In this document: piece by piece, positions 1 through 10,288 of the stretch
Layout of the letters: each line of letters starts with the position of its first letter
Numbering within the stretch: position 1 is the first letter of the stretch
Source of the DNA: a virus
DNA length: 10,288 nt
Strand: one strand, 5' to 3'
Virus genome (UHGV): UHGV-0129999
Made by a program: the position numbers and the translations under genes
Notes under the pieces: model-generated
Database searches by the model: none
Seen by the model: the letters and a program-made list of their open reading frames with translations, nothing else
What the model was told of the DNA's origin: nothing

Positions 1-130
1 GAGGGAATAAAGGAATGTGCCAAGGCAGCAATTAAAACTCCCCCCTGCCACATGGATCCGCGAAATGATTCGCCATTTCCAATATGACGGCCAGGTGATA
101 GGGACATTATCCATTGCGTAAGGGAAATGA

Positions 131-3042
<2,912 letters not shown>

Positions 3043-3043
3043 G

Positions 3044-3066
3044 AAAAGCCCGGCGTTCGGGCTTTT
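3044..3066. terminator. Bidirectional rho-independent terminator between convergent operons
   Basis: AAAA-GCCCG-GCGTT-CGGGC-TTTT: 5-bp GC stem (3048-3052 / 3058-3062) flanked by an A-tract upstream and T-tract downstream, so it works on both strands; sits between stop of the + strand spike gene (3042) and stop of the - strand gene (3089). Confidence 0.6.
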
Positions 3067-3088
3067 CTGTTATGACGGGTTCAATTTT

Positions 3089-4087
3089 TTATCCGTTACC
3101 GCGCGACGGTTTCTGCGTGATAAACGTCTCAAGCATCTTTTCCGCAATTGCCGACCAGGTGTGACACTGGACCTTTTCAGCATTTTTCACGCGATCAACG
3201 CGAGCAATAACCTCATCCCAATCAATCCGCGACTTGATAACCATATGGTTCACCAAAGCCAGGCGATCTGGCGGAAGGCAATCGGGAGGCGTTAATACCA
3301 ACGCCCCACACATTGCCGCCTCAAGAACAGTTAATCCAAGGCTTTCGGGATGCGTAACAATAAAAACATCACTCTTACGCAATTCAGCTGCAAATTCGGT
3401 TGCTGGTACCGGCGTCCGTCTGTATGGAGTTACCGAAATATTCCCCGGATCAATGGTAACCAATCCGTCATCGGTCAACGTTCTGGCCTCATACGGAACA
3501 GTCAGACGCTGAAGGTTCATAAGGATACTTAAGGAGTGATCAAACCCACTAACATCAAATGCAGCGTGGTCTACAAAAATACGCAGAACATCGTCTGTTT
3601 TGGTTTCCAGATGGAACAGCTCCTGATTCGCTGCCCATCCAACATGTTTGTTAAAGCGATTATGACGCTCTAACCTGCCGGGATTATCCAGGTACCGCCA
3701 GGTATCATCGCGGACAGTAAAAGTAATATCAACTGGTGCCGAATCCAGCATAGAACCGTCGTATACCTGAGCTACCCATCCAGTGAATCGACGACGCAGT
3801 TGCACGCCTATTTCCCTGGGCACCGTAGTAAAATACCGCAATCCTGGCGCTAAAATGGCTTTCGCAGAACACGAGAGCGCAGCGGTCAACACAGCTTCAA
3901 CATAATCCTCCGGGCTTTCGACGCCGGGGGAATATGGACGATGGTATTGCAATGTTACCCCTGCCTCACTAAAGGCGCAGGCCAGGTTGTAAGCCCACAT
4001 TTCCGTATATGTTTTCACATCACTGATAGCTTCAAATTTTCGCCCAATGATCAGGATGTTCATCGGCTTTTCCTCATTCCATTGCAT
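3089..4087 (-). CDS. Putative GT-B fold glycosyltransferase (family 1/4-like), translationally coupled to the upstream helicase gene; occupies the position of P1 dbn (downstream of ban)
   Basis: 332-aa ORF. C-terminal region ESLGLTVLEAAMCGALVLTP matches the E-x7-E motif region of retaining GT-B glycosyltransferases (compare EGFGLxxLEAMAxGxPVI). Start ATG overlaps the helicase stop as TAATG (4085-4089). An alternative start at the ninth codon (ATG at 4063, MNILIIGRK) has a stronger GAGGAA Shine-Dalgarno. Confidence 0.6.
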   Translation of the reverse strand: MQWNEEKPMNILIIGRKFEAISDVKTYTEMWAYNLACAFSEAGVTLQYHRPYSPGVESPEDYVEAVLTAALSCSAKAILAPGLRYFTTVPREIGVQLRRRFTGWVAQVYDGSMLDSAPVDITFTVRDDTWRYLDNPGRLERHNRFNKHVGWAANQELFHLETKTDDVLRIFVDHAAFDVSGFDHSLSILMNLQRLTVPYEARTLTDDGLVTIDPGNISVTPYRRTPVPATEFAAELRKSDVFIVTHPESLGLTVLEAAMCGALVLTPPDCLPPDRLALVNHMVIKSRIDWDEVIARVDRVKNAEKVQCHTWSAIAEKMLETFITQKPSRGNG

Positions 4088-5451
4088 TAATAATCCTCTT
4101 GCCAGTCAGCACCAGCATAGTTATCAAACCGTGAGTATTGGCCGTTAAAAGCCAATCTCACCGTGCCAATTGGGCCATTTCGTTGCTTTCCGATAATTAC
4201 CTCGGCAATGCCCTTCATTTCGCTATCCGGGTGATAAACTTCGTCGCGATACAGAAACATGATCAGGTCTGCGTCCTGCTCAATTGCTCCTGATTCACGT
4301 AAATCTGAATTTACCGGTCGTTTGTCCGCACGCTGTTCAAGCGATCGATTAAGTTGTGACAATGCCACCACCGGTACTTGTAATTCCTTCGCCAACGCCT
4401 TCAGTGAGCGAGAAATCTCGGCAATTTCCAGCGTTCGGTTATCTTGCAGCTCGGGGACGCGCATAAGTTGCAGGTAGTCGATCATAATCATGCTCAAACC
4501 ACCATTTTCTTTATAAACACGACGAGCGCGGGAACGAAGCTCTGTAGGTGTCAGGGCGCTTGAGTCATCAATAAAAATATTCTGCTTGTCCAACAGAATC
4601 CCCATTGCGCCAGAAACCCGCGCCCAATCCTCGTCGTTAAGTTGCCCTGTTCGAATACGAGTCTGATCAACGCGTGCAAGAGAAGCCAGTGAGCGCATCA
4701 TCAGCTGGTGGCTCGGCATCTCAAGGCTAAAAACCAATACGGGCTTATCGTTACGGACTGCGGCATTTTCGACGAGATTCATCGCAAACGTAGTCTTCCC
4801 CATCGATGGGCGGGCGGCGACAATAATGAGATCGGACGCCTGAAGTCCTGCCGTCTTCTTATTGAGATCGGTAAATCCGGTATCAAGCCCCGTTACACCA
4901 TCATGCGGTCGCTGAAACAACTCTTCTATGCGAGATACCGTTGCATCGAGAATGCTGGCGATATCTTTTGGACCACTACCGCTCTTTTGTCGTTTTTCAG
5001 CTATTTCAAAAACGCGGCGCTCGGCCATATCCAGCAATTCATTGCTGCCCCTGCCATCCTGCGCATATCCAGCTTCGGCTATTTCATTTGCGACGGAAAT
5101 CATTTCACGAACAACCGCGCGTTCACGAACGATATCCGCATAAGCACAAATATTTGCCGCGCTGGGCGTGTTCTTTGACATCTCCGCAAGGTACGCAAAA
5201 CCACCGGCGCGTTCTAATTTACCGTTCTGTTCAAGTGCTTCAGCAAGTGTTATCAAATCAATCGGTTTGCCATGACTTAATAACCTCTCCATCTCACTGA
5301 AAATTTCACGATGAGCACTGGTATAAAAATCATCAGTAACTATACGATCTGCAACTTCATCCCAGCGGCAGTTATCAAGCATTAAGCCACCAAGTACAGC
5401 TTGTTCTGCACTAAGGGAATTTGGCATGGATTCAAGAGGGGATGCAGACAT
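4087..5451 (-). CDS. ban: Replicative DNA helicase, DnaB family (phage P1 Ban-like DnaB analogue)
   Basis: Protein is collinear with E. coli DnaB along its length (AEQAVLGGLMLDN, GFAYLAEMSKNTPSAANI, Walker A ARPSMGKTTFAMNLVENAA, IDYLQLMRVPELQDNRTLEIAEISRSLKALAKEL, SQLNRSLEQRADKRPVNSDLRESG) but diverges at the N-terminus and scattered positions, as expected for a phage paralogue. The ORF track starts at GTG 5457; ATG at 5451 is preferred because GGAG lies 5 nt upstream of it. Confidence 0.9.
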   Translation of the reverse strand: MSASPLESMPNSLSAEQAVLGGLMLDNCRWDEVADRIVTDDFYTSAHREIFSEMERLLSHGKPIDLITLAEALEQNGKLERAGGFAYLAEMSKNTPSAANICAYADIVRERAVVREMISVANEIAEAGYAQDGRGSNELLDMAERRVFEIAEKRQKSGSGPKDIASILDATVSRIEELFQRPHDGVTGLDTGFTDLNKKTAGLQASDLIIVAARPSMGKTTFAMNLVENAAVRNDKPVLVFSLEMPSHQLMMRSLASLARVDQTRIRTGQLNDEDWARVSGAMGILLDKQNIFIDDSSALTPTELRSRARRVYKENGGLSMIMIDYLQLMRVPELQDNRTLEIAEISRSLKALAKELQVPVVALSQLNRSLEQRADKRPVNSDLRESGAIEQDADLIMFLYRDEVYHPDSEMKGIAEVIIGKQRNGPIGTVRLAFNGQYSRFDNYAGADWQEDY

Positions 5452-5735
5452 TAGCACTCCACCCAGGCGTGCTGAATGTCAGATATAATCGGCATACTCA
5501 AATCACTCCTAACGATATGAGTCATCACCAGAAAATCAGGATTAATGCGCCGGACTCTTCCCGGCTGTCACACCGAATCGCCAGGATGGTGAGTCCCTGA
5601 ATCCGCTATCCTACCAACGGTGACTTGCACATTCCGGCTACCTGGTTTGTTGCCTGAGCTAGGGGAAAGGTTACCCCTTTAACGTCACCAGACCGCTAAC
5701 GACGCATGTGCCAGACGCCGTGTTACAACCAAATA

Positions 5736-5811
5736 TGGTGGCCCCTACCGGACTTGAACCGGTGACCGTGCGATTATGAGTCGCCAGCTCTAACCACTGA
5801 GCTAAAGGGCC
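5736..5811 (-). tRNA. tRNA-Ile (anticodon CAU, lysidine type; automated tools may label it tRNA-Met)
   Basis: Reverse complement GGCCCTTTAGCTCAGTGGTTAGAGCTGGCGACTCATAATCGCACGGTCACCGGTTCAAGTCCGGTAGGGGCCACCA (76 nt) folds as a canonical cloverleaf with encoded CCA; anticodon loop CUCAUAA; anticodon stem-loop nearly identical to E. coli ileX as recalled from memory. One G-A mismatch at the 27-43 pair. Confidence 0.85.
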
Positions 5812-5838
5812 GGATTACTGCCAATTTTGCTTACGCTT

Positions 5839-6666
5839 TTATTTCACCGGAACAAACGGAACAGCGGTATTACTGGTCATATACTGCGGTAATGTACCGT
5901 TCCATTTGTTGATCGCTTCCAACTCCATAACACCGGGGTTCTGGCGCAGAGCTTCACCACGTAAACGAATGGCATCAGCTTCGGCCTGGGCTTTTGTGCG
6001 AATAGCATCAGCCTGTCCGGCAGCTTCCGCGCGCAGCATGTTGGCCTCTGCTTCACGTTGTTTGACCTCTTGCTCGCGTTGCAGGGTTTTTTGGTTTGCC
6101 GTGACTTTGGCGTTAATACTGTCAATAACTGTTGGCGGGTATTCTGGCTTACCTACATAAGAGAGGCTCATCACCTGAATGCCGATTGGCGTCATTTCTT
6201 CCTGAATGTCTTTAAGGGCTGCATCAAGCAATTCGGATTTGCCACCGTCGATAAATTTGTCGGTTGTCATTTTGCTGGCTAACCGGTTCAGAGCATCTGC
6301 AACCTTCTGGCGTAGATCGGTATCAGTAATATCATCTACACCTTTGCGATAGGTCTGAAATACCGTTGTGACTTTTGCTGGATCAACCTTGTAGGCTACG
6401 CCGATGTGGTAACCAATGGTTGTTCCGTCGCTCATCTGGAAGCTGAACGGCTCATCGTATGTCTTCATTTGCTTAAAGGTCGGGAAGATATAAACTTCAG
6501 TATTCAAGCCTGTCCAGTAGCGACCAACGCCAACTACTTCACCGATACCTTTATCATCCCCCAGCTTATTTACTTTGATCCCTACGTTACCTGGCTCTAC
6601 CCGATCGCATCCGGTCAGACATAAAGAACCCAAAATAATCGCTGCACTAATCAACGTTTTTTTCAT
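5839..6666 (-). CDS. SPFH/Band-7 (stomatin/prohibitin-like) domain lipoprotein
   Basis: 275 aa; N-terminal signal peptide with lipobox (LCLTGC); central region typical of SPFH domains followed by a long Ala/Glu/Gln/Arg-rich coiled-coil tail (QREQEVKQREAEANMLRAEAAGQADAIRTKAQAEADAIRLRGEAL). AGGAAA Shine-Dalgarno upstream of ATG 6666. May correspond to P1 plp (from memory of the P1 map, not verified). Confidence 0.8.
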   Translation of the reverse strand: MKKTLISAAIILGSLCLTGCDRVEPGNVGIKVNKLGDDKGIGEVVGVGRYWTGLNTEVYIFPTFKQMKTYDEPFSFQMSDGTTIGYHIGVAYKVDPAKVTTVFQTYRKGVDDITDTDLRQKVADALNRLASKMTTDKFIDGGKSELLDAALKDIQEEMTPIGIQVMSLSYVGKPEYPPTVIDSINAKVTANQKTLQREQEVKQREAEANMLRAEAAGQADAIRTKAQAEADAIRLRGEALRQNPGVMELEAINKWNGTLPQYMTSNTAVPFVPVK

Positions 6667-6883
6667 TAATTAATTTCCTGGTTTTTTCACGAAAAAAGAC
6701 TACTGCGAAAGCTGGGTAAATGAGCGCGAGAAGGACTCCCAACAATACAAGTATTGTGCTGTTAGATGAGATCATATTTGGCAAAAGCCAAACATACAGA
6801 ACCAGTGACACAATCAAACAGAGGACGGCATAAATATATAACCGCACCCATAGCGTTCGACATTTGTTCGGATTGTTCTGCAT
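6647..6883 (-). CDS. Small two-helix integral membrane protein, overlapping the start of the SPFH lipoprotein gene
   Basis: 78-aa ORF with two hydrophobic stretches (LYIYAVLCLIVSLVLYVWLL and ILVLLGVLLALIYPAFAVVFF); GGAGTGAGAGG upstream of ATG 6883; 3' end overlaps the downstream lipoprotein gene by 20 nt, suggesting co-expression. May correspond to P1 upl. Confidence 0.55.
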   Translation of the reverse strand: MQNNPNKCRTLWVRLYIYAVLCLIVSLVLYVWLLPNMISSNSTILVLLGVLLALIYPAFAVVFFREKTRKLINEKNVD

Positions 6884-7064
6884 CCTCTCACTCCATTATT
6901 TAACGAATAAAAAAGCTGCGGTGCCGGGTGCCTCCCGGTGTCCTTTGGCTGGTTATCCACCGTGGACGGGGAAACAAGGAGAAATGAATGGACTGATATA
7001 ACCATTTCCCCGCGTGCGCTTAGCCGCATTCACCGCAACGGAAAGAGCATTCTTGGTGGACCTG

Positions 7065-7088
7065 TAGATTGGGATATGAACCCGTTAC
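7065..7088. repeat. 24-bp motif TAGATTGGGATATGAACCCGTTAC, copy 1 of 2 (plus a partial third copy at 7901..7917)
   Basis: Direct observation: 23/24 identity with 7344..7367; core GGG-ATATGA-CCC is an interrupted palindrome, and on the - strand reads GGGTTCATATCCC (tRNA T-arm-like). Confidence 0.5.
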
Positions 7089-7343
7089 AGGAGAATGCTC
7101 TTACCTGTTACGTGCTCCGTTTCGTGGAGCTAACGGCGGGTGATCAGACCGCACCAGACTGGACTTATTTCAGCGTTATGCTCATGCCAGAGAATCAAAC
7201 TGTGATGGTCGGTGCTGAACTCCGACACAGGGTTGTAGCAAGCCCCGCAAAGCGCGCACTACTGTAGTTGCGGCACATCAGCCTGTGCATTCACCACAAT
7301 GTTGAGAACACTGGTTGTCACGCTGCCTCGCGACATTTATTCA

Positions 7344-7367
7344 TAGATTGGGATATGACCCCGTTAC
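7344..7367. repeat. 24-bp motif TAGATTGGGATATGACCCCGTTAC, copy 2 of 2
   Basis: Direct observation; flanked by an inverted repeat pair (AATGTTGAGAACA at 7298..7310 and TGTTCTCAACGTT at about 7363..7375). Confidence 0.5.
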
Positions 7368-7533
7368 GCCAATGTTCTCAACGTTGTAGTGCCGGTTACG
7401 GTTCCGGCCAGGCCTCTTCCTCAACGGGGTGTTCTCCATACGGACTACCGTTTATTGGTCGTTCCTGCGGTTTATGTTGTGAAGCCAGATGCTTATCTTC
7501 TGGTTGCTTCTAAGAGCTGCACTTCATCACAAC

Positions 7534-7607
7534 GGTAAGGGTACTTCGTAGGGATTCGAACCCTCTGCCAAGCTCGGCGATCTCCGACGTCGCAAAATAC
7601 CCTTACC
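7534..7607 (-). ncRNA. Non-canonical tRNA-like element (possible pseudo-tRNA or structured RNA) directly 3' of tRNA-Thr
   Basis: The - strand reads GGTAAGGGTATTTTGCGACGTCGGAGATCGCCGAGCTTGGCAGAGGGTTCGAATCCCTACGAAGTACCCTTACC (74 nt): perfect 10-bp terminal helix (GGTAAGGGTA / TACCCTTACC), canonical T-loop GGGTTCGAATCCC, but no recognisable D-arm or anticodon arm and no encoded CCA. Lies 8 nt after tRNA-Thr. Confidence 0.3.
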
Positions 7608-7615
7608 TGTTGTGC

Positions 7616-7692
7616 TGGTGCCGATTAACGGACTCGAACCGCTGACATCCTGCTTACAAGGCAGGCGCTCTACCAACTGAGCTAAACCGGCA
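7616..7692 (-). tRNA. tRNA-Thr (anticodon UGU)
   Basis: Reverse complement TGCCGGTTTAGCTCAGTTGGTAGAGCGCCTGCCTTGTAAGCAGGATGTCAGCGGTTCGAGTCCGTTAATCGGCACCA (77 nt): 7-bp acceptor stem, D-arm GCTCAGTTGGTAGAGC, anticodon loop CUUGUAA, T-arm GGTTCGAGTCC, encoded CCA. Confidence 0.85.
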
Positions 7693-7693
7693 T

Positions 7694-7769
7694 TGGCGAT
7701 GGTGGATGGATTTGAACCATCGACCCGTTGATTAACAGTCAACCGCTCTAACCGCTGAGCTACACCATC
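7694..7769 (-). tRNA. tRNA-Asn (anticodon GUU)
   Basis: Reverse complement GATGGTGTAGCTCAGCGGTTAGAGCGGTTGACTGTTAATCAACGGGTCGATGGTTCAAATCCATCCACCATCGCCA (76 nt): canonical cloverleaf, anticodon loop CUGUUAA, encoded CCA; separated from tRNA-Thr by 1 nt. Confidence 0.85.
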
Positions 7770-8000
7770 ACTTGCCGGGTACGTCTCCGGCGAGGGCTTC
7801 CACCTCCGTATGCTTTTCGGCGCACCGCGCCCTGGCTGCAATTCGGTAACAGGGGATGCATAACCCTGGCTTCCAGCGTGATTAGCGCTTTCAGCATGAC
7901 GGGATATACCCGTAAATTCGTGGAACTGTACCCAAAGTGCTGTTAAGCACCGCTGTTACGCTGAAAAGAAGACGCAACAGGAAAGGACGCTGACCAACAG

Positions 8001-8537
8001 ATGGCCCCTTATGCAGATCTGTCAATGCTGCTTCAACTCGATATTGGTTGGGATGTTTACTGCCGTGCCAATGAGCGAGAAGTTTCAGAACTGCCGATCT
8101 CTATTGCCATTGGTGATGTGAATATTACTAAATCGCTTGAGGACGCTGTTAACGCGCTTAATACATCAAGTTTAGTCGCTGCTATGGGGGAGATTAACCA
8201 GACCCTTAACACTGGCTCAGGAAGCTCGTCAGGCTCTGGTTCAGGCGGCGGCACTGCCACTCCCCCACCAGCACTAACAGAAGAGCAAATTGAATCTCTG
8301 AAAGTAGCAACTGAACAGTTTGGGGTTGTTTTCAACCAGACAACAGCGCCCACAACTGCGTTACAACAGCAGTATGAACGAGCGAAGGAAAGCGCCAACG
8401 TAGCCATAACTGCTTATAACCATGCTATCGGTACCGCGCTTGCGGAAGCATCAGCAAATAAGGTCAGCACAGCCAGCGCAGTTGCCGTTTTGGTTCCTGA
8501 TTCTGTTCTTGATGAATTAAACAAAGCGGCACAGTAA
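8001..8537 (+). CDS. Hypothetical two-domain protein with a Gly/Ser-rich linker (GSGSSSGSGSGGG); function unknown
   Basis: 178-aa ORF on the strand of the downstream genes; no strong Shine-Dalgarno at the ATG at 8001, so the start is uncertain. No TM segment or recognised motif. Confidence 0.45.
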   Translation: MAPYADLSMLLQLDIGWDVYCRANEREVSELPISIAIGDVNITKSLEDAVNALNTSSLVAAMGEINQTLNTGSGSSSGSGSGGGTATPPPALTEEQIESLKVATEQFGVVFNQTTAPTTALQQQYERAKESANVAITAYNHAIGTALAEASANKVSTASAVAVLVPDSVLDELNKAAQ

Positions 8538-8576
8538 CAAAGGACTTCATTGATAATTTTTCTTCAGGAGGAAGGC

Positions 8577-8999
8577 ATGTCATTCTTTTCTACGTTAAAA
8601 ACAGCTTTGTCTTTGAAGGAGAAACTTGCTGCTACTGGTGTTCTTGTTCTGATTTGCGCACTTGTTGGTGCTGGGTTTGCATGGGAACGTCATCAGCTAA
8701 AGCAAGCCATGGAGAAAATTGGCAGTCTTGATCAGGCTGTTAAGGAACGTGATAAGTCAATAATGGATCTTAACCAGACCATTGAGACGATGAACAAAGC
8801 AGAGCAACATTTTCACAGCCAGGAAGTGAAAAATGAATCAGAACAAGCCAAATATGCTGACAGGCAAATGGAACGAAAAGCTGAAGTTCAGAAACAACTG
8901 GTTGCGGCGGGTAATGTTCGCCAGCGCATTCCTGCTGACACTCAGCGGTTGCTCCGGCAGTCGATCAGCGAATTTAACGCCGACGCCGACAAAGGTTAA
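8577..8999 (+). CDS. Rz-like inner-membrane spanin (i-spanin)-like protein: N-terminal TM anchor plus periplasmic coiled coil
   Basis: AGGAGGAAGG Shine-Dalgarno before ATG 8577 (the ORF track's 8550 start is TTG). Single N-terminal TM (LAATGVLVLICALVGAGFAW) then charged helical region; C-terminal QKQLVAAGNVRQRIPADTQRL resembles the lambda Rz segment RDDVAAGRRRLHIKA. Contains an embedded +1-frame lipoprotein gene. Confidence 0.6.
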   Translation: MSFFSTLKTALSLKEKLAATGVLVLICALVGAGFAWERHQLKQAMEKIGSLDQAVKERDKSIMDLNQTIETMNKAEQHFHSQEVKNESEQAKYADRQMERKAEVQKQLVAAGNVRQRIPADTQRLLRQSISEFNADADKG

Positions 9000-9165
9000 C
9001 CACCCTGCCCCCAAAAGTGCATTTATGTGCAGGATGCCAGAGTTTAGCAGTGAATATTTTGATGATCTGCCAGCGTATATCCTCGATACAGAAACGATGC
9101 TGATGGGGATTAACAGGAAGAATCGCAACGTTAATGATTACAACCGAGCTATTAGCGGTAACTAA
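8914..9165 (+). CDS. Rz1-like outer-membrane lipoprotein (o-spanin)-like, starting inside the preceding gene in the +1 frame and extending beyond it
   Basis: ATG at 8914 preceded by GGCGGG; signal peptide MFASAFLLTLSG with lipobox LSGC, Ser at +2 (outer-membrane sorting); Pro-rich mature region (TPTPTKVNHPAP) with a later Cys. The ORF track's 8833 start gives a 27-aa non-hydrophobic extension, so 8914 is preferred. Confidence 0.55.
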   Translation: MFASAFLLTLSGCSGSRSANLTPTPTKVNHPAPKSAFMCRMPEFSSEYFDDLPAYILDTETMLMGINRKNRNVNDYNRAISGN

Positions 9166-9176
9166 AAGGGATTTTT

Positions 9177-9362
9177 ATGTCTGATAAAGTAACAGTAAAG
9201 CAAACTATCAACAAAGCGACTTCAATCTACAAAATTGAGCAAATCACTGTTGGCAAGCCAGGATCTGAACAATACCGTCATGCTCTCGAACTTGCCGATC
9301 AACTTGGTTTAAAACATCCGGATTGTATCGAGCATGTATTTCCGACCTATGCTGATGAGTAA
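9177..9362 (+). CDS. Small hypothetical protein (61 aa); the reading frame continues open after its TAA stop up to 9569
   Basis: AAGGGA Shine-Dalgarno 5 nt before ATG 9177. After TAA at 9360-9362 the same frame stays open for 68 more codons to TAA at 9567-9569, just before a terminator. Confidence 0.4.
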   Translation: MSDKVTVKQTINKATSIYKIEQITVGKPGSEQYRHALELADQLGLKHPDCIEHVFPTYADE

Positions 9363-9583
9363 TGTACTCATGTTCTTACCGAAGAGGATTTTTTCAGCAC
9401 TGAAGAACGAGAAGGAGTTGATCGCTGCATTGGTGTGATTTGCTCTTCAGTGAGTTATGAGTTATTCCCTAATGTCCATGAAGATGGTGGTGTTGGATAC
9501 CAATTCCTGTATGAAGGCGATGAGCTTAAATGTTATGAACATGGTCTTCTTATCGAAAGCGTAGAATAATATGACTTCCTTCC

Positions 9584-9608
9584 AACCGGCTTTGTTGGCC
9601 GGTTTATT
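9584..9608 (+). terminator. Rho-independent terminator closing the + strand gene set upstream of the origin
   Basis: 7-bp stem AACCGGC (9584-9590) / GCCGGTT (9598-9604), 7-nt loop, then TTTATT. Confidence 0.5.
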
Positions 9609-9612
9609 CAAC

Positions 9613-9621
9613 TTATCCACA
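9613..9621 (+). promoter_or_regulatory. Consensus DnaA box (TTATCCACA) at the edge of the plasmid origin
   Basis: Exact 9/9 match to the DnaA box consensus, adjacent to the GATC cluster and iterons. Confidence 0.5.
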
Positions 9622-9626
9622 GCATA

Positions 9627-9720
9627 GATCCAATAAACAGATCCTAAAGAGAACCTAGGAAGATCCAAAGAAGATCCCGGATCGCTGTAAGCCGCGTCAT
9701 TACTGGCCTGAAATGGGATC
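9627..9720. promoter_or_regulatory. GATC-rich (Dam methylation/SeqA-type) origin region with AGATCC repeats
   Basis: Six GATC sites in 94 bp (9627, 9640, 9662, 9673, 9680, 9717) against about 0.4 expected by chance; four occur as AGATCC. Confidence 0.55.
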
Positions 9721-9724
9721 AACA

Positions 9725-9831
9725 TTGACTATACGCGATTTTATGTTGACTGTGCACGATTTATTGTTGACTGCACGCGATTTATTGTTGACTATACGCG
9801 ACAGAAACATTGACTGTAAGCGATTTTAGAG
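9725..9831 (+). repeat. Five tandem 21-22 bp direct repeats (iterons; putative RepA binding sites) upstream of the rep gene
   Basis: TTGACTATACGCGATTTTATG / TTGACTGTGCACGATTTATTG / TTGACTGCACGCGATTTATTG / TTGACTATACGCGACAGAAACA / TTGACTGTAAGCGATTTTAGAG, head-to-tail with no spacers, each starting with TTGACT; they end about 70 bp before the rep start codon. Confidence 0.7.
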
Positions 9832-9904
9832 TCTGAATATTCACAGCTGTTGATAACAGCCATCCAAATTGACGTCAGGCCGCGCCACACATGGAGAAAC
9901 CGTG

Positions 9905-10288
9905 ATGCCGGAAGAAAGTAAAGGCTTCCTTAGCGTTGAAGAAGTTGCAGGAAATACAGGAGAAATCCACAGCCTGAAGCCCAATAACAACAGCACTATA
10001 CAACCCATCGCTTTGTTGCGCTTAGGTGTGTTTGTGCCAACCTTAAAATCTACCAATGTGGCGCTACGTCGCGGATCGTCAGTTACAACAAACACAACGA
10101 ACGCAACTGAAGAACTATCAAGCCTCAAAATTGTTGAGCAGGAAGGCTATGAGGGAATTGAAATTCATGGTCCACGCCTGGATATGGATACTGATTTTAA
10201 GGTGTGGGTGGGCATAACCTCCGCGTTGTTTGACTACGCACCTGATGATGACGGCATAATCACCCTGCCATTCTCCGCGTAGATCGGA
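9905..10288 (+). CDS. repA: Plasmid replication initiator, RepA family (P1 RepA-like), 5' partial, continues beyond the window
   Basis: GGAGAA Shine-Dalgarno 8 nt before ATG 9905 (the ORF track starts at an upstream TTG). Segments NSTIQPIALLRLGVFVPT and [25 protein letters not shown] closely resemble the P1 RepA N-terminus as recalled from memory ([40 protein letters not shown]). Preceded by iterons, GATC cluster and DnaA box. Confidence 0.8.

What the first reader, a model, noticed from the sequence alone, without database searches (positions are those of the whole stretch)
3089..5451. Replicative helicase gene translationally coupled (TAATG) to a putative GT-B glycosyltransferase
A DnaB-family helicase followed, with start/stop overlap, by a protein carrying the E-x7-E signature of retaining GT-B glycosyltransferases is an unusual pairing; the downstream gene is of unknown function as far as I know. 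A glycosyltransferase co-expressed with a replication helicase could modify DNA (anti-restriction), a cell-envelope receptor (superinfection exclusion), or a protein partner.
Basis: partly seen in the sequence, partly recalled or inferred. Interest (0 to 1): 0.5.

Follow-up and report, generated by a model that had tools for sequence, protein, structure and literature searches.

The report
Phage P1 ban–dbn: helicase plus glycosyltransferase
This is the already annotated ban–dbn gene pair of bacteriophage P1; the sugar-transferase-like gene is real but lies beside the helicase by accident of genome rearrangement, and its conserved partners are three other sugar-transferase-like P1 genes (pmgO, pmgP, pmgQ) about 6 kb away.

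Summary

The helicase pairing looks incidental. In at least five other phage lineages the Dbn homologue lies inside a contiguous module: PmgO-like, PmgP-like, Dbn-like, PmgQ-like. PmgO and PmgP have the Maf/CstI/MptE-type fold. PmgQ is GT8-like. In P1 the module is split, and ppp occupies the dbn slot. Bacterial homologues follow a WaaZ-like Kdo-transferase gene in exported-polysaccharide clusters.

dbn is intact in 81 of 81 P1-like copies and under purifying selection (pN/pS 0.13). Published knockouts show it is dispensable in the laboratory and leaves anti-restriction unchanged.

My best reading is that Dbn is one enzyme of a phage glycan-building module. The target is probably an envelope glycolipid such as the LPS core, but that is not shown. 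A DNA-modifying role is unlikely.

The parts
4087..5451 (-). ban, the DnaB-family replicative helicase (454 aa from the ATG at 5451; an in-frame GTG lies at 5457)
   Evidence: Pfam DnaB_C 1e-107 and DnaB N-domain 4e-35. TIGR00665 scores 572 bits against a cutoff of 385. Annotated 'ban' in the P1 records.
3089..4087 (-). dbn, a divergent GT4-like GT-B glycosyltransferase. It is 332 aa from the overlapping ATG. The conserved core of 324 aa starts at M9, the ATG at 4063.
4085..4089 (-). TAATG stop/start overlap between ban and the longest dbn ORF
   Evidence: Read directly. Among 80 P1-like viral loci, 71 have TAATG, 2 have TGATG and 7 have an inserted ORF.
4061..4063 (-). Alternative and evolutionarily conserved dbn start codon (M9, MNILIIG...), with GAGG 8 nt upstream
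   Evidence: All distant homologues start here. It is the only possible start in the L087-type P1 variants.
3320..3346 (-). Codons for E248-x7-E256, the E-x7-E motif within T-H-P-E-S-L-G-L-T-V-L-E-A-A-M-C-G
   Evidence: Invariant in alignment A1. Lies at a strand-loop-helix junction of the C-terminal Rossmann domain. Aligns with the WaaG motif.
5736..7769 (-). Upstream members of the same ban operon, judged by colinearity with P1 and RCS47. They are tRNA(CAT) 5736..5811, an SPFH-domain gene 5839..6666, a 78-aa membrane ORF 6647..6883, tRNA-Thr 7616..7691 and tRNA-Asn 7694..7769.
   Evidence: ARAGORN. Pfam Band_7 1e-30. P1 and RCS47 annotation.

Best explanation
The finding is the ban-dbn pair of a P1-like phage-plasmid.

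Dbn is a soluble cytoplasmic protein with no transmembrane segment. It is a divergent member of the retaining GT4-like GT-B glycosyltransferases. It is not a helicase partner. It is an optional fourth enzyme of a phage glycosyltransferase module whose other members are:
- PmgO and PmgP, which are paralogues with the Maf/CstI/MptE-type fold. This is the fold used by transferases of CMP-activated keto-sugar acids such as sialic acid, pseudaminic acid and Kdo.
- PmgQ, a GT8-like GT-A enzyme with a DxD motif.

In other phages the four genes are contiguous, in the order O-P-Dbn-Q. In P1 the module is split. pmgO-pmgP-ppp-pmgQ lies about 6 kb away in the same orientation, beyond the antiparallel tail-gene block 5-6-24-7-25-26. 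The phosphatase gene ppp sits where dbn sits elsewhere.

Bacterial relatives of Dbn follow a WaaZ-like Kdo-transferase gene inside ABC-transporter or capsule-type polysaccharide clusters.

Inferred mechanism: Dbn uses a nucleotide-sugar to add a hexose-type residue next to a Kdo-type residue placed by its PmgO/PmgP-type partners. Together with PmgQ it builds a short glycan on the cytoplasmic side during the C1-derepressed (lytic) programme.

The most likely acceptor (inference, roughly 40%) is a host lipid-linked envelope glycan, in particular the lipid A-core of LPS. The LPS core is P1's own receptor. The result would be receptor remodelling that is dispensable in laboratory plaque assays.

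Shown here: gene identity, fold, motif conservation, purifying selection and the conserved gene neighbourhood.

Inferred: donor, acceptor, order of action and biological benefit.
For: Identity:
- 98-99% nucleotide identity to P1 and RCS47. P1 annotation: dbn.

Fold and motif:
- AF2 pLDDT 87.9.
- E248 and E256 are invariant.

Module:
- Dbn homologues are flanked by PmgP-like and PmgQ-like genes, with PmgO-like nearby, in L009, L010, L099 (phage EP_H11), L101 and L103. BLASTP E-values run from 1e-14 to 1e-89. The Dbn copies are at most 57% identical to each other.
- phiNP has O-P-Q without Dbn.
- PmgO and PmgP are paralogues by hhalign, 97.4% probability.
- The PmgQ profile hits GT8 structures (6mw5 at E 1e-4, glycogenin at 1e-3) and has an invariant D79-x-D81.

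Bacterial context:
- A WaaZ-like gene lies immediately upstream of the Dbn homologue in L003, L004-L007, L011 and L016. hhalign to E. coli WaaZ gives 97.7% probability, E 2e-12.
- These clusters also hold Wza/KpsD-like, KpsE/M/T-like and other GT genes.

Selection:
- dbn is intact in 81 of 81 copies.
- pN/pS is 0.127, against 0.055 for ban and 0.068-0.093 for tail genes 6 and 5.

Regulation:
- In P1 both the ban operon and the pmgN-pmgQ operon carry C1 operators.
Against: - No biochemical or phenotypic evidence exists for any activity.
- In-frame deletions of dbn, pmgO, pmgP and pmgQ gave no plaquing defect (PMC9024508). CRISPRi scored all four as non-essential (PMC10695390).
- Dbn scores below the Pfam GT1 gathering cutoff.
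- The segment where GT4 enzymes carry the phosphate-binding Arg/Lys (consensus G-R...K-G) reads 171-FVDHAAFDVSGFDHSL-186 with no basic residue. D173 and H174 are invariant. The donor chemistry may therefore be atypical.
- The phage PmgO and PmgP proteins are only distantly related to the bacterial WaaZ-like neighbours. hhalign gives 73% over 36 columns for PmgP and 27% for PmgO.
- In the Citrobacter-type P1 relatives (L008, L102) Dbn follows two unrelated unknown ORFs.
- LPS remodelling confined to the lytic cycle could alter only the fraction of surface LPS made after induction.
- In this window the known ban-operon promoter is deleted.
Confidence: 0.55

Rival explanations
1. Protein glycosylation. 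Dbn, with PmgO, PmgP and PmgQ, decorates a phage virion protein or a host protein with a short glycan. Precedents are Maf enzymes on flagellin, GT8 enzymes on Skp1 or glycogenin, and glycosylated mycobacteriophage capsids.
For: - PmgQ's best PDB sequence matches are protein-directed GT8 enzymes, the Skp1 alpha-galactosyltransferase and glycogenin.
- In lambdoid relatives the module lies directly upstream of the terminase and head genes.
- In P1 it lies between tail genes, behind the late promoter LPpmgL.
- The P7 record labels the pmgN, pmgO, pmgP and pmgQ homologues (hdmA-D) 'head morphogenesis'.
Against: - The bacterial Dbn relatives lie in exported-polysaccharide clusters with transporter genes.
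- The searches run here turned up no report of glycosylated P1 virion proteins.
- The deletions cause no plaque defect.
Confidence: 0.2
2. DNA glycosylation for anti-restriction. Dbn would transfer a sugar to phage DNA bases, co-ordinated with replication by Ban.
For: - The gene is adjacent to a helicase, and in P1 it lies in the same transcription unit region as the Dmt methyltransferase.
Against: - Ordinary bacterial GT4 enzymes score higher than the DNA enzymes.
- The dbn deletion did not change anti-restriction activity (PMC9024508).
- Homologues and partners are polysaccharide-type enzymes.
- The helicase adjacency is not conserved.
- Dbn is acidic, pI 5.6.
- From established knowledge, not tested here: P1 has no hydroxymethyl- or hydroxy-pyrimidine pathway, and its DNA is cut by common restriction enzymes.
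Confidence: 0.05
3. A functional partnership with the helicase. Dbn would modify Ban or another replisome component, and the translational coupling would fix their stoichiometry.
For: The TAATG overlap is present in 71 of 80 P1-like loci. ban and dbn are co-transcribed.
Against: - No non-P1 homologue is next to a helicase.
- 7 of 80 P1-like copies have an extra ORF between the two genes.
- The conserved start is M9, not the overlapping ATG.
- From established knowledge, not tested here: Ban can substitute for E. coli DnaB.
Confidence: 0.03
4. An inactive relic. Dbn would be a decaying passenger gene stranded away from its module and no longer catalytic.
For: - It is dispensable in two independent screens.
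- It scores below the Pfam threshold.
- The canonical basic residues of the donor-phosphate loop are absent.
Against: - It is intact in 81 of 81 copies, with pN/pS 0.127 over 56 distinct alleles.
- The atypical residues (D173, H174) are invariant across the whole family, including the bacterial members. They are therefore a family trait and not decay.
Confidence: 0.07

Closest known systems
Bacteriophage P1 dbn ('downstream of ban'; P7 'glt'), GenBank AF234172 / NC_005856
   Same: It is the same gene. The protein is 97.3% identical and sits in the same position after ban, with the same overlap. The record notes it as 'function unknown, possible glycosyltransferase'.
   Different: Nothing essential differs. 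This copy lies in a P1-like element that has an SPFH gene instead of tciABC and carries two deletions.
Retaining GT4 GT-B glycosyltransferases (PimA, BshA, WaaG, WaaB, sucrose-phosphate synthase)
   Different: - Identity is only 10-15%.
- It falls below the Pfam gathering score, and PDB sequence searches do not detect it.
- At 324 aa it is compact.
- It has no N-terminal Gly-rich loop and no Arg/Lys in the G-R...K-G position, where the invariant D-H sits instead.
- The family has only 378 representatives among 1.84 billion.
E. coli WaaZ (GT73 KdoIII transferase) plus the neighbouring core glycosyltransferases of the waa locus
   Same: The bacterial Dbn homologues sit directly after a WaaZ-like gene (hhalign 97.7%). 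The three fold types of the phage module are GT4-like, GT8-like and MptE/WaaZ-like. These are also the fold types of WaaG/WaaB, WaaO/WaaJ and WaaZ.
   Different: The phage proteins are not close homologues of the host Waa enzymes. The best hhalign probabilities are 2-44%. No heptosyltransferase or kinase is present. Action on LPS has not been shown.
Phage DNA glycosyltransferases (T4 alpha-GT of GT72; the HY126 5-hydroxycytosine arabinosyltransferase system)
   Different: There is no sequence similarity. No base-hydroxylating pathway is known in P1. The deletion has no anti-restriction phenotype. The genomic partners are polysaccharide-type enzymes.
Serotype-converting phage systems (GtrA/GtrB/GtrV; P. 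aeruginosa phage D3)
   Same: They are temperate-phage accessory genes that alter a host surface glycan. Like them, this module is dispensable for growth.
   Different: Gtr proteins are membrane-embedded GT2 and GT-C enzymes acting on the periplasmic side and expressed in lysogens. Dbn, PmgO, PmgP and PmgQ have no transmembrane segments and in P1 lie behind C1 operators.

Membership tests
DnaB-family replicative helicase (Ban) | An N-terminal DnaB domain plus a C-terminal RecA-like DnaB_C domain, scoring above the curated family cutoffs | tested here: met
   PF00772 4e-35 and PF03796 1e-107. TIGR00665 scores 571.9 bits against a cutoff of 385.25.
GT-B fold glycosyltransferases | Two Rossmann-like beta/alpha/beta domains with an inter-domain cleft | tested here: met
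   [not shown]
GT4 / Pfam Glycos_transf_1 (retaining) | An E-x7-E motif at the loop-helix junction of the C-terminal domain | tested here: met
   E248 and E256 are invariant in 16 sequences. The motif aligns with that of WaaG and with Pfam profile positions 83-169.
GT4 / Pfam Glycos_transf_1 (retaining) | A score at or above the Pfam gathering threshold | tested here: not met
   25.1 bits against 26.4. Only the C-terminal half of the profile matches. There is no NCBIfam hit.
GT4 / Pfam Glycos_transf_1 (retaining) | Basic residues (Arg/Lys of the G-R...K-G segment) that bind the donor diphosphate, and an N-terminal Gly-rich loop | tested here: inconclusive
   The positionally equivalent segment, 171-FVDHAAFDVSGFDHSL-186, has no Lys or Arg, and D173 and H174 are invariant. 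The N-terminus has no GG motif. The alignment in this region is of low confidence, and the model coordinates could not be inspected.
Translationally coupled gene pair | Overlapping stop and start codons, with the overlapping start actually used | tested here: inconclusive
   The TAATG overlap is present and conserved in 71 of 80 relatives. However, the family-wide start is M9, 24 nt downstream. Which start is used cannot be told from sequence.
Phage O-P-Dbn-Q glycosyltransferase module (defined here) | A Dbn homologue immediately flanked by PmgP-like and PmgQ-like genes, with PmgO-like adjacent | tested here: met
   This holds for relatives in five phage lineages: L009, L010, L099/L104, L101 and L103. 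In P1 itself the partners are present but about 6 kb away. They lie outside this window.
Phage DNA glycosyltransferases (GT63/GT72 and related) | Sequence relationship to a known DNA glycosyltransferase, and a modified-base (hydroxymethyl or hydroxy pyrimidine) pathway in the same genome | tested here: not met
   PDB sequence searches give no hit to these enzymes. The similarity is at the fold level only. The published dbn deletion has no anti-restriction phenotype. The absence of a base-hydroxylating pathway in P1 comes from established knowledge and was not tested here.
Gtr-type seroconversion systems | Integral-membrane GtrA flippase, GtrB (GT2) and a GT-C transferase | tested here: not met
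   None of Dbn, PmgO, PmgP or PmgQ has a hydrophobic segment. The maximum Kyte-Doolittle 19-residue mean is at most 1.53. There are no Gtr Pfam hits.

The most novel reading that the evidence does not exclude
Dbn, PmgO, PmgP and PmgQ together form a so far uncharacterised four-enzyme phage glycan-assembly pathway. It is widespread in temperate phages of Gammaproteobacteria and split in P1. In E. coli K-12 it would draw on CMP-Kdo and a nucleotide-hexose. It would remodel the LPS inner or outer core, which is P1's own receptor, or else glycosylate a protein, during lytic development. In that case the model phage P1 would encode an overlooked surface- or virion-glycosylation system.
Probability: 0.35. 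Interest if true: 0.6.

Novelty: already known. Interest (0 to 1): 0.3.

Why it matters
The gene pair as such is textbook P1 and adds nothing new. The analysis does add a concrete, testable link. dbn belongs with pmgO, pmgP and pmgQ. Those three genes were named 'putative morphogenetic', but by fold they are glycosyltransferase-like. P1 is the standard transducing phage, and in-frame deletions of all four genes already exist. A simple comparison of LPS, virion proteins and DNA between wild type and these mutants could therefore assign a function to a module present in hundreds of prophage protein clusters. If the target is the LPS core, this would be a new type of receptor remodelling by cytoplasmic phage enzymes.

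Tried and rejected
- PADLOC and NCBIfam give no hit for Dbn.
- PDB sequence searches with Dbn alone or as a profile give only noise (a KtrA hit to the N-domain, and PimA at E about 0.9).
- I tested whether Dbn is a WaaS homologue, by analogy with the WaaZ/WaaS pair. It is not: BLASTP E 1.5 and hhalign 0.2%.
- hhalign of the phage proteins against every K-12 Waa enzyme gives only weak best matches of the expected fold class. These are PmgQ-WaaJ 43%, PmgP-WaaZ 6-16% and Dbn-WaaG 2%.
- The viral-contig scan was saturated by P1-like copies and gave no new contexts.
- The genome-contig scan added only one bacterial locus, in Brucella pseudogrignonensis.
- The closest bacterial cluster (L011, 32-34% GC) has no match in E. 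coli genomes. No known K-antigen structure could therefore be tied to it.
- The Pfam domains of longer Dbn fusion proteins are heterogeneous (methyltransferase, a second GT1, hydrolase). None is a fusion to an MptE-like domain.
- The promoter/terminator scan shows nothing between ban and dbn.
- Literature searches for dbn, pmgO, pmgP, pmgQ, WaaZ plus phage, and 'norphogenetic' found no functional study.
- The AFDB fold library was unavailable.
- The Lobocka 2004 P1 genome paper is not held in the library.
Full report
WHAT THE WINDOW IS

Megablast places the whole window in P1-like phages and phage-plasmids. It is 98.6% identical to Punavirus P1 MH422554, 98.3% to RCS47 and 97.3% to the reference P1. 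There are 1075 matching plasmid records, mostly from E. coli.

The finding's coordinates, 3089..5451 on the minus strand, are exactly the P1 genes ban and dbn. The reference record AF234172 annotates Ban as the replicative helicase. It annotates Dbn as 'function unknown, possible glycosyltransferase'. RCS47 and RefSeq call Dbn 'putative glycosyltransferase, Dbn' and 'glycosyltransferase family 4 protein'. P7 calls it 'glt'.

CHECK OF THE OBSERVATION

The ORFs are as described. The junction reads GATTATTAATGCAATGG, so TAA and ATG share one base.

Ban scores far above the curated DnaB cutoffs.

The 332-aa protein contains E248-SLGLTVL-E256. In an alignment of 16 homologues down to 39% identity, both glutamates and the surrounding T-H-x-E-S-x-G...E-A-A-x-x-G are invariant.

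There is one qualification. Every non-P1 homologue starts at the equivalent of M9 (MNILIIG). In 7 of 80 P1-like viral loci a 101-aa ORF is inserted between ban and dbn, and there dbn can only start at M9. Both candidate ATGs have a GAGG at Shine-Dalgarno distance. So the overlap is real in the sequence, with 71 of 80 relatives having TAATG and 2 having TGATG. Whether it is the start that is used remains open.

IS IT A GT-B GLYCOSYLTRANSFERASE?

By sequence the case is marginal:
- Pfam Glycos_transf_1 scores 25.1 bits against a cutoff of 26.4, and only over residues 229-315.
- NCBIfam and PADLOC give nothing.
- PDB sequence searches find nothing meaningful.

By structure the case is clear:
- An AlphaFold2 model built on the 16-sequence alignment has mean pLDDT 87.9 and pTM 0.85.
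- The T4 DNA alpha-glucosyltransferase scores 16.0 and the phage HY126 glycosyltransferase scores 15.4.
- The motif sits after strand 241-243, with E256 in helix 251-259 followed by strand 263-266. This is the canonical GT4 position, and hhalign lines it up with the WaaG motif.

Two GT4 hallmarks are not evident:
- No Gly-rich N-terminal loop is visible.
- The segment equivalent to G-R...K-G reads FVDHAAFDVSGFDHSL. It has no basic residue, and D173 and H174 are invariant.

The family is small:
- It has 23 clusters at 90% identity among 5.8 billion proteins.
- A full profile search finds 378 representatives among 1.84 billion.
- A typical GT4 profile would be expected to match far more.

Dbn is therefore a divergent, compact GT4-like GT-B protein, not a standard member.

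THE HELICASE PAIRING IS INCIDENTAL

I examined the genomic context of the divergent homologues.

Bacterial contexts. In these loci the homologue lies in polysaccharide clusters:
- L003
- L004-L007, a Colwellia-type locus
- L011
- L016, on Brucella pseudogrignonensis chromosome 3

The clusters contain Wza/KpsD-like exporters, KpsE/M/T-like ABC-transporter genes and other glycosyltransferases. The Dbn homologue always lies just after an MptE-like gene. A profile of those neighbours matches E. coli WaaZ, the KdoIII transferase, with 97.7% probability and E 2e-12.

Non-P1 phages. No helicase is adjacent. The upstream MptE-like protein of L009 turned out to be 54% identical to P1 PmgP. All-against-all BLASTP then showed a conserved module:
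- L009: PmgO-like, PmgP-like, a 189-aa ORF, Dbn-like, PmgQ-like
- L101: O, P, Dbn, Q
- E. coli phage EP_H11 (L099), with L104: O, P, Dbn, Q
- L103: O, P', P, Dbn, Q
- L010: P, Dbn, Q, O
- Citrobacter phage phiNP: O, P, Q without Dbn

The PmgP family has 328 clusters, against 23 for Dbn. Dbn is therefore an optional add-on to a commoner O-P-Q core.

P1 itself. The order on one strand is as follows:
- ban, then dbn
- then the antiparallel tail block 5-6-24-7-25-26
- then pmgL-M-N-O-P-ppp-Q

Hence dbn and pmgO-Q are co-oriented about 6 kb apart. The phosphatase gene ppp occupies the slot between pmgP and pmgQ, which is where dbn lies in the other phages. Both transcription units carry C1 operators.

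WHAT THE PARTNERS ARE

- PmgO and PmgP are paralogues (hhalign 97.4%). They have weak Pfam MptE-like hits and weak profile hits to Campylobacter CstII (E 0.02).
- PmgQ has an invariant D-x-D and an H-G-x-P-R-P-W motif. It matches GT8 structures: the Skp1 alpha-galactosyltransferase at E 1e-4 and glycogenin at about 1e-3.
- None of the four proteins has a hydrophobic segment.

The module therefore combines two enzymes of the sialyl/Kdo-transferase fold type, one GT4-like enzyme and one GT8-like enzyme. These are the fold classes of WaaZ, WaaG/WaaB and WaaO/WaaJ in the E. coli core-LPS locus. Direct similarity to those host enzymes is weak.

IS THE GENE ALIVE, AND WHAT IS KNOWN EXPERIMENTALLY?

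dbn is intact in the window and in all 80 P1-like viral loci. Over 56 distinct alleles pN/pS is 0.127, compared with 0.055 for ban, 0.093 for gene 5 and 0.068 for gene 6. It is under purifying selection.

Gonzales et al. 2022 made in-frame deletions of dbn, pmgO, pmgP and pmgQ (supplement). These are among the 24 knockouts that had no plaquing defect and no change in anti-restriction activity. A CRISPRi screen also scored all four as non-essential (PMC10695390). I found no paper that assigns a function.

MOST LIKELY MECHANISM

Shown here:
- Dbn is a conserved, selected GT-B protein with an intact E-x7-E.
- Its conserved neighbours are glycosyltransferase-like enzymes in phages and a WaaZ-like Kdo transferase in bacteria.

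Inferred:
- Dbn adds a hexose-type sugar from a nucleotide-sugar, next to a Kdo-type residue installed by its MptE-fold partner. With PmgQ it builds a short glycan in the cytoplasm during lytic development.
- In E. coli K-12 the only CMP-activated keto-sugar acid is CMP-Kdo (established knowledge). The obvious cytoplasm-facing acceptor that carries Kdo is lipid A-core.
- The LPS core is also the P1 receptor (established knowledge).

I therefore rank remodelling of LPS, or of another lipid-linked envelope glycan, first at about 40%.

The alternatives rank as follows:
- Protein or virion glycosylation comes second, at about 20%. Support comes from the Maf and Skp1/glycogenin-type matches and from the module's position next to structural genes.
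- DNA glycosylation is unlikely, at about 5%. The deletion has no anti-restriction phenotype, the relatives are of polysaccharide type, and the protein is acidic.
- A role directed at Ban is essentially excluded by the comparative context.

COMPARISON WITH WHAT IS KNOWN, AND VERDICT

The 'unusual pairing' carries no functional signal. What is new is the link between dbn and pmgO, pmgP and pmgQ, and the bacterial WaaZ-like association. Together these turn an orphan annotation into a testable four-gene hypothesis in a model phage for which the mutants already exist. I give it a modest interest score of 0.3.

OTHER OBSERVATIONS

Relative to every close relative, the window lacks two segments:
- 1451 bp around position 803. 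This fuses the N-terminus of gp25 to the C-terminus of gp24 and removes gene 7.
- 5.6 kb around position 8009. This removes dmt, hrdC, uhr, upfC and the C1-controlled ban promoter and operator.

No listed phage or plasmid hit is colinear with the window. This copy may therefore be a defective element or an assembly artefact, and the ban-dbn operon here lacks its known promoter.

Noticed in passing
window 131..1399 (junction near 803) and near 8009: There are two deletions relative to all close P1-like relatives. The first removes 1451 bp, fusing the N-terminus of gp25 to the C-terminus of gp24 and losing gene 7, which CRISPRi scored as essential. The second removes 5.6 kb, comprising dmt, hrdC/rdgC, uhr, upfC and the C1-controlled ban promoter and operator. 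None of the listed best phage or plasmid hits is colinear with the window. The element may be defective or mis-assembled.
   Followed up: partly
[not shown]
   Followed up: yes
L087 5699..6004 (and 6 other P1-like viral loci): A 101-aa ORF with no Pfam match is inserted between ban and dbn in 7 of 80 P1-like loci. It overlaps the dbn M9 start by ATGA.
   Followed up: partly
window 5839..6883: An SPFH/Band-7 gene plus an overlapping 78-aa membrane ORF occupy the place of P1 tciA-tciB-tciC in the ban operon, as in RCS47. This is a variable cargo slot.
   Followed up: partly
window 5736..5811: ARAGORN calls this a tRNA-Met (CAT). The P1 record annotates the homologue as tRNA-Ile2, similar to ileX.
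   Followed up: no
window 8550..8999 and 8833..9165: The ORF homologous to P1 ppfA matches the PHROG Rz-like spanin family (1e-25). It contains an overlapping out-of-frame ORF, the mlp homologue, that resembles an Rz1-type lipoprotein arrangement.
   Followed up: no
L105 6590..8248 (Stenotrophomonas jumbo phage RAS14): A Dbn-like domain (profile E 3e-46, residues 19-319) forms the N-terminal part of a 552-aa protein. Other representatives are fused to a methyltransferase (P0230) or to a second GT1 domain (P0218).
   Followed up: partly
L008 3806..5957 and L102 2860..4951 (Citrobacter-type P1 relatives): Here the Dbn homologue follows two conserved ORFs of unknown function (about 210-230 aa and about 170 aa) and precedes an Rrf2-family regulator. 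This is a third context, different from both ban and the O-P-Q module.
   Followed up: partly

What the first reader, a model, noticed from the sequence alone, without database searches (positions are those of the whole stretch)
5736..7769. Phage-encoded tRNA set (Asn-GUU, Thr-UGU, Ile-CAU): possible counter to tRNA-targeting host nucleases rather than codon supplementation
The three tRNAs are host-like in sequence (the Ile tRNA closely matches E. coli ileX by recall), so codon supplementation is not an obvious explanation. It is established that several bacterial defence and toxin systems cleave specific tRNAs in the anticodon loop (for example colicin E5 on Tyr/His/Asn/Asp tRNAs, PrrC on tRNA-Lys) and that phage tRNAs can replenish or evade these. 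Asn(GUU) is in the colicin E5 target class. That these particular tRNAs serve that role here is inference.
Basis: partly seen in the sequence, partly recalled or inferred. Interest (0 to 1): 0.4.

Follow-up and report, generated by a model that had tools for sequence, protein, structure and literature searches.

The report
Phage P1's three known tRNA genes
The window carries the three long-annotated tRNA genes of phage P1 (Asn, Thr-UGU, Ile-CAU); they read codons that P1 over-uses, and two of them match host tRNAs that newly described anti-phage nucleases destroy, so both explanations stay open and neither has been tested in P1.

Summary
The three tRNA genes are real. They lie on the minus strand at 5736-5811, 7616-7691 and 7694-7769, and are 100% identical to trnI, trnT and trnN of reference phage P1. 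The feature is therefore already known.

Only the Ile tRNA is host-like: 89% identical to ileX, against 82% for Thr and 63% for Asn.

Codon supplementation is not excluded. A P1-like genome uses AUA 2.3-fold and ACA 1.9-fold more than E. coli. Tail-fibre genes use ACA about 5-fold more and Asn about 2-fold more.

- The P1 Thr tRNA carries G39, like the T5 tRNA used to neutralise PARIS.
- It keeps the motif and full stem that Old cuts.
- The Asn tRNA keeps the AriB site and the colicin E5 determinant.
- No nuclease is known for Ile2.

This window also lacks the C1-controlled ban promoter. The tRNAs bracket a swappable gene cassette and several conserved structured-RNA elements.

The parts
7694..7769 (-). 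tRNA-Asn(GUU), the P1 gene trnN (named 'trnA' in RefSeq). It is the first gene of the tRNA block.
   Evidence: ARAGORN. Rfam 74.5 bits. 100% identical to P1 and 48/76 to K-12 asnT. Anticodon loop CUGUUAA is the same as the host's. Positions 36-41 read UAAUCA and position 16 is C.
7616..7691 (-). tRNA-Thr(UGU), the P1 gene trnT, 2 nt downstream of trnN.
   Evidence: ARAGORN. Rfam 72.9 bits. 100% identical to P1 and 62/76 to thrU. Anticodon stem CCUGC/GCAGG. Positions 36-41 read UAAGCA, as in T5, where host thrU has UAAUCA.
7525..7608 (-). tRNA-like hairpin: a 15-bp closing stem around a T-arm-like GGGUUCGAAUCCC.
   Evidence: Fold of -33.6 kcal/mol, z = -3.5. 100% identical in the window, P1 and D6. 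Not recognised as a tRNA by ARAGORN or Rfam.
7295..7400 (-). Hairpin element 'b': a 14-bp outer stem and an inner stem around the invariant 19-nt loop ACGGGGUCAUAUCCCAAUC, followed by GGUGAAUGC.
   Evidence: Fold z = -4.8. The motif occurs in more than 120 IMG/VR contigs. The inner stem covaries across the three versions of the element.
7035..7112 (-). Hairpin element 'c': a second copy of the same loop, with different stems.
   Evidence: Fold z = -6.6.
6905..7037 (-). STnc100-like structured RNA ending in a hairpin plus a U-run (terminator-like). It sits at the boundary of the swappable cassette.
   Evidence: Partial match to Rfam RF02076 at 37.8 bits, below the gathering score of 47, E = 4.9e-6. 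Fold z = -3.5. Homology to P1 ends at window position 6909. The U-run is present here but not in reference P1.
6647..6883 (-). 78-aa membrane protein gene, the first gene of the cassette that replaces P1 tciABC.
   Evidence: ORF list. phrog_1130 'membrane protein, moron', E = 6e-16. No PADLOC hit.
5839..6666 (-). 275-aa SPFH/Band-7 lipoprotein gene, the second gene of the cassette.
   Evidence: Pfam PF01145, E = 1e-30. phrog_200 'lipoprotein', E = 2e-113. No PADLOC hit. About 86% identical at the DNA level to genes of P88 and Stx prophages.
5736..5811 (-). tRNA-Ile2(CAU, lysidine type), the P1 gene trnI. It is the last gene of the tRNA block and lies just upstream of ban.
   Evidence: ARAGORN (labelled Met). 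Rfam 64.7 bits. 100% identical to P1 trnI and 68/76 to ileX. Annotated tRNA-Ile in P1 and in RefSeq plasmids.
7770..8009 (-). The retained 240 nt of leader upstream of trnN. In P1 this leader continues to the dicF-like region and to Pban/Op72, which are missing here.
   Evidence: BLAST map to P1. P1 annotation. No C1 operator anywhere in the window, against four in the closest complete relative. No promoter-like site close to trnN.
3089..5457 (-). ban (DnaB-like helicase, 4087-5457) and dbn (3089-4087), the protein-coding tail of the operon that carries the tRNAs.
   Evidence: ORF list. 98% identical to P1 ban and dbn.

Best explanation
These are the canonical phage P1 tRNA genes trnN, trnT and trnI. 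Together with a run of structured RNAs and a swappable two-gene cassette they form a block of about 2.4 kb (window about 5546-7913). In intact P1 this block sits inside the early ban operon, which the C1 repressor controls.

They most likely act as ordinary elongator tRNAs. When the prophage is derepressed and its DNA amplifies, they would enlarge three host tRNA pools that limit translation of P1 genes: Ile2 for AUA, Thr(UGU) for ACA, and Asn.

Shown here:
- The genes are intact, canonical and almost invariant across P1-like elements.
- AUA and ACA are used about twice as often by P1 as by E. coli.
- ACA and Asn codons are strongly concentrated in the tail-fibre genes.

Inferred:
- That supply of these tRNAs limits P1 yield.
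- That the main benefit is matching codon demand.
- That, for Thr(UGU) and Asn, the same supply also buffers against nuclease depletion of those host tRNAs.

In this particular window the operon's promoter and operator are deleted, so expression here is uncertain.
For: Identity and integrity:
- establish the genes and their 100% identity to P1.
- Each tRNA has the discriminator base expected for its amino acid (G73 for Asn, A73 for Thr and Ile) and an encoded CCA (sequences).
- Across 78 IMG/VR contigs, the most common Asn, Thr and Ile2 sequences are those of the window (62/77, 55/72 and 43/57 copies). The commonest variants (U6C in trnI, U68C in trnT) turn a G-U pair into G-C in the acceptor stem.

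Operon context:
- The P1 and P7 records place the tRNAs downstream of Pban/Op72. The P7 record says the operator controls the tRNA genes.

Codon demand (P1-like genome against E. coli, per 1000 codons):
- AUA 11.5 against 4.9, rank 3 of 61 codons by enrichment.
- ACA 15.4 against 8.0, rank 7 of 61. Binomial p is about 1e-39 for AUA and 1e-33 for ACA.
- The window's own ORFs give AUA 10.4 and ACA 17.7.
- The tail-fibre genes give ACA 39-40 and Asn 70-81.
- The extra tRNA in the relatives D6 and P7 is Ser(UGA), which reads UCA, the 5th most enriched codon.

Host supply: ileX-type tRNA-Ile2 and thrU are minor host species (established knowledge, not tested here).
Against: - AGA and AGG are the most enriched codons (about 4-fold), yet the P1 family has no tRNA-Arg.
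- Asn codons are not rare and are barely enriched (1.0- to 1.3-fold). The host has four asn genes.
- AUA is no higher in late genes than in the rest (11.1 against 12.3 per 1000). The abundant sheath gene avoids AUA altogether.
- The Asn-Thr pair recurs in unrelated coliphage lineages: N4-like phages, phage Cyrano, and lambdoid mEp506 between Q and the holin gene. Codon demand does not predict that pairing, but the target set of PARIS does.
- Two P1-family alleles of tRNA-Thr differ at 13 positions, 7 of them in the 17-nt anticodon arm (binomial p about 0.013, my own calculation). That pattern fits escape from a nuclease better than codon supply.
- The promoter is absent in this window.
Confidence: 0.5

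Rival explanations
1. Counter-defence. The Asn(GUU)-Thr(UGU) pair is kept mainly to replace host tRNAs destroyed by OLD-family Toprim tRNases. These are PARIS AriB, carried by P4-like satellites, and P2 Old, both found in E. coli mobile elements that compete with P1. The phage copies would either resist cleavage or simply out-supply it. trnI would be a separate codon-supply gene.
For: - AriB depletes host Lys(UUU), Thr(UGU) and Asn(GUU), cutting between positions 40 and 41 in the site U36-A-A-U-C|A. A U39A change abolishes cleavage. The T5 Lys, Thr and Asn tRNAs together neutralise PARIS.
- P2 Old destroys host tRNA-Thr(UGU). [quoted passage not shown]
- The window's tRNA-Thr reads UAAGCA at positions 36-41. 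This is identical to T5's and differs from host UAAUCA at the critical position 39.
- The Asn-Thr pair recurs in other phage lineages. In lambdoid mEp506 it lies between the Q antiterminator gene and the holin gene.
- The P1-like phage Ro157c2YLVW carries another tRNA-Thr allele with a G27-A43 mismatch and U28/A42. That combines a shortened stem with an altered CNG motif, the two features Old resistance requires. It also carries a tRNA-Tyr, the species depleted by retron-Eco7.
- 7 of the 13 differences between the two Thr alleles fall in the anticodon arm.
- Over-supply alone can rescue infection, without any resistance mutation (Azam 2024).
Against: - P1 lacks tRNA-Lys(UUU), AriB's main target, which is 'required' for T5 to escape PARIS.
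- The window's tRNA-Thr keeps C28-U29-G30/C40-A41-G42 and a full 5-bp stem. Under the published two-factor rule it should be cleaved by Old.
- The window's tRNA-Asn has UAAUC|A, the optimal AriB site, where the host has UAAUC|C. Its only possibly protective feature is C16.
- All three anticodon loops are identical to the host's.
- ACA is genuinely over-used by P1, so no nuclease is needed to explain trnT.
- No experiment on P1 was found. P1 was in the PARIS/Old phage panel of Rousset 2022, but the result is only in a figure that could not be read here.
Confidence: 0.3
2. Counter to colicin E5 or other anticodon-loop nucleases. This is the first reader's specific version: the P1 tRNA-Asn evades or replenishes after cleavage by colicin E5.
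For: - tRNA-Asn is a colicin E5 substrate.
- Reference P1 carries the tciABC genes next to the tRNAs. They are annotated, by homology only, as 'tellurite or colicin resistance'.
- A P1-like relative adds tRNA-Tyr, the best E5 substrate.
Against: - The E5 determinant is Y33-G34-U35-N36, and unmodified minihelices are fully susceptible. The P1 tRNA-Asn has U33-G34-U35-U36 in a loop identical to the host's, so it is not an escape variant.
- Asn is among the least susceptible E5 substrates.
- P1 has no His or Asp tRNA.
- Colicins act between bacteria, not as a response to phage infection.
- In this window tciABC is replaced by an SPFH cassette.
Confidence: 0.04
3. The tRNAs are structural parts or passengers of a mobile block. 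They and the tRNA-like hairpins would serve mainly as RNase P/E processing points, or as conserved homology arms that let cassettes (tciABC, SPFH and others) be swapped. In this deleted, promoter-less element they would be silent relics.
For: - The block is bounded by trnN and trnI.
- The distance from trnT to trnI falls into at least 10 size classes (about 1150-2200 nt) across P1-like contigs.
- D6 shares only this block with the window, at 96% identity, and carries it in a different genomic position.
- Recombinants joined inside the conserved hairpin loop exist, and so does a hybrid Asn/Thr tRNA.
- Pban/Op72 is deleted here.
Against: - The tRNA sequences are near-invariant and keep full cloverleaves, the expected discriminator bases and an encoded CCA. 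Mere processing signals or homology arms would tolerate decay.
- The anticodons are not a random set.
Confidence: 0.12

Closest known systems
Phage P1 tRNA genes trnA(Asn), trnT and trnI in the ban operon (RefSeq NC_005856; genome paper Lobocka et al. 2004, cited from memory because the paper is not held)
   Same: - All three tRNAs are 100% identical in sequence.
- The order is the same: Asn, Thr, cassette, Ile, ban, dbn, all on one strand.
- The flanking DNA is 98% identical.
   Different: - The cassette between trnT and trnI is an SPFH lipoprotein gene plus a membrane protein gene, not tciABC.
- Pban/Op72, the dicF-like region, dmt, hrdC, uhr, upfC and the 5' part of upfB are absent. Window position about 8010 joins two P1 points 4.6 kb apart.
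- A second deletion fuses tail genes 25 and 24.
[quoted passage not shown]
   Same: - The anticodons match for Thr and Asn.
- The P1 tRNA-Thr shares T5's UAAGCA at positions 36-41, with G39 instead of the host's U39.
   Different: - P1 has no tRNA-Lys.
- P1 tRNA-Asn keeps U39-C40-A41, where T5 has G39-U40-U41.
- Outside the anticodon arm the P1 and T5 tRNAs are quite different sequences.
- No rescue experiment exists for P1.
Phage tRNA-Thr(UGU) that rescues from P2 Old (T4-type 'Thr6', 'Thr21', HK446, Bas32/33; Govande 2025, PMC12445682; preprint 10.64898/2026.07.10.737580)
   Same: - Same anticodon and same decoding job (ACA).
- The P1-like Ro157c2YLVW allele and the lambdoid mEp506 allele both have a shortened stem and an altered CNG motif.
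   Different: The allele in this window (and in P1, P7 and D6) keeps CUG/CAG and a 5-bp stem closed by C27-G43. It therefore lacks both resistance features.
Rare-codon tRNA genes of temperate coliphages, such as ileZ-argN-argO downstream of Q in Stx phages, and the T4 tRNA cluster
   Same: - An Ile2(CAU) tRNA for AUA. P1 trnI is 85.5% identical to the Stx-phage copy.
- A T4-like phage (Paracelsus) carries Ser(UGA), Thr(UGU), Ile(CAU) and Tyr side by side.
- The decoded codons are over-used by the phage.
   Different: - P1 lacks the Arg(UCU) tRNA, although AGA and AGG are its most over-used codons.
- P1 trnI is closer to host ileX (89%) than to the Stx-phage copy.
Lambdoid late-leader Asn-Thr pair (phage mEp506: Q antiterminator, tRNA-Asn, tRNA-Thr, holin)
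   Same: - The same two anticodons, in the same order and a few nucleotides apart.
- Lambdoid-size prophage contigs also carry, between Q and the holin gene, the hairpin element with the invariant loop that follows trnT in P1.
   Different: - The mEp506 tRNA sequences are far from P1's. Its trnT shows 26 differences from thrU, and its Asn tRNA has a different backbone.
- mEp506 itself lacks the hairpin motif.

Membership tests
Phage P1 ban-operon tRNA genes (trnN/trnA, trnT, trnI) | Sequence identity to the reference P1 genes. | tested here: met
   76/76 for all three.
Phage P1 ban-operon tRNA genes (trnN/trnA, trnT, trnI) | Order Asn-Thr-(cassette)-Ile-ban-dbn on one strand. | tested here: met
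Phage P1 ban-operon tRNA genes (trnN/trnA, trnT, trnI) | The C1-controlled promoter and operator (Pban/Op72) upstream of trnN. | tested here: not met
   That region is deleted: window position about 8010 joins L001 positions 10563 and 15160. The window has no C1 operator within 3 mismatches. The relative MH422554 has Op72 at L002 10351-10378.
tRNA-Ile2 (CAU anticodon, lysidine-dependent, ileX type) | A CAU anticodon with an ileX-like body and the TilS acceptor-stem determinants C4-G69 and C5-G68 (Ikeuchi 2005, from memory). | tested here: met
   68/76 identical to ileX, with an identical anticodon loop and acceptor stem GGCCC/GGGCC. Annotated tRNA-Ile by P1 RefSeq and by RefSeq E. coli plasmid records.
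tRNA-Ile2 (CAU anticodon, lysidine-dependent, ileX type) | C34 is actually modified to lysidine and the tRNA is charged with Ile. | not testable with these tools
   Needs tRNA mass spectrometry or an aminoacylation assay.
Codon-compensating phage tRNAs | The cognate codon is more frequent in phage genes than in host genes. | tested here: met
   AUA 2.3-fold (rank 3 of 61) and ACA 1.9-fold (rank 7 of 61). For Asn the criterion is only weakly met: AAU 1.3-fold and AAC 1.0-fold.
Codon-compensating phage tRNAs | The enrichment is concentrated in late or structural genes. | tested here: inconclusive
   ACA and Asn are very high in the tail-fibre genes (39-40 and 70-81 per 1000). AUA is no higher in late genes (11.1 against 12.3 per 1000), and the sheath gene has no AUA at all.
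Codon-compensating phage tRNAs | The host cognate tRNA is scarce. | not tested
   K-12 gene copies seen here are ileX, thrU and four asn genes. tRNA abundances are known only from the literature, recalled from memory.
Phage tRNAs that counter PARIS AriB | Same anticodon as an AriB target (Lys-UUU, Thr-UGU, Asn-GUU). | tested here: met
   Thr(UGU) and Asn(GUU) are present. Lys(UUU) is absent. Ile(CAU) is not a reported target.
Phage tRNAs that counter PARIS AriB | A substitution at AriB determinants (U39, C40|A41, U16). | tested here: inconclusive
   tRNA-Thr has G39, as in T5, but keeps C40-A41 and U16. tRNA-Asn keeps U39-C40-A41 and has C16. U39G itself has not been assayed in the literature read here.
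Phage tRNAs that counter P2 Old | An altered CNG pseudo-palindrome together with a shortened anticodon stem. | tested here: not met
   The window's tRNA-Thr stem is C27-C28-U29-G30-C31 paired with G39-C40-A41-G42-G43. The CUG/CAG motif is kept and all 5 pairs form. The Ro157c2YLVW and mEp506 alleles do meet the criterion.
Phage tRNAs that counter anticodon nucleases (general) | Rescue of infection on a nuclease-carrying host, or resistance to cleavage in vitro. | not testable with these tools
   No P1 experiment was found in the library.
Colicin E5-evading tRNA | Loss of the YGUN determinant at positions 33-36. | tested here: not met
   U33-G34-U35-U36 is retained.

The most novel reading that the evidence does not exclude
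The Asn-Thr tRNA pair would be a portable anti-tRNase cassette. Optional Tyr and Ser(UGA) genes and the tRNA-like hairpin RNAs that follow it would belong to the same unit. It would be exchanged among lambdoid late leaders, N4-like phages, large phage-plasmids and P1-like phages.

Its alleles would diversify mainly in the anticodon arm, under pressure from OLD-family Toprim nucleases. The P1 allele in this window would resist PARIS AriB through G39 but not P2 Old. The Ro157c2YLVW/mEp506 allele would resist Old.

The conserved hairpins, with their invariant T-loop-like 19-nt loop, would be an undescribed phage RNA class acting as processing signals or as decoys for tRNA-binding nucleases.
Probability: 0.2. 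Interest if true: 0.6.

Novelty: already known. Interest (0 to 1): 0.3.

Why it matters
Why phages carry tRNA genes has been argued for about 50 years. P1 is a genetically easy model phage with only three of them.

Two of the three (Thr-UGU and Asn-GUU) have the same anticodons as host tRNAs that PARIS cleaves, and Thr-UGU is also cleaved by P2 Old. Both are defence nucleases carried by rival E. coli mobile elements. The same P1 genome also over-uses the codons these tRNAs read. Clean deletions of trnN, trnT and trnI could therefore separate 'codon supply' from 'counter-defence' in one system.

The finding itself is a re-observation of annotated genes. Its value lies in the sharper, testable prediction: the P1 tRNA-Thr allele should resist AriB but not Old. 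It also lies in showing that the tRNA block is a mobile unit shared across phage families.

Tried and rejected
Literature searches that gave nothing
- The P1 genome paper (PMC523184) is not held. What it says about the tRNAs could not be checked.
- Searches for experiments on P1 tRNAs found none.
- The 2024 PARIS Nature paper mentions only tRNA-Lys. The Asn and Thr targets come from the 2025 follow-up paper.
- Rousset 2022 used P1 in its defence panel, but the outcome against PARIS and Old is only in figures that could not be read here.
- Supplementary tables of the Old paper are not held, so I could not check whether the P1 tRNA-Thr was in its 245-tRNA library.

Ideas tested and rejected
- 'Anticodon-loop escape mutations': all three loops equal the host's.
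- Evasion of colicin E5: the YGUN determinant is retained.
- Old resistance of the window's tRNA-Thr allele: it fails the published two-factor rule.
- The SPFH cassette as a known defence system: no PADLOC hit.
- The upl/plp ORFs annotated in P1 on the opposite strand as real genes. They overlap trnT and the structured RNAs, have no Pfam match, and the plp frame ends 131 nt earlier in this window.

Database searches that gave nothing
- The hairpin element has no Rfam family, either in the window or in a lambdoid example.
Its origin is unexplained.

A search error
- My first IMG/VR pattern missed the P1 allele of trnN because of one base in the D-loop, so it sampled only the non-P1 allele. A second scan corrected this.

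Full report
**What is there**

ARAGORN finds three tRNA genes, all on the minus strand: 5736-5811 (anticodon CAT), 7616-7691 (TGT) and 7694-7769 (GTT). Rfam's tRNA model scores them 64.7, 72.9 and 74.5 bits against a gathering score of 29.

The window is a P1-like phage-plasmid. It is 97-99% identical to P1, P7, RCS47 and related phages. It matches more than 1000 plasmid records, mostly from E. coli. The three tRNAs are 100% identical to trnI, trnT and trnN (named 'trnA' in the record) of reference P1. RefSeq annotations of 190 E. coli genomes that carry this block call them tRNA-Ile, tRNA-Thr and tRNA-Asn.

**Genomic context**

In reference P1 the genes lie in the ban operon. The order on one strand is: C1 operator Op72/Pban, a dicF-like region, trnN, trnT, about 730 nt of 'intergenic' DNA, tciABC, trnI, ban, dbn. 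The P7 record states that the operator controls the tRNA genes.

The window differs from P1 in three ways.
- tciABC is replaced by a 78-aa membrane protein gene (6647-6883) and a 275-aa SPFH/Band-7 lipoprotein gene (5839-6666). Neither has a PADLOC hit.
- Window position about 8010 joins two P1 points 4.6 kb apart. This removes the dicF-like region, Pban/Op72, dmt, hrdC, uhr, upfC and the 5' part of upfB.
- Window position about 800 fuses tail genes 25 and 24 in frame and removes gene 7.

No C1 operator remains in the window, whereas the closest complete relative has four. No promoter-like site lies near trnN. I searched for the second junction and found it in no plasmid, representative genome or IMG/VR contig; neither junction occurs in any locus fetched here. 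Whether the tRNAs are expressed in this particular element cannot be decided.

Only the Ile tRNA is host-like. Identity to the K-12 cognates is 68/76 against ileX, 62/76 against thrU and 48/76 against asnT.

The Asn-Thr pair belongs to a pool of phage tRNAs. Related pairs or modules occur in:
- N4-like phages, as Asn-Ser(UGA)-Thr-Pro;
- phage Cyrano, as Asn-Thr-Ser;
- a Klebsiella phage-plasmid;
- 109 IMG/VR contigs, as Asn, Asn-Tyr-Thr, Asn-Tyr-Thr-Ser or Asn-Ser;
- the lambdoid phage mEp506, between the Q antiterminator gene and the holin gene, with far more divergent sequences.

Within the P1 family, D6 and P7 add a tRNA-Ser(UGA) and Ro157c2YLVW adds a tRNA-Tyr(GUA).

**Codon supplementation**

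I called ORFs the same way in a complete P1-like genome (MH422554, 89 ORFs, about 26,700 codons) and in 105 kb of MG1655.

| Codon | P1-like, per 1000 | E. coli, per 1000 | Enrichment | Rank of 61 |
|---|---|---|---|---|
| AUA | 11.5 | 4.9 | 2.3-fold | 3 |
| ACA | 15.4 | 8.0 | 1.9-fold | 7 |
| UCA (read by the extra Ser tRNA of D6 and P7) | 13.0 | 6.6 | 2.0-fold | 5 |
| AAU | 24.1 | 18.5 | 1.3-fold | 16 |
| AAC | 22.7 | 22.5 | 1.0-fold | 29 |

- The window's own ORFs agree, with AUA 10.4 and ACA 17.7 per 1000.
- The two large tail-fibre genes reach ACA 39-40 and Asn 70-81 per 1000.
- Against this reading, AGA and AGG are enriched 4-fold and P1 has no tRNA-Arg.
- AUA is no higher in late genes than elsewhere, and the sheath gene avoids it.

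Codon supply is therefore a good explanation for trnI, a fair one for trnT and a weak one for trnN.

**Counter-defence**

The general hypothesis is already published (van den Berg 2023).

E5 needs Y33-G34-U35-N36, cuts unmodified minihelices, and has Asn among its weakest substrates. The P1 tRNA-Asn keeps U33-G34-U35-U36. All three anticodon loops are identical to the host's.

Two 2025 papers change the picture.
[quoted passage not shown] It cuts between positions 40 and 41 within U36-A-A-U-C|A. U39A abolishes cleavage, and A41C and U16C impair it. The T5 Lys, Thr and Asn tRNAs together neutralise PARIS.
[quoted passage not shown] Resistance in phage Thr tRNAs needs both an altered CNG motif and a shortened stem.
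- A 2026 preprint confirms that Thr(UGU) tRNAs of T4, Bas32, Bas33 and HK446 rescue infection.
- Retron-Eco7 depletes tRNA-Tyr, and over-supply alone rescues infection.

Tested against those determinants, the window's tRNAs look like this.
- **tRNA-Thr** reads UAAGCA at positions 36-41. This is identical to T5's and has G39 where AriB needs U39.
- **tRNA-Thr** also keeps C28-U29-G30/C40-A41-G42 and a fully paired 5-bp stem, so it should be cut by Old.
- **tRNA-Asn** reads UAAUCA, the optimal AriB site. Its only possibly protective feature is C16.
- **tRNA-Lys** is absent from P1, and tRNA-Lys(UUU) is AriB's main target.

The Ro157c2YLVW and mEp506 Thr alleles differ. They have a G27-A43 mismatch and U28/A42, the resistant configuration. 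The T4-type tRNA matches the published 'Thr6' exactly: 12 differences from thrU, with G30C, C40G and U43A in the anticodon arm. Between the two P1-family Thr alleles, 7 of 13 differences fall in the 17-nt anticodon arm (expected about 3, binomial p about 0.013, my own calculation). That pattern is what selection by a nuclease would leave. No nuclease is reported for tRNA-Ile2.

**Verdict on mechanism**

These are functional elongator tRNAs. Across 78 IMG/VR contigs, the most common Asn, Thr and Ile2 sequences are those of the window (62/77, 55/72 and 43/57 copies), and the commonest variants (U6C in trnI, U68C in trnT) turn a G-U pair into G-C in the acceptor stem. In intact P1 they are made early in lytic growth.

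I rate matching of codon demand as the most likely main benefit (0.5). Counter-defence against OLD-family Toprim tRNases is a serious rival for the Asn-Thr pair (0.3). The two readings are not exclusive. The colicin E5 version is unlikely (0.04). A mainly structural or relic role is possible, especially in this promoter-less element (0.12).

**The rest of the interval**

D6, an otherwise divergent P1-like phage, shares only window 5546-7913 with this window, at 96% identity. It carries the block in a different place, between pmgS and the lpa/pac genes. The block bounded by the tRNAs is therefore a mobile unit. Across P1-like contigs, the distance from trnT to trnI falls into at least 10 size classes, so the cassette is a swap site.

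The about 700 nt after trnT are annotated in P1 as the ORFs upl and plp on the opposite strand. On the tRNA strand they fold into four very stable elements, with z-scores of -3.5 to -6.6.
- A tRNA-like hairpin with a T-arm motif.
- Two hairpins that share an invariant 19-nt loop, ACGGGKUCAUAUCCCAAUC, and a trailing GGUGAAUGC.
- A partial match to Rfam STnc100 that ends in a terminator-like hairpin.

The loop motif occurs in more than 120 viral contigs. In lambdoid-size prophage contigs a third version has entirely different stems; in the one locus examined (L214) it lies between the Q antiterminator gene and the holin gene. Two inner-stem pairs covary (AU/CG/UA and AU/GC/GU). The G-U pairs fit only the tRNA-sense strand. 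The element has no Rfam family. I followed this only part of the way.

**Novelty and interest**

The tRNA genes are already known, and the counter-defence hypothesis is published in general form. What is new is a specific, testable prediction for a model phage, and the recognition that the tRNA block is a shared mobile unit. Interest: 0.3.

Noticed in passing
window 7035-7112 and 7295-7400 (minus strand); also L214 about 4290-4420, L215, L222, L228: Two hairpins share an invariant 19-nt loop (ACGGGKUCAUAUCCCAAUC) and a trailing GGUGAAUGC. The motif is in more than 120 IMG/VR contigs. In lambdoid-size prophage contigs a third version has different, still complementary stems; in the one locus examined (L214) it lies between the Q antiterminator gene and the holin gene. 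Two inner-stem pairs covary, and the G-U pairs fit only the tRNA-sense strand. There is no Rfam family. This may be an undescribed phage RNA element, or a recombination site, since hybrids joined inside the loop exist.
   Followed up: partly
window 7525-7608 (minus strand): Immediately downstream of trnT lies a tRNA-like hairpin with a 15-bp stem around GGGUUCGAAUCCC. It is 100% conserved in the window, P1 and D6, and is not called a tRNA by any tool. It recalls the 'tRNA-like stable RNAs of unknown function' annotated among the T5 tRNA genes.
   Followed up: partly
window 6905-7037 (minus strand): A partial match to Rfam STnc100 (37.8 bits, below the gathering score of 47) ends in a hairpin plus a U-run. 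The U-run is present here but not in reference P1 or D6. It sits exactly at the point where homology to P1 ends and the SPFH cassette begins. It may act as a terminator inside the ban operon.
   Followed up: partly
window about 795-804 and 8009-8010: Two deletions relative to every P1-like record examined. The first is 1.4 kb and fuses tail genes 25 and 24 in frame into a 422-aa ORF, removing gene 7. The second is 4.6 kb and removes Pban/Op72, the dicF-like region, dmt, hrdC, uhr, upfC and the 5' part of upfB. Only 2 nt of microhomology is visible at each junction. Neither junction occurs in any locus fetched here. The second was also searched for, and not found, in plasmids, representative genomes and IMG/VR. 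The element is either a defective phage-plasmid or an assembly artefact.
   Followed up: partly
window 5839-6883 (minus strand): The slot between trnT and trnI holds an SPFH/Band-7 lipoprotein gene and a small membrane protein gene instead of P1's tciABC. The same gene pair is about 86% identical to genes of phage P88 and of Stx prophages. The slot length varies in at least 10 size classes across P1-like contigs, so it is a hotspot for accessory-gene cassettes. The cassette's function is unknown, and it has no PADLOC hit.
   Followed up: partly
window 6938-7513 (plus strand): The ORFs corresponding to P1 upl and plp lie antisense to the structured RNAs, and P1's plp overlaps trnT. In the window the plp frame stops 131 nt earlier than in P1, because of a TAA created by one substitution. 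There is no Pfam match. They are probably not genes.
   Followed up: partly
L147 (IMG/VR contig 2574180358_000005): One P1-like contig carries a hybrid tRNA: the 5' part of tRNA-Asn (through the anticodon arm) is joined to the 3' part of tRNA-Thr. This looks like a deletion by recombination between the two adjacent tRNA genes.
   Followed up: no
L008 (phage D6) 3687-5453 against window 5546-7913: D6 shares only the tRNA block with this window, at 96% identity. It carries the block between pmgS and the lpa/pac genes rather than upstream of ban. It has an extra tRNA-Ser(UGA) and no recognisable C1 operator nearby. This is evidence that the whole block moves as a unit.
   Followed up: partly
window 9445-10288: The right end of the window (upfA and the start of repA) is 99.9% identical to phage phi456, but the repA start has only a 59-nt, 76% match to reference P1 repA. 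In MH422554 the gene is annotated as a RepFIB-type replication protein. The plasmid replicon therefore differs from classical P1.
   Followed up: no

Follow-up and report, generated by a model that had tools for sequence, protein, structure and literature searches.

On its minus strand, the 10,288-nt stretch of viral DNA analysed here (UHGV virus genome UHGV-0129999, the window) carries two overlapping ORFs, each with an ATG start, which encode proteins of 78 aa (6883..6647) and 275 aa (6666..5839) and share 20 nt at 6647-6666. The first encodes a small two-TM protein, referred to below as the hairpin, and a Shine-Dalgarno-like GGAGTGAGAGG at 6884..6894, recognised by sequence inspection, abuts its ATG (6883..6881). 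The second encodes an SPFH/Band_7 lipoprotein. A sequence-only reading of this DNA had described a small two-TM ORF overlapping the start of an SPFH lipoprotein gene, upstream of and on the same strand as tRNA-Ile and a helicase gene, and each of these features was found in place.

Judged by its sequence, the window is a P1-like phage-plasmid. Homology to P1 in blastn was restricted to 803-5820 and 6917-8010, and the two genes sit between these blocks in an exchangeable cassette of ~1.1 kb (5821..6916, minus strand), which from blastn and sequence comparison occupies the canonical P1 tciA-tciB-tciC slot. The flanks common to P1 and the window end at '...cacccggcaccgca' and resume at 'cagtaatccggccc', the start of trnI, placing the cassette between the ban-operon leader tRNAs and trnI-ban-dbn. 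Upstream lie the leader genes for tRNA-Thr (7616-7691) and tRNA-Asn (7694-7769), identified by ARAGORN, Rfam and the P1 annotation, and 27 nt after the SPFH stop codon follows a tRNA gene with anticodon CAT (5811..5736), recognised by the same three sources; ARAGORN calls it Met, while the homologous P1 gene is annotated as trnI, tRNA-Ile2. Searching Rfam returned these three tRNAs and nothing else. Further downstream on the same strand are ban, encoding a DnaB-type replicative helicase (5457..4087; Pfam DnaB_C 1e-107, DnaB 4e-35), which according to the P1 annotation belongs to the same transcription unit, and dbn (4087..3089; phrog_2518, annotated in P1 and RCS47), the last gene of that unit, whose glycosyltransferase-like product scores 25.1 bits against Pfam Glycos_transf_1, just under the cut-off of 26.4. 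Compared to intact relatives, alignment breakpoints and the junction sequence place a deletion with 2-nt microhomology at 8009..8010, where 4.35 kb containing the C1 operator Oban, Pban, dam/dmt, rdgC/hrdC and uhr are missing. The cassette itself is common: in a megablast search of the slot it was carried by 188 of 599 matching plasmids, the remainder, as sampled, holding mostly tci and in a few cases a TciC-like peptide only, and it is held by 192 of 5426 complete E. coli genomes.

In the 78-aa protein, hydropathy and charge reveal two hydrophobic stretches, at about residues 10-39 and 37-65, and basic residues at either end. An N-in/C-in hairpin topology is predicted for it, and it matches the PHROG family phrog_1130, 'membrane protein', at 6e-16. 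The short loop of the hairpin, LLPNMISSNST (residues 33-43, nt about 6755-6787), contains the family motif LLPxMISxxS, which persists in relatives at only 21-27% identity; in the family alignment P35, S39, G49 and P57 are invariant. The family comprises 124 clusters at 90% identity, with most members being 55-92 aa long and consisting of two TM helices with short tails. Compared with the 75%-identical copy of a Salmonella P1-like plasmid, the small ORF shows dN 0.19 at dS 0.89 and a dN/dS of 0.21, and by this measure it is a real gene under purifying selection. The sequence-only reading had suggested an NfeD-type partner, which did not hold up: no match to Pfam NfeD (PF01957) or an OB-fold was obtained for the protein at E<=0.1, and 78 aa are too short for such a domain. 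A class II holin or pinholin, with which size and topology agree, was likewise rejected, since the hairpin matches no PHROG holin family and no lysis cassette occurs among the contexts examined.

The 275-aa protein is a member of the SPFH/Band 7 superfamily, as given by both its domain score and a fold with a long helix. It matches Pfam Band_7/SPFH (PF01145) over residues 22-208 (nt 6043-6603) with E=9.7e-31 and 107.6 bits against a cut-off of 23.6, and the PHROG family phrog_200, 'lipoprotein', at 2e-113. In its AlphaFold2 model (pLDDT 74.5) residues 20-175 form an alpha/beta SPFH domain, followed by a single 65-residue helix at 178-242 (nt 5941-6135), which corresponds to the 'coiled-coil tail' noted earlier, and LEAINKWNGTLPQYM forms a conserved C-terminal motif. 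A structure and homology search had been asked for in the sequence-only reading; it identified the larger protein as Band_7 by Pfam and Foldseek and the hairpin as phrog_1130. With the model as query, Foldseek returned erlin, HflK/C, prohibitin and stomatin over the whole length at E about 1e-13 and probability 1.00; at the sequence level, PDB and NCBIfam matches were confined to HflK, HflC and prohibitin and were all weak. The protein is not an HflK/C equivalog, because its NCBIfam scores lie far below the cut-offs (TIGR01932 hflC, 24.7 vs 134.4; TIGR01933 hflK, 23.3 vs 159.4).

The lipoprotein assignment of the earlier reading is likewise borne out. The N-terminus (MKKTLISAAIILGSLCLTGC, followed by DRVEPG) is a lipoprotein signal peptide of residues 1-20 with the lipobox LCLTGC directly before Asp21, so that Cys20 is encoded at 6609..6607 and the +2 residue at 6606..6604; it agrees with the pattern [LVI][ASTVI][GAS]C, making the protein a predicted Lgt/LspA substrate. 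Of 30 close homologues, 28 keep the lipobox Cys, as do all 24 fused homologues discussed below; in two lineages of the enteric set the Cys is replaced by Tyr, which would leave the signal anchor uncleaved. Asp at position +2 is an inner-membrane retention signal under the E. coli rule. It is found in 23 of the 30 enteric homologues and Glu in a further 5, from which inner-membrane retention appears probable in enteric hosts only; across the wider SPFH family, for which host taxa are not given, the +2 residue is mostly Thr, Ser or Gly. The notion that Asp+2 is needed by split forms and not by fused ones was discarded, as split forms of the wider family carry Thr, Ser, Asp or Gly, and covariation between gene arrangement and the +2 residue cannot be interpreted because the taxonomy of this wider set is absent.

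The overlap at 6647-6666 is likely to couple translation of the two genes. It contains an A7 run (6657-6663), and removal of one A joins both ORFs in frame, which is the state of a natural fused variant (P0001, 347 aa, 98% identical). We considered the run as a programmed frameshift site and rejected it, since a -1 slip meets a stop after two codons and fusion requires a 1-nt deletion; P0001 is treated as a mutation or sequencing variant and not as a mechanism. The overlap of 20 nt is confined to the P1-type cassette, most relatives displaying a 4-nt ATGA overlap, and variants with a 1-nt overlap also exist among viral-contig loci, where the scan matches were all at least 92% identical. It should be noted that P88-type loci also contain a longer, out-of-frame ORF.

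When the small protein was used as seed, a Band_7 gene was found immediately downstream at 10 of 10 independent places. The hairpin gene lies directly 5' of the SPFH gene, mostly with the ATGA overlap, in P2-like P88, lambdoid phiP27 and Stx2 phages, in SSU5-like phage-plasmids and an N4-like Klebsiella phage, in lambdoid prophages of Enterobacter and Klebsiella, in the Salmonella P1-like plasmid, in an alphaproteobacterial Epibacterium prophage, and in the T7-like Desulfovibrio phage ProddE and Burkholderia vB_RY5, while in rV5-like PVP-SE1 and Pseudomonas TL it is one or two genes away. Genomes of 392 isolated phages contain the family, among them N4-, T7-, rV5-, FelixO1- and LUZ24-like virulent phages, and its carriers extend to environmental and virulent phages of Desulfovibrio, Caulobacter and Ruegeria. 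Both parts also occur as a single protein. Using the family HMM of the small protein, we detected the hairpin domain at the N-terminus of 14 of the best 150 cluster representatives (E<1e-4) and at the C-terminus of one, and hairpin and SPFH domain are fused in dozens of metagenomic phage proteins; in the cluster look-up the fused proteins are all singletons from read-archive assemblies. None of 24 fused proteins departs from the Pro and Ser of the hairpin or from the Cys of the lipobox, and the AlphaFold2 model of one of them (pLDDT 84.8) places helices at 2-26, 31-54 and 58-79 ahead of the SPFH domain. Conserved gene order in no fewer than eight phage types, the natural fusions and the purifying selection (dN/dS 0.21) thus argue that the hairpin is a dedicated partner and that the two proteins form a functional pair, which puts the pairing claimed earlier on much firmer ground.

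In the P1 annotation, the slot lies between Pban/Oban and ban, inside the C1-controlled ban operon, and Oban is intact in CP056619 (L090, 8522-8549), a carrier of a 100%-identical cassette. The C1 operator is absent from the window, and in a scan of 5400-8600 promoter and terminator counts were at or below chance, yielding neither a cassette-specific promoter or terminator nor a convincing replacement promoter for the lost Pban. Placement in the same operon as the helicase, as stated in the sequence-only reading, accordingly stands for the lineage, where the P1 ban operon provides it, and cannot be read from the window, because the 4.35-kb deletion removed the native promoter and operator. In all contexts examined the pair points the same way as early or replication genes; in lambdoid, P2-like, SSU5-like, N4-like and T7-like phages it is embedded among them, and the intergenic space is often too short to hold a separate promoter. 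Gene order thus points to early, lytic expression. The earlier idea of a prophage-encoded envelope module, taken as one that works from the lysogen, does not fit this arrangement: the slot lies behind Oban in P1 relatives, and elsewhere the pair sits among early or replication genes. Exclusion expressed from a prophage is not supported, given the shared orientation with early or replication genes and the many virulent carriers. The virulent carriers leave an exclusion role as such standing, since virulent phages encode exclusion genes too.

We favour, at slightly less than an even chance, a reading in which the module is an early-expressed, periplasm-facing SPFH cage of the inner membrane with its own TM hairpin, which corrals or shields a host inner-membrane machine. 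The small protein would insert as a helical hairpin with both ends in the cytoplasm and the LLPxMISxxS loop toward the periplasm. For the SPFH protein we expect export and lipidation at Cys20, followed in enteric hosts by retention at the inner membrane through Asp+2. The SPFH domain and the long helix would then come to face the periplasm, a prediction based on two features, the lipobox-bearing signal peptide and the 3-TM topology seen in fused homologues. Overlapping, translationally coupled genes would supply both partners at about 1:1, and many phages encode them as one chain. In analogy to all SPFH proteins of solved structure, the two are expected to form a ring or cage fencing a patch of inner membrane; the hairpin would provide the membrane-spanning palisade for which HflK/C, prohibitin and erlin use their own N-termini, resulting in a 'split HflK-like' design. 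As an accessory cassette, the module would be switched on in the lytic cycle together with early or replication genes, in P1 relatives as part of the C1-repressed ban operon, and its role would be to corral or shield an inner-membrane machine of the infected cell. With low confidence, and on family resemblance, FtsH may be named as the leading candidate client: the closest SPFH relatives whose SPFH domain equally faces outward act on FtsH. HflK and HflC equivalog scores far under their cut-offs count against this choice. A bolder version, which we regard as speculative and rather improbable, would see hairpin and lipo-SPFH protein as a pan-phage early 'membrane organelle', a self-contained periplasmic cage installed by unrelated phage families that neutralises some function universal to hosts, either FtsH-type quality control or abortive-infection effectors directed at membranes, or else excludes competitors, and whose fused precursor is cut at the internal lipobox by signal peptidase II, releasing the subunits 1:1. 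Such cleavage at an internal lipobox, if real, would be an unusual biogenesis route.

Other functions have to be weighed against the early cage. Early phage lipoproteins and small two-TM proteins such as T5 Llp and T4 Imm act in exclusion, and a module predicted to face the periplasm at the inner membrane, in a P1 slot that otherwise holds the TerB-family tciABC, annotated by homology as tellurite/colicin resistance, might similarly stop colicins or further phages at this membrane, from a prophage or early in infection, as the superinfection exclusion suggested in the sequence-only reading or as another envelope defence. We nevertheless consider this unlikely, since neither protein matches a PHROG exclusion family, PADLOC gave no match for the SPFH protein and a chance-level value of 0.023 for the hairpin, the pair of temperate phages lies inside repressed early operons and is not a moron with its own promoter, and SPFH cages span only small membrane patches; furthermore, the carrier phages use receptors and entry routes unrelated to each other, which argues against a receptor- or channel-specific block. 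Exclusion or control of membrane stress would possibly operate in the infected cell and not in the lysogen. A membrane-integrity or lysis-timing helper, for which we see a similarly small chance, would be a PspA/flotillin-like cage that stabilises the inner membrane and the proton-motive force, preventing premature holin triggering or damage by abortive-infection effectors. This would fit the position among early or middle genes of many virulent and temperate phages and the equally membrane-stress-associated TerB family of the alternative cassette, as well as the link of bacterial SPFH proteins to membrane stress tolerance, for instance of HflKC to aminoglycoside or oxidative stress (PMC10434171). 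Against it, no context examined displays linkage to a lysis cassette, and the likeness of the hairpin to class II holins is limited to size and topology, with no counterpart among PHROG holins.

The two remaining alternatives would dispense with the hairpin as a working partner. PM0222 (Pmorf0222), an HflK/C-like protein of a Pasteurella multocida prophage, is reported to be an OMV-borne virulence factor that signals via TLR1/2 (PMC9872710), and the SPFH protein could by this precedent be a lysogenic-conversion surface or OMV lipoprotein that is sorted outward and acts on the animal host, the small ORF being incidental. An acidic +2 residue (Asp or Glu) in 28 of the 30 enteric homologues, a partner that is obligately conserved or fused and predicted to be an inner-membrane hairpin, and the occurrence of the module in the Desulfovibrio, Caulobacter and Ruegeria phages render this very improbable. 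A small ORF that arose by chance or serves as a mere leader, with the SPFH lipoprotein acting alone, would agree with the lack of annotation in RefSeq and several GenBank records, but is hardly conceivable given the low dN/dS at a dS of 0.89, a motif conserved at 21-27% identity over a family of 124 clusters, and in-frame natural fusions with invariant hairpin residues; as far as sequence evidence reaches, this explanation is refuted.

SPFH genes of phages have been noted for about twenty years and their role called unclear (PMC1524935, PMC8540360, PMC13239085), and our literature search found no work on the function of an SPFH pair from a phage. New in the present analysis are the recognition of the phage SPFH genes as one lipobox-bearing family, of a dedicated, un-named two-helix partner, adjacent or fused, in temperate and virulent phages of many hosts, and the placement of the module among early or replication genes. 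A vague annotation is thereby turned into a defined two-component system with experimental handles in the loop Pro and Ser, the lipobox Cys and the natural fusions, and P1-like phage-plasmids, which naturally carry either the SPFH cassette or tciABC in one slot, offer a tractable model. Should the client be FtsH or a defence effector, the module would represent a widespread mechanism of host takeover or counter-defence; otherwise it would still offer a compact setting in which to study the construction of SPFH cages.

Among known systems, P1 tciA-tciB-tciC shares the exact ban-operon leader slot, strand and flanks with the SPFH cassette and is of similar make-up, one larger TerB-family protein with two small membrane peptides; it is also uncharacterised, shows no sequence relationship to the cassette, and TerB is cytoplasmic or peripheral. 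T4 Imm/Sp, T5 Llp and Cor are likewise early small two-TM inner-membrane proteins and/or lipoproteins, including examples from virulent phages, but are not SPFH scaffolds, and no homology to them was detected with PHROG or PADLOC. Compared by description only, PM0222 is also a prophage-encoded, HflK/C-like SPFH protein, whose TLR1/2 agonism suggests lipidation, but its reported OMV association (PMC9872710) indicates a location and role other than those of an inner-membrane cage. The SPFH-NfeD operons (QmcA-YbbJ, YqiK-YqiJ and archaeal stomatin PH1511-PH1510) also have a small membrane-protein gene that lies immediately upstream of the SPFH gene and overlaps it; in both systems the partner is presumed to accompany the cage, and fused forms occur. 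The partner in these operons carries an NfeD/OB-fold domain, whereas the phage partner, at 55-92 aa, has no such Pfam match; the SPFH domain of QmcA and YqiK is cytoplasmic and TM-anchored, in contrast to the predicted periplasmic location and lipid anchor of the phage protein, and QmcA-YbbJ (8z5g) ranks well under HflK/C and erlin in Foldseek. With HflK/HflC-FtsH of E. coli, prohibitin-mAAA and erlin, the phage protein has in common the SPFH fold, a long helix, a C-terminal cap motif, an N-proximal membrane anchor just before the first SPFH strand and an SPFH domain on the non-cytoplasmic face, the latter being predicted for the phage protein; these systems also contain its best structural matches. 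Where HflK/C is a heteropair, each member with an N-terminal TM helix, the phage module, at 14-20% identity and phage-encoded, makes use of a single SPFH gene, is predicted to be anchored by a lipid and not by a TM helix, and would obtain its transmembrane part from a two-helix hairpin that is either separate or fused.

The window belongs to a P1-like phage-plasmid and is over most of its length 98–100% identical to Escherichia phage RCS47, other Punavirus records and E. coli plasmids such as CP056619. On the minus strand, tRNA-Asn and tRNA-Thr (7769..7616) are followed by the 78-aa ORF of the hairpin protein (6883..6647), the 275-aa SPFH ORF (6666..5839), a tRNA with anticodon CAT (5811..5736), called Met by ARAGORN and annotated as trnI, tRNA-Ile2, in the homologous P1 gene, the DnaB-type helicase gene ban, assigned by domain match (5457..4087), and finally the glycosyltransferase-like dbn (4087..3089). 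ORF calls and Pfam confirmed the coordinates, strand, overlap and domain calls of the sequence-only reading. On the opposite strand, the plp ORF (7268–7513, +) has 81 codons versus 125 and a premature stop (GCF*ELH versus GCFKELH in P1 Plp); either this is a pseudogene, or possibly the annotation in P1 is itself questionable.

Alignment with P1 showed homology at 803–5820 and 6917–8010 only. Both share the flanks 'cacccggcaccgca' and 'cagtaatccggccc', the latter being the start of trnI; between them P1 carries tciA (TerB family), tciB and tciC, and the window carries the hairpin and SPFH genes. In the P1 ban operon the pair is a cassette that can be swapped. In PLSDB the locus was matched by 599 plasmids, 188 of them with the SPFH cassette; the remainder, as sampled, mostly contained tci, and a few a 43-aa TciC-like peptide alone. 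This third allele was seen in the D6-like E. coli plasmids NZ_CP116996 (locus L101, 1706–1837) and NZ_CP157120 (locus L102, 1717–1848), where the single-TM peptide (MMDFWAFADKNPGW..., minus strand in both) lies beside the tRNA with nothing else, and other genes take the place of ban downstream. The whole cassette is present in 192 of 5426 complete E. coli genomes; a total of 460 contain an SPFH homologue detectable at the DNA level, mostly in chromosomal prophages.

Five lines of evidence, namely selection, a conserved signature, synteny, natural fusions and a P1-type fusion, agree in showing that the small ORF is a real gene and the partner of the SPFH gene. Its product has two hydrophobic segments and basic ends, predicting an N-in/C-in hairpin; it matched no Pfam family above threshold, and it matched phrog_1130 'membrane protein'. 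Compared with the copy of a Salmonella P1-like element (DNA 75% identical), dS is 0.89 and dN 0.19 (dN/dS 0.21). The same design is kept in proteins down to 21–27% identity, with Pro35, Ser39, Gly49 and Pro57 invariant and a loop consensus of [LV][LV]P-x-[LM]-[IV]-S-x-x-[ST], and profile search yielded a family of 124 clusters, nearly all of 55–92 aa. RefSeq/GenBank records of relatives usually leave the gene without annotation. A 35-aa single-TM mini-ORF (MKSNRELNRVKLILILATVL...), conserved and likewise missing from the annotation, immediately precedes it in phiP27 and an Stx2 phage (L003, 3516–3623, and L005, 4504–4611, among the compared loci; both minus strand).

By tblastn, the SPFH family was found in 392 isolated phage genomes, many of them of virulent phages, with hosts including Pseudomonas, Klebsiella, Erwinia, Escherichia, Burkholderia, Caulobacter, Salmonella, Prevotella, Ruegeria and Desulfovibrio. 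In several phage types the SPFH gene lies directly downstream of the hairpin gene, usually with an ATGA overlap. The two adjoin in P2-like P88, lambdoid phiP27 and the Stx2 phage, where the hairpin gene is mostly unannotated, and in SSU5-like phage-plasmids, next to gp32, exonuclease and RecA; the hairpin gene is also immediately 5' of the SPFH gene in an N4-like Klebsiella phage, Burkholderia phage vB_RY5 and a prophage of the alphaproteobacterium Epibacterium ulvae. In the T7-like Desulfovibrio phage ProddE the pair comes straight after the DNA polymerase gene. A search seeded from the small protein found a Band_7 neighbour at 10 of 10 lambdoid prophage places. In rV5-like PVP-SE1 and LUZ24-like Pseudomonas phage TL the hairpin gene is found upstream at a distance of one or two genes; it is only weakly recognisable in phiEa104 and could not be recognised in phiCbK.

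Fusions were sought among cluster representatives at 50% identity, 222 of which matched the SPFH protein at E<=1e-30. Among the best 150, about one eighth carry an N-terminal extension of 60–110 residues, and an HMM built solely from enteric small proteins placed the hairpin domain (E<1e-4) N-terminally in 14 and C-terminally in one, a share that may be overestimated, as cluster representatives may favour long sequences. The length and diversity of the linkers nevertheless mark the fusions as genuine. When 24 fused proteins were aligned, three residues proved invariant: Pro and Ser of the hairpin and Cys of the lipobox, which comes after a third hydrophobic helix. The model of one fused protein (pLDDT 84.8) shows helices at 2–26, 31–54 and 58–79 followed by the SPFH domain, a modelled topology that is the one expected with an N-in/C-in hairpin and the SPFH domain outside. 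For the three fused proteins whose genomic context was examined, the genes reside on phage-like contigs, surrounded by genes for replication and nucleotide metabolism. Because the lipobox Cys (alignment column Cys81) is invariant even when internal, past three TM helices, signal peptidase II might possibly cut the fused precursor into two subunits. The metagenomic homologue P0252 has the reverse order in one ORF, lipobox-SPFH first and the hairpin domain at residues 290–333, which suggests that SPFH precedes the hairpin in some lineages. Closer to the window, the 98% identical P1-type variant P0001 is a 347-aa in-frame fusion that arose when one A was lost from the A7 run at window 6657–6663, inside the 20-nt ORF overlap, and in other P1-type variants the hairpin ORF ends in ...FFREKNQEIN with a 1-nt overlap only; the junction thus appears mutationally labile. 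Synteny, fusions and selection together bear out the earlier proposal that the two proteins form a pair.

The 275-aa protein belongs to the SPFH superfamily (Pfam Band_7, 9.7e-31) and matched phrog_200 'lipoprotein' at 2e-113. Its N-terminus is a lipoprotein signal peptide (...LCLTGC|DRVEPG), with the lipobox Cys three residues ahead of the first conserved SPFH strand. Modelled by AlphaFold from 30 homologues (pLDDT 74.5), the protein consists of an alpha/beta domain (20–175), a single 65-residue helix (178–242) and then a short helix. Foldseek against the PDB matched the model full-length to erlin1/2, HflK, HflC, prohibitin and stomatin, all at about 1e-13 and 14–20% identity, with QmcA-YbbJ, flotillin and vault protein ranking lower; at sequence level only HflK, HflC and prohibitin-2 matched, weakly. 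Public records of relatives in Stx, Pseudomonas and Ruegeria phages list the gene under inherited misnomers such as 'serine protease', 'transposase fusion protein' or 'transposase'.

In E. coli, an Asp at position +2 after the lipid-modified Cys holds a lipoprotein in the inner membrane. Of 30 enteric homologues, 23 have Asp at this position and 5 have Glu. From Asp +2, the location of the hairpin partner in the inner membrane and the three TM helices of the fused forms, we infer that the SPFH domain faces the periplasm at the inner membrane. Across the wider family the +2 residue varies, which speaks neither for nor against such a location. In two widespread enteric lineages Tyr replaces the lipobox Cys, so that these proteins could not be lipidated and are probably anchored by an uncleaved signal peptide; such Tyr forms (IIGYDRVEPG) include the homologues P0113 and P0118, the latter found on 175 contigs.

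The P1 annotation (AF234173) puts the slot downstream of the C1-controlled promoter-operator Pban/Oban and upstream of ban. CP056619 carries a cassette 100% identical to that of the window together with an intact bivalent operator. A scan of the window found no terminator-like site between the leader tRNAs and the cassette. Compared with all intact P1-like relatives (8106–12459 of L090, the CP056619 locus), the window lacks 4.35 kb between 8009 and 8010, a clean deletion with 2-nt microhomology (TT) at its junction that removed Oban/Pban, the dam/dmt methyltransferase, rdgC/hrdC and uhr and truncated the next gene (ORF 8001..8537); in PLSDB this junction occurs in no plasmid. In all other contexts examined the pair is co-directional with early or replication genes, and its stop and start codons often overlap those of both neighbours. 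Lambdoid prophages, for example, carry it in the early-left arm from cI to int, P88 in the early operon from cox to A, and the T7-like phage near its polymerase gene. This gene order and the many virulent carriers argue for expression in lytic development rather than from a resting prophage, and an exclusion function exerted from the prophage, as first suggested, found no support.

Every solved SPFH protein known to us forms a ring or cage. By analogy, the hairpin and the lipoprotein would be made at about 1:1 and would assemble into such a structure at the periplasmic side of the inner membrane. The hairpin would supply the transmembrane palisade, a part for which HflK/C, prohibitin and erlin use their own N-termini. 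Three roles for this putative cage are ranked closely and each held with low confidence. We place control of an FtsH-type protease first, as the nearest relatives of the same orientation cage FtsH-family proteases and the universality of FtsH suits a module with so broad a range of hosts. Second comes a protective effect on membrane integrity or lysis timing, and third the exclusion, in the course of infection, of competing phages or colicins. Lysogenic conversion, as reported for the P. multocida SPFH protein PM0222 (PMC9872710), is the least likely role in view of the hairpin partner, Asp +2 and the virulent carriers.

Phage genome papers repeatedly note SPFH genes and call their role unclear (PMC1524935, PMC8540360, PMC13239085); in our literature search, no paper found described the hairpin partner or the hairpin-SPFH fusions. 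The hairpin and lipo-SPFH system is now sharply defined and easily testable. PADLOC defence models did not match the module. Assignment as an HflK or HflC equivalog was rejected given the weak sequence matches, and assignment as an SPFH-NfeD operon because the partner has no NfeD domain, so that the initial NfeD-type label was mistaken. In its predicted orientation and its architecture the module comes closest to HflK/C, whereas its genes are organised most like those of SPFH-NfeD operons. It is best described as a phage-specific lipo-SPFH family with a dedicated, hitherto un-named hairpin subunit.

What the first reader, a model, noticed from the sequence alone, without database searches (positions are those of the whole stretch)
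6884..7533. 650-bp gap with no convincing ORF but dense in repeats and stem-loops, between the tRNA cluster and the membrane-protein operon
No ORF here has a credible ribosome-binding site; the two + strand ORFs in the track start at GTG/ATG without a Shine-Dalgarno and simply read through repeats. The region holds two near-identical 24-bp motifs (7065..7088, 7344..7367), an inverted pair GTTGAGAACA / TGTTCTCAAC flanking the second copy, a 9-bp stem (7083..7112) and a 5-bp stem (7112..7132). On the - strand, copy 1 reads as three successive hairpins in tRNA-like order (GCTCC-ACGAAAC-GGAGC; a long arm; GGGTTCATATCCC) but with no acceptor stem. It could be a structured RNA within a long tRNA-containing transcript, degenerate tRNA-like modules, or a set of operator sites. 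A strong AAGGAG at 6973..6978 precedes only a 5-codon ORF (ATG 6984).
Basis: seen in the sequence. Interest (0 to 1): 0.6.

Follow-up and report, generated by a model that had tools for sequence, protein, structure and literature searches.

The report
Conserved phage leader-RNA hairpins, not genes
The "empty" 650-bp gap in this P1-like phage-plasmid is a stack of conserved, folded non-coding RNA modules, including three copies of a hairpin that phage lambda carries just after its late terminator; this argues that two annotated P1 genes (upl, plp) are not real and exposes a widespread hairpin family that has no entry in Rfam.

Summary
The window is a P1-like phage-plasmid and the gap lies downstream of tRNA-Asn/tRNA-Thr on the minus strand, the strand of the P1 ban operon.

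- **Three hairpins.** The repeats and stems resolve into three copies of one hairpin family, all on the minus strand: A 7116-7022, B 7392-7283, C 7618-7516. Each has a bulged stem of about 20 bp (consensus CACAAC-A-GGUAAGAGCAUUG ... CAGUGCUCUUUCC-GUUGUG) around a swappable core.
The two 24-mers are the shared inner part of cores A and B. GTTGAGAACA/TGTTCTCAAC are the covaried arms of B.
- **Distribution.** The same hairpin starts about 8 nt after the U-run of tR' in lambda. It occurs in more than 120 viral contigs and many Enterobacterales genomes, with about 40 unrelated core families. Eleven of 19 stem pairs covary. No Rfam family reaches its gathering score on it.
- **Left end.** 7037-6917 (minus) is a domain like the core of sRNA STnc100, below Rfam's threshold.
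- **Strand.** The minus strand folds with z = -7.5, the plus strand with z = -2.9.
- **What it is not.** The annotated P1 ORFs upl and plp are not conserved as reading frames. No tRNA model and no C1 operator matches.

Most likely mechanism (inferred): RNase III-type processing hairpins that punctuate a tRNA/sRNA/mRNA precursor. Novelty is moderate.

The parts
7516..7618 (-). Hairpin C. It follows the tRNA-Thr 3' end directly. Arms GGUAAGGGUA / UACCCUUACC. The core holds a canonical T-arm, AGGGUUCGAAUCCCU, plus two small hairpins.
   Evidence: Inverted repeat I4. R1 covariance model 57.1 bits on minus against 28.1 on plus. The same core type is found in 21 pattern hits.
7283..7392 (-). Hairpin B, a covaried copy with arms GUUGAGAACAUUGG / CCAGUGUUCUCAAC. 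The core contains 24-mer copy 2.
   Evidence: Inverted repeat I1, 23 nt. R1 35.9 bits, E 1.6e-8, and this copy was not in the training set; 18.9 bits on plus. Three pairs are changed on both sides relative to the consensus arms.
7022..7116 (-). Hairpin A, with consensus arms, a bulged A and a U.U mismatch. The core contains 24-mer copy 1 and CCUGUA/UACAGG.
   Evidence: Inverted repeat I2. R1 70.2 bits on minus against 23.8 on plus. A Salmonella SSU5-like homologue keeps the stem through G.U changes that are valid only on this strand.
7065..7088 (-). 24-mer copy 1, the inner part of core A (GUAACGGGUUCAUAUCCCAAUCUA on the minus strand).
   Evidence: It is found only in A-type and B-type cores of P1-like and SSU5-like elements.
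7344..7367 (-). 24-mer copy 2, the inner part of core B.
   Evidence: Locus L041 carries a hybrid hairpin of the kind expected from recombination between the two copies.
6917..7037 (-). Multi-stem domain like the core of sRNA STnc100. It ends 34 nt before the ATG of the 78-aa membrane gene.
   Evidence: Rfam RF02076 37.8 bits (gathering score 47), model positions 31-147 of 206. Nine of 29 pairs have changes on both sides among 13 variants. The homology breakpoint with reference P1 is at 6917.
7114..7130 (-). Small hairpin GCUCC-ACGAAAC-GGAGC, a recurrent left neighbour of the big hairpin.
   Evidence: The same hairpin precedes the element in 20 of 130 distinct contexts.
7136..7152 (-). Small hairpin GCGG-UCUGAUCAC-CCGC with a conserved loop.
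   Evidence: Variants GCAG...CUGC and CAG...CUG appear with the same loop in other phages (read directly from the sequences).
7476..7519 (-). Conserved right flank of hairpin C (UGAUGAAGUGCAGC... plus hairpin CCAGA-AGAUAAGCA-UCUGG).
   Evidence: About 94% identical over 66 bp in Klebsiella SSU5-like plasmids. It is a recurrent right-flank family.
7616..7769 (-). tRNA-Thr(TGT) 7616-7691 and tRNA-Asn(GTT) 7694-7769, the upstream members of the same array.
7973..8010 (-). 3' half of a fourth hairpin copy (D). Its 5' arm was removed by a deletion whose junction is at 8010|8011.
   Evidence: D is intact in P1 at L001 5044-5140 (35.0 bits) and in L104 at 7784-7880 (32.5 bits; sequence). Junction mapped.

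Best explanation
The gap is the non-coding, highly folded middle of the tRNA-containing leader of the P1 ban operon, read on the minus strand.

**What it is made of**
- Three copies (A, B, C) of one conserved hairpin, plus a truncated fourth copy (D). Each has a stem of about 20 bp with a bulged A and usually a U.U mismatch. The stem encloses a 33-60-nt core that differs completely between copies and between phages.
- A domain like the core of sRNA STnc100, just before the first protein-coding gene.
- A few small hairpins with conserved loops.

**Where else it occurs**
- The hairpin is the element that starts about 8 nt after the U-run of tR' in lambda's late leader.
- In the related contigs it directly follows tRNA 3' ends, directly precedes tRNA 5' ends, or follows terminators.

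**Proposed mechanism (inferred, not shown)**
- The long double-stranded stems are RNase III-type processing signals.
- Cleavage would cut the untranslated tRNA/small-RNA/mRNA precursor into units. This would free the tRNA precursors from hairpin trailers that exonucleases cannot cross, and leave stem-protected ends on the downstream RNA. Phage T7 early RNA and the ribosomal RNA operons work this way.
- A by-product is that the near-identical arms give unrelated phages portable homology. That explains why flanks and cores are shuffled.

The annotated ORFs upl and plp are read-throughs of these RNA modules, not genes.
For: **Shown**
- Three family members sit on the minus strand and score two to three times higher there than on the plus strand.
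- The stem is supported by covariation. On the alignment of covariance-model hits, 11 of 19 pairs change on both sides and 94.7% of cells pair, against at most 59% when partners are slid; 0 of 500 shuffles reach the observed values. On an independent MAFFT alignment, 4 of 19 pairs change on both sides and 0 of 500 shuffles reach the observed score.
- G.U pairs are frequent and would be A.C mismatches on the other strand.
- The lambda copy scores 73.9 bits and starts about 8 nt after the tR' U-run.
Enterobacterales genomes also carry the element.
- All 31 tRNAs within 400 nt are on the hairpin's strand. Local genes run the same way in 86 of 118 contexts and the opposite way in 23.
- Fold z-score is -7.5 on the minus strand and -2.9 on the plus strand.
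- The STnc100-like domain covaries at 9 of 29 pairs.
- The ORFs are not conserved and have no Pfam match.
- In P1 and P7 the array lies downstream of the C1-controlled Pban promoter. The P7 record says that operator controls 'trnRNA'.

**Inferred**
- RNase III cleavage. The basis is the stem length, together with the title of Daniels et al. [quoted passage not shown] My recollection is that those sites lie in the dyad just after tR'.
Against: - I could not read the 1988 paper, so the coordinates of the lambda RNase III sites are unverified.
- No cleavage data exist for P1.
- The arms are conserved in sequence more than RNase III, a weakly sequence-specific enzyme, would seem to require.
- The cores are not merely drifted but unrelated, and several families carry T-arm-like hairpins. 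Simple processing does not explain this.
- G.T wobbles would also be tolerated in a single-stranded DNA hairpin, so the strand asymmetry does not strictly prove an RNA-level role.
- This window has lost the Pban promoter through a 4.36-kb deletion, and no sigma-70-like promoter is predicted in 6600-8300. Whether the array is transcribed in this particular element is therefore unknown.
- The hairpin is absent from the Sakai Sp5 Stx2 phage late leader and from K-12 DLP12 and Qin, so lambdoid late leaders do not universally need it.
Confidence: 0.6

Rival explanations
1. The constant stem is a universal excision cassette and the variable cores are the point. RNase III, or another nuclease, releases each core plus upper stem as a small stable RNA. 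Different phages load different payloads, some of them tRNA-like.
For: About 40 unrelated core families sit in one constant stem. Cores have internal structure with wobble-consistent variation, for example GYCGA/UCGGC in the lambda-type core (read from the sequences). T-arm-like hairpins recur in two or more unrelated families against 0.05 expected from shuffles. The 24-mer stays 23/24 identical in A and B although their arms differ at about a third of positions.
Against: The lambda core has no above-chance complementarity elsewhere in lambda: the longest match is 12 nt, and 12 of 100 shuffles do as well. No small RNA of this kind is on record in Rfam. Cores could simply be unconstrained terminal loops that are replaced by recombination.
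Confidence: 0.15
2. The modules are decayed tRNA genes or functional tRNA mimics, that is, pseudo-tRNAs left over from a larger tRNA array.
For: Related elements carry extra tRNAs in the same array: Tyr between Asn and Thr, and Ser(TGA) in the gap of P7, D6 and SSU5-like plasmids. Core C has a perfect T-arm and three hairpins in tRNA-like order. Rfam's tRNA-like mascRNA model aligns weakly to it, E = 5.4. Hairpins directly abut tRNA ends.
Against: Neither ARAGORN nor Rfam's tRNA model hits anything in 6860-7625 even at E <= 10. GGGUUCAUAUCCC lacks the U54-A58 signature of a T-loop. L006 has both tRNA-Ser and the A-B spacer, so the spacer is not a decayed tRNA-Ser. Most core families have no tRNA feature.
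Confidence: 0.1
3. The inverted repeats act at the DNA level. They would be either linkers for homologous recombination that shuffle cassettes, or folded single-strand recombination sites comparable to integron attC sites, which also have a conserved stem, an extrahelical base and a variable terminal structure.
For: Left flank, core and right flank assort freely over 130 distinct contexts. P1, P7 and RCS47 differ by deletions whose ends lie in one arm or the other. L041 carries a hybrid hairpin. The homology breakpoint is at 6917 and this window's own deletion junction lies inside core D. AAC...GTT is invariant at the base of the stem.
Against: Crossovers occur in either arm, not at one fixed point, which fits general rather than site-specific recombination. 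The R-box consensus RYYYAAC/GTTRRRY is not met, as read directly from the sequence. No dedicated recombinase is evident. The element's orientation follows the direction of transcription and of the tRNAs, which a DNA site would not require. The P1 C1 operator is absent.
Confidence: 0.08
4. upl (7076-7267) and plp (7268 or 7355 to 7513) are real small protein genes on the plus strand, as annotated in the reference P1 genome.
For: They are annotated in NC_005856 and RCS47, with predicted promoters P1upl and P2upl. The ORFs are intact in most very close relatives.
Against: There is no Shine-Dalgarno sequence. The upl ATG is removed by a 13-bp deletion in Ro157. The SSU5-like homologue has no ATG, and about 11 of about 14 substitutions change the amino acid. 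More distant homologues have stops and 1-, 2- or 5-nt indels. plp has a premature stop here and a frameshift in L013, and in P1 it runs antisense through hairpin C into trnT. P7 and D6 replace the upl region and their annotators called neither gene. No Pfam match. The predicted upl promoters lie in tciA, which this window lacks.
Confidence: 0.05
5. The 3' arm UGCUCUUU(C/A)C is a boxA-like site for NusB/NusE. It would give the untranslated leader ribosomal-RNA-type antitermination against Rho.
For: From my own knowledge, UGCUCUUU equals the first 8 nt of the rrn boxA and GCUCUUAC matches lambda nutR boxA. A long untranslated leader would benefit from protection against Rho.
Against: The motif is locked in a stem of about 20 bp. 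Covaried copies lose the boxA sequence but keep the pairing (B: UGUUCUCAAC; L057: UGCCAUUAUC; L026: UUGCCUUUCC), so the structure, not this sequence, is what is conserved.
Confidence: 0.02

Closest known systems
Hairpin in the late leader of phage lambda, immediately downstream of tR' (lambda about 44,784-44,875). It is probably the RNase III processing site of Daniels et al. 1988.
   Same: Same family by covariance model: lambda 73.9 bits; window A 70.2, C 57.1, B 35.9. Same arms, bulged A, U.U mismatch and GGUGAA-type 3' flank. Same kind of location, inside an untranslated leader ahead of the protein genes.
   Different: Lambda has one copy after a terminator. P1-like elements have four copies interleaved with tRNAs and sRNA-like units in a repressor-controlled early operon. 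The cores are unrelated. That the lambda hairpin is the published RNase III site rests on my recollection, not on a verified fact.
STnc100 / PasD family of prophage sRNAs (Rfam RF02076; Zhu, Shabalina and Storz, bioRxiv 2026, 10.64898/2026.05.13.724894).
   Same: The closing helix GGUG...CACC, the CCGGG-AGGCA-CCCGG hairpin and the overall multi-stem fold of model positions 31-147.
   Different: The score is 37.8 bits, below the gathering score of 47. The element lacks the 5' 30 nt and the sRNA's own terminator, which the true STnc100 of Sakai Sp5 has (207.7 bits). Here it is an internal 5'-UTR domain of an operon, not a free-standing sRNA gene.
RNase III sites between the genes of phage T7 early RNA, and the stems that flank 16S and 23S rRNA (my knowledge).
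   Same: Long stems with an irregularity, set between functional units of one long transcript that also carries tRNAs.
   Different: No sequence similarity was tested. Those sites do not share one constant sequence across unrelated phages and do not carry hypervariable cores.
rtT repeats downstream of tyrT, and the stable RNA species 1 and 2 of the T4 tRNA cluster (my knowledge).
   Same: Repeated or structured non-tRNA RNAs that are co-transcribed with tRNA genes and released by processing.
   Different: No Rfam RtT match in the gap. The sequences are unrelated.
Integron attC sites (my knowledge).
   Same: Conserved imperfect inverted repeats with AAC/GTT at the base, an extrahelical base and a variable terminal structure of variable length. 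Associated with cassette shuffling.
   Different: The R-box consensus is not met and there is no integrase. Crossovers are not at one fixed point, and orientation follows transcription.

Membership tests
Lambda-type late-leader hairpin family (model R1, built here) | A stem of about 19 bp, CACAAC-A-GGUAAGAGCAUUG / CAGUGCUCUUUCC-GUUGUG, with one bulged A, enclosing a variable core. | tested here: met
   A 70.2 bits, C 57.1 bits and B 35.9 bits (E 1.6e-8); B was not in the training set. Lambda 73.9 bits.
Lambda-type late-leader hairpin family (model R1, built here) | The helix is maintained by compensatory change. | tested here: met
   11 of 19 pairs change on both sides and 0 of 500 shuffles reach the observed values. 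Hairpin B has three double changes.
RNase III substrate | About two turns (20 bp or more) of mostly regular double-stranded RNA. | tested here: met
   Predicted stems of 19-23 bp with one bulge.
RNase III substrate | RNase III-dependent cleavage with 2-nt 3' overhangs, in vivo or in vitro. | not testable with these tools
   Only the title of the 1988 lambda paper could be confirmed. The paper is not held.
STnc100 (RF02076) | Score at or above the gathering threshold of 47 bits over the full 206-nt model. | tested here: not met
   37.8 bits over model positions 31-147 only. True STnc100 scores 207.7 bits.
STnc100 (RF02076) | The multi-stem core fold is conserved. | tested here: met
   29 predicted pairs, 9 of them with changes on both sides, among 13 variants.
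tRNA / pseudo-tRNA | Cloverleaf detectable by ARAGORN or Rfam RF00005. | tested here: not met
   No hit in 6860-7625 at E <= 10. Only core C has a canonical T-arm.
Y RNA-like YrlA (RF02553) | A long stem plus a tRNA-like module that matches the family model. | tested here: not met
   No YrlA hit on any hairpin at E <= 10. The only YrlA match in the window overlaps the true tRNAs.
P1 C1 operator | A match to ATTGCTCTAATAAATTT. | tested here: not met
   No match at up to 3 mismatches in the whole window.
Protein-coding genes upl / plp | The reading frame and start codon are conserved among homologues, with a ribosome-binding site. | tested here: not met
   Start loss, nonsense codon, frameshifts and out-of-frame indels. 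No Shine-Dalgarno sequence. No Pfam family.
Integron attC | R'' RYYYAAC and R' GTTRRRY boxes, plus an integron integrase. | tested here: not met
   CACAAC/GTTGTG violates the consensus, as read directly. Presence of an integrase was not examined.
Intrinsic terminator | A GC-rich hairpin directly followed by a U run. | tested here: not met
   The scan finds none in the gap. The U6 at 6906-6911 (minus strand) lies 9 nt past the nearest local hairpin.

The most novel reading that the evidence does not exclude
The constant bulged stem is a phage-wide 'presentation and excision' cassette. Temperate phages of Enterobacterales, including lambda, P1-like and SSU5-like phage-plasmids, would use one host-recognised stem to release dozens of unrelated small RNA payloads, some tRNA-like, from leader and tRNA-array transcripts. 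That would make it a modular small-RNA delivery system that has gone unnoticed even in lambda.
Probability: 0.15. Interest if true: 0.8.

Novelty: new variant of a known kind. Interest (0 to 1): 0.55.

Why it matters
- **Re-annotation.** It re-annotates a classic genome. P1's upl and plp, copied into many phage-plasmid records, look like artefacts of reading through RNA hairpins.
- **A new RNA family.** It defines a conserved structured-RNA family that no Rfam model captures at its gathering score. The family is shared by lambda, P1-like and SSU5-like elements and by prophages across Enterobacterales. Its combination of a constant stem and hypervariable cores is unusual.
- **Testable questions.** It gives a concrete way to test how phage tRNA arrays and long untranslated leaders are processed. 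It also offers an explanation for why this region is a hot spot of mosaic exchange.

Tried and rejected
- **Rfam.** No family other than the sub-threshold STnc100 match covers the gap at permissive thresholds. At gathering thresholds no family covered the hairpin in 12 related loci.
- **tRNA finders.** Nothing in the gap.
- **C1 operator scan.** No match.
- **Promoter and terminator scan of 6600-8300.** No promoter-like site and no terminator in the gap.
- **Pfam on Upl and Plp.** No match.
- **K-12 as a source of published RNase III maps.** The DLP12 and Qin late regions do not carry the hairpin.
- **Is the 5' end of STnc100 made inside the hairpin?** No. Sakai Sp5 has a full STnc100 with its own 5' segment and has no hairpin.
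- **Antisense target for the lambda core within lambda.** Nothing above chance.
- **Literature.** The P1 genome paper (PMC523184) and the 1988 lambda paper are not held. Full-text searches for the arm sequences found nothing relevant. Searches for P1 transcriptomics or ban-leader RNA found nothing useful.
- **BoxA reading.** Considered and rejected, because covaried copies lose the motif.
- **MITE-like reading (arms as terminal inverted repeats of the cargo).** Rejected, because most of the listed contigs had a single pattern match and lambda has one copy.
Full report
**Context.** The window is a P1-like phage-plasmid. Positions 6884-7615 are 100% identical to E. coli plasmid NZ_CP067234.1 and 98-99% identical to P1 records. 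In reference P1 the region reads, on the window's minus strand: C1-controlled promoter Pban, a dicF-like region, trnA(Asn), trnT(Thr), the gap, tciABC, trnI, ban, dbn. The P7 record states that the ban operator controls 'trnRNA'.

In this window the tRNAs are at 7769-7694 and 7691-7616 on the minus strand. To the left of 6917 the window carries a 78-aa membrane ORF and an SPFH/Band-7 gene in place of tciABC. In P1 the gap is annotated with two plus-strand ORFs. One is upl, which corresponds to window 7076-7267. The other is plp, which starts at 7268 and in P1 runs antisense into trnT. The annotators of P7 and D6 called neither.

**Check of the observation.** All the repeats and stems exist, apart from small coordinate errors:
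- AAGGAG is at 6976-6981.
- The '9-bp stem' has a central mismatch and is not the real pairing.

There are three long inverted repeats, each followed on the minus strand by the same motif (GGUGAAUGC-like):
- 7040-7053 / 7092-7105
- 7292-7314 / 7369-7391
- 7534-7546 / 7595-7607

As RNA, the minus strand of 6884-7615 folds at -270.3 kcal/mol (z = -7.5). The plus strand folds at -253.8 kcal/mol (z = -2.9).

**What the hairpins are.** Alignment with P1, RCS47, Ro157, D6 and P7 shows constant arms around interchangeable cores. Most lie on contigs of roughly 30-50 kb. These yielded 141 hits with 67 distinct cores.

One group of hits is the late leader of phage lambda. The hairpin occupies lambda about 44,784-44,875 and starts about 8 nt after the U-run of tR'.

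A scan of one genome per species found the element in many Enterobacterales: Serratia, Pectobacterium, Rahnella, Kluyvera, Citrobacter, Klebsiella, Pantoea, Brenneria, Erwinia and others. Hits in unrelated taxa were mostly lambda-sized or low-coverage contigs with the lambda-length match. They look like lambda contamination.

Pooling both scans gives 97 distinct cores in 52 clusters at 70% identity. About 40 of these clusters have the typical TTG...CAG ends.

**Covariance model.** A model (R1) built from 70 hairpins gave these scores in the window:

| Copy | Minus strand (bits) | Plus strand (bits) | In training set |
|---|---|---|---|
| A | 70.2 | 23.8 | yes |
| C | 57.1 | 28.1 | yes |
| B | 35.9 (E 1.6e-8) | 18.9 | no |

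Reference P1 has a fourth copy, D, upstream of trnA (35.0 bits).

**Evidence that the stem is selected, and on which strand.**
- On the MAFFT alignment, 94% of cells pair. Four pairs change on both sides, and 0 of 500 shuffles reach the observed covariation score.
- On the alignment of model hits, which includes copies the exact pattern could not find, 11 of 19 pairs change on both sides. Here 94.7% of cells pair, against at most 59% with slid partners, and 0 of 500 shuffles reach the observed values.
- Whole-arm compensated variants exist: GUUGAGAACA/UGUUCUCAAC (B), GAUAAUGGCA/UGCCAUUAUC, and GGUAAGGCAA/UUGCCUUUCC.
- G.U pairs are common: 55 of 70 sequences at one position, and 12-13 of 70 at two others. 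They would be A.C mismatches on the opposite strand.
- All 31 tRNA genes within 400 nt are on the hairpin's strand. Neighbouring genes run the same way in 86 of 118 contexts and the opposite way in 23.
- The bulged A and a U.U mismatch (GGUAAG against CUUUCC) are themselves conserved.

**Neighbours of the hairpin.** Over 130 distinct contexts the left neighbour is one of several things:
- a terminator-like run of U (28 contexts)
- a tRNA 3' end, as in ...GGCACCA-(A/G)CACAAC... (20 contexts)
- other small hairpins

The right neighbour is usually UGGUGAAUGCGCAGGCUGAUGCGC or a relative. In four contexts it is the first base of a tRNA. Left flank, core and right flank combine freely.

**The 24-mers.** They are the shared inner part of cores A and B and occur only in P1-like and SSU5-like elements. 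They differ at 1 of 24 positions, whereas the arms of A and B differ at roughly a third of positions, mostly as compensating pairs. So the 24-mer is either constrained or was recently homogenised. One contig (L041) has a hybrid hairpin of the kind expected from recombination between the two copies.

Ro157 lacks 13 nt of copy 1. The ATGs that start 'upl' and the shorter 'plp' lie inside the two 24-mers.

**The left end (7037-6917, minus strand).** Rfam's STnc100 model matches at 37.8 bits against a gathering score of 47, over model positions 31-147 of 206.
- STnc100 is a prophage sRNA related to PasD (bioRxiv 10.64898/2026.05.13.724894). In Stx2 phages it lies 75 nt downstream of stx2 (PMC12370729).
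- The true STnc100 of Sakai Sp5 scores 207.7 bits and has its own 5' 30 nt and terminator. The P1-like element has only the core domain.
- Thirteen variants from P1-like, D6/P7-like and other phages share a multi-stem fold, with 9 of 29 pairs changed on both sides. Examples are CCGGG/CCCGG to CCUGG/CCAGG and the closing pair C-G to U-A.

**Not protein-coding.**
- Neither ATG has a Shine-Dalgarno sequence.
- The upl start is deleted in Ro157. The SSU5-like homologue (91-92% identical) has no ATG, and nearly all its substitutions change the amino acid.
- In phages 80-87% identical over the first third of 'upl', the frame is broken by stops and by 1-, 2- and 5-nt indels. What stays conserved ('NALTCYVLRFVELT') is exactly the hairpin arm plus the ACGAAAC hairpin.
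- plp is Cys/Ser/Gly-rich. It ends early in this window at a TAA codon (7511-7513) where close relatives read AAA (Lys), and it is frameshifted in L013.
- No Pfam family matches. No minus-strand ORF is convincing.

**Not tRNA, not an operator.** ARAGORN and Rfam's tRNA model find nothing in the gap. The C1 operator consensus is absent.

Relatives do carry extra tRNAs in the same array. Tyr lies between Asn and Thr in Ro157 and the SSU5-like plasmids. Ser(TGA) lies in the gap of P7, D6 and the SSU5-like plasmids. The whole array, hairpins included, is shared between the P1-like and SSU5/pHCM2-like phage-plasmid lineages.

Core C has a perfect T-arm, and T-arm-like hairpins recur in several unrelated core families. 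Some cores may therefore derive from tRNA fragments.

**Mechanism.** What is shown is a selected, strand-specific family of long stems embedded in untranslated phage leaders next to tRNAs and terminators.

What is inferred is the function. Stems of this length are the natural substrate of RNase III. [quoted passage not shown] I recall those sites lying in the dyad just past tR', but I could not read the paper.

Processing at these stems would release tRNA precursors from hairpin trailers and separate the sRNA-like units from the downstream mRNA.

The alternatives are a payload-presenting cassette, tRNA mimicry, DNA-level recombination sites, and a boxA-like site. They are weighed in the rival explanations. 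The boxA idea fails because covaried copies lose the motif.

**Caveat for this window.** Relative to the closest plasmid, the window lacks 4,356 bp. The missing segment covers the 5' arm of hairpin D, the dicF-like region, Pban, dmt, rdgC/hrdC, uhr and the start of a plus-strand gene. The junction is at 8010|8011 with a 2-nt microhomology. None of the 641 matching plasmid records or 18 matching phage records spans this junction. No promoter-like site is predicted nearby. Transcription of the array in this particular element is therefore unproven.

**Verdict.** The finding is real and more interesting than a simple intergenic gap. It is a mosaic of conserved structured-RNA modules homologous to lambda's late leader. 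It overturns two reference gene calls and reveals a widespread hairpin family, absent from Rfam, with hypervariable cores. The function is inferred, not shown.

Noticed in passing
window 8010|8011 (context 7770-8700): The window is a deletion derivative. Relative to NZ_CP067234.1 it lacks 4,356 bp (5' arm of hairpin D, dicF-like region, Pban operator, dmt, rdgC/hrdC, uhr and about 87 codons of a plus-strand gene), with TT microhomology at the junction. No PLSDB plasmid or GenBank phage record carries this junction.
   Followed up: yes
window 5839-6917: Left of 6917 the window has a 78-aa membrane ORF (6883-6647) and an SPFH/Band-7 gene (6666-5839) where reference P1 has tciA, tciB and tciC. 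The swap boundary coincides exactly with the end of the STnc100-like domain.
   Followed up: partly
L009 2590-2722 (minus strand), Salmonella plasmid NZ_CP030187.1: A tRNA-Thr-like gene keeps the acceptor, D and T arms, but its anticodon arm is replaced by an insert of about 75 nt. ARAGORN does not call it. It looks like a natural 'tRNA scaffold' RNA.
   Followed up: no
L004/L005 1638-1724; L006-L009 (tRNA-Ser, TGA anticodon): The extra tRNA-Ser(UGA) of P7, D6 and the SSU5-like plasmids scores best against Rfam's selenocysteine-tRNA model (41-45 bits, gathering score 47). The D6 annotators noted that tRNAscan-SE would not name its amino acid.
   Followed up: no
Genome-contig loci such as L137, L168, L179, L155, L164: The pattern scan hit contigs of about 48.4-48.5 kb or tiny low-coverage contigs in Pseudomonas, Shewanella, Bacillaceae, Bradyrhizobium, actinomycetes and even an archaeal metagenome bin. 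All have the lambda-length (70-nt) match, so they are almost certainly phage lambda control DNA contaminating those assemblies.
   Followed up: no
L041 about 3790-3880: A hybrid hairpin (5' arm of B, one 24-mer, 3' half of A) shows that the two 24-mers can recombine and delete the roughly 280 bp between them.
   Followed up: partly
L002 (RCS47) 3821-4112: RCS47 carries an extra unit of about 200 bp with one more hairpin between C and the rest. P1 and P7 look like alternative deletions of it through the 3' or the 5' arms.
   Followed up: partly
window 5736-5811 (minus strand): The tRNA called Met(CAT) is P1 trnI. It is annotated in NC_005856 as an ileX-like tRNA-Ile2 and so presumably reads AUA after lysidine modification.
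   Followed up: no
lambda 44,862-44,905 (L130 1063-1106): Lambda has a short version of the GGUG...CCGG-loop-CCGG...CACC domain directly after its hairpin. The hairpin plus an STnc100-like domain may therefore be an ancestral pair (by eye).
   Followed up: no
cores of several hairpin families (for example L013, L021, L057, L071): T-arm-like hairpins (5-bp stem with a TTYRANN loop) recur in unrelated cores far more often than in shuffled cores: 2 strict hits against 0.05 expected, plus several 4-bp cases.
   Followed up: partly

What the first reader, a model, noticed from the sequence alone, without database searches (positions are those of the whole stretch)
7534..7607. Non-canonical tRNA-like element packed against tRNA-Thr and tRNA-Asn
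A 74-nt sequence with a perfect 10-bp terminal helix and a textbook T-arm (GGGTTCGAATCCC) but no D-arm or anticodon arm and no encoded CCA sits 8 nt after tRNA-Thr. This is not what a random sequence or a normal tRNA looks like. Possibilities: a decayed fourth tRNA gene, an RNase P/RNase E processing mimic, or a remnant 3' tRNA half of the kind left by recombination at tRNA genes.
Basis: seen in the sequence. Interest (0 to 1): 0.55.

Follow-up and report, generated by a model that had tools for sequence, protein, structure and literature searches.

The report
Phage RNA hairpin carrying tRNA-arm mimic
The odd "tRNA-like" 74-nt stretch beside the P1 tRNA genes is not a broken tRNA: it is one copy of a widespread, unannotated phage RNA hairpin, in which a conserved ~20-bp stem holds swappable inserts, here a mimic of the tRNA T-arm.

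Summary
On the minus strand, 8 nt after tRNA-Thr, lie a perfect 10-bp terminal helix and a canonical T-arm. There is no D arm, anticodon arm or CCA. ARAGORN and Rfam do not call a tRNA.

Comparison changes the interpretation. The slot after the tRNAs in P1-like elements holds a family of hairpins that I call "X". They share the flanks CACAAC/GUUGUG, a bulged A and a 13-15-bp stem. Their interiors are hypervariable, 25-115 nt.

I found 85 distinct copies. They occur in P1-like, lambdoid, N4-like and Ackermannviridae phages, and the junction is in 628 of 5,426 E. coli genomes. None is annotated and none matches Rfam 15.

- **Stem:** it covaries, and G.U outnumbers A.C 104:6.
- **Orientation:** 44 of 44 copies near a tRNA lie on the tRNA strand, which points to RNA.
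- **This copy's cargo:** it recurs in at least five different closing-stem types, so it is not a decaying pseudogene.
- **Recurrent cargo:** T-loop hairpins occur in 16/85 copies (0.3 expected). CAU anticodon-loop mimics occur in 10/85.

The best reading is a co-transcribed structured RNA cassette that displays a tRNA/tmRNA top-half mimic. Its function (processing clamp plus decoy) is inferred. The closest described analogue is T4 species-1 RNA.

The parts
7534..7607 (-). X1: the 74-nt element. It is a closing helix with a three-way-junction cargo.
   Evidence: It belongs to the X hairpin family.
7593..7607 (-). X1 closing helix, 5' strand (positions 1-15, GGUAAGGGUAUUUUG).
   Evidence: It pairs with 7534-7548. 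In the family, 6/20 and 11/29 pairs show compensatory double changes.
7579..7592 (-). 14-nt linker CGACGUCGGAGAUC containing GG. It takes the place of the D arm.
   Evidence: It is nearly invariant across cargo variants, changing only at C19U, U21C and G30A. The MFE hairpin UCGG/CCGA is not supported by the variants.
7567..7578 (-). Small hairpin P2, GCCG-AGCU-UGGC.
   Evidence: RNAalifold on 20 variants. The pairs are kept through G-C<->G.U and G.U<->A-U changes.
7550..7564 (-). T-arm mimic AGGG-UUCGAAU-CCCU.
   Evidence: The same 19-mer occurs in real phage tRNAs. The 13-mer is identical to the T-arm of T4 rnaC.
7534..7548 (-). X1 closing helix, 3' strand (CGAAGUACCCUUACC).
7608..7614 (-). 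5' flank CACAAC plus the bulged A.
   Evidence: It pairs with GUUGUG at 7528-7533. The flank helix is at least 93% paired at every position across 85 copies. In other copies it is replaced by CCCAC/GUGGG or CGAAAUC/GUUUUCG.
7528..7533 (-). 3' flank GUUGUG. It is shared with the 5' strand of the next module.
7476..7533 (-). Short Y-like module (GUUGUGAUGAAG...CUUCACAAC).
   Evidence: Support is weak on its own (z = -1.4).
7301..7382 (-). X3: a second X-type hairpin with diverged, compensated stem (GUUGAGAACAUUGG/CCAGUGUUCUCAAC). Its cargo includes GGGGUCAUAUCCC.
   Evidence: z = -4.4. In relative L071 this hairpin sits directly after tRNA-Thr.
7199..7300 (-). Y module: a tRNA-shaped multi-helix RNA with complementary hairpin loops AGGCUGAU and AGUUCAGCA.
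   Evidence: for the fold. One search gives 51 distinct Y modules with covarying stems and loops.
7040..7105 (-). X2: a third X hairpin (GGUAAGAGCAUUC.../...GAAUGCUCUUUCC) whose cargo carries GGGUUCAUAUCCC.
   Evidence: z = -5.6.
7616..7691 (-). tRNA-Thr(tgt), immediately upstream in the transcript.
7694..7769 (-). tRNA-Asn(gtt).
7511..7513 (+). TAA stop that cuts the P1-annotated 'plp' reading frame before it reaches the element.

Best explanation
The element is a transcribed, structured, non-coding RNA cassette. It is neither a tRNA gene nor a tRNA pseudogene.

It belongs to a family I call X. A conserved helix of about 20 bp (flank CACAAC/GUUGUG, one bulged A, then GGUAAGRGYAUU.../...RRUGCYCUUNCC) clamps an interchangeable 'cargo' domain. 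In this copy the cargo is a three-way junction made of a 14-nt GG-containing linker, a small capped hairpin and a canonical T-arm stacked next to the 3' strand of the helix. That is the top half of a tRNA, or of the tRNA-like domain of tmRNA, without an anticodon arm or a CCA end.

It is made as part of the long untranslated leader of the P1 ban operon. The order in this window is tRNA-Asn, tRNA-Thr, X1, short Y, X3, Y, X2.

What is shown: family membership, RNA-level structural selection, orientation with the tRNAs, and the recurrence of tRNA-part mimics as cargo.

What is inferred: (a) the long helix is a processing and stability clamp, most plausibly a double-strand-specific (RNase III-type) site that separates tRNA-Thr from the downstream modules and releases the cargo as a small stable RNA; (b) the T-loop cargo engages a host factor that recognises the tRNA elbow or T-arm, acting as a mimic or decoy.
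For: Family and slot:
- Relatives with identical flanks carry different interiors (P7, Ro157c2) or two cassettes in tandem (RCS47).
- There are 85 distinct X copies with lengths of 51-141 nt that are not multiples of three.

Structure:
- 92% of stem cells are paired. Six of 20 pairs change on both sides. The covariation score is 0.145 against 0.090 in shuffles (0/500) and 0.024-0.036 in slid controls.
- For this cargo type, 11 of 29 pairs are compensatory across 20 variants.

RNA strand:
- G.U 104 against A.C 6 in stems.
- 44 of 44 copies with a tRNA within 1.5 kb are on the tRNA strand.
- No promoter-like or terminator-like site lies between the tRNAs and X1.

Not coding:
- The plp frame carries a stop before the element in this window. 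P7 and Ro157c2 carry a different, shorter interior in the slot and annotate no plp, and Ro157c2 shares the same stop-creating base. Plp has no Pfam or PHROG family.

Cargo under selection:
- The same cargo sits in at least five closing-stem types, including non-P1 phages.
- T-loop hairpins with covarying stems occur in 16/85 interiors against 0.30 expected (maximum 2 in 200 shuffles). CAU anticodon-loop hairpins occur in 10/85 against 0.54 expected.

Analogue and breadth:
- T4 rnaC has the same T-arm 13-mer next to its terminal helix, downstream of tRNAs.
- The family is found in a lambdoid late leader between tR' and the holin gene, in an early-operon leader, and in virulent N4-like and Ackermannviridae phages.
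- The junction is present in 628 of 5,426 E. coli genomes.
Against: - No expression, end-mapping or binding data exist for this interval; I found none in the literature searches.
- RNase III cleavage is inferred from helix length only.
- RNase P geometry does not fit: 4-5 bp of T-stem plus 15-21 bp of helix, instead of 12 bp in all.
- Most X copies carry cargo with no recognisable tRNA mimicry, so 'tRNA mimic' cannot be the function of the family as a whole.
- The T-arm and linker were partly fixed by my search patterns, so their invariance is overstated.
- X copies are phylogenetically related, so the enrichment counts are not independent events.
- X1 is dispensable in some P1-like relatives. 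For example, L071 has X3 directly after tRNA-Thr.
Confidence: 0.6

Rival explanations
1. Pure processing punctuation. The hairpin and its T-arm exist only as cis-acting cleavage and stability signals (RNase III, P or E) that mature tRNA-Thr and protect the downstream mRNA. The released fragment has no function in trans.
For: The position directly after a tRNA. A helix of about 21 bp. The same cassettes sit in untranslated leaders downstream of terminators in other phages. Cargo varies greatly, as expected if its content does not matter.
Against: Specific cargo modules are conserved across different stems. T-loop and CAU-loop hairpins are strongly over-represented, which a content-neutral spacer would not show. 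73 of 117 copies have no tRNA within 1.5 kb to process.
Confidence: 0.2
2. Decayed fourth tRNA gene (pseudogene) that retains only its acceptor stem and T-arm.
For: A canonical T-arm. Real phage tRNAs carry the identical 19-mer. Positions 15-31 (GCGAC...AUCGC) share both stem strands with the anticodon arm of the window's own tRNA(CAU). This hints that the cargo may be tRNA-derived.
Against: No relative has an intact tRNA in the slot. The 'acceptor' helix is homologous to stems of 85 elements with non-tRNA interiors. The cargo is conserved with compensatory stem changes. ARAGORN and Rfam are negative.
Confidence: 0.05
3. A transcription-level element that protects a long untranslated transcript from Rho or from intrinsic terminators, in the manner of put or boxA.
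For: X copies sit in untranslated leaders just after terminators or promoters. The family's consensus 3' arm, GUGCUCUUUCC, contains the boxA-like core GCUCUUU. The P7-type arm, GCUCUUAC, equals the lambda nutR boxA core as I recall it from memory.
Against: In X1 the arm is ACCCUUACC, which is not boxA-like. The motif is locked in a stable helix. Arm variants such as GCUCUGUCC break it. HK022 put RNAs are about 70-nt two-stem elements with conserved bulges (PMC9378689), not a single clamp with free cargo.
Confidence: 0.08
4. A DNA-level element: a miniature inverted-repeat or attC-like recombination cassette, or simply a recombination hotspot, with no RNA function.
For: Conserved inverted ends with swappable interiors. 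Near-identical junctions in unrelated phages. Tandem and deleted arrangements are consistent with recombination between repeated flanks. The flanks resemble, with one mismatch, the integron core GTTRRRY as I recall it from memory.
Against: Strand-asymmetric wobble pairs (G.U 104, A.C 6). 44 of 44 copies are co-oriented with tRNAs. No target-site duplication is seen. The flanks do not meet GTTRRRY. Cargo contains selected RNA motifs.
Confidence: 0.06
5. Remnant 3' half of a tRNA left by site-specific recombination at a tRNA gene (an att-site scar).
For: The T-arm plus its 3' strand is the part usually duplicated at such sites.
Against: The T-arm is enclosed by a matching 5' strand 40 nt upstream. 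The same cassette occurs in virulent phages and in late-operon leaders. The 3' strand matches no neighbouring tRNA.
Confidence: 0.02
6. The sequence is simply the C-terminal coding region of the P1 lipoprotein-like gene plp on the opposite strand.
For: P1 and RCS47 records annotate plp across it.
Against: A stop at codon 82 in this window. P7 and Ro157c2 carry a different, shorter interior in the slot and annotate no plp, and Ro157c2 shares the same stop-creating base. A TTG start, no Pfam or PHROG family, and an ORF that runs into tRNA-Thr.
Confidence: 0.02

Closest known systems
Phage T4 species 1 RNA (rnaC), a small stable RNA of the T4 tRNA cluster
   Same: It is encoded directly downstream of tRNA genes on the same strand. 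It is not a tRNA. It carries a canonical T-arm with the identical 13-mer GGGUUCGAAUCCC, placed just before the 3' strand of a terminal helix, with other hairpins in between. Its function is, to my knowledge, still unknown.
   Different: No sequence similarity outside the T-arm. It is 139 nt with a short, imperfect terminal helix. It lacks the conserved X stem and the CACAAC/GUUGUG flanks. It is not known to belong to a cassette family with swappable interiors.
tRNA (Rfam RF00005)
   Same: T-arm sequence and loop size. A terminal helix formed by the 5' and 3' ends. Co-transcription with tRNAs.
   Different: No D arm, no 5-bp anticodon stem with a 7-nt loop, no CCA. The terminal helix is 15-21 bp rather than 7. 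It is not detected by ARAGORN or Infernal.
tRNA-like domain of tmRNA (SsrA)
   Same: A three-way junction of terminal helix, linker of about 14 nt with GG, a second helix and a T-arm abutting the 3' strand. In related phages the same cargo lies next to a tmRNA-like 10-codon tag frame.
   Different: No CCA end and no G3.U70 (position 3 is U-A). The long helix. No tag frame in this window. Only a sub-threshold Rfam tmRNA_permuted match in relatives. BLAST against E. coli ssrA is insignificant.
Bacterial Y-RNA-like RNAs (YrlA, RF02553)
   Same: A long stem formed by the two ends plus a tRNA-like module with a T-arm.
   Different: No Rfam match on the element. The only YrlA hit in the region spans the two real tRNAs. 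There is no D-arm mimic. The association with Rsr was not examined.
RNase III processing stems (rrn operons, T7 early RNAs)
   Same: A helix of about 20 bp with a bulge or mismatch that encloses an RNA to be released, located between stable-RNA genes.
   Different: Cleavage is untested. The conserved sequence of the stem, not only its shape, is unusual for RNase III sites.
Integron attC sites
   Same: Imperfect palindromes of 57-141 bp with conserved ends, an extrahelical base and a variable centre, arranged in arrays.
   Different: The core GTTRRRY is not met (GTTGTGR). There is no integron context. The evidence points to RNA, not single-stranded DNA.

Membership tests
tRNA | Recognised by tRNA gene finders or a covariance model | tested here: not met
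   ARAGORN at default, 95% and mitochondrial settings is negative. Rfam RF00005 gives no hit on 7534-7607 at E <= 10.
tRNA | T-arm with a 7-nt UUCRANY loop | tested here: met
   AGGG-UUCGAAU-CCCU at 7564-7550.
tRNA | D arm, and an anticodon arm with a 5-bp stem and 7-nt loop | tested here: not met
   Between the helix and the T-arm there are only a 14-nt linker and a 4-bp hairpin with a 4-nt loop.
tRNA | 7-bp acceptor stem followed by discriminator and CCA | tested here: not met
   The helix is 15 bp, or 21 bp with flanks. GUUG follows it.
X hairpin family (defined here) | Flanks CACAAC/GUUGUG, a bulged A and the stem GGWAAKNGYAUU with a complementary 3' arm | tested here: met
   X1 matches the pattern and pairs throughout.
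X hairpin family (defined here) | Same strand as neighbouring tRNAs or flanking genes | tested here: met
   44/44. In the window it is on the same strand as Thr and Asn.
tmRNA tRNA-like domain | 3' CCA and the G3.U70 alanine identity pair | tested here: not met
   Position 3 pairs U-A. No CCA is present.
tmRNA tRNA-like domain | Linked tag reading frame | tested here: not met
   No tag-like frame in the window. One is present only in relatives.
T4 rnaC-type stable RNA | Non-tRNA RNA in a phage tRNA cluster with a T-arm adjacent to a terminal helix | tested here: met
T4 rnaC-type stable RNA | Accumulates as a discrete stable RNA | not testable with these tools
   No expression data are available. 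The literature searches found none.
RNase III substrate | About two turns of double helix | tested here: met
   6 + 15 bp with one bulged A.
RNase III substrate | Cleavage by RNase III | not testable with these tools
   Needs an rnc mutant or an in-vitro assay.
Y RNA-like (YrlA) | Match to the RF02553 covariance model | tested here: not met
   The only hit spans the two tRNAs: 25.6 bits against a gathering score of 69.
Integron attC | Core sites RYYYAAC / GTTRRRY | tested here: not met
   The flanks are GCACAAC / GTTGTGA, one mismatch each. The consensus is recalled from memory.
boxA antitermination site | Single-stranded GCUCUUUA-type motif | tested here: not met
   The X1 3' arm is ACCCUUACC and is base-paired.
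Protein-coding (plp) | Open, conserved reading frame | tested here: not met
   Stop at 7511-7513. P7 and Ro157c2 carry a different interior and annotate no plp. No family hit.

The most novel reading that the evidence does not exclude
X cassettes, and the tRNA-shaped Y modules that follow them, may form a horizontally exchanged 'RNA display' system of enterobacterial phages. A conserved clamp helix would present interchangeable mimics of translation RNAs: T-arm or elbow, initiator-tRNA anticodon loop, and in some arrays a tmRNA-like tag module. These would act as decoys or sponges for host tRNA-targeting toxins or defence nucleases, or for tRNA/tmRNA-binding factors. X1 would be the T-arm/tmRNA-TLD decoy of P1.
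Probability: 0.2. Interest if true: 0.85.

Novelty: new variant of a known kind. Interest (0 to 1): 0.62.

Why it matters
If correct, three things follow.

- **P1 annotation:** a stretch of the well-studied P1 genome annotated for 20 years as two orphan ORFs (upl and plp, on the opposite strand) would instead be an array of structured RNAs co-transcribed with the phage tRNAs.
- **A new RNA family:** the family is present in hundreds of P1-like plasmids, in prophages of more than a tenth of complete E. coli genomes, and in unrelated virulent phages. It is absent from Rfam and from genome annotation.
- **A testable lead:** it offers a molecular handle on an old open question, namely what the non-tRNA stable RNAs of phage tRNA clusters (T4 species 1 and 2) are for. 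It also bears on the newer question of how phages counter tRNA-directed host defences.

Tried and rejected
**Dead ends**
- Rfam at gathering and at permissive E-values, on the window and on 16 related loci, gave no family for X or Y.
- ARAGORN with lowered thresholds and mitochondrial models gave only inconsistent low-score calls.
- Six literature searches, including literal sequence strings, found nothing on this element. The P1 genome paper is not held.
- The Pas-sRNA preprint (10.64898/2026.05.13.724894) describes other prophage sRNAs and does not mention these modules.
- The genome-contig scan with the degenerate 5'-arm pattern was swamped by chance matches. Only about 8 of the 120 loci held real elements (a few of them matched on both strands), mostly in Enterobacterales, with a few possibly contaminating non-enterobacterial contigs.
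- BLAST of E. coli ssrA against the tag-containing blocks gave nothing significant on the same strand as ssrA (E 0.33 and 4); one opposite-strand match reached E 0.002. ARAGORN in tmRNA mode found nothing.

**Ideas dropped**
- The MFE hairpin UCGG/CCGA in X1 is rejected because common variants break it.
- A hammerhead-like reading of UGAUGA in the Y 5' strand is rejected because that stretch covaries as a helix strand.
- RNase P substrate geometry was considered and found not to fit.
- boxA and put analogies are kept only as weak rivals.

Full report
**1.

The window is a P1-like phage-plasmid segment. It is 98.6-98.8% identical to P1 and 99.6% identical to Salmonella phage SJ46 in this region.

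On the minus strand lie tRNA-Asn (7769-7694), tRNA-Thr (7691-7616) and, further down, tRNA-Met/Ile(cat) (5811-5736). Eight nucleotides after tRNA-Thr starts the 74-nt element GGUAAGGGUAUUUUGCGACGUCGGAGAUCGCCGAGCUUGGCAGAGGGUUCGAAUCCCUACGAAGUACCCUUACC.

- The helix continues to 15 bp. With the flanks CACAAC/GUUGUG and one bulged A it reaches about 21 bp.
- The fold is well beyond shuffles: z = -3.7 without flanks and -5.85 with them, 0/200 in both cases.
- No tRNA is called by ARAGORN, by Rfam, or by relaxed and mitochondrial ARAGORN settings at or above 95% of the threshold.

**2. It is not coding sequence**

P1 records annotate a TTG-initiated ORF, plp, on the opposite strand. It runs across the element and 30 nt into tRNA-Thr.

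- In this window that frame has a TAA at 7511-7513, before the element.
- P7 and Ro157c2 carry a different, shorter interior in the slot and annotate no plp. Ro157c2 also shares the base that creates the stop.
- Plp matches no Pfam or PHROG family.

**3. Relatives show a cassette family, not a lost tRNA**

I aligned P1, P7, Ro157c2 and RCS47 and read the tRNA-to-tRNA spacers of ten P1-like loci. The same flanks and outer stem enclose quite different interiors.

- P7 and Ro157c2 have a 55-nt version.
- RCS47 has the P1 type and the P7 type in tandem, about 130 nt apart.
- Klebsiella, Salmonella and E. albertii plasmids have yet other interiors.
- No relative has an intact tRNA in the slot. Extra tRNAs (Tyr, Ser, Arg) lie elsewhere in the array.
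- Of 902 matching plasmids, about half carry the P1-type element at 95% identity or more. In 145 only the flanks align, at 60-80% identity.

**4. The family is large and widespread**

From these I extracted 85 distinct hairpins of 51-141 nt whose lengths are not multiples of three.

The consensus is (G)CACAAC-A-GGUAAGAGCAUUG ... CAGUGCUCUUUCC-GUUGUGGUGAAUGC.

The family, X cassettes or the Y modules that accompany them, occurs in several settings:
- a lambdoid late leader, in the order Q gene, pR', tR' terminator, X, Y, holin;
- the early-operon leader of mEp460-like phages, where I saw a Y module and another clamp hairpin;
- virulent N4-like and Ackermannviridae phages, inside long gene-poor (no credible gene), tRNA-associated regions.

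The X/Y junction is present in 148 phage records and in 628 of 5,426 complete E. coli genomes. It always lies under 'none' or 'hypothetical protein' in the annotation. Rfam 15 has no match for it, even at E <= 0.5.

**5. The structure is selected at the RNA level**

- On 44 distinct arm pairs, 92% of cells pair and six of 20 pairs show changes on both sides. The covariation score is 0.145, against 0.090 for shuffles (0/500) and 0.024-0.036 for slid partners.
- Non-Watson-Crick pairs are overwhelmingly G.U on the tRNA strand: 104, against 6 A.C.
- All 44 copies with a tRNA within 1.5 kb lie on the tRNA strand.
- No promoter-like or terminator-like site separates the tRNAs from X1.

**6. The cargo of this copy is itself conserved**

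I searched with the linker and then with the T-arm. The same cargo, GCGAYGYCGGAGAUCGCC, then 6-10 nt, then GGY, then AGAGGGUUCGAAUCCCUAC, sits in at least five different closing-stem types. Some have different flanks (CCCAC/GUGGG, CGAAAUC/GUUUUCG), and some are in non-P1 phages.

RNAalifold on 20 variants gives 29 pairs, 11 of them with compensatory double changes. They comprise a closing and flank helix of 19 pairs (two of them a small inner CG/CG pairing), a small hairpin GCCG-AGCU-UGGC that is kept through wobble changes, and the T-arm.

The MFE hairpin UCGG/CCGA is not supported by the variants.

My model, numbering position 1 as 7607:
- P1 pairs 1-15 with 60-74.
- A 14-nt linker (16-29) contains GG.
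- P2 pairs 30-33 with 38-41.
- The T-arm pairs 44-47 with 55-58.
- A59 is unpaired.

This is the topology of a tRNA top half, or of the tmRNA tRNA-like domain with its second helix capped. That comparison is an inference from topology, not a homology result.

**7. tRNA-part mimics recur as cargo**

- T-loop hairpins (UUYRANY with at least 3 bp of stem) occur in 16 of 85 interiors, against 0.30 expected (maximum 2 in 200 shuffles). They have at least seven different, covarying stems.
- Hairpins with a CAU anticodon-type loop occur in 10 of 85, against 0.54 expected. Several carry GGGCUCAUAACCC, which as I recall is the core of the E. coli initiator-tRNA anticodon arm.
- The window's other two X copies (X3, 7382-7301; X2, 7105-7040) carry GGGGUCAUAUCCC and GGGUUCAUAUCCC.

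These copies are related to one another, so the counts are not independent events. The motifs do, however, sit in different scaffolds.

**8. What follows X**

X is usually followed directly by a module I call Y. It has:
- a 9-bp closing helix (GUUGUGGUG/CACCACAAC);
- a D-arm-like hairpin (GCGC-AGGCUGAU-GCGC);
- a variable centre;
- a T-arm-like hairpin (GCCGG-AGAUCAGCA-CCGGC).

There are 51 distinct versions of 89-218 nt, with covarying stems. The two loops are complementary and covary: GCUGAU/AUCAGC against ACUGAU/AUCAGU.

The window has one full Y (7300-7199) and a short Y-like module right after X1. GUUGUG can pair either with the CACAAC upstream of X or with the CACAAC at the end of Y. I could not decide whether this alternative pairing matters.

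**9. How it most likely works**

Shown: X1 is a transcribed-strand, structurally selected RNA cassette with a T-arm-bearing cargo, co-oriented and contiguous with the tRNAs.

Inferred:
- The clamp of about 21 bp is a double-strand-specific processing and stability element. It would separate tRNA-Thr from the downstream modules and leave the cargo as a small, protected RNA.
- The T-loop, probably together with the GG of the linker, presents a tRNA-elbow-like surface to a host factor.

RNase P measuring does not fit, because the T-stem sits on a helix of 15-21 bp rather than 7.

I put about 0.6 on 'structured RNA cassette with tRNA-mimic cargo', about 0.3 on the RNase III-type clamp, and about 0.2 on a decoy role.

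**10. Comparison with what is known**

The closest described analogue is T4 species 1 RNA (rnaC). It is a stable non-tRNA RNA downstream of tRNA genes. It ends with CCGGGUUCGAAUCCCGG just before the 3' strand of its terminal helix. The 13-mer is the same and the layout is the same, but there is no other similarity.

X1 fails the defining tests for tRNA, tmRNA TLD, YrlA, attC, boxA and put (see the membership table).

The family is not in Rfam 15 and I found it in no paper. I therefore rate it a new variant of a known kind, namely tRNA-like stable RNAs of phage tRNA clusters. A more novel reading is kept open.

**11. Side finding: a tmRNA-like tag frame**

In many related arrays an X cassette lies next to a conserved block that reads as a tmRNA-like tag frame of exactly ten codons after AUAAAU. 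The ten versions are ANDEQFLAVA, ANEEVYLAVA, ANDNTFLAVA, ANDDVILMAA, ANDDLMLMAA, ANDDVVLMAA, ANEEMYLAVA, ANEEMYLAAA, ANDDLMLAAA and ANDDQFLAVA. The E. coli tag, as I recall it, is ANDENYALAA.

One of these blocks is in a P1-like contig, upstream of tRNA-Asn. Rfam gives only a sub-threshold tmRNA_permuted match (21.7 bits, E = 0.033). ARAGORN finds no tmRNA. This window has no such block.

It may be the more remarkable feature of these arrays, and it is what prompts the tmRNA-TLD comparison for the X1 cargo.

Noticed in passing
L086 (minus strand, about 5625-5750), L068, L033, L132 about 1790-1860, L133 about 1790-1860, and L071 (reverse-complement coordinate about 803): A conserved block upstream or downstream of X cassettes reads as a tmRNA-like tag frame of exactly 10 codons after AUAAAU, with the stop codon followed by a hairpin. 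There are 10 variants, for example ANDEQFLAVA*, ANEEVYLAVA* and ANDDVILMAA*. The only database support is a sub-threshold Rfam tmRNA_permuted hit (E = 0.033). ARAGORN finds no tmRNA, and no obvious aminoacylatable domain is present. It occurs in lambdoid, Stx-like, N4-like, Ackermannviridae and one P1-like contig, but not in this window.
   Followed up: partly
window 7199-7300 (-): 'Y' module: a tRNA-shaped RNA with a 9-bp closing helix, D-like and T-like hairpins and a variable centre. Its two hairpin loops are complementary and covary across 51 distinct versions. It is unannotated and not in Rfam.
   Followed up: partly
window 7301-7382 (-) and 7040-7105 (-): Two more X-type hairpins (X3, X2). 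Their cargo contains a CAU anticodon-loop hairpin (GGGGUCAUAUCCC, GGGUUCAUAUCCC) resembling the initiator-tRNA anticodon arm. The motif occurs in 10/85 X interiors against 0.54 expected.
   Followed up: partly
window 7076-7645 (+); P1 genes upl and plp (L001 1277-1846): The P1-annotated ORFs upl and plp lie entirely antisense to this array of conserved RNA modules. plp is interrupted in this window and has no family. upl matches only orphan PHROGs. Both may be mis-annotations.
   Followed up: partly
L008 about 740-866 and L007 about 830-1030 (minus strand): tRNA-like genes with a normal acceptor stem, T-arm and CCA but an interior of 130-190 nt (possible intron-containing or hybrid tRNA-like RNAs). 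ARAGORN does not call them.
   Followed up: no
L004 1264-1350 (P7); L002, L005, L009, L010: The tRNA array of P1-like elements is variable: Asn or Arg(tct), with or without Tyr, then Thr, then Ser(tga) further downstream. P7 has a tRNA-Ser(tga) that its record does not annotate. P1 and this window lack it.
   Followed up: partly
window 7593-7577 versus 5736-5811: X1 positions 15-31 (GCGAC-GUCGGAG-AUCGC) share both stem strands with the anticodon arm of the window's own tRNA(CAU) (GCGAC-UCAUA-AUCGC). This may be a trace of tRNA ancestry of the cargo, or coincidence.
   Followed up: no
window 7115-7150 (-); L033: GCGGUCUGAUCACCCGCCGUUAGCUCCAC resembles the 3' end of E. coli ssrA (GCGGGUUCAACUCCCGCCAGCUCCACCA). 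The only BLAST support is weak and comes from the corresponding segment of relative L033 (E = 0.33).
   Followed up: no
window as a whole versus P1 records: The window aligns to P1-type records in three pieces that span about 16 kb of the record. About 5.8 kb present there (apparently in the dmt region upstream of the tRNAs) is absent here. The genes downstream of the RNA array are an SPFH/Band-7 lipoprotein and a small membrane protein rather than P1's tciABC.
   Followed up: no

What the first reader, a model, noticed from the sequence alone, without database searches (positions are those of the whole stretch)
8577..9165. Embedded Rz/Rz1-like spanin-type gene pair located next to the plasmid origin, with no holin or endolysin nearby
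The pair has the hallmark architecture: a type II membrane protein with periplasmic coiled coil, and a +1-frame lipoprotein gene with Pro-rich mature part that starts inside it and extends past its stop. Spanins normally sit in a lysis cassette; here the neighbours are a hypothetical protein, a small ORF and the replication origin. If they are true spanins, lysis genes are dispersed. If not, they are an uncharacterised envelope-spanning pair. They may be the genes annotated in P1 as a membrane lipoprotein precursor and a periplasmic protein; that is from memory.
Basis: partly seen in the sequence, partly recalled or inferred. Interest (0 to 1): 0.5.

Follow-up and report, generated by a model that had tools for sequence, protein, structure and literature searches.

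The report
Phage P1 spanin genes ppfA/mlp
This is the already catalogued two-gene "spanin" pair (ppfA/mlp) of a P1-like phage-plasmid, predicted to break the host's outer membrane at the end of infection; it is real and under selection, but ordinary and already described.

Summary
Window 8577-8999 encodes a 140-aa protein with one N-terminal membrane helix and a long helical periplasmic part. Window 8833-9165 encodes, in the +1 frame, a 110-aa lipoprotein precursor (lipobox LSGC, Cys40). That gene starts inside the first and runs 166 nt past its stop.

The window is 98% identical to phage P1/P7, and the pair is P1 ppfA/mlp. Summer 2007 identified these genes as Rz/Rz1 equivalents. Kongari 2018 lists them as an "overlapped" i-spanin/o-spanin. 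RefSeq names mlp "Rz-like spanin". Bednarek 2022 calls them P1's spanin genes, in an operon unlinked to the other lysis genes and not verified experimentally.

- Relatives with only about 60% PpfA identity keep the +1 lipoprotein frame.
- Past the ppfA stop, dN/dS is below 0.1 in the mlp frame only.
- Mlp is a detectable homologue of P2 LysC, which sits in a lysis cassette.
- The upstream neighbour is a truncated baseplate gene (upfB), not an anonymous ORF.

Verdict: already known, low interest.

The parts
8566..8571 (+). Shine-Dalgarno AGGAGG for ppfA, 5 nt upstream of the ATG
   Evidence: Read from the sequence. Conserved as AGGAGG in P1 and in the diverged relatives L003, L084, L086 and L088.
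8577..8999 (+). ppfA: predicted i-spanin, 140 aa, type II inner-membrane protein
   Evidence: ORF. 98-99% identical to P1/P7 PpfA. PHROG phrog_89 'Rz-like spanin' E = 1.1e-25. AlphaFold2 helices 13-110 and 120-137. dN/dS 0.18-0.27 against relatives about 60% identical.
8625..8681 (+). Transmembrane segment of PpfA (residues 17-35, LAATGVLVLICALVGAGFA)
   Evidence: Highest Kyte-Doolittle 19-mer, mean 2.35. Kongari 2018 records a 36-residue N-terminal part and 104 periplasmic residues for P1 gp064.
8821..8826 (+). Shine-Dalgarno-like AGGAAG in front of the annotated mlp start; lies inside ppfA codons Q-E-V
   Evidence: It reads AGGAGG in the four diverged lineages L003, L084, L086 and L088, each 8-9 nt before an ATG in the mlp frame.
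8833..9165 (+). mlp: predicted o-spanin, outer-membrane lipoprotein precursor, 110 aa as annotated, +1 frame relative to ppfA
   Evidence: ORF. P1 Mlp, named 'Rz-like spanin' in RefSeq. phrog_30284 E = 2e-77 and phrog_456 (the P2 LysC family) E = 4e-5. BLASTP to P2 LysC E = 5e-8. Purifying selection in this frame only.
8833..8999 (+). Dual-coding overlap of 167 nt. It encodes PpfA residues 86-140, and in the mlp frame the Mlp signal peptide plus about the first 16 mature residues.
   Evidence: Coordinates. Nucleotide identity to diverged relatives rises to 0.83-0.88 over 8902-8996, against 0.60-0.63 in the ppfA-only part.
8902..8916 (+). Alternative internal mlp starts: TTG 8902 (gives M-RRVMFASAFLLTLSGC) and ATG 8914
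   Evidence: An ATG aligns with 8902 in L084, L086 and L088, but not in L003. Every candidate start gives the same mature protein.
8941..8952 (+). Lipobox L-S-G-C (Mlp residues 37-40); Cys40 is the predicted lipidation site and is followed by Ser
   Evidence: Pattern match. Variants LSAC, LNAC and LNGC occur in relatives. Kongari 2018 reports a LipoP cleavage site at position 39 for P1.
8950..9162 (+). Mature Mlp, 71 aa: a Pro/Thr-containing linker followed by a conserved C-terminal domain (FMCRMPEF...YFDDLPAYILDTETML.GINRKNRNVN.YN)
   Evidence: Alignments A2 and A3. A low-confidence AlphaFold2 model shows residues 41-72 without secondary structure and short helices at 73-108.
9028..9030 (+). 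Codon of Mlp Cys66 (mature Cys27), the only periplasmic cysteine of the pair
   Evidence: Invariant in the six P1-like lineages and P2 LysC in alignment A3. PpfA has no periplasmic Cys.
8010..8537 (+). 3' part of upfB, the upstream co-directional gene. Its 5' end and upfC are missing from this window.
   Evidence: BLASTN map: window 8009-9696 equals P1 locus L001 5610-7302. P1 upfB is at L001 5293-6138. UpfB is the baseplate 'tripod' and UpfC the spike tip by cryo-EM (PMC12810830).
9177..9569 (+). upfA, the downstream co-directional gene (Gp49-family). Here it is interrupted by a nonsense codon at 9360-9362.
   Evidence: Comparison with MH422554 and P1. PF13876 is recorded on homologues.

Best explanation
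The two genes are the ppfA/mlp pair of a P1-like phage-plasmid and most likely form a two-component spanin of the 'overlapped' gene architecture.

PpfA inserts in the inner membrane through its N-terminal helix and projects a helical domain of about 104 residues into the periplasm. Mlp is exported, lipidated at Cys40, and sorted to the outer membrane because Ser, not Asp, follows the Cys. It probably forms a homodimer through its single conserved periplasmic cysteine. The C-terminal parts of the two proteins are inferred to bind, making a bridge across the periplasm that is held in check by the peptidoglycan mesh. During lytic growth the SAR endolysin Lyz, released by LydA/LydD, destroys the cell wall. 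The bridges can then collapse and fuse the inner and outer membranes, removing the last barrier to virion release.

Shown here: the gene structure, the targeting signals, purifying selection on both frames, conservation across P1-like elements, and homology of Mlp to P2 LysC.

Inferred from the lambda, T4 and T1 work, not shown for P1: complex formation, membrane fusion, and timing of expression.
For: - Identity with P1/P7 ppfA-mlp at 98.4% nt.
- P1 gp064/gp063 are curated as an overlapped i-/o-spanin, with combined periplasmic length 175 aa, 0 plus 1 periplasmic Cys, and a LipoP cleavage site at position 39 (PMC6139136 supplement).
- P1 literature names them the spanin genes, in an operon unlinked to the other lysis genes (PMC9025707).
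- TM helix, helical periplasmic domain and heptad pattern in PpfA.
- Lipobox with Ser at +2 in Mlp.
- Both frames are intact in 87 of 88 (ppfA) and 88 of 88 (mlp) related loci.
- dN/dS is below 0.1 in the mlp frame beyond the ppfA stop and above 1.5 in the other frames. Nucleotide conservation is raised in the dual-coding stretch.
- The same overlapped pair sits in the same place in diverged P1-like elements from Cronobacter, Klebsiella and Salmonella and in a more distant 94-kb element.
- Mlp against P2 LysC: 37% identity over 68 aa, E = 5e-8. The lipobox Cys, the second Cys and an M-P motif are conserved.
- Reciprocal PHROG cross-hits: Mlp to phrog_456, and LysC to phrog_30284. PpfA and P2 LysB both hit phrog_89.
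- P2 lysB/lysC lie directly after the holin and endolysin genes and are also overlapped.
- The P1 lyz operon holds no other spanin candidate.
- The genes just upstream in P1 (upfC, upfB) encode virion baseplate parts, so the cluster serves lytic growth.
Against: - No experiment has shown spanin activity for PpfA/Mlp.
- CRISPRi knock-down leaves plaque formation intact: efficiency of plating (EOP) is 0.2 for mlp and 1.2-1.3 for ppfA. Spanins are also dispensable under standard laboratory conditions.
- The pair is not in a lysis cassette.
- No Lpa-type late promoter motif was found upstream. The P1 record lists only predicted sigma-70 promoters.
- No Pfam spanin family matches.
- PpfA shows no significant direct similarity to P2 LysB: BLASTP E = 61, hhalign probability 1.25%, and TIGR03495 19.5 bits against a cutoff of 92.75.
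- The annotated Mlp signal peptide is unusually long at 39 residues.
- The mature Mlp lacks the poly-proline stretch that is functionally important in lambda Rz1.
Confidence: 0.8

Rival explanations
1. The pair spans the envelope but its main role is not lysis. It would be expressed from ordinary sigma-70 promoters in the plasmid prophage, next to the replication and partition region, and serve the lysogen, for example in exclusion of other phages or plasmids or in envelope modification. The resemblance to spanins would reflect shared ancestry or convergence.
For: - The pair lies immediately upstream of oriR-repA-parAB and away from lyz and lydAB.
- Only sigma-70 promoters are predicted in the P1 record, and no late-promoter motif was found.
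- Both genes are non-essential for plaque formation.
- The family is confined to P1-like phage-plasmids. Only 33 representatives reach E <= 0.001 among 1.84 billion proteins, and most are fragments of the same family.
- The pair stays intact in this window, although neighbouring genes are deleted or carry stop codons.
Against: - Mlp is homologous to P2 LysC, which sits in a lysis cassette.
- The full set of sequence-level spanin criteria is met.
- The co-directional upstream genes encode baseplate proteins made in lytic growth.
- Spanin genes unlinked to holin and endolysin genes are known from T4.
- Dispensability in the laboratory is expected for spanins.
- P1 would otherwise have no spanin candidate in the lyz operon or in the curated survey.
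Confidence: 0.12
2. Only ppfA is a real gene. The +1 'lipoprotein' frame is an accidental open frame that is not translated.
For: - Gene callers usually miss it or call only a 46-65-codon piece from an internal Met.
- The first 23 codons of the annotated frame (8833-8901) evolve without constraint in that frame, with dN/dS 2.4-5.3.
Against: - Beyond the ppfA stop, substitutions are almost all synonymous in the mlp frame, with dN/dS about 0.09, against 1.5-2.8 in the other frames.
- The frame, lipobox and second Cys are kept in all 88 loci, including lineages with only about 60% PpfA identity and a more distant one.
- Mlp shows sequence homology to P2 LysC.
- A conserved Shine-Dalgarno sequence plus ATG lies upstream in the P1-type sequences and the four ~60% lineages examined.
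Confidence: 0.02

Closest known systems
Phage P1 / P7 PpfA (gp064) and Mlp (gp063)
   Same: This is the same locus. It is 98.4% identical in nucleotides, with the same coordinates relative to upfB, upfA and oriR and the same overlap. The window's pair differs from P1 at 5 nucleotides.
   Different: - The surrounding element differs from P1. 4.35 kb upstream (dmt to the 5' end of upfB) is missing, and upfA carries a stop codon.
- The replicon downstream is of the MH422554 'RepFIB' type rather than the P1 RepA type.
Phage P2 LysB / LysC (overlapped spanin; phrog_89 / phrog_456; TIGR03495)
   Same: - Same overlapped +1 architecture: about 146 nt of overlap in P2 and 167 nt here.
- Similar sizes: 141 and 96 aa in P2, 140 and 110 aa here.
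- Mlp and LysC are homologous, sharing the lipobox Cys, the second Cys and an M-P motif.
- PpfA and LysB both hit phrog_89.
   Different: - P2's pair follows holin Y, endolysin K and lysA inside a late operon. P1's pair is far from lyz and lydAB.
- PpfA and LysB show no significant direct similarity.
Lambda Rz / Rz1
   Same: Same predicted topology and division of labour: a type II inner-membrane protein with helical periplasmic domains, plus a small outer-membrane lipoprotein encoded in the +1 frame. At least one periplasmic Cys is available for a homotypic disulfide.
   Different: - Rz1 is fully embedded in Rz, whereas here the lipoprotein gene runs past the stop.
- There is no sequence similarity and no Pfam spanin hit.
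- There is no penta-proline stretch.
- PpfA has no periplasmic Cys, whereas Rz has two.
T4 PseT.3 / PseT.2
   Same: - The spanin genes are not next to the holin and endolysin genes.
- The i-spanin has no periplasmic Cys.
- The o-spanin is larger and has predicted helical content.
   Different: - The T4 genes are separated, not overlapped.
- The T4 o-spanin has two essential Cys.
- T4 function has been shown by complementation, which has not been done for P1.

Membership tests
Two-component spanin (i-spanin + o-spanin, Rz/Rz1 equivalents) | i-spanin: a single N-terminal transmembrane domain, N-in/C-out | tested here: met
   Hydropathy peak at residues 17-35 (mean 2.35). Net positive N-terminal tail with 3 K/R and 1 D/E. 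AlphaFold2 helix over 13-110. The topology itself is predicted, not measured.
Two-component spanin (i-spanin + o-spanin, Rz/Rz1 equivalents) | i-spanin periplasmic domain mostly alpha-helical: two helices joined by a linker, with coiled-coil character | tested here: met
   AlphaFold2 helices 13-110 and 120-137 with a break at 111-119, mean pLDDT 67. Heptad a/d hydrophobicity of 0.75-0.88 for windows starting at residues 36-52.
Two-component spanin (i-spanin + o-spanin, Rz/Rz1 equivalents) | o-spanin: small lipoprotein with signal peptide, lipobox Cys, and no inner-membrane retention signal (no Asp at +2) | tested here: met
   LSGC at residues 37-40, followed by Ser-Gly. Conserved, with variants LSAC, LNAC and LNGC. 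A LipoP cleavage site at position 39 is reported for P1. The signal peptide is unusually long if the ATG at 8833 is used.
Two-component spanin (i-spanin + o-spanin, Rz/Rz1 equivalents) | Adjacent genes in embedded, overlapped or separated arrangement | tested here: met
   Overlapped arrangement: +1 frame, 167 nt shared and 166 nt beyond the ppfA stop. Classed 'ovl' by Kongari 2018.
Two-component spanin (i-spanin + o-spanin, Rz/Rz1 equivalents) | At least one periplasmic cysteine in either subunit, for a homotypic disulfide | tested here: met
   Mlp Cys66 is invariant in alignment A3, which includes P2 LysC. PpfA has none. 507 of 528 catalogued two-component spanins meet this rule.
Two-component spanin (i-spanin + o-spanin, Rz/Rz1 equivalents) | Subunits bind through their C-terminal parts and together span the periplasm | not testable with these tools
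   The combined periplasmic length of 104 + 71 = 175 residues is recorded. No complex prediction or binding assay was available.
Two-component spanin (i-spanin + o-spanin, Rz/Rz1 equivalents) | Required for outer-membrane disruption; complements the lambda Rz-/Rz1- lysis defect | not testable with these tools
   Stated as not verified experimentally for P1. CRISPRi scores both genes non-essential for plaques.
Two-component spanin (i-spanin + o-spanin, Rz/Rz1 equivalents) | Expressed with the other lysis genes late in infection (usual, not strictly defining) | tested here: inconclusive
   No AAGTGAYTT-N4-TANNNT late-promoter motif near the pair in the window, nor between upl and gene 23 in P1 other than LP23. 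The motif was derived from only two annotated examples. The sigma-70 consensus scan found nothing above chance. Upstream co-directional genes are virion baseplate genes.
P2 LysB/LysC-type spanins | o-spanin homologous to LysC | tested here: met
   BLASTP 37% identity over 68 aa, E = 5e-8. Mlp hits phrog_456 at 4e-5, and LysC hits phrog_30284 at 5.4e-4.
P2 LysB/LysC-type spanins | i-spanin homologous to LysB (TIGR03495 equivalog) | tested here: inconclusive
   Both proteins hit phrog_89: PpfA at 1.1e-25 and LysB at 5.8e-61. However, TIGR03495 scores 19.5 bits against a cutoff of 92.75, BLASTP gives E = 61, and hhalign probability is 1.25%.
P2 LysB/LysC-type spanins | Located directly after holin and endolysin in the lysis cassette | tested here: not met
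   No holin or endolysin in the window. In P1 the pair is about 43 kb from lyz.
Lambda Rz/Rz1 family | Sequence membership (Pfam Rz / Rz1 models), fully embedded Rz1, central poly-proline stretch | tested here: not met
   No Pfam spanin family hit at E <= 1. The lipoprotein gene extends past the stop. There are 6 scattered Pro and no run.

The most novel reading that the evidence does not exclude
The P1-type pair may be more than a late lysis device. It sits beside the plasmid replication and partition genes and has no recognisable late promoter. Its lipoprotein carries a long, basic, fast-evolving N-terminal extension in front of the signal peptide, and the upstream ATG and Shine-Dalgarno sequence are conserved in the lineages examined. 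The pair might therefore be made already in the lysogen, or be regulated at the level of translation start choice or lipoprotein maturation, giving it a second, lysogen-side role or a built-in timing control.
Probability: 0.1. Interest if true: 0.45.

Novelty: already known. Interest (0 to 1): 0.12.

Why it matters
It matters little beyond annotation. The finding rediscovers, correctly and from raw sequence, the known spanin candidate of phage P1.

- For genome annotation, it is a good example of an overlapped lipoprotein gene that gene callers miss or truncate. Several public P1-like records call only the last 46 codons 'Rz1', and many records call mlp 'hypothetical'.
- For P1 biology, the open points are modest. 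Spanin activity of PpfA/Mlp has never been shown directly. The true mlp start is unresolved. Nobody has reported when the upfC-upfA cluster is transcribed.

Tried and rejected
- Pfam on both proteins gave only weak coiled-coil noise for PpfA and nothing for Mlp. NCBIfam gave only a sub-threshold LysB hit.
- Sequence search of the Protein Data Bank found nothing for either protein. No fold search was run, because the models were only moderately (PpfA, pLDDT 67) or poorly (Mlp, pLDDT 56) confident.
- The exhaustive HMMER search with a PpfA profile found almost only the same narrow family, plus two more distant full-length relatives. One of these (P0078) could be placed, on a 94-kb P1-like contig with the same gene order. 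The other (P0083) was not found in viral contigs.
- Direct PpfA-LysB comparison by BLASTP and hhalign was not significant.
- Searches for a P1 late promoter and for sigma-70 promoters or terminators around the pair gave nothing useful.
- upl/plp in the window were considered as a second lipoprotein pair and rejected. Upl has no membrane segment evident in its translated sequence. The plp frame is Cys-rich, overlaps tRNA genes and carries a stop here.
- lydD/lydE next to lyz were considered as an alternative spanin and rejected. LydD is a two-TM pinholin, and neither LydE nor any other frame in the lyz-lydD-lydE stretch shows a lipoprotein signal (a lipobox soon after a start codon).
- The Lobocka 2004 P1 genome paper could not be read.

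Full report
**What is there**

The window carries an ORF at 8577-8999 (140 aa), preceded by AGGAGG at 8566-8571. A second ORF at 8833-9165 (110 aa) lies in the +1 frame. It begins inside the first ORF, shares 167 nt with it, and continues 166 nt past its stop.

The first protein has one strongly hydrophobic stretch at residues 17-35 (Kyte-Doolittle mean 2.35) behind a net-positive 16-residue tail. Its remaining 104 residues are one-third charged. An AlphaFold2 model built on 14 homologues (mean pLDDT 67) shows a continuous helix over residues 13-110, a break at 111-119, and a second helix at 120-137. Heptad positions a/d are 75-88% hydrophobic in windows starting at residues 36-52.

The second protein has the lipobox L-S-G-C, with Cys at residue 40 followed by Ser. 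The mature part is 71 residues.

- A gene that runs past the stop of its partner is 'overlapped', not 'embedded', in spanin nomenclature.
- The mature lipoprotein is only 8.5% proline. It has 6 Pro in 71 residues, five of them in the first 31, and no proline run.

**Identity**

The region is 98.4% identical to phages P1 and P7, and the whole window is a P1-like phage-plasmid. In the P1 record the two ORFs are ppfA ('possible periplasmic function') and mlp ('membrane lipoprotein precursor', named 'Rz-like spanin' in RefSeq). They are followed by upfA, oriR and repA.

**Is the lipoprotein frame real?**

I collected 88 related loci from phage records, viral contigs and assemblies.
- All 88 keep the +1 frame and a lipobox. 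87 of 88 keep a full-length ppfA.
- Lineages from Cronobacter, Klebsiella and Salmonella have PpfA only about 60% identical. They keep the overlapped pair in the same place: upfC-upfB-ppfA/mlp-upfA-repA-parAB-gene 23.
- A more distant 94-kb element does the same.

Nei-Gojobori counts against three of the ~60% lineages (L084, L086, L088) show selection on both frames:
- Beyond the ppfA stop, the mlp frame has dN 0.13-0.16 with synonymous sites at or near saturation. dN/dS is 0.09 where it can be computed. The other two frames give 1.5-2.8.
- ppfA alone has dN/dS 0.18-0.27.
- Nucleotide identity rises from 0.60-0.63 in the ppfA-only part to 0.83-0.88 in the stretch that codes for both proteins. 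This is what dual coding predicts.

The lipoprotein gene is real and under purifying selection.

**Start of mlp**

The annotated start at ATG 8833 gives a 39-residue signal peptide, which Kongari et al. flagged as 'too long'. Codons 1-23 evolve freely in the mlp frame, with dN/dS 2.4-5.3. Internal starts exist at TTG 8902 and ATG 8914.

An ATG aligns with 8902 in three diverged lineages but not in the Cronobacter phage. The upstream ATG, with an AGGAGG/AGGAAG motif 8-9 nt before it, is present in the P1-type sequences and in the four ~60% lineages examined. The start remains unresolved. Every option yields the same mature lipoprotein.

**What it most likely does**

The pair meets every sequence-level criterion for a two-component spanin:
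- a type II inner-membrane protein with two periplasmic helices;
- a small outer-membrane lipoprotein;
- adjacent overlapped genes;
- 175 periplasmic residues in total;
- at least one periplasmic cysteine.

That cysteine, Mlp Cys66, is invariant across the P1-like lineages aligned and aligns with a Cys of P2 LysC.

Mlp is a detectable homologue of P2 LysC: 37% identity over 68 aa, with BLASTP E = 5e-8 and reciprocal PHROG cross-hits. P2 lysB/lysC are overlapped in the same way and lie directly after the P2 holin and endolysin genes.

PpfA and P2 LysB both match PHROG family 89. Direct comparisons of the two are not significant, so homology of the inner-membrane subunits is unproven.

The inferred mechanism is the one established for lambda and T4. 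A periplasm-spanning complex is restrained by peptidoglycan. Once the endolysin has removed the wall, the complex fuses the inner and outer membranes. For P1 this is inference. Bednarek et al. state that the function of ppfA/mlp has not been verified experimentally. CRISPRi knock-down of either gene leaves plaque formation intact, as expected for spanins under laboratory conditions.

**Context**

Pfam finds no holin or endolysin in the window. The other ORFs are tail and baseplate proteins, a glycosyltransferase, the Ban helicase, an SPFH protein and RepA.

Dispersed lysis genes are a documented peculiarity of P1. lyz-lydD-lydE, lydC and lydA-lydB lie in separate operons, and ppfA/mlp in yet another. 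I checked the P1 lyz operon and found no lipoprotein or type II pair there. T4 is a precedent for spanin genes unlinked to holin and endolysin.

The 'hypothetical protein' upstream is the 3' part of upfB. A 2026 cryo-EM study assigns UpfB to a baseplate 'tripod' and UpfC to the spike tip. The pair therefore ends a co-directional cluster of lytic-cycle genes that happens to abut the plasmid origin.

I found no Lpa-type late promoter motif near the pair, but the motif rests on only two annotated examples. The P1 record lists only predicted sigma-70 promoters. Timing of expression is open.

**Prior knowledge and verdict**

The identification is already published:
- P1 gp064/gp063 are listed as an overlapped i-spanin/o-spanin in the supplement of Kongari et al. 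2018.
- Bednarek et al. cite Summer et al. 2007 for the original identification.
- RefSeq carries the 'Rz-like spanin' name.

What remains open is experimental proof, the translation start, and the promoter.

Noticed in passing
window 8009/8010: Relative to P1 and MH422554 the window lacks 4.35 kb. The missing stretch holds the dicF-like region, the ban promoter and operator, dmt, hrdC, uhr, the dmt promoter and C1 operator, upfC, and the first 317 nt of upfB. The junction is found in none of 88 related loci, none of 5426 complete E. coli genomes and none of 641 matching plasmid records. It is either a rare deletion in a defective element or an assembly or splicing artefact.
   Followed up: partly
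window 803/804: A second clean deletion of 1451 bp relative to MH422554 lies in the tail/baseplate genes. It leaves one long open frame across the junction (window ORF 131-1399, 422 aa) where MH422554 has three genes.
   Followed up: partly
window 9360-9362: upfA (Gp49-family) carries a CAA to TAA nonsense change (Q62*) compared with P1 and MH422554. The rest of the gene is intact and in frame.
   Followed up: yes
window 9700-10288: The match to P1 ends at about 9696. The iteron region and the start of repA follow the MH422554 type, annotated 'RepFIB replication protein A', rather than P1 RepA. This suggests a mosaic replicon swap just downstream of the spanin cluster.
   Followed up: no
window 9025-9165 (equivalent to L002 15305-15445): Several public P1-like records annotate 'Rz1' as only the last 46 codons, starting at an internal Met (MCRMPEF...). 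That call lacks the signal peptide and the lipobox. Gene callers on diverged relatives make the same truncated 46-52-codon call or miss the gene altogether.
   Followed up: yes
literature, PMC9025707 introduction: The text labels ppfA as the o-spanin and mlp as the i-spanin. The sequences show the reverse: PpfA has the membrane helix and Mlp has the lipobox. Kongari 2018 lists gp064 as the i-spanin and gp063 as the o-spanin.
   Followed up: yes
window 5736-5811, 7616-7691, 7694-7769 (minus strand): There are three tRNA genes: anticodon CAT (called Met by ARAGORN), Thr(TGT) and Asn(GTT). The last two correspond to P1 trnT and trnA. The annotated P1 plp 'lipoprotein' frame overlaps trnT, is Cys-rich, and has a stop codon at 7511-7513 in this window, which makes plp a doubtful gene.
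   Followed up: partly
L084 and L086 (diverged P1-like elements), Mlp lipobox: The lipobox reads LNAC or LNGC, with Asn at -2. This lies outside the usual [LVI][ASTVI][GAS]C consensus. LNGC is among the deviant o-spanin lipoboxes listed by Kongari 2018.
   Followed up: partly

Follow-up and report, generated by a model that had tools for sequence, protein, structure and literature searches.

The last part of the window (the whole 10,288-nt stretch of viral genome UHGV-0129999 that was analyzed) very probably carries the origin oriR and the 5′ 43% of the initiator gene repA of a p0111-type replicon belonging to a P1-like phage-plasmid (positions 9613 to 10288). P1-like phage-plasmids are known to carry either of two alternative replicons, p0111 and IncY. 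The p0111 type is already catalogued and very common, and the window adds no new replicon type and leaves the current understanding unchanged. The initial annotation, made from the letters of the sequence, had described a P1-type replicon composed of a DnaA box, a GATC cluster, five iterons, and repA, and all four elements are present where it had placed them. The P1 oriR layout that it proposed is supported by alignment: the order of the parts equals that of the annotated P7 and P1 origins, and the spacing of the iterons is identical to that in P7. Its description of the element as a plasmid-prophage also holds, the rest of the window being 97 to 98.6% identical to P1-like genomes.

The type of the replicon was determined by comparison with sequenced relatives. 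Over 881 bp, which include 375 bp of repA, the window is 96.3% identical to plasmid pO111_2 of E. coli O111 (NC_013370, the RefSeq copy of AP010962), and 122 of the 125 residues of the RepA fragment are identical to those of pO111_2 RepA. When an 889-bp query extending from position 9400 to the end of the window was used, an identity of 99.9% was obtained with MH422554, MH445380, and MH445381, all labelled phage P1, as well as with many plasmids; RCS47, Ro157c2YLVW, JL22, and SJ46 were 95.7 to 96.4% identical to the same query. The RepA fragment differs from MH422554 RepA at a single residue (124/125 identical). JL22, at 95.7%, carries a repA′ that has been typed as p0111 (PMC9603915), and in a published screen, the p0111 rep gene is referenced to AP010962.1 (PMC11165635). 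NC_013366 was also considered as a P1-like reference and was rejected, as it is pO111_3, an IncFII virulence plasmid.

Matches to the region from 9400 to the end were found in 651 PLSDB plasmids. The iteron and repA segment matched 414 of 5,426 complete E. coli genomes (~8%), and the corresponding IncY segment of P1 matched 361 genomes of the same set. In published work, the replicons of P1-like phage-plasmids were typed as IncY in 31 of 55 cases and as p0111 in 24 of 55 (PMC9603915), and two replicase families, typed IncY and p0111, were reported to occupy one position in P1 subgroup 1, with replication compatibility being inferred (PMC7969092). The contig is typed to the p0111 branch of P1-like phage-plasmids, a branch that often carries resistance or virulence cargo. 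The window covers ~43% of repA, and a coverage-based typing tool might miss p0111 if given the contig alone.

The p0111 relatives (pO111_2, RCS47, SJ46, JL22, and MH422554) are 95.7 to 99.9% identical to the window over positions 9400 to 10280 at the DNA level, with 122 to 124 of 125 RepA residues shared, and have the five iterons, the DnaA box, the GATC cluster, and the location between upfA and the par operon, all as in the window. The window copy shows no difference of substance from them: it ends at codon 125 and has one mismatch (position 10278) beside an adapter remnant considered below.

Five direct repeats with the core TTGACTRYRNRCGA start at positions 9725, 9746, 9767, 9788, and 9810, with a spacing of 21, 21, 21, and 22 bp. 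A repeat search delimited them on the plus strand as iteron 1 (TTGACTATACGCGATTTTA, 9725 to 9743), iteron 2 (TTGACTGTGCACGATTTAT, 9746 to 9764), iteron 3 (TTGACTGCACGCGATTTAT, 9767 to 9785), iteron 4 (TTGACTATACGCGACAGAA, 9788 to 9806), and iteron 5 (TTGACTGTAAGCGATTTTA, 9810 to 9828), the last of which follows iteron 4 by 22 bp, likewise in P7. All five are exact matches to the pattern TTGACTNNNNRCGA. With one mismatch allowed, this pattern has 7 matches in the window, whereas 1.08 would be expected, and in 200 shuffles as many as 7 were never obtained. It is found five times upstream of repA not only in the window but also in RCS47, MH422554, pEC974-2, and pO111_2; a full p0111-type locus contains 11 copies, and P1 and P7 contain 0. 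A search of the window for the 19-bp P1 iteron GATGTGTGCTGGAGGGAAA, tolerating up to 3 mismatches, gave 0 matches. The P1 iteron pattern is confined to P1 and P7, and in the loci compared, the two iteron types are mutually exclusive. The initial annotation was thus right in regarding the iteron as unlike that of P1.

The window ends inside repA, and the array downstream of the gene, located beyond the contig end, is known from relatives. This array, in relatives 98 to 99.9% identical, comprises approximately two to three forward and four reverse copies (positions 5393 to 5650 of locus L003). The two-orientation arrangement downstream of repA in p0111 relatives mirrors incA of P1.

To the left of the replicon module, upfA is followed by a terminator-like element (9582 to 9603, plus strand), in which a hairpin at 9582 to 9598 is followed by a T-rich tail. 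Between 30 and 32 of 34 positions of this segment are identical to P1/P7, and identity drops to 71% just 3′ of 9603; positions 9582 to 9603 are the last P1-backbone sequence ahead of the replicon module. As a separate observation, upfA contains a nonsense codon in this contig, and two internal joins of the contig, at ~800 and 8009, are absent from all PLSDB plasmids. Alignment and direct reading of the sequence revealed a degenerate DnaA-box-like 9-mer, TTATTCAAC, with 2 mismatches at 9604 to 9612 (plus strand), at the position occupied in P1 and P7 by the first box of a tandem DnaA-box pair. It is followed at 9613 to 9621 (plus strand) by a perfect DnaA box, TTATCCACA, which aligns with the annotated DnaA site of P7 and P1 and is one of two perfect matches to TTATNCACA in the whole window.

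A site scan placed five GATC (Dam) sites with starts at 9627, 9640, 9662, 9673, and 9680 within 57 bp (9627 to 9683). Four of them have the form AGATCC and one the form GGATCG. The window as a whole contains 49 GATC sites in 10,288 bp, or ~1 per 210 bp, and at least five GATC sites inside 60 bp were encountered in 2 of 1000 dinucleotide-preserving shuffles. In the alignment, the cluster coincides with the five Dam sites annotated in P1/P7 except for one shifted site: GATC of the window corresponds to GGTC in P1, and GAAC of the window to GATC in P1. It is also conserved in IncFIB, in IncFIB(K), and in a Providencia relative. By analogy with P1, the cluster would be the methylation-dependent region of origin opening. 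A sixth GATC (9717 to 9720) lies directly before iteron 1 and is present in RCS47 and in the plasmid relative with an 85% identical RepA described below.

The repA leader contains a candidate right-hand DnaA site, a palindromic near-consensus pair of ATATTCACA on the plus strand and TTATCAACA on the minus strand (9837 to 9856). As read from the sequences, the same leader interval has ACTATCCACA in P7 and a perfect inverted TTATCCACA in the relative with the 85% identical RepA. Direct reading identified a Shine-Dalgarno sequence, GGAGA (9892 to 9896, plus strand), 8 nt before the repA ATG. This ATG corresponds to the start annotated in relatives, and codons 1 to 125 of the 294 codons of the p0111-type initiator extend from it over positions 9905 to 10279 (plus strand), up to where the contig ends. 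A GTG at 9902 was rejected as the repA start, as it is not conserved in RCS47; ATG 9905, which agrees with annotated starts and has a Shine-Dalgarno sequence, was also preferred to a TTG at 9869. Minus-strand open reading frames at 9462 to 9725 and 9841 to 10128, without annotation in any relative, were treated as chance occurrences. An Rfam search gave nothing in the region and three tRNAs elsewhere in the window.

The RepA fragment encoded in the window matches PHROG 775 (E = 6e-49). Full-length RepA of a near-identical relative shares 42% identity with P7 RepA across 272 amino acids (E = 9e-71), in agreement with the earlier description of RepA as related yet diverged; because of this homology to P1 RepA, the protein family can be considered settled. 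An identity of 42% between SJ46 RepA and P1 RepA was stated previously (PMC5241659). In a Pfam search, the full-length relative scored 27.3 bits with Rep3_C (cut-off 21.1) and 22.0 bits with Rep3_N, just below the cut-off of 22.4; Pfam matches to Rep3 WH1/WH2 are weak for both the p0111-type RepA and P7 RepA. The 125-amino-acid window fragment gave no match in Pfam, neither RepA was assigned to a family in an NCBIfam search, and all matches to PDB sequences were at chance level (E of at least 0.39).

Each iteron begins with TTGACT, which the initial annotation called −35-like, and as a sequence it does agree at 5 of 6 positions; judging from P1, a role as a −35 element in autoregulation is plausible. 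A consensus promoter scan found no sigma-70 site on the plus strand. This result is weak evidence against a promoter, because the hexamers of the P1 promoter, which in the nearly identical P7 are TTGCTA and TATAGG, would fail the same scan rule. The best candidate for the repA promoter, selected by eye, would consist of TTGACT at 9767 (iteron 3) and GACTAT at 9790 to 9795, separated by 17 bp. In P1, the repA promoter is annotated inside the fourth and fifth iterons (iterons 11 and 10) and has weak hexamers. TTGACG at 9869 was rejected as a promoter element since it lacks a usable −10 and overlaps with the Shine-Dalgarno region.

The limits of the replicon module were estimated from the change in sequence identity along the contig. 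Identity to P7 is 97 to 100% up to ~9560, falls to 71% (85/119) over positions 9604 to 9724, and is at noise level in the iterons; the left exchange boundary is located at ~9570 to 9612. On the right side, the closest relative regains P1 homology just upstream of the par promoter, with 99.2% identity, and therefore the swapped block extends from ~9604 to that point. A 93-kb E. coli plasmid with an 85% identical RepA has adjacent flanks without a match to the P1-like sequences compared. Its homology to the window begins exactly at 9613 and ends in the downstream iterons, and it keeps the TTGACT..GCGA core and, as counted from the sequence, the 21-21-21-22 phasing. The left end of the portable module is formed by the DnaA box at 9613. 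It is possible that the module, from the DnaA box to the control array, moves as a cassette, perhaps aided by a T5orf172/GIY-YIG-like gene; compared to P1/P7, p0111 relatives have an extra open reading frame of this type, situated after the control array and before the par promoter.

Several other readings of the region were weighed against the p0111 assignment. Since several near-identical records bear the label “Escherichia phage P1” or “Punavirus P1” and the flanking backbone is 97 to 100% identical to P7, the region might be an ordinary classical P1/P7 (IncY) replicon whose iteron had simply been misremembered in the initial annotation. However, the P1 iteron is absent even at 3 mismatches, RepA is just 42% identical, and megablast homology ends at 9699 for P1 and at 9715 for P7, just before iteron 1. 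Near-identity to P1 oriR and repA, which the initial annotation had named as the finding that would overturn its proposal, was not observed in alignments. RepA identity and the iteron searches refute the IncY reading, and we assign it practically no probability. The fact that P1/P7 BLAST homology spans the DnaA box and the GATC region and ends at iteron 1 could, on the other hand, indicate a hybrid origin, in which recombination inside oriR fused the left half of P1 to foreign iterons and repA. Yet this segment is 71% identical, compared to 97 to 100% in the backbone tens of bases upstream, and it is equally similar to IncFIB(K): in a five-way alignment of positions 9604 to 9724, the Klebsiella IncFIB(K) origin was 69% identical to the window and P7 was 65% identical. 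The similarity represents conservation of the host-factor part throughout the family. The segment also travels with repA on the plasmid without P1-like adjacent flanks, where homology starts from the DnaA box. A hybrid origin is very improbable in light of these data and was rejected. Capture of an IncFIB (RepFIB) replicon from an F-type or Klebsiella plasmid would account for the 69% identity of the left part to IncFIB(K), for a RepA slightly closer to IncFIB-type proteins (45 to 49%) than to P1 RepA (42%), and for the label “RepFIB replication protein A” in three phage records. Nevertheless, among the best-scoring 5000 plasmid records, RepA is at least 99% identical in 392 and less than 60% identical in 4602, with six between, and the repeats of E. 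coli IncFIB (TTACTGACTACAGCTTATAT) and IncFIB(K) (TGTCTATTGTATGCTACGAAA) differ from the p0111 repeat TTGACTATACGCGATTTAT. These observations make a captured IncFIB replicon very improbable and point to a sister lineage within one family.

The in-frame TAG at 10280 to 10282, together with the two joins absent from PLSDB plasmids and the upfA nonsense codon, could also be taken to mean that the contig carries a dead replicon remnant, in which the truncation of repA at codon 126 is real. However, this TAG is created by T10280 and the terminal AGATCGGA (10281 to 10288), at which the sequence ends. We take AGATCGGA to be the start of the Illumina adapter, i.e., an adapter remnant at the contig end that is not biological; relatives read TTGCCGAT here. 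All BLAST matches end at 10280, and every relative continues (...CCGAGTTTGCCGAT...) to a 294-amino-acid RepA. There is one mismatch among 881 aligned bases, at 10278, and repA up to 10277 is free of mismatches compared to relatives encoding full-length RepA. The repA stop at 10280 is an artifact, the window ends inside repA, and a genuinely dead remnant is very improbable. The case also serves as a warning, since repA appears truncated merely because the contig ends in adapter sequence.

The mechanism of the P1 replicon is established and provides the basis for the steps that we propose for the p0111 replicon. RepA monomers most likely would bind the five phased iterons, and host DnaA would occupy the outer-edge box as well as, probably, the weaker site in the repA leader. 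The Dam-methylated stretch of GATC heptamers would open and, when hemimethylated, would be sequestered. It is plausible that iteron-bound RepA represses its own promoter, and the second iteron array downstream of repA would limit the copy number through titration and handcuffing. For p0111, we infer that RepA binds the iterons, that the origin opens, that repA is autoregulated, that the copy number is controlled, and that the replicon is compatible with IncY; binding, autoregulation, and copy control are proposed by analogy with P1.

The initial annotation had further proposed that the replicon represents a separate incompatibility type, and this agrees with the distinction between IncY and p0111 in typing schemes and in the literature. 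There, IncY/p0111 compatibility was deduced from typing alone (PMC7969092, PMC9603915, PMC11165635), and our literature search for experiments on the p0111 replicon type turned up none. When the 5,426 complete E. coli genomes were searched with a concatenated query, either replicon was found in 773 of them. As the individual counts sum to 775 (414 + 361), ~2 genomes would contain p0111 and IncY together, compared to ~27 expected under independence, a rough estimate in which marginal hits and shared ancestry are uncontrolled. We tentatively consider, giving the idea somewhat less than even weight, that a difference in replicon, p0111 versus IncY, may in practice be insufficient for two P1-like phage-plasmids to coexist in one cell. 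The low count suggests that barriers other than RepA/iteron incompatibility dominate, such as superinfection exclusion, C1 immunity, or a shared P1-type par system, the closest relative having a par operon with 99% identity to that of P1. If this is true, exclusion would be set by something other than RepA and iterons, and the recurrent exchange of replicons on P1 backbones would serve another purpose.

Compared to the P1/P7 replicon (IncY: oriR/incC, repA, and incA), the p0111 replicon of the window has the same parts in the same order and number (a DnaA box, five Dam sites, five iterons, and repA), the same 21, 21, 21, and 22 phasing of iterons as P7, the same genomic position, and a homologous initiator with 42% identity. 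The two replicons differ in their iterons, GATGTGTGCTGGAGGGAAA of P1/P7 being unrelated to TTGACTATACGCGATTTAT of the window, and at the left edge, where a tandem of two perfect DnaA boxes in P1/P7 contrasts with one perfect and one degenerate box in the window. The shifted GATC, the extra GATC abutting iteron 1, and a different leader also distinguish the window from P1/P7. Because the repeats are unrelated and RepA is 42% identical to that of P1/P7, the specificity of RepA-iteron recognition probably differs from that of P1/IncY, as judged from sequence.

The RepFIB types (E. coli IncFIB, Klebsiella IncFIB(K), and SSU5-like phage-plasmids) have a RepA of the same family with 44 to 49% identity and share the general plan of the window, i.e., a DnaA box, a GATAGATCCAATAA-type GATC cluster, phased repeats, and repA; the 21-21-21-22 phasing is found in IncFIB(K), too. 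They differ from the window in having other iteron sequences, a RepA that is less than 50% identical, and non-P1 backbones. The Providencia relative has a RepA with 53.5% identity and a related iteron, TGTTGATGCTAGACGATTT, with 21-bp phasing. P1/IncY, p0111, the IncFIB types, and the SSU5-like replicons constitute one family, in which conservation is seen in the host-factor half of the origin, while RepA and iterons diverge together. The family provides a natural example of replicons in which the DnaA box, the Dam sites, and the phasing remain constant and the initiator varies in concert with its binding repeats.

The two alternative replicon types of P1-like phage-plasmids, p0111 (the type carried by the window) and IncY (that of classical P1 and P7), are rarely found in the same cell. 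Among 5,426 complete genomes of E. coli, an estimated ~2 carry both replicons, compared to ~27 expected if they were distributed independently, and none of these genomes contained p0111 and IncY together in one single record.

On P1 backbones, the p0111 module is accompanied by an extra open reading frame (ORF), which in relatives follows the downstream iterons and precedes the par promoter. It encodes a 269-amino acid protein with a T5orf172 domain (positions 5683–6492 in L004, a p0111-type relative locus), annotated as belonging to the GIY-YIG nuclease family. The ORF is split in pO111_2 and lacks annotation in MH422554, two further p0111-type relatives. An E. coli plasmid whose RepA is 85% identical appears to be devoid of this ORF, since homology to it stops before the ORF is reached.

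Comparison with p0111-type relatives revealed two joins in the window. At 8009–8010, ~4.35 kb is missing relative to MH422554; the missing sequence comprises the dmt/dam methylase gene, rdgC/hrdC, the 5′ end of upfB, and two small ORFs. This join is not spanned by any of the 575 matching plasmids and reflects either the loss of an element or an assembly error. At ~795–804, sequences are joined through a 10-bp overlap, and ~1.44 kb of tail/baseplate genes present in both MH422554 and pO111_2 is gone; as a result of this join, two ORFs are fused into one (131–1399). This join, too, is absent from matching plasmids in PLSDB (0 of 489).

The right end of the contig (10278–10288) terminates in AGATCGGA, which corresponds to the start of the Illumina adapter, with a single mismatch (C for A) upstream of it, at 10278. 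The TAG stop codon in repA is false, being created by this contig-end sequence. At the left end, bases 1 to 29 do not match P1-like relatives, while the same relatives match from base 30 on; the unmatched bases may represent a further junction or an end artefact. The upfA gene (9177–9569) contains an in-frame TAA at 9360–9362, where relatives have CAA (Q62), and is either a pseudogene or affected by a sequencing error.

Three tRNA genes, for Met, Thr, and Asn, are located on the minus strand at 5736–5811, 7616–7691, and 7694–7769, and the same genes are present in other P1-like elements. In the closest p0111-type relative, the par operon (L003, 6557–8372) is 99.2% identical to that of P1 but only ~65% identical to that of P7; RCS47, another p0111-type element, shares 98% identity with L003 across this region. 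In p0111-type elements, an iteron-like site, TTGACTATAAGCGA, is located within the coding sequence of repA (L003, 5110–5123, beyond the end of the window). An inverted iteron copy is likewise found within the repA gene of a Providencia relative (RepA 53.5% identical). In P1 and P7, matches to their iteron pattern are confined to the incC and incA arrays located, respectively, upstream and downstream of repA.
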